36,784 nt of DNA from Lentisphaeria bacterium. Lineage in GTDB: Bacteria > Verrucomicrobiota > Lentisphaeria > JABSQK01 > JAWLHB01. The translations under genes were made by a program, and so were the position numbers. The stretch is taken from NCBI GenBank assembly GCA_041690595.1, contig JAWLHB010000012.1, positions 1-36,784 of the forward strand, in the 5' to 3' direction. Under the pieces are notes generated by a model. That model had not been told where the DNA came from. It ran no database searches and was given only the letters and a program-made list of their open reading frames with translations. Positions 1 to 36,784 of the stretch are shown here, piece after piece. Position 1 is the stretch's first letter; every line of letters starts with the position of its first letter.

Positions 1-10
1 TCATCCTCAT
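1..10 (-). CDS. 5' end of a gene leaving the window to the left (partial, product unknown)
   Basis: The minus strand reads AGGAG-ATC-ATG AGG ATG A, a Shine-Dalgarno followed by ATG at 10. Only three codons are visible. Confidence 0.35.
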
Positions 11-336
11 GATCTCCTGTAGGGGGTTCAAGTCACAGGAGATACTGTGCGCACGAGCAAGCGAATATTCACCATGGGGTATTTTTGACGCTTACCGCGC
101 ATGAGCCGATCGCCGCCGGGGAGCCGTATTGCCCGCAGCTTCCCCATCTCTGCCAAAGGAACTACATAAGGACAGATAAGCCGGGGGGCGTTATCTTGGC
201 TGCATGAGCTTTCAGCAGCCCCAGTCAAGATTTGCGGTGGGCGCACCTCCGGCGGAAGTATCCGAGGGGCGAGGATGGATCTGCGCGGCGGCGGGGGAGA
301 CAGACGGCGGGGAAGGGAACGGCTTCGGCGGGCGAA

Positions 337-362
337 GGAATCGAGGGAATCGAGGGAATCGA
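337..362. repeat. 9-bp tandem repeat GGAATCGAG, about 3 copies
   Basis: GGAATCGAG GGAATCGAG GGAATCGA is read directly at 337-362. Confidence 0.85.
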
Positions 363-381
363 ATTTTTGGGAGGACGAGCG

Positions 382-603
382 TTGGATCTGCTTGCGAAGA
401 TTGGGGAGGAGGCGGGCGGGAGGGTCATCCTGGCGCGGGCGCGGTCGTTGACCGCAACGAAGGGGTTCTCGGCTGAAGGACCGATGCCTCATGAGCTGAT
501 CTGGAGGCGAGATTGTATGAAGAACATGAAGATTGTGGCTGGGCCGCTCGGTGACCGGCTCCAGTTGGCGGCCAAGTCGTGGCTGCACGCCAACGGGTAT
601 TGA
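382..603 (+). CDS. small hypothetical protein (~73 aa, TTG start)
   Basis: 3' part of ORF 232..603. GGAGG at 370-374 lies 7 nt before TTG 382, and a perfect hairpin follows the stop. No family recognised. Confidence 0.35.
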   Translation: MDLLAKIGEEAGGRVILARARSLTATKGFSAEGPMPHELIWRRDCMKNMKIVAGPLGDRLQLAAKSWLHANGY

Positions 604-609
604 GTTCAA

Positions 610-628
610 CGCAATCAGGATGATTGCG
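610..628. terminator. perfect hairpin after the small ORF (terminator-like, no U-tract)
   Basis: CGCAATCA-gga-TGATTGCG, an 8-bp perfect stem starting 7 nt after the TGA at 603. Confidence 0.3.
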
Positions 629-708
629 GCCACCTCGGCAAGCTTGGATGCTTGACGTGGGGTGCAGAGAGAGAGCTTTCGGAACCAGGGATGGCTGCGG
701 GGAGCTTA

Positions 709-1796
709 CAATGGCAGGGCCGTTGGGGACAACGGCGGGAAGAGGACGGATGGGGTGGCGAGGGGATATGAGGGGAGCCAGGCGTTGGGGAGTGGCAACG
801 TCCAACGCCGGTGCCACTCAGGCGAGTGGCGTGCCCAGGATCAGGCCGCCGCTCAGAGAGCGGCTCAGTCGCGGTTCGGAGAGCGGCTCCAGTAGGGATA
901 GCAGAGGGTTGGCGGGGTGGTGTGCGGGGAGCCAGGCGTCGGGGAGTGGCAACGTCCAACGCCGGGGCCACTCAGGCGAGTGGCGTGCCCAGGATCGGGT
1001 CGCGGTTCTGAGAACCGCTCGCAGGTTGTTCAGGGGGCGGGGTGGTGTGAGGAGAGCCAGGCATTGGGGAGTGGCAACGTCCAACGCCGGTGCCACTCAG
1101 GCGAGTGGCGTGCCCAGGATCAGGTCGCCGCTCGGAGAGCGGCTCCAGTAGGGATAGCAGAGGGGTGACGAGGCGATATGAGGGGAGCCAGGCATTGGGG
1201 AGTGGCAACGTCCAACGCCGGTGCCACTCAGGCGAGTGGCGTGCCCAGGATCAGGTCGCCGCTCGGAGAGCGACTCAGTCGCGGTTCGGAGAACCGCTCC
1301 CACATTGCCGGGCCTGTGGAGGCTGAGGCCAGTGGAAGTGAAGTCGCGTGGAGGGGGAAGGCGATGCGTAAGTCGCGGTTCGGAGAACCTCTCCCACGTT
1401 GTCGAGCCTGTGGAGGCTGAGGCCAGTGGAAGTGAAGTCGCGTGGAGGGGGAAGGATGGCAATGGCAGGGCCGTTGGGGACAACGGCGGGAACGGGAAGG
1501 ATGGGGTGACGAGGCGATATGAGGGGAGCCAGGCATTGGGGAGTGGCAACGTCCAACGCCGGAGCCACTCAGGCGAGTGGCGTGCCCAGGATCAGGTCGC
1601 CGCTCGGAGAGCGGCTCACTAATAAGTCCCGTGGAATTGAGCGCACGCGGGGAGGGGGCGATGGTCATAGCAGGGCCGTTGGAAACGGCCCTAGTCGCCG
1701 TTCGGAGAACGCCTCCCACTTTGAGGTCAGCGCAGGGGCGAGACGAGGTAGCCCCGAGGGCAACCCTGGGCTATGGGACGCAGCCCCGTTGGGGCA
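709..1796. repeat. mosaic array of structured repeats (REP/BIME-like)
   Basis: Five 97-bp units at 770-866, 924-1020, 1049-1145, 1180-1276 and 1521-1617. An 85-bp duplication at 1277-1361/1371-1455. Reused linker modules: CAATGGCAGGGCCGTTGGGGACAACGGCGGGAA at 709-741 and 1460-1492; CAGTAGGGATAGCAGAGGG at 890-908 and 1146-1164; GGGGTGRCGAGGSGATAT before units 1, 4 and 5. Confidence 0.95.
1278..1303 (-). repeat. REP-like GTGG + hairpin element (copies at 1372-1397, 1694-1719, 2731-2756; variants end every 97-bp unit)
   Basis: The minus strand reads GTGGGAGCGGTTCTCCGAACCGCGAC: a GTGG tetranucleotide followed by a GC-rich hairpin, the architecture of GTAG/GTGG-family REPs. Confidence 0.7.
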
Positions 1797-1827
1797 AGTT
1801 CTTTTCGAAAAAAGTTTTATTTACCGC

Positions 1828-1856
1828 TTTACTTCCTGGTTATACCGGCATACATT
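1828..1856 (+). promoter_or_regulatory. putative sigma70-type promoter of the terminase small subunit gene
   Basis: TTTACT (1828-1833), a 17-bp spacer, then TACATT (1851-1856), in a locally AT-rich patch with an A/T tract upstream. Purine-rich RBS AAGGAGGAGAGG precedes ATG 1908. Confidence 0.55.
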
Positions 1857-1907
1857 GCGGATAGTGAAAGCTGTACTTTTGGAAGTTACTGAAGGAGGAG
1901 AGGTGCG

Positions 1908-2942
1908 ATGCGGGAGTTGACGCAGAAGCAGGTGGAATTTGCGGCGGCGTACATGGAGCATGGGTGCGCGGTGAAGGCGGCGCTGGAGGTAGGATACTCG
2001 GAGTCGTACGCGAAGGGACAGGCGTACAAGATGCTGAATGACCCGCGGGTGGTGGCGGTGGTGCAGGGGGTGAATGCCGACACCCGGGTGAGCCGGGATA
2101 TGTACGCGGGGGTGCTGCTGGAGATGCTGGTGACGACGCCGGCGGATCTGCAGAGGGACGATGGGACGGTCGACCTGTCGTCGCATGCGATCAAGAAGGT
2201 GAAGTTCATCACGAAGCCGGACGGTACGAAGGCGACGGAGGTGGAGTTGTACGACAAGCAGCGTGCGGGTCGAGACCTGAAGGAGGTGATGGGTTGGCGC
2301 AACAACCCGATAGCGCGTGAGATGATGACGTTTCCGGCGAATTGCGAAGTGACGGCGGAAGTGAAGAAGAACGGGGATGTGATCTATACGAAGATCGACC
2401 CGATGTTCCGGGAGGGGCTGTGCCGGCGCGCGGATGGGACGATCGGGAATTGGCGGAAAGAGTTGGGGATTTATGAGGAGGAGGGAGAGGAAGTCGGAAA
2501 CTCCAGGAAATTGGAAATCGGGCAGAACAGAAATGTGTCGACCGATGTGTCGACCGATGTGTCGACCGATGTGTCGACCGATGTGTCGACCGATGTGTCG
2601 ACCGATGTGTCGACCGATATGGGGCAACGCCAGCGGATGGCGCGCGAGCTGATGGCAGAGGTGACGAATGGGGAGGAGGGTGCGGTGCAGACCGATATGA
2701 GGACCGATACGCCTTCGGCATCAATCCAGGGTCGCCGCTCGGAGAGCGACTCACACCCTGTTGAGGTGGTAACTGGGCGGAAGGTATCGCGGCAGCGGCG
2801 GCGGGCATTGGCGCGGCAGGCGGCAAAGGCGGCGGAGCGGGGGATGCAGTCTGCGAACGAGGGGAAAGCCAAGGCCGCCCGGGGGAGCGCCTCACCCACT
2901 GCTGAAAGCTGCCAGGATCGCCGCTCGGAGAGCACCTTGTAG
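1908..2942 (+). CDS. phage terminase small subunit-like protein with repetitive C-terminal extension
   Basis: The N-terminus LTQKQVEFAAAYMEHGCAVKAALEVGYSESYAKGQAYKMLNDPRV matches the Terminase_2 (TerS) HTH pattern LTxKQxxFxxxY...AxxAAxxxGYS...A...xxLxxPxV. The later segment IKKVK...EVELYDKQRAxxxL is also TerS-like. Strong RBS. Confidence 0.85.
   Translation: MRELTQKQVEFAAAYMEHGCAVKAALEVGYSESYAKGQAYKMLNDPRVVAVVQGVNADTRVSRDMYAGVLLEMLVTTPADLQRDDGTVDLSSHAIKKVKFITKPDGTKATEVELYDKQRAGRDLKEVMGWRNNPIAREMMTFPANCEVTAEVKKNGDVIYTKIDPMFREGLCRRADGTIGNWRKELGIYEEEGEEVGNSRKLEIGQNRNVSTDVSTDVSTDVSTDVSTDVSTDVSTDMGQRQRMARELMAEVTNGEEGAVQTDMRTDTPSASIQGRRSESDSHPVEVVTGRKVSRQRRRALARQAAKAAERGMQSANEGKAKAARGSASPTAESCQDRRSESTL
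2533..2616. repeat. intragenic VNTR: 7 perfect copies of ATGTGTCGACCG, encoding (VSTD)x7
   Basis: Counted directly. Each unit contains the palindrome GTCGAC. Confidence 0.97.
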
Positions 2943-3023
2943 CTGTCTGGAGAAGAGAGGTGGACTTGGCGTGATCGGGTCTTACAGTAGGAGTATCACG
3001 GGTGCAGAATAACAGCATAGCAT

Positions 3024-6000
3024 GTGAGGGGCAAGATGCGAGCGATGTGGGCATTGAAGTTTATGGTCTTTATCGTTCTGGTGCTGGGTGTCGATGCGGT
3101 TGCGGAGCCGCGGCCGGCAGTCCTTTTTGTGGACGCGAAGCCGGAGCAGGTGCGGAGCTGGGAGGACTGGCTGGAGGCGGGATTCGAGGTCGATGCAAAA
3201 GCGCTGGCCGAGGTCGGGACGCTGGAATCGCTGAAGCCCTACAATGTGGTAATTGTCAACTTTCTGCCCTCCGTGGATGCCCAACTGGCGATACAGCCGG
3301 AACAAGCCAGGTTCGAGGTGGCGCTGGGGGCGTTTCTGCGTGAGGGCGGTGGGGCACTGGTCTTCTCTGGCGGAAGCGGCTTCGAAAACATCCTGCCCGC
3401 CTTGCAGCATCTGCTGAAGGCGTACGGCGCGACGGTGCCGGAAGAGCAAGTGACCGACGCGGAACATAGCTTCGGCAAGGTAGGTACCTTCAGGGGGTGC
3501 TACACGACCCAGATTGCCGCGGCACCGATGACGCAGGGCATCTCCCGCCTCGGCTTCGTGGCGGATGCCACCCGTGCCGACTGCATCGAGACGACCATGC
3601 CACTGGTCATTCTGGAGAAGGATGCCTGGCAGGTCGTCGTGCGCGGCGAAAGCTCCGCCTACAGCGCCGAAGGTATTTCGCCCGGCTCATCGTCGAAGCT
3701 GAAAGATACGCCGGCCACCTATGCGACGTCACCGGTCATGGCGGCATGGCGCACCGTGGGCGCGGGCAGACTGCTCGCCTACCCTCACAACCCTGCCTTC
3801 ACGACGGCGTCGCCCGAGGTCTTCGCGAAGGTCCTGTGGAACGCGGCCGATCAGTCGGAGCCGGGCGCGATGCAGAACCGCACTTTCATCATGCAGGCAG
3901 CGCGATGGGCGGCGGAGCCGAGCATGACGGCAGGGAATTTTGGCGGCTTTTTGACGGATCGGGAGCTGCGTCCGGATCAACGGGCAATCCTTGGCAAGAG
4001 GGAAACAGCGATCGACTGGTCGCAGGTGGGCAGCGGTGATGCCCTTGCGCCCGCCATGCACAAGCTTCCGGGGCTGATCGGGGCACAGAGCAACTTCAGC
4101 GGCGGTGAGCGGACGGTTGCACAGCTCTGCGAGGCCGCGCGGGCAGCGGGCCTCTCCTACCTGGGCTTCACCGAGAACCTGGAGCAAATGACCGCGGTAA
4201 GCTGGGCCGCGCTGATCGCGGAGTGCGAGGCAAACAGCAGCGAGGACTTCCTGGCGATTCCGGGGCTTCTGGCGCTTGATCTGGTGGGCAACTCCTGGTT
4301 TGCCCTGGGCTGGGCTCCCTTCCCTCAGCCGCAGTCCGTCAGCGAAGATCTGAGTCGGATCGAAAACACCTACATGTTCTGGTCGAAGCTCTTCCAGGGT
4401 CGCATGGCCGGCTTTGTCCGGACGGGGCTGAATCCCAACCCGTGGTATGAGATGAAGCACAGCTCGACCTTTGCGGTCTCCTCCTGGGAAGGCGGCGAGG
4501 AAGTCGACAACGCCCTCGATGCGTTCCTGCAGAGCTGCGCGGCCATGGAGAACTATATACCCTTGCGCTTTACGCTCTTGCGCAATGAATCGGAACTGGC
4601 AGCTGCGGCTGCCGGTCCGCTCAACATCTATACCGGTCCCAATGTGCAGGATCTGCGGCTCTACGCGGAAGGTCGCGAGCCGCACAAGCGCAACCTCTTC
4701 TGGGCGAGCCCCCACAACTGGTACCTCGGCAACGGGCCGACGCTGGCCTACCACGGCGGCCACAACCTCGGCAACCTGGCGACGGACGAAGAGCTGGACA
4801 ACCGCTATCGCTATGGCTTCAAGCTGGAGGGCATGCAGCCCGGCGATCGCGTCCTTCTCTACGACGGCACACGCATCTTTCGCGAATGGCGCGCCGAGGA
4901 AGGCACCTTCGTCGGCGAGCACGACTGGCCCCACGAGCAGGTGCGTCAGTTCGTCATCCGCGTGATGCGAGGCGAAGAGACCGTGCTGCTTTCGGCCCCC
5001 CTGCAGCTGCACTACGGGCGACGCTTCATGCAGTGCGGCGACCGGCAGAACACCCTTCCCTACAACTATCAGCCGGACCGCCACGGCAACACCTACGTGA
5101 GCGGCATTCCCATCGGCGCGCATTATCGCTCCTGGCCGCCACAGACGCTGGTCTACGGGAACTTCAAGATCTGGCTGACGGGGGCCATCGGGATCGAGTA
5201 TCAGCCGCCCATGTACATGAGCTTCATGACGAGCCCCGAGATCCCGTTCGAGCATGAGCGCCAGGAAGGATCGCGCAACTTGGCGTCGTACCAGTATCCA
5301 CGCCTCTCCTGCCCGGGAATGCTGATCGTGGATCAGGTGACGGATCGCGTCTATCCCGATGGCGGGCGCAACACCGGAGACTGTACGCCTCCGAAGCTGA
5401 CCGAGCCGCTGCAGCTCTTCAACCTGCACCAGCGCCGCTATGCTATCTATGGCGCACTGGACCAGGTCAACGCGCAATACGTGGAATCACGAGTCGTGGC
5501 TCTGCGGGATGTGAATCTCGCGGGAAGCAGCCCGCAGGTGCTCGTGTCGCGGATCAGCTTCCCGATCGATCCGGAGGCGGGGCAGATGGCGGAGCTTACC
5601 GTGGGCGATCGGCTGGAGCGCCTGCCGCTGGATGCGCTGCCCCGGGTCAATTACAACGATCTTCTCGCCGCTGGTGACTATGTGGGGGTCTATCCACATG
5701 GTCTTGCGGGTGGCGGCGCGCAGTACAAGGTCTCCGGAGATCTGGTGAGCCGCCTGCAGACCAGCAAGACGGACAACCTTACCTCGGCGTGGTACCTGCG
5801 GGTTCCCGCACAGTGGAGTAAGGACCAGGAGTTCAGCTACAGCCTCCTCTACAGCACCGGCGGCTCGAAACCCCATCGCCCAGCCTCGGACTATGTGAAG
5901 ACGGCTGCCTTTCTCGGGTTGCGCGACAAGGCCTTTCCAGCTATCGCTGCCGTCAAAGGTGGCGAGCTGCTGGCAGAACCGGTGATCGCGACGATCGTCA

Positions 6001-6416
6001 CCACGCCCGAAGCGACGGTAGAGCTGACCACCCGCCACGATCCGGAGGCGCCCGTGGGGCTGCCCATCCGCCTCAGGGGTCTGCAGCCGAACTGGCAGGT
6101 TGCCTACCAGCTCAATGGCTCGACGATCTGGCGCTATTGCGGCGAATATGAAGGCGACTTCTATCTCAATCTCTATACGCACCACGGCGCCCACCAGCTT
6201 ACGGCTGGTCACCCCGTGACCGCCAGCGATGACCGCCTGCGCATCGCCCTGGATGACGCAACTGGCGGACAGACCAGCTTCGAACTCTACAACCCGACCG
6301 CGGAAGCCATCACCGCCTCGCTGCGTCCCCACGCCCCCTTCCTGACAGGCGAGGAAAAGAGCGTCACCGTGGCACCCTACACTTCCGCGACCGTACAGTG
6401 GAGCAAGGATCAATGA
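3024..6416 (+). CDS. large secreted hypothetical protein with a GATase-like N-terminal domain and a degenerate PHP-like domain
   Basis: 1130-aa ORF with a signal-peptide-like start (MRAMWALKFMVFIVLVLGVDAVAE). The segments LKPYNVVIV...FLREGGGALVF...VGAGRLL resemble class I GATase-like folds. GLIGAQSNFSGG...AARAAGLSYLGFTE resembles a PHP N-terminal motif without its histidines. Confidence 0.75.
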   Translation: MRGKMRAMWALKFMVFIVLVLGVDAVAEPRPAVLFVDAKPEQVRSWEDWLEAGFEVDAKALAEVGTLESLKPYNVVIVNFLPSVDAQLAIQPEQARFEVALGAFLREGGGALVFSGGSGFENILPALQHLLKAYGATVPEEQVTDAEHSFGKVGTFRGCYTTQIAAAPMTQGISRLGFVADATRADCIETTMPLVILEKDAWQVVVRGESSAYSAEGISPGSSSKLKDTPATYATSPVMAAWRTVGAGRLLAYPHNPAFTTASPEVFAKVLWNAADQSEPGAMQNRTFIMQAARWAAEPSMTAGNFGGFLTDRELRPDQRAILGKRETAIDWSQVGSGDALAPAMHKLPGLIGAQSNFSGGERTVAQLCEAARAAGLSYLGFTENLEQMTAVSWAALIAECEANSSEDFLAIPGLLALDLVGNSWFALGWAPFPQPQSVSEDLSRIENTYMFWSKLFQGRMAGFVRTGLNPNPWYEMKHSSTFAVSSWEGGEEVDNALDAFLQSCAAMENYIPLRFTLLRNESELAAAAAGPLNIYTGPNVQDLRLYAEGREPHKRNLFWASPHNWYLGNGPTLAYHGGHNLGNLATDEELDNRYRYGFKLEGMQPGDRVLLYDGTRIFREWRAEEGTFVGEHDWPHEQVRQFVIRVMRGEETVLLSAPLQLHYGRRFMQCGDRQNTLPYNYQPDRHGNTYVSGIPIGAHYRSWPPQTLVYGNFKIWLTGAIGIEYQPPMYMSFMTSPEIPFEHERQEGSRNLASYQYPRLSCPGMLIVDQVTDRVYPDGGRNTGDCTPPKLTEPLQLFNLHQRRYAIYGALDQVNAQYVESRVVALRDVNLAGSSPQVLVSRISFPIDPEAGQMAELTVGDRLERLPLDALPRVNYNDLLAAGDYVGVYPHGLAGGGAQYKVSGDLVSRLQTSKTDNLTSAWYLRVPAQWSKDQEFSYSLLYSTGGSKPHRPASDYVKTAAFLGLRDKAFPAIAAVKGGELLAEPVIATIVTTPEATVELTTRHDPEAPVGLPIRLRGLQPNWQVAYQLNGSTIWRYCGEYEGDFYLNLYTHHGAHQLTAGHPVTASDDRLRIALDDATGGQTSFELYNPTAEAITASLRPHAPFLTGEEKSVTVAPYTSATVQWSKDQ

Positions 6417-6883
6417 CAGACCGCGACTACATGAAGAAGGCCATCGCGATCACCCGCGTCGGCCTGGAGGATGGGCAGACGCCCTTTGGCGCCTGCATCG
6501 TCAAGGATGGACGCATTGTGGCCGCGGCTCACAATCGGGTCTGGGCAAGGAACGACATTACCGCCCATGCGGAGGTGGAATGCATTCGTGACGCCTGTCT
6601 GGCCCTGCGGACGATAGATCTGAGTGGCTGCGCCATCTATTCGACCTGCGAGCCATGCCCGATGTGCTTCTGTGCCATTCACTGGGCCCGACTCGATCAT
6701 CTCTACTATGGGGCGACGATCGCCGACGCCCACAAGGCAGGGTTCCACGAGCTGCACATCGGCAATCAGATGATGAAGGAGATCGGCGGCAGCGATGTGA
6801 TCATTCATCCGCCGATCTACCAGGCCGAGTGTGCCGCGCTCTTTGACGAATGGCTGAAGCTCCCGGGACGCAAAGCGTACTAG
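6413..6883 (+). CDS. Zn-dependent nucleoside/nucleobase deaminase (cytidine deaminase superfamily, guanine deaminase-like)
   Basis: Motifs PFGACIV, TAHAEVECIR and YSTCEPCPMC. ATG 6413 overlaps the upstream stop (ATGA). Confidence 0.92.
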   Translation: MTDRDYMKKAIAITRVGLEDGQTPFGACIVKDGRIVAAAHNRVWARNDITAHAEVECIRDACLALRTIDLSGCAIYSTCEPCPMCFCAIHWARLDHLYYGATIADAHKAGFHELHIGNQMMKEIGGSDVIIHPPIYQAECAALFDEWLKLPGRKAY

Positions 6884-7032
6884 CGGTTCGATAGACCGAG
6901 CAACCCGTCAGGCATTCTTTACAGCCGGCAAGACTTCCAAATGACGCGCAGGCAGTGCTCGCAAATGGCATGGATTCTGCTTACCGGGGGTGATGTAACC
7001 TTCATCCTTCAAAAGCACGGAGATGCCATCTT

Positions 7033-8346
7033 ATGTCTGCCTTGGCGCAAGCCGCTCACATACGCGAAGAGAACAGCCGTCCCGATGCCATGCGGGAGCA
7101 GCTGCGGCAGCATTTCCACAGCGTTCGCGGTTTCACGGAAGAGCTGTGCGAACCGTTAGAGATCGAGGATTTCGTGGTGCAGTCCATGCCGGACGTGAGT
7201 CCGACGAAGTGGCACATCGCGCACACCACGTGGTTCTTCGAGGCGGTGGTGCTGGCGCGGGCCAGCCTTGGGCATCACCCCTTCGACATGCAGTACGCGT
7301 ACCTCTTCAACTCCTACTACGTCAGTCTTGGCGAGCGTCACTGCCGCCCGAAGCGTGGCCTTCTGTCGCGTCCGACGGTGGCCGAGATCTATCGCTACCG
7401 GAGCTATGTGGATGATGCAATGGAACAACTGCTGGATGTGGTCAACAACGACGAACTGATGCATCTGGAACCGCTGATCGAAATCGGCCTGCACCACGAG
7501 CAGCAGCATCAGGAATTGCTGCTGATGGACATCAAGCATGTCCTTGCGCAGAATCCATTGGCGCCAGCCTACGTCGAAGCGACGAAGGAGTGGAAGGCGC
7601 GGGAGGAGACCGGGCTGGAGTGGGTGGATCTGGCCGAAGGGGTTCAGGAGATCGGTCATGGCGGCGGCGGCTTTGCCTACGATAACGAAGCACCCCGCCA
7701 CCGAGTCTACCTCCACCCCGCGCGCCTGGCCGGCCGGCCGGTGACGGTGAAGGAGTATCTTGCCTTCATGGAAGATGGCGGCTATGACCGCGCCGAGTTC
7801 TGGCTTTCGGCCGGGTGGAATTGGTTGAATGAAGAAGGGATCCAGGCGCCGCTCTACTGGTTCCGCACCAATGGAGAATGGCGGATCTTCACCTTGACCG
7901 GCATGCGATCGCTTCATCCCGACGAGCCGGTCTGTCACGTCAGCTATTACGAGGCGGATGCCTATGCGCGATGGGCCGGCGCCCGGCTGCCGACGGAAGC
8001 AGAGTGGGAGGTGGCGGCGAGCCCACTTACCATTCGCGGCAACTTTGTGGAAGATGGCAACTATCACCCAATCGCCATGCCGGCGGCAGCATCGGACCAA
8101 CCACTGCAGCAGATGTACGGGGATGTCTGGGAATGGACCAGCAGCCACTATTCGCCCTACCCCGGCTTCAAGCCGCTGCCCGGTCCCTTGGGCGAGTACA
8201 ACGGCAAATTCATGGCCAATCAGTTTGTCCTGCGAGGCGGCAGCTGCGCCACCTCGATCAGCCACATTCGTACAACCTATCGCAACTTCTTCCCAGCCGA
8301 CGCCCGATGGCCCTTCACCGGCATCCGGCTGGCTCAGGACAGTTGA
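7033..8346 (+). CDS. egtB: ergothioneine biosynthesis sulfoxide synthase EgtB
   Basis: DinB-like N-domain QSMPDVSPTKWHIAHTTWFFE, LFNSYY, RGLLSRP and Fe-binding HHEQQHQEL. FGE-sulfatase C-domain with RLPTEAEWE, GDVWEWT, EYNGKFM, LRGGS and YRNFF. Confidence 0.96.
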   Translation: MSALAQAAHIREENSRPDAMREQLRQHFHSVRGFTEELCEPLEIEDFVVQSMPDVSPTKWHIAHTTWFFEAVVLARASLGHHPFDMQYAYLFNSYYVSLGERHCRPKRGLLSRPTVAEIYRYRSYVDDAMEQLLDVVNNDELMHLEPLIEIGLHHEQQHQELLLMDIKHVLAQNPLAPAYVEATKEWKAREETGLEWVDLAEGVQEIGHGGGGFAYDNEAPRHRVYLHPARLAGRPVTVKEYLAFMEDGGYDRAEFWLSAGWNWLNEEGIQAPLYWFRTNGEWRIFTLTGMRSLHPDEPVCHVSYYEADAYARWAGARLPTEAEWEVAASPLTIRGNFVEDGNYHPIAMPAAASDQPLQQMYGDVWEWTSSHYSPYPGFKPLPGPLGEYNGKFMANQFVLRGGSCATSISHIRTTYRNFFPADARWPFTGIRLAQDS

Positions 8347-8358
8347 GAGGATAGCATC

Positions 8359-9354
8359 ATGTGTTCCCCATCCTGTCTGCTCCCCTTGGAAATCATTCCC
8401 CTTGATTATGAGGACCACCAGCACGCCTTCGCCATCGCCGTCCGTGATGGCCTGACCCATCGGCCAAAACAGTTGCCCTGCCGCTTCATCTATGATGAGC
8501 GCGGCTCGCAGCTCTTCGAATCGATCTGCAATCTGCCGGAGTACTATCCCACGCGCACCGAAGCCGCACTCCTGGCGGCCCATGCCCACGAGATCGTCGC
8601 TCACCTGCCCGACGACAGCATCCTCGCGGAGCTGGGCAGCGGCAGTTCCACCAAAACCCGACACCTCATCGAAGCCTTCCTTGCCCGGCAACAGGACCTG
8701 CTCTACTTGCCGGTGGACATCTCACCCAGCATCCTCGAAGAGAGTTCGCAGGCCTTAATTGACGACTTTACCGGCCTGGCCATCACCGCGGTCGCCGCTG
8801 AATACGATGAAGGGTTGCGCTTCCTGCACGAGCTTCACCGCCCCAAGCTTATTGCTTGGCTGGGGGGTAATGTCGGGAACCTTACCCATGCGGAAGCAAT
8901 CCGCTTCCTCCGGCGGACCCGCACCTGCGTCAGCACCGAGGATCGCCTGTTGATGGGGGTCGACCTGCGCAAGTCGACCGAGCTGCTGATACGGGCTTAC
9001 GACGACAGCGCGGGCGTCACGGCAGCCTTCAACGCGAACCTGCTCGTCCGTATGAACCGGGAACTGGGCGCCGATTTCGATCTGGACAGCTTCGTCCACG
9101 AAGCTCGCTATAACCGCGGCAAAGGACGCATCGAAATGCATCTGCGCAGCACCCGCGACCAGACGGTGCACATCGCCCACATCGGAACCACCGTCAAGTT
9201 TGCCCGCAATGAGACGATCCATACCGAGAACTCCCACAAGTACACCCTCCGGCAGATCGACAAGCTCGCCGCTCGCGGCGGCTTCGCCATTGCCCAGCGC
9301 TGGGTCGACAGCCGAAACTACTTCTCCCTGAACCTCTTGGCCCCGCGTCCCTGA
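8359..9354 (+). CDS. egtD: L-histidine N-alpha-trimethyltransferase EgtD
   Basis: Motifs KQLPCRFIYDERGSQLFESICNLPEYYPTRTE, ELGSGSSTKT, AYDDSAGVTAAFN and ETIHTENSHKY. Lies 12 bp downstream of egtB. Confidence 0.96.
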   Translation: MCSPSCLLPLEIIPLDYEDHQHAFAIAVRDGLTHRPKQLPCRFIYDERGSQLFESICNLPEYYPTRTEAALLAAHAHEIVAHLPDDSILAELGSGSSTKTRHLIEAFLARQQDLLYLPVDISPSILEESSQALIDDFTGLAITAVAAEYDEGLRFLHELHRPKLIAWLGGNVGNLTHAEAIRFLRRTRTCVSTEDRLLMGVDLRKSTELLIRAYDDSAGVTAAFNANLLVRMNRELGADFDLDSFVHEARYNRGKGRIEMHLRSTRDQTVHIAHIGTTVKFARNETIHTENSHKYTLRQIDKLAARGGFAIAQRWVDSRNYFSLNLLAPRP

Positions 9355-9424
9355 CCGGTAAACCGATCGGTAAAGTGGAATTCAGCGGTTGCGTGCAGTA
9401 CGTTGGATTGCAGCGCGTGCTGAC

Positions 9425-9841
9425 ATGTACTACGTACCAAGGAAGCCCCATGAGCGTATACAGTGGGGATGTTTTCCCGAACCGGGCGAGAGCTTGCGTT
9501 TCCCACCTAAGGACGCCCCCGCGAGCGCCAGGGATGTGGCGAGCGGAAGTGCCATCTTCAGCCTCGAAGCGGAGCAGGTGAGGGTATGCCCCCTGCCAAA
9601 GCTGCCTGCCAAGGCGAGATGGGTTACATTGAAGGACTACCCATTCGCCCGTAGGACTATAACCTCCGACATGCGAACGGTGGAGACGAAAATCGAATAC
9701 GAGCAGGCCGGCCACATCTGGCAAGCTGAAGAAGTGCTGGTCGATGGGGAGTGGAAGCGCTACTACGGCTTCGTCGGCAGATACTGCATCGCCAAGGTAC
9801 CAGCCGAAGAGATCGAACTCGCGGCCGATGCACAGAAATAG
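9425..9841 (+). CDS. hypothetical protein (start uncertain)
   Basis: Fills the gap between egtD and the kinase gene on the same strand and has protein-like composition. In-frame ATG at 9425 has a weak RBS. Confidence 0.6.
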   Translation: MYYVPRKPHERIQWGCFPEPGESLRFPPKDAPASARDVASGSAIFSLEAEQVRVCPLPKLPAKARWVTLKDYPFARRTITSDMRTVETKIEYEQAGHIWQAEEVLVDGEWKRYYGFVGRYCIAKVPAEEIELAADAQK

Positions 9842-9929
9842 CCACCCGCGTCTCCGCGTCCCCGCGCAGGTTGTGTCCGCGGGAGTGGTGTGATAGATTG
9901 GTCCACGCTCAGCAGAGGAGGCGCATTCG

Positions 9930-11678
9930 ATGCATGCGGAACAGGTACGGCAGCTGATCAGCCAGTTGCAAGCACAAGCTCGTCCGGCGCGGCTTCACTG
10001 TGTCCCGGCGATTCCAGAGGAGGCGCTGGCGTTGGGCCGGCGGTCGTGCAGCGATCGCCAGGCGGATGAACAGGTGCTGCTCTATGTGGATCTCTCCGAA
10101 GATCTTTCCCTCGATCCTGGGCTGATACTGACGGATCGTGCTATCTACGTCACCGAACTGCCCACTCTCCGGATCGCGTTGGAGCAGCTCCTGTCGGAGA
10201 CGTGCATCGATCGCATGGGGCAGACATGGCTCTACGTCAATGATCTGCTCCTCTGCACGATGCCGGCTGAGGCGGCGGAAGCGGGGAGCTACCTCCTCGC
10301 CTTGCTTCGCGCCATCCGCCTTCTGCGCTTCGAGGAAATGGGAAACGACCTGACGCTGAAGCCGCGATCGGATGACCTGTCGGCCGGCACGGACGGCTGG
10401 CTGCGCGAGCTGACCAGCCGCAGTGGCGAGGCGGATCTTCTGGCAGGCAAGTACCGCGTCCTGCAATGCCTTGGCGAAGGAACGTATGGCATCGTTTCAC
10501 TGGCGAGGGATGTTCGGCTGGACAAGCTGGTCGCGATCAAGCAACTGACCCAGCATTCGGCGCAGAACGCCCGTTCGCAAGCGCGTTTCATCCAGGAAGC
10601 TCGCGTGCTGAGCAGGTTGACCAATCGCCATATTGCCGCTGTCCATTCGCTCGACTACTGCAACGGCGACTACCTGCTGATCATGGAGTACCTCTCCGGC
10701 GGTTCGCTGGGAGACCGCCTGGAGCACGATGGACAACAGTCGACGGAAGCGACGCTGCGGGTTGCCCATGACATGCTGGTGGCGCTGGTCGAGGCACATC
10801 AGCATGGAGTGATTCACCGCGACATCAAGCCCGGCAACATCCTCTTCGATGCGGAAGGTCGGGCAAAGCTCACGGATTTCGGCATTGCCCACGTTCCGGC
10901 CGAGCTCGGGGGGCTGCATCTCACCTCACAGGGCGCTCCCTTGGGGACGGTCCTCTACATGGCGCCGGAGCAGGTGCAGGCTGTGGAGATCGACGGCCGC
11001 TGCGACCTCTATGCCCTCGGCGCGGTTCTCTATCGCATGCTCTGTGACGATACCTACTTGGAACGCCATCAGTGCCGCAGCCTCCACCTCGCCTTTCAGC
11101 AGATTCTGCAGGTCGAACCGCGGCCCCTGCATGCGCGCGTGCCGGGACTTGACCACGATCTCTCGGCCTTCGTTCATCGGCTGCTGGCAAAGGCGCCGGA
11201 CGATCGCTTCACCAATGCCAGTGAGGCCCTCGAAATCGTGCGCGCCATGCAGCGAGGAAGCACGGCGACCGCCATTGCCTCCACCAGGTCGTTCCCGGAA
11301 CCGGTATTGACAACAGGGGGAGTCGATAAATACCGCAAGGCGCTGAAGCTCGTCCTCGCCGATGGCATCATGGTACTGCGTGAAGAGGAGATGCTGCAGG
11401 CGCTGGCGGCAAAGTGGTGCATCTCGCCGGATACCGCTCAGAAGCTGCAACGGGAAGCGCTCGAGCAGGCCGGCCTCTGCTGCAGCGTCAACAATATTCT
11501 TGAAGTCGAGGAGATGGTGCGCATCTTCCTGACCGACGGGCTGCTGCAGGTGCCTGAACGCGACCTGCTGAACGAGCGCGCCGCTGCCTATGGACTGACG
11601 GATGAAGTCGTCGCCAACATCATCCGTATCGTCGCCAACGAACTCGGCATAGCACCACCAGTAGCGATGCAGCCCTGA
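9930..11678 (+). CDS. Hanks-type Ser/Thr protein kinase with C-terminal TerB-like helical repeats
   Basis: Intact LGEGTYG, VAIK, HRDIKPGN, DFG, GTVLYMAPEQ and DLYALG motifs. The C-terminus has two related segments (LADG...EEEMLQALAAKWCIS and LTDG...ERDLLNERAAAYGLT). RBS GAGGAGG. Confidence 0.93.
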   Translation: MHAEQVRQLISQLQAQARPARLHCVPAIPEEALALGRRSCSDRQADEQVLLYVDLSEDLSLDPGLILTDRAIYVTELPTLRIALEQLLSETCIDRMGQTWLYVNDLLLCTMPAEAAEAGSYLLALLRAIRLLRFEEMGNDLTLKPRSDDLSAGTDGWLRELTSRSGEADLLAGKYRVLQCLGEGTYGIVSLARDVRLDKLVAIKQLTQHSAQNARSQARFIQEARVLSRLTNRHIAAVHSLDYCNGDYLLIMEYLSGGSLGDRLEHDGQQSTEATLRVAHDMLVALVEAHQHGVIHRDIKPGNILFDAEGRAKLTDFGIAHVPAELGGLHLTSQGAPLGTVLYMAPEQVQAVEIDGRCDLYALGAVLYRMLCDDTYLERHQCRSLHLAFQQILQVEPRPLHARVPGLDHDLSAFVHRLLAKAPDDRFTNASEALEIVRAMQRGSTATAIASTRSFPEPVLTTGGVDKYRKALKLVLADGIMVLREEEMLQALAAKWCISPDTAQKLQREALEQAGLCCSVNNILEVEEMVRIFLTDGLLQVPERDLLNERAAAYGLTDEVVANIIRIVANELGIAPPVAMQP

Positions 11679-11708
11679 GACGGCAATCGAGAGAGGAGGA
11701 AAGAGAGC

Positions 11709-12434
11709 ATGTTGGACCAGTTGGACCAGCACCCTGATTGGCTTTTTGACGAGTCGACGCATGTTGGCGTTGACTACGCGGACAAGGACCTTGTTGCCGA
11801 TTACGACAGGCAGCACAACGGCTTCAGGGATTTCCAGAAGGAAGCGGAGAGGATAGTCGACCTGCTCGCGTTGGCGGAAGACTCGACCGTGTTGGATATT
11901 GGCTGCGGCACTGGCGGGCTGTCCGCCTGCCTGGCACGGAAGTGCAGACACATCCACGCTGTCGATGTCTCATTGGCCATGGTAGATACGCTCAAAAACA
12001 AGATGATACGTTAGGGACTGAAGAATATTTCTCCCATACAATCAGGATTTCTGACATACCAGCACGAGGACGAGCCCCTCGATGCCATAGTTGCCAACAT
12101 CGCGCTCCATCATCTACCGGACTTCTGGAAGCAGATTGCGCTTTGCCGACTTCACGACCTGCTCAAGCCGGGAGGCAGGATGTTCCTCGCCGATGTCGTC
12201 TTTGATTTCGAACCCAGGAGCTATCGACAAGCCATTGGCGGCTGGCTCAACAGCATGCGGCAACTCGCGGGTCCAAGAATTGCAGACGAGACGGCCGTCC
12301 ATGTGCGTGATGAGTTCAGCACCTGGGAGTGGGTGATGACGGGGATGCTTCAGCGCGCCGGATTCCAAGTCGACCAGACTCTCGTCATGATGCCGAATCT
12401 GCGAGCTTACGTCTGTTCAAAACCCTGCGACTGA
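11709..12434 (+). pseudogene. class I SAM-dependent methyltransferase interrupted by one in-frame TAG (12012-12014)
   Basis: VLDIGCGTG and HAVDVS lie before the stop. The same frame continues GLKNISPIQSGFLTYQHEDEPLDAIVANIALHHLPDFWKQIALCRLHDLLKPGGRMFLADVV to TGA 12434. Strong RBS. Confidence 0.85.
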
Positions 12435-12559
12435 GGTCCGCCGCCTTCGCCAGCCAGCCCCAGAAAATACGCCGCGATTAGTTGATAGCACGACCGAAGA
12501 TCGCTACTTTTACAGGTTCCACCATACACTCTGCAAACTCCGTGTCACACGAGGATAGG

Positions 12560-12850
12560 ATGCCCGAAAACAAGAATGTCGTAGTCGGTATTTGTTGGTG
12601 GAGCCCCGAGCAGTGGGACCGCCTGAAGGAGATCAGTATCGATGGCGAAGAACTCGATAACACCTTCGCTGAGTGGCAGCGAAGCGTTGCTCACGGGATG
12701 AAGACCTTTCGACGAAAAGGCGTAAAGGTCGCCAGAATACGTGTCGACCTGGATGAACTCATCGCATGGTGTGAAGAGCAGAAGATGCCACTCGACGGAA
12801 AGGCTCGCGCCAAGTACGCCCACATGAAGCTGACGGAGAAAATGCAGTAA
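12560..12850 (+). CDS. conserved-looking small hypothetical protein (96 aa)
   Basis: GAGGATAGG precedes ATG 12560. The sequence VGICWWSPEQWDRL...FAEW...VDLDELIAWC...DGKARAKY looks globular. Function unknown. Confidence 0.75.
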   Translation: MPENKNVVVGICWWSPEQWDRLKEISIDGEELDNTFAEWQRSVAHGMKTFRRKGVKVARIRVDLDELIAWCEEQKMPLDGKARAKYAHMKLTEKMQ

Positions 12851-12918
12851 GCCGCAGCGTTAACACGCCCCGGTAGACGAGAGCGCCTGCCCCCCCAATT
12901 TAGCGTCCAAACCTCTCT

Positions 12919-14610
12919 TCAGGTGATCTGGGAGGGATCGCTGGCGTGCTCGCCGATGTGGCTCGCGAAGCGGGGGCCCTTCAGGTGAATATCCGGTCGC
13001 TCGAAGAACGATCGAGCACGTGGGGCTACCGGGCCTCCCGCTTTCCCGGCAAGGTAGATCCGGGTAAGCTCTTCATACGCCGCATTTCGCGCTTCCGTCA
13101 CGCAATCCGGCGATCGCATCCGCTCCACGTCGATGATTGCGCGTAGGAGAAGGATGCGCCAGCGCCATCCAGACCGGGCGCCGGAGGTCATCACCGACTC
13201 CGCCGAACGCAGCAGGGTCAGGGCGCGCTCCGCCCCCTCCAAGGTGAGAGTGGATTCCGGATAGATGGTCTCCAGAATATCGATGGCTTCACTGACCGAC
13301 TGGATCGTCGCCGTGCCGAACTCGAAGTTCGCATAATCACGGATGATTTCGACCGCCTCTGCCTCGCGATTCCAGAAGAGGGAGATGCAGATGACCTTGT
13401 TGATGTCCTCGAATCGCCCCTCCGAGTAGGGAAGGCCGCCATCCAGCAGATGCTTCGCCTGCCCCCAGAGGTCGGCGATGCGCCGCGGGAATGGATTGGC
13501 ACCGGAACCGCCCCACGGGAAGCGCCCCCACATGCTGATCTCGGCGAAGTTGATCATCGGCAAGCCTCCCGGCACCCCATGCTCGAGCGGGTACGTCGGG
13601 AAGTTGCCATGCGCATCCGCCATGATCATGTCACACCAGTCACCGTCGCTGGCCAGCAGCCGCGCCAATCCTTCGTATTCGCCGTCCGACTCTTCCCGCA
13701 CATCGTAGCACCACGTGCAGAGGATCAGCTTGCAGGCTGGAAACTGCTCCCGCGCCAGCGCAATCACATCGCGGGACAGGAGCGGGAAGCCCTTGGCTCC
13801 CCAGGGCCAGCAGTCCGCGCACCCGCAGCCTCCCGCGTCGTAGGGGAAGGTCGCGATCGAGTCGATGGTCAGGCCGGAGTAATAGCTGAAATCGTCTCGC
13901 AGCCGCGACATGATGAAGGCGTGTCCCTCCGGCTTGGACGGGCAGACAAAGCTGACTGGATTGTCGCCAGCACCGCGACGGGCCGGATTGGTATCGGGGA
14001 AAGGGCTTGCCTGTATCTCCGGCGGGATCGGGCCGAATCCAAAGTTCGGCGCGTAGAGGAGCACCACCTTGAGCCCCAGCCCGTTGGCATGTTCAATGAT
14101 CTGCCGATTCCGCCGCAAGTACTCCCCGCGCTCCGGCTCCGGAAGATTGTCGTAGAGCACGAAATTAAAGGCAACCGTATTCAGCCCCCACAGCACCAGC
14201 TCCTCCAGATACCCCGTAAAGGCTTCCACCGTACATGTGTAGTTCCAGTTGCCGAAATTGTTGGCAAAGTAGATACCCCGCGTATGTCCATCCGGGGCGG
14301 ACGCACCACGCCACGAGGAGGGCGAGAAGCCCGCTGGCCCATACGTACTGGTGTGGAGAAACTTGCCGAGCCCGTACAGCAGGCCAAGCTCGTCGGAGGC
14401 ACTGATCCCGATCCCGTCCCCCTCCGTCGCGATGCAATAGCCATTTTCCGGACTGCCTGGACGGATCGCCAGCCGCAGAAGCGAAGCCTCGCCGCCAGCC
14501 TGCACGTCAACTCCCGACTTCTCACCAAGCACCCGCGTGAAGATCCGCATCACGTGGTTCAGTCGCGCCGATGGCGACGCCAGAAGCTGGTACTCAACCT
14601 TTTCTGCCAT
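12919..14610 (-). CDS. uncharacterised glycoside hydrolase-like protein (GH20/GH67-type N-terminal domain plus probable TIM barrel)
   Basis: ENGYCI...ISASDELGLLYGLGKFL followed by P...TRGIYF is the hexosaminidase domain-2-like signature. Also has a GGCGCADC Cys motif and CAZyme-locus context. Confidence 0.7.
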   Translation of the reverse strand: MAEKVEYQLLASPSARLNHVMRIFTRVLGEKSGVDVQAGGEASLLRLAIRPGSPENGYCIATEGDGIGISASDELGLLYGLGKFLHTSTYGPAGFSPSSWRGASAPDGHTRGIYFANNFGNWNYTCTVEAFTGYLEELVLWGLNTVAFNFVLYDNLPEPERGEYLRRNRQIIEHANGLGLKVVLLYAPNFGFGPIPPEIQASPFPDTNPARRGAGDNPVSFVCPSKPEGHAFIMSRLRDDFSYYSGLTIDSIATFPYDAGGCGCADCWPWGAKGFPLLSRDVIALAREQFPACKLILCTWCYDVREESDGEYEGLARLLASDGDWCDMIMADAHGNFPTYPLEHGVPGGLPMINFAEISMWGRFPWGGSGANPFPRRIADLWGQAKHLLDGGLPYSEGRFEDINKVICISLFWNREAEAVEIIRDYANFEFGTATIQSVSEAIDILETIYPESTLTLEGAERALTLLRSAESVMTSGARSGWRWRILLLRAIIDVERMRSPDCVTEARNAAYEELTRIYLAGKAGGPVAPRARSFFERPDIHLKGPRFASHIGEHASDPSQIT

Positions 14611-14775
14611 GATCCCAATCTCCGGGAAGGTGGATGGTGAAAGTGTGCGGTATCATAGTACTTCGGGTCCATTTTGTCTTGCAGCGCCTGACAGCCATTA
14701 CGGATTTCGCCGCAACAGAGGTCGACGACGCCACCTGGTGCCCGCCGAACAGATGATGATGTCAGCCTGCCCGGT

Positions 14776-16839
14776 TCACCCTGTGCAAATGCCGATCCAG
14801 CCAGTGCAGCGGGCTGGCACCGTCACCAGCAACGGGTTGGCCGGCGAATGGCTGCCCAGCCTCTTGCCGTGCAGCAGGTCAGTGGCGTCTCCCGCTACCA
14901 CCTCATGACCATCCAGGTTGACGGTGACTGGCTCGTGGTGCGGATTGGTCAGGTAGATGACTTGTCGGCCAGGAGCTGCCGCCCGTTCACCAAAGACGGG
15001 CAGCTCGGAGGTGAACCAGCGCCCAATTCCCGCCAGGGTTGCCCACTCTCGCAACCAGCACACCAGCGAACCCCGCTCCCCGGCATGTCCGGGACAGGTC
15101 CCCACATACCAGCAGCTTCCGGCGCCATACGTGCGCCGCGTAATGGCTGGATGCCCCTCCCATGTCGCCACAACCTCGGCATCGTCAACCCGCAACTCCT
15201 CCACCGTCCAGTACCCCTTCAGCGGTCCCGGTCCACCGCCTGTCAGGCTGATGTCGCTGTTGTACCAGCGGCTCAACACCCGCATACCGAAAGCATCACT
15301 CCACGGCTGCGCCGGCAGGATGCGTGGCACGAAGTGGTTGTCGTCATAAAGCCCTGTGCAAGCGGTGGCGATGAGCATGCCCCCGGCCTCGACCCATGTC
15401 AACAACCGTGGGATCGTGGCGGCTGGCAATGCTGTCCGCATCGGCAGGATCAACAGCCCACAAGTCTTGAGGGAGAGCTGCTCCAGGTGGGTCGCCTGCC
15501 ATACCTCCGGCGTAAAACCGGCTTCCAGGCAGGCGAAGAACCAGCCTTCCGCTTCACGCGCCGCGCCGATCCCCTGACGATGCCAGCTGGCTGCCCGCGC
15601 TTCGAGCGCCGGGCTGTCCAGATCGTTGAGTATGCCCACGCGCCCGGAGAGCCGATACACCGCTTCCAATAGCTCCCGATGCCGACTGATTGCGCTCGTC
15701 AGTTCCTGCACGGCCTTGGTGCGTTCGTTGTCGGAGCCATCGAAGTTGACGAAGCCCCAGCTGGGAGCTTCCTCGCCAAAACGTTCATTCCGGTACTGCC
15801 AGAGAAGGGCCGCCTCAGCTCCATGACCCTTTGCCTGCAGCAGCGTCGCCTGTGTCTCCGCTCCCGTGCGACAGGTGTGTCCGTACTGATAGAAGACGTG
15901 GCCACTGGCCACCTCGCTCAACCACCAGGGGCTGGCCCCCGCGGCCGAGCGGGAGATGGCATAATAGAGCGCGCCATAGCAATAGTCGTTGGTCTCGCCC
16001 AGCTGGTATTCAGTCAGATACTGGCTGGTGCCATAGCAATCGAGCAGATCGGCCGCGTGCCAGTCGTCATGGCGGGAGTTGTTGAGAACAGTGGTGCCCG
16101 GGTGTGCCGTCACCCGATGTACAGTATCGATCTGGCGAACCAGTTCACACCGCCGCCGCAGCTCATCGACTGTGCGTTGGCGCTGGAACTGCGTGAAGAT
16201 CAAGTGCAGTTTAGGCGATCCGGAGTGCATGCTCAGCGGCGGCACCAGGTCCACCTCCGCGAAAGCGCCATACTGAGTCAGCAACGCAGCGTTCAACGCG
16301 CCGACTGCGCCAAAGCGCTCCCCAAGGTAGCGTTGCCAACGCTCGCGGGTAGGATCGTCGTAGCTGATCGGCCCCCCGTGCGGCTGAAACTCGTTCCACA
16401 CATCCCACCCGTACAATGCCGGGTGCTTTGCGTATCGCTGCACAGTCTCAAGGAAGAACCGGCTTGTCGCTTCCGCCGCGACCGGCCAATCCGGATAGAC
16501 GCCCGGATACCCACCCCCGACCACCATTCCCATGCCGCTCACCGGTTCCACGCTCCCGTCGGCGCGGCGTGGCCAGCAGTCGCGGTGCCGCTGCAGGAAC
16601 CAGTTCGGCTGGCACTCCGGAATGAGTTGGATCAGTACCTGAAGATCGTTGGCCGCGGCCAGCTCCAGAAAGTCGTCATAATCTGACCATGTCCACTCCC
16701 CCTCGGTCGGCTCCACATGGCGCCAGTATAACCAGCAGCGGACTATCTTCAGCCCCAACTCGCGAATATGGGCCATATCCTCCGCCCACACCTCCCTTTC
16801 CGGATTGGGCGGACGCAGATACTGAGTACCGATAATCAT
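14776..16839 (-). CDS. beta-galactosidase, GH42-like
   Basis: GTQY...WAEDMAHIRELGLKIVR..W..VEPTEGEW, acid/base motif WDVWNE, nucleophile region WLSE, and a trimerisation-like domain (WVEAGGMLI, YGAGSCWYVG). Confidence 0.88.
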   Translation of the reverse strand: MIIGTQYLRPPNPEREVWAEDMAHIRELGLKIVRCWLYWRHVEPTEGEWTWSDYDDFLELAAANDLQVLIQLIPECQPNWFLQRHRDCWPRRADGSVEPVSGMGMVVGGGYPGVYPDWPVAAEATSRFFLETVQRYAKHPALYGWDVWNEFQPHGGPISYDDPTRERWQRYLGERFGAVGALNAALLTQYGAFAEVDLVPPLSMHSGSPKLHLIFTQFQRQRTVDELRRRCELVRQIDTVHRVTAHPGTTVLNNSRHDDWHAADLLDCYGTSQYLTEYQLGETNDYCYGALYYAISRSAAGASPWWLSEVASGHVFYQYGHTCRTGAETQATLLQAKGHGAEAALLWQYRNERFGEEAPSWGFVNFDGSDNERTKAVQELTSAISRHRELLEAVYRLSGRVGILNDLDSPALEARAASWHRQGIGAAREAEGWFFACLEAGFTPEVWQATHLEQLSLKTCGLLILPMRTALPAATIPRLLTWVEAGGMLIATACTGLYDDNHFVPRILPAQPWSDAFGMRVLSRWYNSDISLTGGGPGPLKGYWTVEELRVDDAEVVATWEGHPAITRRTYGAGSCWYVGTCPGHAGERGSLVCWLREWATLAGIGRWFTSELPVFGERAAAPGRQVIYLTNPHHEPVTVNLDGHEVVAGDATDLLHGKRLGSHSPANPLLVTVPARCTGWIGICTG

Positions 16840-16908
16840 GTTTGCTCTCCTGTTCAGACCTGCTTTGGATCGCCAAGCAGGTTGAGTTGTTGCTTCACTG
16901 TCGCCAGG

Positions 16909-18969
16909 TCACCCATGCAAGTTGCACCCTTCGCCGGAGTTGAATCTGCAGATCAGGGGATATAGAGGCTTGAGTGACAGGTTCAGCCGCCAGCGCTGAA
17001 GCGTGTCGACCTGATCCATGCGATGCGCCACCGCGGAAAGTGGCTGCCAGCATCCCTCCTCATCCAGCCATTCGCCGTGGTCGCCCCGCCAACGGTCGCG
17101 GTCGAGTTCCAATACGACATGGTCCAGAATGTCGAAGGACATGTTCGTCATGCAGAGGGTGAGCTCCGCCTCCGTTTCCCAGAGATGCACGCCAATGTCC
17201 GTCGGGGAATCGACCCACACCGGCAAAGCACCTTCAGACAACCAGCGCAGAATGCTCTTCAGCTGAGCCCGGCGGTGGTAGCAGACCAGATGCGAGATGT
17301 CCGTTTCGATCGCATGCACCGCGTAGGGCAGGATCGCGACGCGGCCACCAGCCTCGTTCATGTACAGCACAACCCCAGGCGCCAGACGGTCGAGGTCATG
17401 CGTCACAATGGCAGAGATTTCCCGCGCGCCTTCCGAGGGCTCGAGGACGCGGACGCTCTCCAGGCGATTGAAGACGAACGGCATGAATGCCCCCGGATGC
17501 TCGCCCGAGAACGCCGCATCCGTCAGTTGTTCGGCGCCGGCCGTTTCCCCCACGGCGTCGCCAACGCCGCACCCGACCAAGTTGCCGAATCCTGACCGGT
17601 TCAGAGCCGCTGCCGCCGCGGCATCAAGCAGCACCGGCCCCGCCAGGATCTTCAGGAGCTGCGCTCGCGGCAACGAGCAGACCGAGTCGCCAAAGAAGGC
17701 CTTGATGGGCGACTCGTCATAGGTAGTCGGAATCCCCAGATGCCCGAACCATTCCGCCACCACAAAGGCCGGCCACCACAGGTCCGTCACGGATGAAAGC
17801 GTCCCGCCCGCATGCAGGGGCGAATCGAAGTCCCAGTAGAGCTGGACGCCACATCCCGTGCCTCGCGAGGGACGATCCCGCCAGACGACGTCGAAGTAGG
17901 GCCTGTTCCGCTTCAGCATCGCGGCAAATTCCGGCTCCAGAAACGGGGTGTCGCCCACGTAGCTCGCGGGGGACAAGGCAGAAACGTTGATCTCCTGCAG
18001 CAGCCCGTGAACGATCTGAAAACGCGTGGCCGCCATGCTCTTCGACAACCGGGTGCCCGGGCAGCACTCGATCTCCGACGTATACTCCACATCCGCGCCA
18101 AGCCAATGCCGGGTGAACTCGCGGTACCAGAGGCCCGCAAAAAGGTCGCGGCGGCGCCAATCCTGGTAGCCGCCGACACTCGGGCGCACAAGCGGCTTGC
18201 CCGCGCCGGGATGAAGCGCGGAAAGCACCTTCTTCAGGTTGTGTCCCACCGGAGGCAGGCAGTGCAGGCAAGGCACCATCATGCCGACTTTAGTTGAAGG
18301 ACTCACCGCATGAACGGCATCCTCGATCAGGGTTGCCAGCGCGGTCAGCCGCTCCCCAAGAAAGGCCATCCACTCACCGCGCACGGAAGCATCCGCCAGA
18401 AGGGCCCGATTCAGCGATTCACGGCTAAAGCTTCGCCCCATCCGCTGCGCGAATGTCCGCAGATGCAGATCGCAGAGGCAGCCCCACGTCTCCCGCTCGC
18501 CCTGCAACATGTAGCGGTGATCGTCATCGACGTAGATGTAATCCGCCTCCAGCGTGGCGAGCCGGCCGTAGAAGCCCCGCAGATAGAGTTCGAGCTTAGG
18601 ATCCAGAAGGCAGGGACCACGAAAATCCGTCACGCCATCGGCATACGTTGCCCAATGATCGAAGTCGATATGCCCACGCTGGTCGGCCCGCGACACCCGC
18701 ATGTTGTAGGAGGAGTTGATGCCGAGGCGGATGCCCGCGCCGGCAAAACGATCTCTGGCGGCATGCAGCGTCCGCAATACCTCCTCCTGCTCATGCTCGT
18801 TCATCTGATTCCAGACCATAAACTGGGCATCCGTGAAGAGCATCACGTGCTGACAACCGACCTCATCGCACCAGCGGATAATCTCCTCCAGGCGCTCGTC
18901 CAGCCGCCACGGCGGCAGATAAAGCCGAAGAATGTGAACCGGGTGCGCGGTCGAAAAAAGGTCGTTCAA
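16909..18969 (-). CDS. uncharacterised glycoside hydrolase-like protein (TIM-barrel-like region plus GATase-like trimerisation domain)
   Basis: Probable TTG start at 18969 overlaps the upstream stop (TTGA), with GAGGG upstream. Has PCLLDP, YVDDDHR and GCLCDLH motifs, resembling GH42/DUF4015-like barrels. Confidence 0.7.
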   Translation of the reverse strand: MNDLFSTAHPVHILRLYLPPWRLDERLEEIIRWCDEVGCQHVMLFTDAQFMVWNQMNEHEQEEVLRTLHAARDRFAGAGIRLGINSSYNMRVSRADQRGHIDFDHWATYADGVTDFRGPCLLDPKLELYLRGFYGRLATLEADYIYVDDDHRYMLQGERETWGCLCDLHLRTFAQRMGRSFSRESLNRALLADASVRGEWMAFLGERLTALATLIEDAVHAVSPSTKVGMMVPCLHCLPPVGHNLKKVLSALHPGAGKPLVRPSVGGYQDWRRRDLFAGLWYREFTRHWLGADVEYTSEIECCPGTRLSKSMAATRFQIVHGLLQEINVSALSPASYVGDTPFLEPEFAAMLKRNRPYFDVVWRDRPSRGTGCGVQLYWDFDSPLHAGGTLSSVTDLWWPAFVVAEWFGHLGIPTTYDESPIKAFFGDSVCSLPRAQLLKILAGPVLLDAAAAAALNRSGFGNLVGCGVGDAVGETAGAEQLTDAAFSGEHPGAFMPFVFNRLESVRVLEPSEGAREISAIVTHDLDRLAPGVVLYMNEAGGRVAILPYAVHAIETDISHLVCYHRRAQLKSILRWLSEGALPVWVDSPTDIGVHLWETEAELTLCMTNMSFDILDHVVLELDRDRWRGDHGEWLDEEGCWQPLSAVAHRMDQVDTLQRWRLNLSLKPLYPLICRFNSGEGCNLHG

Positions 18970-21557
18970 CGTGGTTCCCTCTGCTCTTCGTGTCCGTCCC
19001 CGGACGATCCCAGAATCAGATGCAGGTCGGAGACCCGTTCGGCCTCCCACTCAAAGCGCGGGGCGGTGTTGCCGGTGGCAGTACGCACCCGCCCCGTCAT
19101 GCTGACGCTGCGGTCGCCCACGACCAGCCGTTCCGCGTTCGGCGCCAGCAAGGCGTCGAAGATAACCTTCCGCGGGCTGGGCAGCGCTAGATGCACCTGC
19201 CAGCCGTCGGCGATTCTCTCCAGGCGCATCGAGTAGTTGCCATCGGGACCGGGCAACGTGCCGGCCAGGCTGGTCAGAGGGCCGGGTTGCGGCGCGAATC
19301 TGACGGCGGCGAAGCCCGGCTCCGCGGGCCCGATCCCGCAGAGTTCCTGCAGCAGCGCTGACGTGCTGCCGAGCCCAGCGCCCTGGGCGACGGCGCGGCT
19401 GTTGCGGCACCGCCAGGTACCCAGCGTCCGTTCGCCGAACAGGCACCATGTCTCCGGCCAGGTATCGAGACCCTGGGCGTCAAGCTGTGCCAGACGGTGG
19501 CGCATCCAGCGGATCGCCAGTTCCGGCCGGCCGGCATGGATGAAGGCCGCGGGCAGGTAGAGCCACGCCGGCGAGGTCTGACCGAAGGCCAGCGGATCCG
19601 CGGCCCAGCGATCGAGCGCCGTCTGGATCATGGTCTCGGGCGCCAGCTGCCACATGGCCACCAGGCTGTTGCCGTGCTCGCTGAAGTGCGACTGCCGGCG
19701 GCCATCGACAATGGCGTCCACGAAGACGCCGCGCTCCTCATCGTACCACCGCGGGATCCGAGCGATCATGCGTTCCGCCGCATCCGCCCAGGGAGAGGCA
19801 GATTCACCAATGGCCTCCGCCAGCTCGGCGGACCGGCGCATGACTTCAGCGCTCATGGCCTGCAGCGGCAGGAAATGTCCGCGGCGGTCCATGTGTCCCC
19901 AATCGAACCAGATGTTGTACGGCGGCAGGCTCATCAGCCCCTCATCATCGAGGCAGGAGAGGGTGAGGTCGAGCAGACGGGTAACGCCAGGCCACATGTC
20001 GCGCACCAGGTCAAGATCCGCAAAGAGGCGGTAATGCTCCCACAGGCGCAGCGGCAACGACAAGGCATGATCGAACAGGGAAGCGCGGTCATTGTCATGC
20101 CCCGGATAGCTGTAGCGATACTGGCCGGTCGCATGCTGACCTTCACGAGCTTGCGCAAAGTACCGACGTAGCAGGGCACTGTCGCCGAAGCAACTGGTGA
20201 TGGCCGGCACGATCGCCGAGCAATCGCCGAGGTACTGTTTGCGCTCGCGCGAAGGATTGTCCATGGTGCGATCCACGACATTCAGCCTGGCAGTTCGGCG
20301 GACAATGTCGAACAGGCGGTCAAGATCCGGATCGCTCGCCGCGAACGCACCACGCGGCTCGAAGTGATTCTCCACCTCGTCCGCCCACACCTCGTGCAGC
20401 ACCAGCTCGCCCGGAACATTGCGGAAGGTCAGCTGTACGTAGCGGAAATGGCGCCAGTCCGCGGTTTCCCACTCCTGACCGCCCGGCCGCGCAATATACA
20501 GATCGGCAATCGCCGTGCGGCTGGAAACATAGGGAATCACGCGCCCGTCATCCAGCCGATAGGCGTAGCCGATGTCGATGCTCGCCGAATCCGCGATCTT
20601 GCAGCGAAAACCGAAACGCGCATTCATCAGGCGGCCAAAATCGAGCACAACCGTGGCGTTGCGCAGACCGTCGAAGGTGTCGTAGGACTCGTCTGGGGAA
20701 GAGTTGCGAATGACGACATCCCCGTCGCCGGTCAGCAGCCGCTCAGCGCCGACCACCGAAGCCTTCTGTAACGGTCGCACGGTCTCCAGACTCATTCGCA
20801 CCGCCACATCGTGTGCGCTGGCTTCCCGCTGTTGCAGCACTTCGCCGACCTGCTGGATATTGGCCGGGCGATGTCGCGTGCGGCGCAATGGCCGCGTCTC
20901 GCAGGGAATCAGATTGACCCACGGGAAGAAACGCGCCTGCGGCTGGGTCGCACCCCACAGCCCATGGACAGGAGCGACGACCGGGAAGGCAGGTGACCAG
21001 CGGCTGTCGTCGAAATCCACGCTCTGCCAGCCAGAGGCATCCAGATTCGCATCGAAGACCTCCGCCCACATCGAATCCCCCATCCTCGGAGTTGGCTTCA
21101 GATACGCTTGGGCGGGTATGGCGCGCCACGTGGCGTCCGTCCCCACCGGCGTCTGGTTATCCAGCTCGATCTGGCACAGCAGTCCACGCGCTTCCGCGTG
21201 GGCCGTGAAAGCCCCGATCCCCTGATCGTGATAGACGCGGACCGCCACGCAATTCAGCCCGACCTTCAGCAGCCCGCCGATGGCATGCGTCTGGTATCGC
21301 TTGAAGCGCGGGTCCGAGATAGGCGGCCCATGATCGACCAGGACGCCATTGACCCACAGTGTCGCTTCGCGTTCGGCGGCGATGCGCAGCAAGGCGCGGG
21401 TCGGTGCCTTGTCGAGCGAAAACTGCCGGCGGAAGTAGACATAATCGTGGTTGCCGCTCGTCGGTGCGGCCGACCAGATCCAGGCGGCCTGCCACTGGAC
21501 CGGAGGCCACTCTGGCGCAGCGTCGAAAAATGGCAGGCGTGGCAGGTCTTTCAGCAT
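18966..21557 (-). CDS. alpha-L-rhamnosidase, GH78-like
   Basis: AAWIW...YFRRQFSL, LWVNG, LDFGR, FRYVQL, catalytic-region DNPSRERKQYLGD (compare DCPxRER.xW.GD), GLDTWPETW, and GIGPAEPGFAAVRFAPQPG. Confidence 0.9.
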   Translation of the reverse strand: MLKDLPRLPFFDAAPEWPPVQWQAAWIWSAAPTSGNHDYVYFRRQFSLDKAPTRALLRIAAEREATLWVNGVLVDHGPPISDPRFKRYQTHAIGGLLKVGLNCVAVRVYHDQGIGAFTAHAEARGLLCQIELDNQTPVGTDATWRAIPAQAYLKPTPRMGDSMWAEVFDANLDASGWQSVDFDDSRWSPAFPVVAPVHGLWGATQPQARFFPWVNLIPCETRPLRRTRHRPANIQQVGEVLQQREASAHDVAVRMSLETVRPLQKASVVGAERLLTGDGDVVIRNSSPDESYDTFDGLRNATVVLDFGRLMNARFGFRCKIADSASIDIGYAYRLDDGRVIPYVSSRTAIADLYIARPGGQEWETADWRHFRYVQLTFRNVPGELVLHEVWADEVENHFEPRGAFAASDPDLDRLFDIVRRTARLNVVDRTMDNPSRERKQYLGDCSAIVPAITSCFGDSALLRRYFAQAREGQHATGQYRYSYPGHDNDRASLFDHALSLPLRLWEHYRLFADLDLVRDMWPGVTRLLDLTLSCLDDEGLMSLPPYNIWFDWGHMDRRGHFLPLQAMSAEVMRRSAELAEAIGESASPWADAAERMIARIPRWYDEERGVFVDAIVDGRRQSHFSEHGNSLVAMWQLAPETMIQTALDRWAADPLAFGQTSPAWLYLPAAFIHAGRPELAIRWMRHRLAQLDAQGLDTWPETWCLFGERTLGTWRCRNSRAVAQGAGLGSTSALLQELCGIGPAEPGFAAVRFAPQPGPLTSLAGTLPGPDGNYSMRLERIADGWQVHLALPSPRKVIFDALLAPNAERLVVGDRSVSMTGRVRTATGNTAPRFEWEAERVSDLHLILGSSGDGHEEQREPR

Positions 21558-21598
21558 GTGTCATACTCCTACAGGAAAAAGGTTGGAATGAGTGGTTT

Positions 21599-24145
21599 TC
21601 AGAACATTCGGGGAATGCCGAGGGTCAGAGCGCCGCCGTTGGTCTTGGGGCCTTTGTTGGGGACGATCGACTCGGGCCGGCAGTACCACGTATCGGGACT
21701 GACGGGTTCAGGGCTGAGGCAATAACCACCTCCCGCCACCGTGTCAAAGCGCAACAGCTCTCCGGCGACCTGCTGGGGTGCCCGCCGGCAGAGGTCCAGC
21801 AGCCAGGCGCCATCTCCCCAAGGATTGGCCACGACACAAGGGCCGCCGCGGGAGGATAAGATATGAATCCATTCGGGGCGGCTCCCCTTCCCTTCAGACG
21901 ATACGACAAAACCGCCGACGGCCAGTAGCGTAAAAGCGAAGGGCGCCTCCGGTGGCAGGGCGTTGGCCACACGGACAATGCCGTCGTGGCTCTGCAGCAG
22001 CGCCTCGCCGACGGCGGCGGCAAGCACGAAGATACGCTCCAACCCGAAGCGCCGGAACTCGAACATGCGCAGGGGAATGCGGCTCTGCTTGAAGGGCTCC
22101 CAGTCCGGATGGGTCTCGTAATCCTTGTCCTTGTAATCACGGGGATTGAGTGCCGGATCGGCAACGCCGCTGGTGGACCAGTAGCCCTTGTCGTCGCAGG
22201 TGATGCCGTTGCAACTCCATTTGTCGCCAAGCTTGGCCAGATCCTCCCACAGCTCATCCGCCAGCCCCAACCGGGCCAGGACGATACGCTTGGTCCAATG
22301 CAGGTTGGCTTCACGGGCAGTAGCCACCGCCATGTCGAACAGCGGCGTCCCCCGGTCGCTCAGCCCAACGCGTCCATCGGGAAAGACGGGGCTGGTCTCC
22401 ACGTCGGAAAAGATCTGTCCCCAGCGTTTGGGATCGTGGGCGCAGGTGGCCTTCGGTTCGGCCCATTCCTCGGCGTCTCCCTCGGAAAAACCTCCGCACA
22501 GCAACTGGCCCGCGCGCTTCTCGATGCCCTTCTGGTAACCGGCCGCGAAGATGGTGACGCCCGGGTTGACCGGCGATTCCATGGTCACCAGCGGCGCGAG
22601 ACGCTCGAGGGCGTGCCGCCAAGTGGCCGTCTCCGCCGCATCGTGTGCGAACCATTCCCCGCAGACAGTGGCAAACTCAAGGACTCGCCGGGTGGTGATC
22701 AACTCGCTGGTGCAGTCCCGCAGCATGTTGCCCCCCTCGTAGCCCCAGGCGGGGGTGGTGTGGTAAAGTCCATCGTCTTTCCGCTCCAGCATGCCCATGT
22801 GCCAGCGGGCAACCTCGCGGATTACCGGCCAGCCCTTCTCGAGCAGGTACTCGCGGTCGCCATCGTACTGGTACTTGCGCCTGAAATCGGCGACGATCTG
22901 GCCACCAGGTGTGCGGTTGGGGTGGTATGCCATATGGCCGTTGCGATCCGAAACATCACCATAGTACGCGCCGGGTTTGCCGTGGCGGCTTGCCATTGTC
23001 ATCGCCATGGGTAGCTGCGCGAAGCGGAAGTCCAGATAAGCCTGCATCAGCTCAGGGTGACCGGCAGACGCCAGTGGCCAGAGCAACTGCTGCTGATTCC
23101 AATGAAAATAGTGGGTCCACGGTTGGAAATCGCGATTCCAGGACCATAGCGCCTGCGTGAAGAGGCCAGGATAGCGACCGCGCTGCGACGAAGCCGCATA
23201 GTAGATCGCCAGGTACCAGAGATTGTCGATCATGCCGTCATGGGTCTGCAGGTATGTCCGCGCCCAGAAGGTACGCCAGGCGCGCACATGCTCGGCTTCG
23301 ATCTTCCTGGCGCCCCGGTGGGCGGCGGCGGCAAGGATCTCCCGGGCAGACTGGCGTACATCGTCAACCTCCTCGGAATTGGCGATCGTGGCAAGTACCA
23401 GCATATCGTGGCTCGTACTGCGTTCGGGCTCGAAGATGCCGCCCCGGGAGTGGGCGATGCAGGGATCGATCGCCTTTCCACCAACCTGGGCAGATACGGC
23501 AGCAGCGAAATCCAGCTTCCGCAGCCGCTGATGGATCAGCAGCGATTCGCCGTGCCTCTCGGCCGTGGTACCTCCCAGCCCCCGGGACGAATCCCGGTCA
23601 TACAGCGCGTACCACATCTGGCTGCTCCGACTGCCCCAGCGCTCGACGCTGACCCGGGGCACGATGCTTTCTTCGGCTTTCACCCGGCACTCCAGCACCA
23701 GCGCTTCAGCGGAGGCGGAGACATAGGCGCGGGCCGTGAATGAGCCAAATGGCGTCTCCGAACGGATCGTGACCATGCCCCGGCTCAGATCCAGACGTGC
23801 CTCGAACTCCTTCAAGTACCACGAATCCATCAGCGGCAAGCCCAGCTCGACCTCGATCCGACAGCCATGGCGCAAGCTGGTATGCCCCTCGTACTCACCC
23901 CCATCCGGGTGATTCTTGTAGCCGTCCTCTTCGTCCGGAGAGTCATCCCAGAGGTCGCACTTGTTGAATGCGATGCACAACTTGCGAGGCTCACACCAGA
24001 CCAATGCCCCAAGATCCCCGTTGCCGATCGGCAGGCCCTGCATGGGGTCCAGTGGTGGAGAAAGGCAGACAAGATCGTGCCGCGAAACGCGCCCCGGCCA
24101 GGAAATGTCCCAGCGCCCCTCAGCGAGAGAAAAAGATGTGTTCAT
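21599..24145 (-). CDS. GH95/GH65-like (alpha/alpha)6 glycoside hydrolase (alpha-L-fucosidase-like)
   Basis: GLPIGNGDLGALVW N-terminus, RLDLSRG, HVRAWRTFW, YFHWNQQQLLWP...SAGHPEL, EALLQSHDGIVRV and LLAVGGFVVSSE. Confidence 0.82.
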   Translation of the reverse strand: MNTSFSLAEGRWDISWPGRVSRHDLVCLSPPLDPMQGLPIGNGDLGALVWCEPRKLCIAFNKCDLWDDSPDEEDGYKNHPDGGEYEGHTSLRHGCRIEVELGLPLMDSWYLKEFEARLDLSRGMVTIRSETPFGSFTARAYVSASAEALVLECRVKAEESIVPRVSVERWGSRSSQMWYALYDRDSSRGLGGTTAERHGESLLIHQRLRKLDFAAAVSAQVGGKAIDPCIAHSRGGIFEPERSTSHDMLVLATIANSEEVDDVRQSAREILAAAAHRGARKIEAEHVRAWRTFWARTYLQTHDGMIDNLWYLAIYYAASSQRGRYPGLFTQALWSWNRDFQPWTHYFHWNQQQLLWPLASAGHPELMQAYLDFRFAQLPMAMTMASRHGKPGAYYGDVSDRNGHMAYHPNRTPGGQIVADFRRKYQYDGDREYLLEKGWPVIREVARWHMGMLERKDDGLYHTTPAWGYEGGNMLRDCTSELITTRRVLEFATVCGEWFAHDAAETATWRHALERLAPLVTMESPVNPGVTIFAAGYQKGIEKRAGQLLCGGFSEGDAEEWAEPKATCAHDPKRWGQIFSDVETSPVFPDGRVGLSDRGTPLFDMAVATAREANLHWTKRIVLARLGLADELWEDLAKLGDKWSCNGITCDDKGYWSTSGVADPALNPRDYKDKDYETHPDWEPFKQSRIPLRMFEFRRFGLERIFVLAAAVGEALLQSHDGIVRVANALPPEAPFAFTLLAVGGFVVSSEGKGSRPEWIHILSSRGGPCVVANPWGDGAWLLDLCRRAPQQVAGELLRFDTVAGGGYCLSPEPVSPDTWYCRPESIVPNKGPKTNGGALTLGIPRMF

Positions 24146-24198
24146 GTGTTACTACTGGATTCCAAGCTGGCTGTCGTCAAATGCTTTTCTGTTGTCGG

Positions 24199-26688
24199 TT
24201 ACGGATGAAACTCACTTGCCCCGTGGCTCTCCGCGCGTAACAACAGAACGCGACCAATGAAGATTGAGTCTTCTTTCTTCGATCCCTGTACATAGGAGGG
24301 GCCCTCGAATTTGAGGGAGACGAACACAAACCAGTCTTGCTCCAGATGCCCGACACTCAGGGCGCGGTCGAGCCCTACCTGCAGTTGCCAGGAGCGGTGA
24401 ACGTGAATCAAGGTTCCCGGCTCGATCCGCCAGGGGCCAAGTCGATACCAATGGTAGATCTCGTCGCCCGGAATGGAGGTCGCATTTGCCGGACGATTTC
24501 CTGCCATACCCTGCTCGTACCATTCCTCTTGCTGCTCGGCAGTCGGCAGTTGAAACAGCAGCGCCGGCCCGAATTTCTGGGCCCGCGGGTTATCGTCGGC
24601 AAAGGTCCGCGGCGGCGTGTACAGCCCCACTGGAACCGGATCTTGAGAGCCGAAAGGCAAGCGAAAAGCACGCCCGCCGGGCGCTTCGGCATCCTCGATG
24701 ATCCGGTGGTGTCGCAGGGCCAGAATGTCAACGACATCCTCCTTTGGCAGGTTGCGGAACGCTTCCGGCAACGGGGGCCGTTCCAATTCGGTGCGCAGGG
24801 CGGCAACTTCCTTCTCCAGATCGGCCAATGCTCCGGGCAACGTTTGTGGGTAATGGAACATGGGCAGAACAGCCCGTTTGTTGGCGGCATAGCGGGCAAT
24901 GACGTCGGCATGTGTCCACGGCATGGCCTGGCCTTCCGGAAGACGATTGACCAAAGTGTCCCACAGCCCCAGCAACGCGGCATCCACGGGCAGGCGCTCG
25001 TTCAGTACCCGCGGATATTCGGGCGCGTCCGGCGCGCAGGCCCCCTCGGCCTTGCTCAGTAGTTCGTCGGCCCGGCGGAACAGCTCGAGGTCGAGGTAAC
25101 GACGCTGGAAAGCGGAGACGGGGGAAGGAATGCCGCCGGTCTCGTCGGCAAGACGTCGTTGCAGGTAGTCAAGCCATTCACCCATGGCGGGCGCTCCGGC
25201 ACCGTAGTAATTCTCCATGAATCGTGTTATCGACGCTTCGGCGTTCTGATCCGGATCATCCAGCAGTTTCTGCCCCAACCACCGGGTCAACTGATAAAAG
25301 CTCAGAGTGTAGGGGCGATGATCCAGTTGCGTGAAGTAGCCGCGGGTTGCCCCAAGGCTGCGAAGATACGCCAAGTCGCCCTGCAAATTGGCGACATTGG
25401 CAAACGGCGTCGGGAAAGGTTGGCTGCCGAAAAGGCTCCAGTAGTCCCAGATGCCGATCTGGGCTCCGGCCTCCTGCCACCCTTCGAGTATCCGCCGGTG
25501 CGAGCCGTGATACGGATGACTCAGCGGCTTGCTGGGATCACGCCATTTGCCGGTCATCAACAGCGCGTTCTGCATGATCACATTGCTTCGCGGCCGGATC
25601 TTCGCGGGTGGCTCAGCGGTCTGGCTGTAGGCAAAGGTCTGGAAGCTGACGTCAGGATACCTGGCGCCCACGGCCTCGGCCACCTGGTTGACGAAATGCA
25701 GCAACAGACCCGAATGTGTCCCCTCCTGTTCGACCACCGCCTTGCATTCTGGACACAGGCAGAGGAACCGGTGATGATCATTCTGACTCAACTCGTAGAG
25801 AGTCGGGTAAGGCTGGCCGGCCGCCGCCGCCCGGTCGCGATCTTCGGGGATAAACTCCAAAAATCGGCGAATGACTTCCGCGGTCATCTCCTCGTTGGTC
25901 AAACAGAGCTGCCCGCTGACCCGTTGCCGCTCCCCGTTGACTCCCATGGAAAACCACTCGGGATGCTCATCGAAATAGGTGTCCGGGGGGATCAGTGCAT
26001 AGAAATTGTGGCAGGTGGCATAGGTTCCGCGCAAAGGAACGCCATACCGGGGCTCGCTGAACATCCACTCGCCGACGCCCTTGTTGCGCGACATCCACAG
26101 TTGCGTCTTTTCGATAGCCTCTGGAAAGTGGTTCATGGCCCGAAGGCTGTTGTACACCCAGCGCGAATCGGTGAACGCCGGCTTTCCTGTGCGATTCAAC
26201 TGGCCGATGACCAGGTTCGGGCGCTCTGGCAACAGGGTGATCTCCTCGCTCAGCCAAGCCACCCCAAGCTCATCTTCAAGGAACTGATAGACGGCATAGA
26301 GTGTGCCACGCGGCCGACCGCCGGTCAGCACCAGACTGCCGCCGACCGTGCGCATCAGCCATTCCTCGCCTCCCAGCGCCGATGCCTTGATGCCGGTCGC
26401 CGACGCGAAACGAGTATGTCCGACAAAGATAGCCGGCGTACCTTCCGGCAGTTCCGACTCAAGGACGCTCTCGAACGCGCGGCCGGTTATTCGTTCGAGG
26501 TGCGTTACCAGCTCCTCGATCGCAAAGTGTTCCGTCGCGGTGGCATCCACTGGCCGTACGATCAGCATGGCCGCACCGGCTTCACGCGCCATGACGACGT
26601 CTTGAGCCCGAGCTGCCCCCGACAATCCCACGACCAGAGCGAAAACATGACAGCAGATCAGACCTCTCTTACAACTTGTTTCTTTCAT
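24199..26688 (-). CDS. secreted DUF4838-like protein (putative glycoside hydrolase-like)
   Basis: Signal peptide ending ARA-Q. Motifs GGRPRGTLYAVYQFLE..LGV.W, HNFYALIPP..YFDEHPEWF, QLCLTN, SQND...CLCPEC and TFAY..T.EPP. ATG overlaps the upstream stop (TGATG). Confidence 0.85.
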   Translation of the reverse strand: MKETSCKRGLICCHVFALVVGLSGAARAQDVVMAREAGAAMLIVRPVDATATEHFAIEELVTHLERITGRAFESVLESELPEGTPAIFVGHTRFASATGIKASALGGEEWLMRTVGGSLVLTGGRPRGTLYAVYQFLEDELGVAWLSEEITLLPERPNLVIGQLNRTGKPAFTDSRWVYNSLRAMNHFPEAIEKTQLWMSRNKGVGEWMFSEPRYGVPLRGTYATCHNFYALIPPDTYFDEHPEWFSMGVNGERQRVSGQLCLTNEEMTAEVIRRFLEFIPEDRDRAAAAGQPYPTLYELSQNDHHRFLCLCPECKAVVEQEGTHSGLLLHFVNQVAEAVGARYPDVSFQTFAYSQTAEPPAKIRPRSNVIMQNALLMTGKWRDPSKPLSHPYHGSHRRILEGWQEAGAQIGIWDYWSLFGSQPFPTPFANVANLQGDLAYLRSLGATRGYFTQLDHRPYTLSFYQLTRWLGQKLLDDPDQNAEASITRFMENYYGAGAPAMGEWLDYLQRRLADETGGIPSPVSAFQRRYLDLELFRRADELLSKAEGACAPDAPEYPRVLNERLPVDAALLGLWDTLVNRLPEGQAMPWTHADVIARYAANKRAVLPMFHYPQTLPGALADLEKEVAALRTELERPPLPEAFRNLPKEDVVDILALRHHRIIEDAEAPGGRAFRLPFGSQDPVPVGLYTPPRTFADDNPRAQKFGPALLFQLPTAEQQEEWYEQGMAGNRPANATSIPGDEIYHWYRLGPWRIEPGTLIHVHRSWQLQVGLDRALSVGHLEQDWFVFVSLKFEGPSYVQGSKKEDSIFIGRVLLLRAESHGASEFHP

Positions 26689-27569
26689 CACGGCAGGAAG
26701 CCTCCAGCGAACCAGTAGTTATTGGAGAAATTCGGGTAGAGGGAGTACTTGCCCGACACAAACGGTGCGCGGATGTTTTCCACATGACCGTCCACAAAGG
26801 CAAAGTTACCAGAGCCGACCATGGGTTGATGCGGCTGATGCAGATCCTCGCCTCCCTTGTGGCGAGCGGAGAGACGGTCGACGCCGAAGGATGTATTGCC
26901 TTGAACCTTCGTGTTCCAGGTAGCGTTCGCCGCCGGAGCGGCCGGATTCTGCATATTTACATAGTCCATCAAGACAAATGCACCGGTAGGATTCGATTGT
27001 GCCCCGTTCTGTGACTGGAAATCACCGATACGCTTGGGTTTGGTACGCGGCCCCCAATAGGCATTCCCCGCCAGCGTCGAGCTGCCAAGCATGCCGGAGT
27101 AAGCATAGCTGACCGGGAGTTGCACGCCGACGCCTCCCCATTCGCCAAAGATCGTCGCCCAGTCGTTTTGCAGTGTATCGCTCGGGCAAGTCAGCAAATC
27201 CTGCGAGACATAATCATTGGAGACGCTCAACTTAGCAAACCAATGGACTTGGGGATCATAGGTGGGGTTGTTCACGCTGGTCCCGATTGCCGGGACGAGG
27301 AAATCGTCATGATCATTCGCATACAGCACGGTGCCTGTCATAATCTGTTTCTGATTGTTCATGCACTTGGTGGACCTAGCCGACTCCCGAGCAGAACTCA
27401 GCGCTGGCAGAAGCATGGACGCGAGAATGGCGATGATCGCCACAACTACCAAAAGTTCAATCAAAGTGAAGCCGCTGTGCGCAGAGTATTTCGACTTCAC
27501 CTCACAGACCAAACCGTACGTCGGGGTCTCCCCAATACGGCTTTCCTTCTGAGATTTTTCGTATGGCAT
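26688..27569 (-). CDS. prepilin-type N-terminal cleavage/methylation protein, DUF1559-like
   Basis: G^[43 protein letters not shown] and C-terminal RH...[18 protein letters not shown] before ATG 27569. Confidence 0.93.
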
Positions 27570-27950
27570 TCGGTTTATCTCCTGTTGAGCAGGTTGGCGA
27601 CGGGGTAGAGGCCGTACGTCTCGTGAAAGTGAGCATCGGGCCCGCGACAGGTGTGTTGGCTGCGTTTGCCGTTGTAACGGCAGCGTAAGAAAAGCCGAAG
27701 CTGCTGACAGGCGTAGTAGATCAACCCTTCGACGGCGTCGTAGGGTTGCTGATGCGAACATGCTGCCCTCAGCCCTGCAGCCGTCGGTTGATCCGTTGTA
27801 CCGTCTCATCCAGCGGGTCGGGTCGCCCCGGCCGGGACATAGAGAAGCGGACCGCTGTGCTCCCGGCGCCACGGCGGTGAATTGCGCTTTCATCGACTCC
27901 GTGTATTCATGCGACGGCTTAACGCTTGTCGTGTCAAAAGGCATCATGGG

Positions 27951-30900
27951 TTATTTTTCCGGTTGGATCGTTACGTTTTTTTCAACTTGTATGCCCGTGG
28001 CGACATCGGTTACCGTCACTTTCCAGTCGCCGGCTGGATCGTTGTGGGCAATGGCCAGTGGCACCGTAACACCGCCCAGGCCCCAGGCGTGTTTGCCGCT
28101 GAGCGGGACGACCTTGCGGCCAAGCGGATCGAAGCACTCGATCCGGAAGACTCCACCCTCCGGCAGGCTGCCGTCAGTCACCCGCAGTTGGAGCCGCAAC
28201 TCGACCCGTTCGCCTAGCCGGCAGACAGGTGGTAGTCCGTCAATTTGGATCGTCTCCGCCTTGTACGGCAAAAAAGCCACCATGCCGCCGCGGGCGCGCT
28301 CGACGGTCAGTCGCGCGCGGTCCGCCTCGCCCAGATACTTGCCGGCGCGGCTCTCATAGACATGCGCCTTGCCGGCCGCGTTGATGATCTCGAACGCGCG
28401 CGGTTCAGGATTCGGCAGCACCGCGCCGATCTCGCGTTTGAAGGCGGCGAAACGCGAGGCGCCGTGTTGCCAGACCGCCACGTCGAGCGGTTCCCAGCCG
28501 CCATCCGCCGCCCCGGCGCGCACCGGTGCCTGAAGGCCCTGGGCGCCCAGGAAGGCCGCCACCGCCTGGCGCAATCCCGCGCCGCGCGGTTGGAAGCGAT
28601 CGCGCCGGTAGGTCATGCGCCCGCTTTCAGGCAGATTGAAGAAGAGCGTGTGTCCCTGCCCGACCGGCCGGACCCGGTCGCTCCAAGCGGCCACCGCCTC
28701 GTCGGTCACGGGCGGCATGGTGCTCTTGATCGTGCCCGATTCCACGAAGAGATCCGCCAGCAGCGGATTGTCGTAGCGCTTGAAGCCGTTGCTCACGCCG
28801 GGCACGGTGTCGGCAATCACGAGCCCGCCGCGCTCGACAAACGCGCGGATGCCGGCGGCGACATCTTGATCCAGATTCCAGGCGTAGGGTAGCCACAGCG
28901 CCTTGACGCCGCGCCGTTCCAGCTCGCCGGCCCGGATTTGTTCGCCACCGATAAAATCGGGCCACAGCCCCACGTCCTTGAGCAGGAGATAGGCATGCAT
29001 GGTCGCCTGCAGGCCGGGACGGACACGATCGAGGTTGCGGTGATCGTAGAGGATGGCCACGCCAGGAAAGCCGCGTTCCGAAGTCTTGCACAGCTTGCCG
29101 ATTCCGCTCAGGATGGGCTCCAGCTCCTCATAGGTCCAGGCGAACTGCTTGAAGGCCGAGAAGTCCGGGTTCAATGCCGAGTACCAGCCCTGGCTGTCAA
29201 TTGTGGCGAACCACTGGAAGGTGTCGGCGCCGGCGAGCAGGAAGGTCCAGGGTCCCGAGCGGCTGTAGTCGGGATTGAGGAACTCGTAGTTGTACCAGCC
29301 GCCCAACAGGTCGCCCGGCTTGCGGAGCCCGCGGATCATGTCCTGTTCCATGCCCCAGCCGTAGGGGCCAAGAAAAGTGGCATGCTTTGCCAGCGAAGCC
29401 AGGTTGCCGGCCGGGTACGCCTGCGACAGGCCGGCCATGCCCTCGACGCCCACCTTGGCATCCGCATCGACCCTGCGAATGGCCTCCGTGCCGAAGCCTA
29501 TGCAGCGGGCGAACAATTCCTCGCGGTAGTCCTTGACGGCCACGCCGGGGACCTGTTTCGGGTCGGCCGTCGTGGGCTGCGTATCCGGCAGCGCAATCTC
29601 GTCCCACTTGACGAAGCTGGCGTTCCAAGCCTCGTTCAGGGCCGCGATGGTCTTGTAGCGCGCCTGCATTTGAAGGCGGAAGTCTTCCTGCTCGAAGCCG
29701 GTGGGTGGCCGGAACGGATTGCCGGTGCCCACTTCGTCGCCGAGTCCGTAAAAGTAAACGTTGCGCGACACGCCGACCTCGGCGGCCGCCGCGGAACGCT
29801 CGGCCAGCCGGCGCGCCTGCGCGGCATCGGCCACCTGTCCGCCGTGGCCGATGATGTCAATATAGGCCCAGGTGTACAGGTTGTTGAGATTGTGCCAATC
29901 GAGCGTGGCGGCCAGGTCGCGGTAGTTGGGTCGGCCCTTGTTGAGATTGGCCATGGCGCAACTGGCCTGATAGCGGTCGCGCATGACTTGGGTGGCCAGC
30001 GACACCACCGGATCGCCATAGCCGCCCCACAGCGTGAAGCGGAAGTCGCTCCAAGGCTCGCCCGCGCGCCGCAGCAACAGCAGGCGTTGGTCGCTCACCG
30101 CGCCCGCCCGTGCCAGCTCCACCACCAGCTCGTAGCCCAGGCAGCCGTCCGGCAGGGGCGCGAGCGCGAACGTATCCGCCGTCAGCACCCCGTCCTGCGG
30201 ATCGAAAATCACCTCCTTAACGCCGCGCTCGACCATCCGCCCGAAGCCGTCGTAGAGCCGCCAGCGCAGCTCGCCGAGTTCCCCGGCGCGGAACGCATAC
30301 TTGGTGAAGCTGAAGGTCGCCTCGAGGCGTGGCGCCTGGCCGGCGGCGTACAGGTCGCGGTCGGCCTTGACCTGGCCCAGATACGGGTTCCCCGGCAGGA
30401 CGTCAAGGCACCCGCTGCCCCAGTCCGCCACTTTGCCGTCCAGCAACAGCCGGACATCGGCGAAGGTCGGCCCAACCCGGTCAAGCGTGTGGCCGAAAGC
30501 GACGCCATTGCGGCCCGGTTTCAGCTCGACCGACTGCCTGAGTTCCGTCGGCGCATCCGGTCCGCGGCCGCGCAGCGTCAGACGGATCTCCGCCTTGAGG
30601 TCCGCGGCGCCGGCGTTGAACGCCTCGATTCGCCACTGGCCCCGCTGGCCGGGTGTCAGCCGCGGCTCGACCACGGCCGATTCAAAGACGATCTGGCGCA
30701 GTTCGGCCTTGGTCTCGCGTCCGGCGGCCCACAGCGCCGCCCGCGCCGCCGCGCCCACGGCATAGTCGTAATCGAACGCGTCGAAGAGGACCGACGTGAA
30801 CCCCGTCTCGGTGTCGCCGGTCATGGCGTAGGAGATGTCCGGAGTCAGGCACTGGTAGGTCGAGGCGGTAGTGCGCTGGTAGAGATCGTAGATCAGCAGC

Positions 30901-32276
30901 CGGCCCTGGCCGACCCGGCCCGCGCGAAACAAGGCCGCGGGCTCGCGGCGGCCCAGTTGCGGCGCGAACATCGGCAGGTGCCGCCAGGGAATGCCGTCAA
31001 GCAGTTGGCGGGCGTCCGCCCCTTCCACCGGCGCGACCCGCGCTTCGAGCTTGCGGCCTTCGGTGGTCTCCGCCCAGCCCGCATGGAAACCACCGCCGAC
31101 ATTCATCTTGACGCCGTCTCCCGCGCACCAAGGGGTCACCAGCAACAAACCACCGCCGGCTTCGACGTAGGCCAGGATGGCGGAACGGGTGGATTCGGCC
31201 AGCAAGTCCCACGGGTAGGCGGCCAGGATGACGACATCGGGACGGCGCTCGCGCAACGCCTGCTCGATCGGCAGCCCACGCTTCTCCACCTGGTCGCGAT
31301 TGGTCATCAGATTCGGCAGCAGATTCGGCAGGCCAACGACCTCGATGTCGATCTCCGCCCGCTGAGCCAGCTCGACGAACTCGCGGGTCTTCTGATGTTC
31401 CGCGATGCATAGCGCCCGCAACGGACCGCCAGCCAGCGGGCGCGCCCAGGCGACATGCGGCGTCTCGACGGCCCGCGCCGGGTCAACGCGCTGCAGCGTC
31501 AAGACATCTTCCTCGGCTGGCGGCGGCGGGAACGACGCGCCCGCCGCGGTGGGCAGCTCCTCCTCCTTCAGCATCCGGTCATAGAGCTTGAAGTCGTCGA
31601 GGACGAAATCGCCGCCGCCCTGGCCGTCGTCGCGCGACCCCAGCCAGATCGTGCCGCCGTGCCCGTCCAACGGCCCGGATTTCCATTCGCGCTTTTCGCC
31701 ACGGCCGTTGAAGTAGTCGGAACGGAGCTGTTGACCGACGCTGTAGGCGATGGCCACATGGGTCCACTCGCCCCGCCGCAACTGCTTGCTGGCGACCGTG
31801 CCGTTGATCACTCCCCACAGATAGTCCGGCGCGATAACCTCGCCAAAGCCCTTGCCCACGAACAGGCGGTTGGGGCCGTCGCCCACGCTGTCGCGCTTCG
31901 CCGGGTCGTTGGGAATATCGAGGATCGGGTGCGAGAGGCCGTCGTTTACCTCCCAGAGCGGCTTGATCCAGAAGCTGATCGTGAACTCGCCTTGGCGGAT
32001 GCAGGCGGGCGCCGGCACCGTCAGGTGAGCCTGGCCCGCTAGCCACACCGCCTGGCCAAACTTTCCCTCCACAAATGTCGGCCCATTGTGCGGCTCCGCC
32101 GCGCCGTTGCCCGCGGCGGGCGCCATGGCACCGTCGAACGGAAGATGCAGCACCGGTACGGAATCGGCCGCCATGGCTGCAATCGAGAGAAGAAAGACAG
32201 TCGCGACCATGCCAAACCGCGGCAGCCATGAGCCGCTGAAAATCTTGCGCATTACCCTCTGAATTAACGTGTTCAT
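27951..32276 (-). CDS. large secreted LamG/concanavalin-like plus GH42-like multidomain protein
   Basis: Signal peptide ending AMA-ADS. LamG motifs LHLPFDG, EGKFGQAV, FTISFWIKP, WTHVAI and LDDFKLYDRML. VETPHVAWARPLAGG; GH42-like LGDE...RYKTIAALNEAW; trimerisation-like FVERGGLVIAD; C-terminal NDPAGDWKVTVTDVATG. Confidence 0.85.
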   Translation of the reverse strand: MNTLIQRVMRKIFSGSWLPRFGMVATVFLLSIAAMAADSVPVLHLPFDGAMAPAAGNGAAEPHNGPTFVEGKFGQAVWLAGQAHLTVPAPACIRQGEFTISFWIKPLWEVNDGLSHPILDIPNDPAKRDSVGDGPNRLFVGKGFGEVIAPDYLWGVINGTVASKQLRRGEWTHVAIAYSVGQQLRSDYFNGRGEKREWKSGPLDGHGGTIWLGSRDDGQGGGDFVLDDFKLYDRMLKEEELPTAAGASFPPPPAEEDVLTLQRVDPARAVETPHVAWARPLAGGPLRALCIAEHQKTREFVELAQRAEIDIEVVGLPNLLPNLMTNRDQVEKRGLPIEQALRERRPDVVILAAYPWDLLAESTRSAILAYVEAGGGLLLVTPWCAGDGVKMNVGGGFHAGWAETTEGRKLEARVAPVEGADARQLLDGIPWRHLPMFAPQLGRREPAALFRAGRVGQGRLLIYDLYQRTTASTYQCLTPDISYAMTGDTETGFTSVLFDAFDYDYAVGAAARAALWAAGRETKAELRQIVFESAVVEPRLTPGQRGQWRIEAFNAGAADLKAEIRLTLRGRGPDAPTELRQSVELKPGRNGVAFGHTLDRVGPTFADVRLLLDGKVADWGSGCLDVLPGNPYLGQVKADRDLYAAGQAPRLEATFSFTKYAFRAGELGELRWRLYDGFGRMVERGVKEVIFDPQDGVLTADTFALAPLPDGCLGYELVVELARAGAVSDQRLLLLRRAGEPWSDFRFTLWGGYGDPVVSLATQVMRDRYQASCAMANLNKGRPNYRDLAATLDWHNLNNLYTWAYIDIIGHGGQVADAAQARRLAERSAAAAEVGVSRNVYFYGLGDEVGTGNPFRPPTGFEQEDFRLQMQARYKTIAALNEAWNASFVKWDEIALPDTQPTTADPKQVPGVAVKDYREELFARCIGFGTEAIRRVDADAKVGVEGMAGLSQAYPAGNLASLAKHATFLGPYGWGMEQDMIRGLRKPGDLLGGWYNYEFLNPDYSRSGPWTFLLAGADTFQWFATIDSQGWYSALNPDFSAFKQFAWTYEELEPILSGIGKLCKTSERGFPGVAILYDHRNLDRVRPGLQATMHAYLLLKDVGLWPDFIGGEQIRAGELERRGVKALWLPYAWNLDQDVAAGIRAFVERGGLVIADTVPGVSNGFKRYDNPLLADLFVESGTIKSTMPPVTDEAVAAWSDRVRPVGQGHTLFFNLPESGRMTYRRDRFQPRGAGLRQAVAAFLGAQGLQAPVRAGAADGGWEPLDVAVWQHGASRFAAFKREIGAVLPNPEPRAFEIINAAGKAHVYESRAGKYLGEADRARLTVERARGGMVAFLPYKAETIQIDGLPPVCRLGERVELRLQLRVTDGSLPEGGVFRIECFDPLGRKVVPLSGKHAWGLGGVTVPLAIAHNDPAGDWKVTVTDVATGIQVEKNVTIQPEK

Positions 32277-32277
32277 A

Positions 32278-32433
32278 TCAATTCCCCACAACCACCAGCA
32301 GCTCTATGAGCGTGAATGGCCGACTTTGCCCCCCCTTGCCGACCTTACTCATCCCGGCGCGGAGTGATAGCAGGCTTCCTCTGAATTGGCTTTCATCCCG
32401 TATATGCATCTTTTCAAGTGCAACTCGATTCAT
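32278..32433 (-). pseudogene. truncated prepilin/DUF1559-like gene stub (51 aa)
   Basis: AAGGAG RBS before ATG 32433. The ORF reaches [13 protein letters not shown] and then stops, 1 nt before the LamG gene ATG. Confidence 0.75.
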
Positions 32434-32530
32434 GGCGAAACTCCTTGATGACCGCTTCGTTGGATTTTCTTTCACCGGCTTCGTCAGCCATCTCAGGGGG
32501 AGACGGTGGCATGCCGACAAACTCGCTGCC

Positions 32531-33634
32531 TCATCTGCTCTGATTGTTGCCGATATGGGCAGGTACATCCGGCTTCGGCTGGCTGCCTGGGCATGCATCA
32601 ACAAGCCTGACGAGCGGCATTGTCGGGGGCGGCGGAGGCTCGCGCCCTTCCATGCGGGCCATCAGCAGATCGGCCAGAGCATGAGCATGCCGATCTGGAT
32701 CCACCTCGAGCCGAGAAACAGGATAACCGCTGGCCAAACCGCTGCCCCGCGTGCACTGGGTGACCACCAGCAAAGGATCCGGCATGCCGATGCGTAGCTC
32801 GTTGATCGCGATGAGCGCATCCCGGAAGAGAAACTCGTCGGTGATCAGCAAGCCGTCAGGTTTCTCCCTGTCGCTGCCCCAGACCTCGCGAAGCTCTTCC
32901 CAGGCAGCGCCACGAGCAAGGGCATGAAAATCGGCTTTCAACCAGCTTTCCCGAAACGGCATGCCAGCCTTATGCAGCTCGTCCTTCCACAACTGCCGCG
33001 TCACTGGCACCTCGGCATCGTCGAAGGTCAGACACGCCAATCGCGTGCGGCCTTGACTCTGCAAGTGCCGGATCCCCAGTTGCATCACCTCCTCCAGATG
33101 CGTCTCCTCGGCACCGTCAAGACCCGGCGCATCCCCGACAACCGGCACGGACTGGGCCTTGAGCGGCTGCACCCAGTTTGGGTCGGCGTGGGTGTGGATA
33201 CCAATCACCCCTTGGAGACGGCGGGCGAGAATGTCCTCGGCGAATTCCGGACAGCTCGGCCACGTATTGTCGTCCCAGGCATTCAGGCCCAGATACACAC
33301 GGCTGTAGTAGCCGGCCGCCAACAGCCGGCGGCGCATCTGCTGGATGGCCTGAAGCCGAAAATAGGAGGGAAAAGGCTGTACCACGTCGGCGCGGGTATA
33401 AATGCCAACCCAGCCGCGCGGTCGCACGCGGACGTATACCCCGCTTCCATGACGCCGCTCCAGCAAACCGTCATGACAGAGCAACAGAATTGCCTCCCGC
33501 AGTGTCGCCATCGATACCCCGGCCCGCCGAGCAAGCTGGGCCTCGGGCGGCAACGGGTCACCAGGAAGGTACTTGCGAAGCAAATCCTTCCGCAGGCGAT
33601 CGTAAACCTTCTCATGGAGTGGTGATCGTTTCAT
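32531..33634 (-). CDS. GntR-family transcriptional regulator with LacI-type sugar-binding domain
   Basis: wHTH PGDPLPPEAQLARRAGVSMATLREAILLLCHDGLLERRHGSGVYV. C-terminal periplasmic-binding-like domain (HLQSQGRTRLA, KPDGLLITDE, IGMPDPLLVV). Confidence 0.93.
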   Translation of the reverse strand: MKRSPLHEKVYDRLRKDLLRKYLPGDPLPPEAQLARRAGVSMATLREAILLLCHDGLLERRHGSGVYVRVRPRGWVGIYTRADVVQPFPSYFRLQAIQQMRRRLLAAGYYSRVYLGLNAWDDNTWPSCPEFAEDILARRLQGVIGIHTHADPNWVQPLKAQSVPVVGDAPGLDGAEETHLEEVMQLGIRHLQSQGRTRLACLTFDDAEVPVTRQLWKDELHKAGMPFRESWLKADFHALARGAAWEELREVWGSDREKPDGLLITDEFLFRDALIAINELRIGMPDPLLVVTQCTRGSGLASGYPVSRLEVDPDRHAHALADLLMARMEGREPPPPPTMPLVRLVDACPGSQPKPDVPAHIGNNQSR

Positions 33635-33640
33635 CCGTTA

Positions 33641-33668
33641 AGCTTATCAGATATCTGATGACTTGCAA
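33641..33668 (-). promoter_or_regulatory. gntR promoter with a perfect palindromic operator in the spacer
   Basis: Minus strand: TTGCAA (33668-33663), 16 bp, then TAAGCT with TGn extension. The perfect 14-bp palindrome ATCAGATATCTGAT at 33646-33659 lies between the boxes. Confidence 0.7.
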
Positions 33669-33803
33669 GGGCCGGTGCAGAATTTTCCCCCGAACACGTT
33701 GTACCGACCGGCGGCTTCCGTCCCAGACAGTTTCTACAAAGCCCGCTTGCCTTTTTGACGAAAAGCTGGCATCATTAAACCCTGTACAAACGGAGGAACA
33801 GGG

Positions 33804-34061
33804 ATGCGCTACGACTACTCTTGCGATAGCACCGGCCAGGTGGTGGAAGTTCAACATGGCATGAACGAACGATTCGAGACGTGGGGGGCGCTCTGCGAAC
33901 GGGCGGGTCTCCCGCTCGGCAATACGCCTCCAGAGGCTCCGGTGCGTCGCCTCATCAGCGGCGGAAACCTCCTGCTGAGCAAGTCCAACCAGATTGCCCC
34001 TCCAGCGGAAGCATCCCGCAAACCCGCCGGCCACAAACCCTCCTGTTCCTGCTGTCACTGA
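33804..34061 (+). CDS. FmdB-type zinc ribbon family small protein
   Basis: MRYDYSC..TGQVVEVQHGM...TWGALC...TPPEAPVRRLISGG with a Cys/His-rich tail. GGAGG RBS. Confidence 0.82.
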   Translation: MRYDYSCDSTGQVVEVQHGMNERFETWGALCERAGLPLGNTPPEAPVRRLISGGNLLLSKSNQIAPPAEASRKPAGHKPSCSCCH

Positions 34062-34068
34062 CACGCAG

Positions 34069-36285
34069 TCAGACGAGATCGAGCTTGCTGCGGACGTACC
34101 ATTCGGCGGTAAAGAGGGCAAGCAGCAGGATCAGGATCCAGGCTTTGTTCCAGAGCGGCTGCTGATCGGTAGACGGCACGCGAAGGGGCTCGTAGGAGAT
34201 CGACTCCAGCTCCTTGACAACGTCGTCGAGGGGGACAAAGGCGCCGCCGGTGTGCTCGGCCAGAATCTGAAGAAACTGGCGGTCGATGGGGCGGCCGGTA
34301 AGTTCGAGCTGGGGTTCGGAGACGAGGATCATCGTGGAAGCGGTATCGCCTGTCCTGGCATCCTTGACCTCGATCTGGTACTCCCCAGGCATGCCGGGAA
34401 CGAAGGAGGTGCGGTAGCCGTTGACCTGCTGCTCGAGCCCTACATCCTTGCCGAGACTGGCAGCCGCGAGTGGCTGGCGCAGCTGACGCTTGTCGGGGAG
34501 GGTGATCAGCGCTTCGAGGCTGGCGTTGACTGAGCCACCGGCAACATCGCCGAAGACAGCCCCGATGGTAACCTGCTGCCGCACTTCGGCCTCGCCGGAG
34601 GAGGTGAAGAGCTGCAGCGCCTCGGAATGCTCGACTTCCTGCTGCTGGGGCGAGAGCCAATAAACCAGTTGTGTCATGAAGGTATCGTAAACCCCCTTGC
34701 CTTCACCCGTCTGAGAGGCACCAAGCTGCCAGCGCCAGAGGGAATCCGAGAGCACCGCCGCCACCTTCCCCTGACCATAGCGGTTGACGAGGAGCAGGGG
34801 CGAACCGTCCGCGACCTCGAGCAGCGCAGCGGCGGAGGGCTTCTTCTCGACCGGTCCCCAGATGCTGAGGATGCTGGGGAAGACTTCCTCATCGGCAAGT
34901 CCAGCGAGAACGGGATGCGTCCGGCCGATGGAGGTGGGGGCGACGGAGAAACGCCCTTCGCCGCCCTGACTCTCAGGCAGCGCATTGAAGGGCAGGAGCT
35001 GGTTCATGATCTCGGAAGACGGCCAGCCTTCGGTGCCGTAGGCCCTGCGTCCGCCGAGAAACAGCACCGCCCCACCCTTTTCGACATACTCGAGCAGCGC
35101 CTGCTGCTGTTCCGGACGCAGCGCGGTGGCAGCCATCTCGCCAAGTATGATGACGCGATACTCCACCAGACTCTCGGCAGTGAACTCCGGCAGGGCTCCA
35201 AGAGAGGCCGACTCCGTGCTTTCGGAGAAGTTGATGAAGACCCCCTCCCCACTCTGCACGAAGGCGGAAATGTGGTAGTTCTTCTCCTTGACCAAGGCTC
35301 GTTTGACGAACTTGAACTCCCAGCGAGGCGTACCTTCCAGGTAGAGAACGCGATTGCGCGGATCGGTGATGTCGATAACGAACTGGCGGCTGTTGTTGGA
35401 GGACTCTTCGTCTTGTTCAGGCTCGAGATCGATGCGATAGGTCATGCGGCCGACCATGAAGGGCTCGATGGTGAAGGTCACCTGCTGCAGCATCTCACCT
35501 TCGGCAAAGGTGGCAAACCCGGATCGGATCCGTTCGCCCCGCTGCGAGAGATGGACCGGACAGACCAGCTTGCCCCGCCCCCCCGTGCGCTTGACGGTGA
35601 CATCGATCTGCCCCTTCCAGTTGACCACCAGCATCTCCGGATGCTTGATGTCACCGATGAAGAGATCACTCCCCGCTTCAGCCTTCTGCTGCCGGGGCGG
35701 GGTCAGCTCGGGAACGATCAGCGGCACCCGCCGCGCCTGGGCCTCGAGTTCACCGGCGGATTGGTCAAGCCCGTCTGTCAACAGCAGGATGCCGGCGAGA
35801 TTCGAGCCTCGATGGAGACGGGCGACTTCGTTGACGGCGTTGACGATGTGCGTGCGGGGGGCGTTGAAAAGCAGCTCGCTTGGATCGCGCTTCGACTGCT
35901 TCTCCAGGTCAGCCCCGAATTCGTACCAGAGCACCTCATAGCGGTCGAACACGCGACGGAGAGGCCGGCTGTCCAGAAGGAGGCGCATGTTCTCGACGCG
36001 CAGGCGGTTGTTCTCTCCGGGCGAATCGAGCATGCTGGCCGAGGTGTCGATCAGCACGGCCATCGCGGGAGGCTCGACCTTCTCACGCAGGCGCAGCAAC
36101 TCCGGCTGCAGGAGCAGAGCTGCCAGGACGAGGATGGTCGCCAGGCGGACACCGATAAGGGCCAGCTGGTGACGCAGGCTGAGAGTGCAGCGCCCATAGG
36201 TCAGCCAGATGCCGATCAAGCCGAAGCCGACGCAAAGGACGATGAGCCAAATGGGGATGACGGGATGGAGGGTAATGCTCGTCAT
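34069..36285 (-). CDS. membrane protein with VWA-like and GATase-like (DUF1355-type) domains
   Basis: Two N-terminal TM segments, MIDAS-like LIDTSASM and LLTDG, RVLYLEGTPRWEFKF, YVEKGGAVLFLGG, YGQGKV...SLWRW, and C-terminal TM ending AEWYVR. ATG 36285 overlaps the upstream stop. Confidence 0.85.
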   Translation of the reverse strand: MTSITLHPVIPIWLIVLCVGFGLIGIWLTYGRCTLSLRHQLALIGVRLATILVLAALLLQPELLRLREKVEPPAMAVLIDTSASMLDSPGENNRLRVENMRLLLDSRPLRRVFDRYEVLWYEFGADLEKQSKRDPSELLFNAPRTHIVNAVNEVARLHRGSNLAGILLLTDGLDQSAGELEAQARRVPLIVPELTPPRQQKAEAGSDLFIGDIKHPEMLVVNWKGQIDVTVKRTGGRGKLVCPVHLSQRGERIRSGFATFAEGEMLQQVTFTIEPFMVGRMTYRIDLEPEQDEESSNNSRQFVIDITDPRNRVLYLEGTPRWEFKFVKRALVKEKNYHISAFVQSGEGVFINFSESTESASLGALPEFTAESLVEYRVIILGEMAATALRPEQQQALLEYVEKGGAVLFLGGRRAYGTEGWPSSEIMNQLLPFNALPESQGGEGRFSVAPTSIGRTHPVLAGLADEEVFPSILSIWGPVEKKPSAAALLEVADGSPLLLVNRYGQGKVAAVLSDSLWRWQLGASQTGEGKGVYDTFMTQLVYWLSPQQQEVEHSEALQLFTSSGEAEVRQQVTIGAVFGDVAGGSVNASLEALITLPDKRQLRQPLAAASLGKDVGLEQQVNGYRTSFVPGMPGEYQIEVKDARTGDTASTMILVSEPQLELTGRPIDRQFLQILAEHTGGAFVPLDDVVKELESISYEPLRVPSTDQQPLWNKAWILILLLALFTAEWYVRSKLDLV

Positions 36286-36784
36286 GCGCGGTTCCACCTC
36301 AGCAGGCGCTTGATGGTTTCCGGTGCATCCTGCCCCCAACTGCGAATGTTGGCGACCAGCTCCTCGATGATGCCGAGCAGGAAGGCGAGGAGGAGCAGCC
36401 ATGGCCAGAGCGGCTGCCCGTGAGTCATGCCGGCCATGTGGTCGCGATGTCGAGCCCAGTCGCGAGACTGGAAGGGGCTGGCAGGCTGGAGCGATGCCGC
36501 CAGTTCTTCTTCACCGATTTCGGCCAATTGCGATTCCTGCGTCGGCACATTCACCGCCAGATGACGACTCTGTGGCGGATCGCTGTCGAGGTCGACGCGA
36601 TAGAGTCCGGGCAGGCGCAGCCCCCCCTGCACAAAAGGCTGGTCGGCGGTGGCACGATCGAGGACGATGCGCCGCCGCTTGCCGCCAGGTTCGAGAAGGG
36701 TACCGGTCAACCGCTTTTCGTCGCCCGGCCAATGCAGTTCGGCCAGTTGGCCGACCTCCAGGCGGGATGTCCGCTGGCGGTTGC
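36282..36784 (-). CDS. C-terminal part of a BatA/VWA-type membrane protein (5' end outside the window)
   Basis: The frame is open to the window edge. PGLYRV...LAVNV...ESQL...PLWPWLLLLAFLLGIIE is the typical tail of BatA-domain proteins. Confidence 0.75.
   Translation of the reverse strand, partial: NRQRTSRLEVGQLAELHWPGDEKRLTGTLLEPGGKRRRIVLDRATADQPFVQGGLRLPGLYRVDLDSDPPQSRHLAVNVPTQESQLAEIGEEELAASLQPASPFQSRDWARHRDHMAGMTHGQPLWPWLLLLAFLLGIIEELVANIRSWGQDAPETIKRLLRWNRA

Follow-up and report, generated by a model that had tools for sequence, protein, structure and literature searches.

A small-terminase-like gene family set among co-oriented REP repeats in a Lentisphaeria genome

A small-terminase-like gene behind a repeat array

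The window, a 36,784-nt stretch of a Lentisphaeria bacterium contig, carries near its left end an intact forward-strand open reading frame (ORF) of 344 aa (1908–2942), preceded by a repeat array (540–1800, +) and a unique AT-rich leader (1801–1907, +) and followed by a gene that lies outside the feature (3024–6416, +). The window starts at a contig end, and its first 95 nt (1–95, − strand), the tip of a multicopy IS-like element, mark an assembly break: blastn found 16 copies at 99–100% identity, all less than 150 nt from contig ends, and a ribosome-binding site and ATG in the tip read leftwards off the contig.

The ORF product matched Pfam Terminase_2 (E = 2e-11; score 45.1 bits, cut-off 26.1), with residues 4–131 aligned to profile positions 1–131 of 141, and PHROG phrog_51 ‘terminase small subunit’ (E = 6.8e-13). 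Pfam, PHROG, PDB-profile and AF2/Foldseek comparisons delimited a conserved TerS-like N-terminal part (aa 1–200; 1908–2507, +), comprising an HTH DNA-binding domain, a predicted oligomerization core and a beta-rich extension. A profile of seven paralogues matched SF6/SPP1 DNA-binding-domain structures in the PDB (4zc3, E = 1.4e-4; 2cmp, 1.8e-4; 3zqp, 6.2e-4). Foldseek placed small-terminase structures on top for the AF2 model of the window protein, itself of low confidence (pLDDT 60.5): 3zqq matched with prob 0.99, 2cmp and 4zc3 gave a target TM of 0.83, and the DNA-binding domain superposed at an rmsd of 1.0–2.2 Å. The order of long helix, beta-hairpin and helix in the core region also fits, at that pLDDT of 60.5 and a whole-chain TM to 3zqq of 0.25–0.38, and the nearest ESM Atlas clusters were 97–99% Terminase_2 (score 0.95–0.96). 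The profile and structure comparisons proposed in the earlier note agreed with its claim of an apparently intact TerS-like gene. Small-terminase-like, divergent and intact, the gene has no packaging partner; its protein would most likely bind DNA as an oligomer.

The absence of a large terminase, portal or capsid gene, pointed out earlier from the nearby genes, extends across the 34 kb to the right: no terL, portal or capsid family was found among the 19 window ORFs, and the same scan found no phage genes to the right of the ORF. Satellite genes (integrase, regulator, replication, capsid-remodelling) were likewise absent from these 19 ORFs and from 100 ORFs flanking paralogues, and PADLOC defence-system models gave no match. 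The neighbouring gene at 3024–6416 encodes 1130 aa with a hydrophobic N-terminus, for which no Pfam, PADLOC or phage family matched. As a candidate tRNA/att site, ARAGORN made a sole call, ‘tRNA-Asp(atc)’, of 96 nt and inside an ORF at 7723–7818, which we judged spurious.

The 107-nt leader has no second copy in the genome and a GC content of 41%, against 62% for the window, and is the putative promoter region. It holds AGGAGG at 1893–1898, 9 nt before the ATG, in agreement with the ribosome-binding site described earlier. The sigma70-like promoter that had also been claimed for the gene was not confirmed: a scan of 600–3200 returned 0 sites, and the best candidate found by eye, TTTACT-17-TACATT, agreed with the consensus at 8 of 12 positions only. 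Just before the leader, the last module of the array is a terminator-like hairpin, GCCCCGTTGGGGC, followed by a T-run (1783–1805, +); the hairpin is also present in the DNA fold of 1660–1800 (z −2.9).

Beyond the conserved part, the ORF continues into a low-complexity tail (2508–2942, +), apparently without coding constraint. It contains a 12-nt repeat (ATGTGTCGACCG; VSTD in frame) in 7.2 copies (2533–2618, +; TRF, 100% matches), and at the same position the paralogue on contig C36 has about 37 copies, counted by eye, of a related 12-mer, GACCGAGGATTC. The hairpin module said to recur inside the gene is indeed there, as two degenerate copies of the repeat hairpin REP-C described below that both fold poorly: one at 2731–2752 (+; regex, 1 substitution; weak fold, z −0.6) and one at 2917–2938 (+; regex, 3 substitutions; z +0.4), which ends 4 nt before the stop. 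Beyond its N-terminal part, each TerS-like ORF is read-through into REP DNA.

The array is built of two genome-wide REP families

TRF, repeat searches and copy number defined the array as a co-oriented tandem mosaic of REP-A, REP-C and accessory hairpin modules. TRF reported a 131-nt unit in 3.2 copies (score 597) and a 94-nt unit in 1.9 copies (score 330), and the repeat search a 159-nt family with 5 copies at 709–1618; the per-base genomic copy number is 20–200 over 720–1800 and falls to 0 at 1801. Five exact REP-A cores, GCCACTCAGGCGAGTGGCGTGCCCAGG, lie at 813–839, 967–993, 1092–1118, 1223–1249 and 1564–1590 (all +), and nine REP-C hairpins, GTCGCSGYTCGGAGARCSSCTC, with a 7-position stem and GGA loop, start at 845, 868, 999, 1124, 1255, 1278, 1372, 1596 and 1694 (within 845–1715, +). 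The array that the earlier note saw directly upstream of the gene is therefore real, with different limits: the 709–1740 given there lies within about 540–1800.

Searching the genome with 709–1740 by blastn gave 1181 HSPs at 145 loci on 56 of the 99 contigs, and the repeats are present at 39 of 198 contig ends. Genome-wide we counted 238 REP-A cores (copies with up to 3 substitutions) and 236 REP-C cores in 152 clusters, and orientation is uniform in 95 of the 105 clusters with multiple copies. Same-family neighbours up to 400 nt apart are co-oriented in 242 cases and inverted in 17, and REP orientation tracks local GC skew in 99 of 141 clusters. Within the REP-C stem two pairs covary, and a C.C mismatch is usual at one position: one covarying pair is G-C in 124 copies and C-G in 84 and the other T-A in 157 and C-G in 56, with 93% paired at one (51% when shuffled) and 96% at another (79%). 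Neither consensus (REP-C, agTCGC...CTCccac; REP-A, Gg.GCCACTC...GGCGTGCCCAGG) has a GTAG or CGTC tag at the hairpin foot, a tag that, according to Di Nocera et al. (2013, PMC3733652), most but not all REPs carry. Away from TerS-like genes the REPs show no reading-frame preference. As for an RNA partner, Rfam over 1–3200 at E up to 1 returned one chance-level match, WT1-AS_5 (E = 0.9).

Each REP family is found, to the exclusion of the other, around a REP-associated tyrosine (Y1/HUH) transposase (RAYT) gene of its own on another contig. Of four Y1_Tnp genes in the genome, C26:500–1108 has 8 REP-A and 0 REP-C within 1.6 kb and C11:187697–188167 has 9 REP-C and 0 REP-A within the same distance; the other two are flanked by neither. 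Against NCBIfam NF047646 ‘REP-associated tyrosine transposase’ the C26 protein scored 88.4 bits, passing the cut-off of 80, and the C11 protein, RAYT-like, 68.5 bits, below it; the translations show HUH-like and Y..NP motifs. There is no TerS-like gene near either locus. The array is thus a cluster of ordinary REP repeats and neither specific to the window gene nor its private partner: the repeats belong to two genome-wide families, each around its own transposase gene.

The gene is one of 15 dispersed copies

Of the genome's 16 Terminase_2 matches, C2:168355 stands apart as a canonical prophage terS, not close to the TerS-like family: it matched the profile at E = 0.006 and over positions 52–129 only, and adjoins a Terminase_6N terL and an S24 repressor. 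This is the only terS–terL pair, and it lies at C2:166.9–168.8 kb. The remaining 15 are seven full-length and eight truncated, apparently decaying, TerS-like copies, so that what had been proposed as a single domesticated module is one of 15 dispersed copies. The window copy is the most divergent, with about 30% identity to the others, and lacks the promoter that other copies have in common. The 14 others sit amid unrelated host genes, and no phage structural genes were found in 100 ORFs beside them, apart from the C2 prophage.

Homology between the paralogues on C7 and C29 begins at the upstream REP-C, running from −156 to beyond +1093, and that between C6 and C25 runs from −242 to +747; across paralogue pairs the boundaries fall at −156, −242, −88, −9 and −13. 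Because they differ between pairs, transposition as a unit is not shown, and no defined element ends, common termini or target duplications were found among the copies; a mobile element with fixed ends was set aside, as the paralogue comparison yielded no such ends. Synonymous divergence between paralogues is 0.12–0.46, and the spread is therefore not recent.

Substitution patterns indicate that the N-terminal ~200–225 residues are under purifying selection and that the tails lack coding constraint. dN/dS was 0.09–0.53 over 215 codons in 15 pairs of six full-length paralogues. By codon position, the N-domains of C7 and C29 differ by 4:3:28 substitutions and their tails by 6:10:1, and truncated copies had flat distributions. 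The window copy was compared with related metagenome contigs (X1–X4; one study, short, 2–6× depth), on 12 differences. In the N-part three of four are synonymous; in the tail one of eight is, the other seven being non-synonymous, and the tail also has a frameshifting 4-nt deletion at 2805–2809. The joints of X1–X4 within the array were left uninterpreted, as they could derive from other REP loci.

TerS-like copies are associated and co-oriented with REPs

Eleven of the 14 other TerS-like copies lie less than 1 kb from a repeat locus, compared with 3.7% of random positions (binomial 5e-14); the three without an array-type repeat within 1 kb are those on C49, C14 and C8. Conversely, only about a dozen of the 145 repeat loci adjoin a TerS-like gene. 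The earlier note had pictured, as grounds for abandoning its proposal, repeats scattered through the genome with no link to terS homologues; only half of that picture holds, because the 152 clusters are scattered genome-wide and the link to the TerS-like copies is real and non-random.

All 76 REP cores within 2.5 kb of 13 TerS-like loci are co-oriented with the gene. Ordinary genes flanking REPs show no such rule, with 43 co-oriented and 50 opposed upstream and 70 and 44 downstream. We considered a shared replication-strand bias as the cause and rejected it as too weak, since, with 99 of 141 clusters and 9 of 15 TerS-like genes following local GC skew, the expected co-orientation is ~0.54 per locus. 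The 13 loci may owe their co-orientation to a single inherited state and need not count as independent events. Same-strand REP hairpins stand on both sides of the window copy, C7 and C2:114410; in the 2.5 kb upstream of four of the six full-length copies of the main family there is neither a REP-A nor a REP-C core, and the flanks of the paralogues differ in their module sets.

REP-A spacings beside TerS-like genes are multiples of 3 in 14 of 14 cases, compared with 40 of 116 elsewhere (Fisher 1.5e-6); the 14 spacings come from just 5 loci, and at C8 another gene intervenes. These spacings reflect a canonical 78-nt unit, and given this unit, the 5 loci and the tail of the C7/C29 pair without a coding signature (6:10:1), we make no claim of selection on the tails at the protein level.

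Close relatives were found only within the genome

A homologue search with aa 1–200 found 0 among 250 candidate proteins, and 40 related genomes held no close relative and one weak match (E = 2.3e-4). Searching contigs gave three distant loci at 26–40% identity. Among 1.84 billion representative proteins, the six matches at E ≤ 1.2e-19 corresponded to six of the genome's own copies; apart from these there was no close relative, the next match being P0007 (E = 8e-16), a protein of 304 aa encoded on a metagenome contig of 1.4 kb. The exact window protein sequence is absent from the cluster collection. None of 70 phage records covered ≥80% of the first 200 residues, the maximum being 41%. The literature searched on REP, RAYT or REPIN together with terminase held no report of a protein-coding gene family embedded in REP arrays, and the TerS-like copy number and REP setting are new and unusual.

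Discussion

Our best joint explanation, which we consider probable, is that the array is a REP cluster and that the gene belongs to an orphan TerS-like family, captured from a phage and multiplied with its REP flanks. A phage terS would have been captured in the lineage and retained as an expressed DNA-binding protein; a strong putative promoter common to six paralogues (TTGACT/TATGGT) is in line with expression. The gene would then have multiplied around the chromosome along with REP flanks, either by a RAYT acting on co-oriented REP hairpins on both sides, as for DNA between IS200/IS605-type end hairpins, or by recombination between REP arrays, and later REP turnover may have worn away 3′ ends to give the truncated copies. 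The bolder proposal that a small terminase was captured by the REP/RAYT system, with its proteins serving as dedicated DNA-binding partners of REP arrays or with REP hairpins and RAYT having mobilized the gene into a 15-member family, strikes us as rather unlikely.

SPP1-type TerS binds repeated sites flanking its own gene. By analogy, the TerS-derived proteins might be sequence- or structure-specific binders of REP arrays, architectural or accessory and regulatory for REP/RAYT, kept beside their binding sites much as phage TerS binds boxes in and around its own gene. The proximity of 11 of 14 copies to repeats, the perfect polarity (76/76, far from the ~0.54 per locus that strand bias predicts), the purifying selection on the N-domain and the same arrangement at the window copy, despite its ~30% identity and lack of the common promoter, all argue for this; we nevertheless regard it as unlikely, with a TerS-like gene near only about a dozen of 145 repeat loci and at neither RAYT locus, differing module sets in the flanks, and eight copies decaying. 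Equally unlikely, in our view, is a passive association, in which REPs would pile up at dispensable neutral genes or beside existing REPs and the family would have spread by ordinary duplication unrelated to REPs. It would suit the erosion of 3′ ends by REPs into tails without a coding signature, the pseudogene-like truncated copies, the missing element ends and, as Bertels & Rainey (2011, PMC3116915) describe, the insertion of REPINs into or beside existing REPINs, but it leaves the polarity unaccounted for, as REPs obey no such rule towards other genes, and offers no mobilizing mechanism for 15 unlinked sites amid unrelated host genes.

Two readings tie the gene more closely to phage biology. 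In one, it is a stand-alone TerS for packaging initiation or interference, a PICI/SaPI-like relic or anti-phage decoy, with the repeats as pac-like sites or an RNA partner. An orphan terS with intact HTH and putative core would fit, the resident prophage terS–terL pair could be a helper or target, and many diverging paralogues would suit an arms race; we find this very doubtful all the same, as the repeats belong to RAYT-linked REP families in 152 clusters, no Rfam family and no PADLOC model matched beyond chance level, and the family stands apart from the resident prophage terS. The satellite or packaging-site idea of the earlier note is without support, and no integrase, replication, regulator or capsid-remodelling gene lies by any copy. 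In the other, the gene would be a non-functional remnant at the edge of a decayed prophage to the left, where the contig breaks off in an IS-like repeat 1.9 kb from the gene and the DNA beyond lies outside it. This is highly improbable because no family copy has phage neighbours (0 of 14 others); besides, the ORF is intact with a ribosome-binding site, its N-part differences are 3 synonymous to 1 non-synonymous, and a 1.2-kb REP array and terminator-like hairpin separate it from the left side.

The small terminase G1P of SPP1/SF6 type (Terminase_2; 3ZQQ, 3ZQP, 2CMP, 4ZC3) has the same N-terminal HTH domain, and the Terminase_2 match here reaches through the profile's oligomerization region (positions 1–131 of 141). 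The window gene differs in having no adjoining terL and no place in a packaging/head module, in its 15 chromosomal copies amid host genes, and in an extra ~70-aa beta-rich segment followed by an apparently unconstrained repeat-derived tail. Phage satellites (SaPI/PICI) are single islands of ~10–15 kb with integrase, regulators, replication genes and an att site; their stand-alone terS likewise has no terL following, whereas the family here is multicopy, REP-flanked and without satellite genes by any copy. PATE-type non-autonomous derivatives of IS200/IS605 carry same-strand hairpins recognized in trans by a Y1/HUH transposase, and these passenger derivatives resemble the present loci in same-strand hairpin bracketing, fixed polarity and multiplying deletion derivatives. 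Unlike them, the loci here yielded no conserved end on either side and no cleavage site or target sequence that could be defined, and long, heterogeneous REP arrays flank them where those elements have single subterminal hairpins.

The repeats closely resemble the REP/RAYT systems described in PMC3116915 and PMC3733652. Shared features are imperfect palindromes, short and present by the hundred, which form several families per genome, each gathered around a Y1 transposase gene of its own (a ‘REPtron’). Two families also alternate at a fixed spacing within tandem arrays of uniform orientation, the arrays tend to follow one side or strand of the chromosome (here, 99/141 following GC skew), and REPs occasionally lie inside genes. 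Ordered tandem GI–GIII REP arrays, for instance, are described for Pseudomonas fluorescens SBW25 by Bertels & Rainey (2011, PMC3116915). The present genome departs from these systems in the dominance of direct tandem arrays over inverted REPIN doublets (242 versus 17), in consensuses without the GTAG/CGTC tag, and in a protein-coding gene family embedded in the arrays.

REPs and RAYTs are usually viewed as a closed pair that multiplies nothing but short non-coding hairpins, and what they do for the cell has long been an open question. In this genome, a phage-derived family of DNA-binding genes sits inside REP arrays with strict polarity at 15 sites. As a practical warning for draft genomes, terS matches that adjoin repeat arrays are not necessarily signs of prophages, satellites or pac sites. 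Movement of the gene by REP/RAYT activity would mean that REPs can spread genes, the first such case beyond bare repeats; binding of the protein to the arrays would give REP arrays a protein partner and show a packaging protein turned to a new role.

An intact TerS-like gene among host genes

The genome comprises 8.1 Mb in 99 contigs, and the window spans contig C12 from its start to base 36,784. The intact TerS-like gene described there by the earlier note was confirmed: the ORF at 1908–2942 (+ strand, 344 aa) is uninterrupted and matched Pfam Terminase_2 (E 2e-11; residues 4–131, profile positions 1–131 of 141) and the PHROG family phrog_51, ‘terminase small subunit’ (E 6.8e-13). The closest ESM Atlas clusters of its protein were 97–99% Terminase_2, and a profile of seven full-length paralogues matched SF6/SPP1 small terminase DNA-binding-domain structures (E 1.4e-4 to 6.2e-4). 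The AlphaFold/Foldseek comparison that the note had proposed, with the seven-sequence paralogue alignment as input, yielded a low-confidence model (pLDDT 60.5) whose top matches were SF6-type small terminase (3zqq, prob 0.99; 2cmp/4zc3, target TM 0.83).

An AGGAGG lies 9 nt upstream of the ATG, in line with the reported ribosome-binding site; the sigma70-like promoter reported with it was not found in a scan of 600–3200. The 107-nt leader (1801–1907) is single-copy in the genome, has 41% GC and is preceded by a terminator-like hairpin with a T-run at 1783–1805. To the right lie a gene for a 1130-aa protein of no known family and then a cytidine-deaminase-type gene, an EgtB-like gene (7033–8346; FGE-sulfatase and DinB_2), a kinase, glycoside hydrolases and other host genes; none of the 19 ORFs scanned on this side belonged to a phage family, in agreement with the claim that large-terminase, portal, capsid and integrase genes are lacking nearby. 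A 96-nt ‘tRNA-Asp’ with anticodon atc, called by ARAGORN at 7723–7818, is almost certainly a false positive and sits within the EgtB-like ORF.

On the left, the contig end is reached after 1.9 kb and the neighbourhood is unreadable because the contig ends in the tip of a multicopy element (1–95), with 99–100% identical copies at 16 contig ends. This element carries a ribosome-binding site and ATG directed leftwards, and a longer copy (C11:56–150) starts MRMSTETKRSYWAELIEAWQA; it is probably an active IS and the cause of the assembly break.

The upstream array is a REP cluster

The repeat array upstream of the gene is real, with limits (~540 to 1800) wider than first described. When its 709–1740 segment was compared with the genome by blastn, 1181 HSPs were obtained at 145 loci on 56 of the 99 contigs, and array-type repeats lay ≤700 nt from the contig end at 39 of 198 ends. 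Two REP hairpin families dominate the array. REP-A has a core of a perfect 7-bp palindrome with a 4-nt loop and a conserved 3' tail (238 genome copies at ≤3 substitutions), and REP-C has a 7-position stem with a GGA loop (236 genome copies). In a comparison of 231 distinct REP-C copies, one pair of the stem was G-C in 124 and C-G in 84 (93% paired versus 51% when shuffled) and a second was T-A in 157 and C-G in 56 (96% versus 79%), and a C.C mismatch was usual at one position; REP-C is therefore a structurally conserved imperfect palindrome.

REP-A and REP-C cores group into 152 clusters, with uniform orientation in 95 of 105 multi-copy clusters; REP-A cores are preferentially spaced at 78/79 nt and REP-C cores at 93 nt. 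Where no TerS-like gene is near, the repeats favour no reading frame and so behave as non-coding DNA. Of 141 clusters with uniform orientation, 99 were oriented in agreement with local GC skew, which suggests strand-biased insertion or retention; strand bias has been reported for Y1-transposase elements. In four sediment metagenome runs the last hairpin module of the array (1760–1796; GCCCCGTTGGGGC plus flanks) reached 25–66x summed depth, with many contigs diverging on both sides; it is a short element of very high abundance in the sediment community.

A search for Y1 transposases revealed four genes. One (C26:500–1108) has eight REP-A and no REP-C within 1.6 kb, another (C11:187697–188167) has nine REP-C and no REP-A, and the remaining two have neither alongside. 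At 88.4 bits the C26 protein exceeds the cut-off of 80 for the NCBIfam equivalog ‘REP-associated tyrosine transposase’ (RAYT), while the sole match of the C11 protein is the same model below cut-off (68.5 bits). The array and these two Y1 genes constitute a REP/RAYT arrangement. As described in PMC3116915, Pseudomonas fluorescens SBW25 has co-oriented, ordered tandem arrays of two interleaved REP families, each clustered at its own RAYT, and the window array is likewise a co-oriented tandem mosaic of two families. It differs from textbook REPs in that their GTAG/CGTC tag, described in PMC3733652, is not visible in REP-A or REP-C, and in that direct same-family neighbours greatly exceed inverted ones (242 to 17). 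By itself, the array is an ordinary REP/RAYT feature of a little-studied lineage. DUF1559/N-methyl proteins among the scanned ORFs are in keeping with a PVC-group bacterium.

A 15-copy family with strict polarity

Sixteen Terminase_2 matches were found in the genome, and 15 of them form a single family. Besides the window copy, this comprises six full-length paralogues (on C7, C29, C49, C6, C25 and C36), with 80–95% mutual identity and 28–32% identity to the window copy, and eight truncated copies retaining the promoter and first 47–65 codons. A strong, conserved promoter, which in C7 reads TTGACT, ~16 nt and TATGGT, is common to these 14 copies, as is a GGGAGG site; the window copy has neither. 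Their neighbours are unrelated host genes, including glycoside hydrolases, a type II secretion ATPase, a chemotaxis hybrid protein and restriction-modification genes, and among 100 ORFs around copies no phage functions were found except in a prophage region on C2. There the 16th match (C2:168355), a weak one, is followed immediately by a Terminase_6N large terminase; an S24 repressor and an OLD-type nuclease gene are close by, and the nearest array repeat is 21 kb away. This match belongs to an ordinary prophage terS–terL pair, outside the family.

Several of these loci have further features. The prophage-like region (C2:159000–178000), with its terS–terL pair, S24/HTH repressor and OLD-family AAA+TOPRIM nuclease gene, contains three copies of the ATTAACCAC repeat. 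On C8 (38962–41125), immediately after a truncated copy (108 aa), come a 147-aa ORF and a 466-aa reverse transcriptase (RVT_1, E 2.6e-35), with five REP-A copies beyond them. C36 has an AAA_21 ATPase together with a DUF4276 gene (slice L026:12875–14571) and, adjoining the TerS-like copy, a RadC-like gene; this group may be a small defence island. The window and C36 paralogues, ~30% identical, both carry 12-nt microsatellites sharing TCGACCGA 3' of the conserved domain (2533–2618, seven copies, VSTD; C36:42745–43150, ~37 copies, STED/STEH, by eye).

The suspected association of repeats and gene held in one direction only: 11 of the 14 other copies have an array-type repeat locus within ≤1 kb, compared with 3.7% of random 400-nt segments (binomial 5e-14), but of the 145 repeat loci only about a dozen have a TerS-like gene next to them, so the repeats can do without the gene in cis. 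All 76 REP-A and REP-C cores lying ≤2.5 kb from a copy (13 of 15 loci; the other two have none within this distance) were co-oriented with the gene. A third repeat family, with core ATTAACCACAAAGAACGCA (99 genome copies at ≤3 substitutions), is found close to 10 of the 14 main-family copies. Of its 15 occurrences there, 14 are upstream and all 15 are co-oriented; on C7 these repeats bracket the unit on both sides (C7:58590–58608 and 56613–56631). REP clusters follow no comparable polarity rule towards ordinary flanking genes (upstream gene, 43 co-oriented and 50 opposed; downstream gene, 70 and 44). We rejected shared strand bias as the cause of the polarity: TerS-like genes agree with local GC skew in 9 of 15 cases, and such a bias would give co-orientation of only ~0.54 per locus, or 3e-4 for 13 loci, a figure that presumes independence and so would not apply strictly to loci derived from one ancestral unit.

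Constraint ends with the N-terminal domain

Fifteen pairwise comparisons of the six full-length paralogues over 215 codons gave dN/dS of 0.09–0.53 (dS 0.12–0.46), evidence of purifying selection on the N-terminal part. Between C7 and C29, substitutions at codon positions 1:2:3 were 4:3:28 in the N-domain and 6:10:1, without constraint, in the following 330 nt, which consist of hairpin-rich repeat modules. The family ORFs owe their length of 310–553 codons solely to stop-poor REP DNA downstream of the real domain. The truncated copies have flat distributions (for example, 5:5:8 and 6:10:13) and, from these, look like decaying relics.

Four sediment metagenome runs, all from one study, yielded short contigs of low depth that cover parts of the gene. 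Compared with these, the window copy showed three synonymous and one non-synonymous differences in codons 1–200 and one synonymous and seven non-synonymous differences plus a 4-nt deletion in codons 287–343, small numbers in both cases. The hairpin module reported inside this gene is present as two REP-C copies, but both are degenerate, with folding no stronger than that of shuffled sequence. The gene product is a TerS-like DNA-binding protein of ~200 constrained residues with no packaging partner.

Relatives, origin and possible role

The family is lineage-specific, with next to nothing found beyond this genome. One of 40 related genomes gave a match, a weak one; a word search for outside relatives found none; and species-representative genomes held distant loci only. 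Among 1.84 billion representative proteins, the six matches at E 1.2e-19 or better corresponded to six of the genome’s own copies, and the next, P0007 (E 8e-16), a 304-aa JGI/IMG metagenome protein, was the only outside relative above background. P0007, on a 1.4-kb contig, has a TerS-like N-domain and an acidic, internally repeated tail.

The earlier observation was largely correct, while the packaging or satellite module with private binding repeats built on it is unsupported, the array being a cluster of genome-wide REP families. The unusual element is the 15-copy orphan TerS-like family, embedded in REP arrays with strict polarity, and our literature search found no report of such a family.

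A phage terS was probably captured in this lineage and multiplied together with the REP DNA on either side of it. In the closest pairs homology extends past the gene into its flanks: between C7 and C29 from −156, precisely at the upstream REP-C, to past +1093, and between C6 and C25 from −242 to +747. Truncated forms with an identical junction recur several times, so derivatives were also copied. Same-strand hairpins flanking a segment are the geometry used by IS200/IS605-type Y1 transposases, which makes RAYT-mediated mobilisation of REP-bracketed DNA a plausible route of spread; recombination between REP arrays would be an alternative. A discrete transposon fits the copies less well, as no common ends or target duplications were found, homology limits vary among paralogue pairs, and four of the six main-family full-length copies lack REP-A/REP-C upstream. 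No defence-system matches were obtained. The TerS-like protein might be an array-binding protein, a factor acting on phage packaging, or simply a tolerated passenger.
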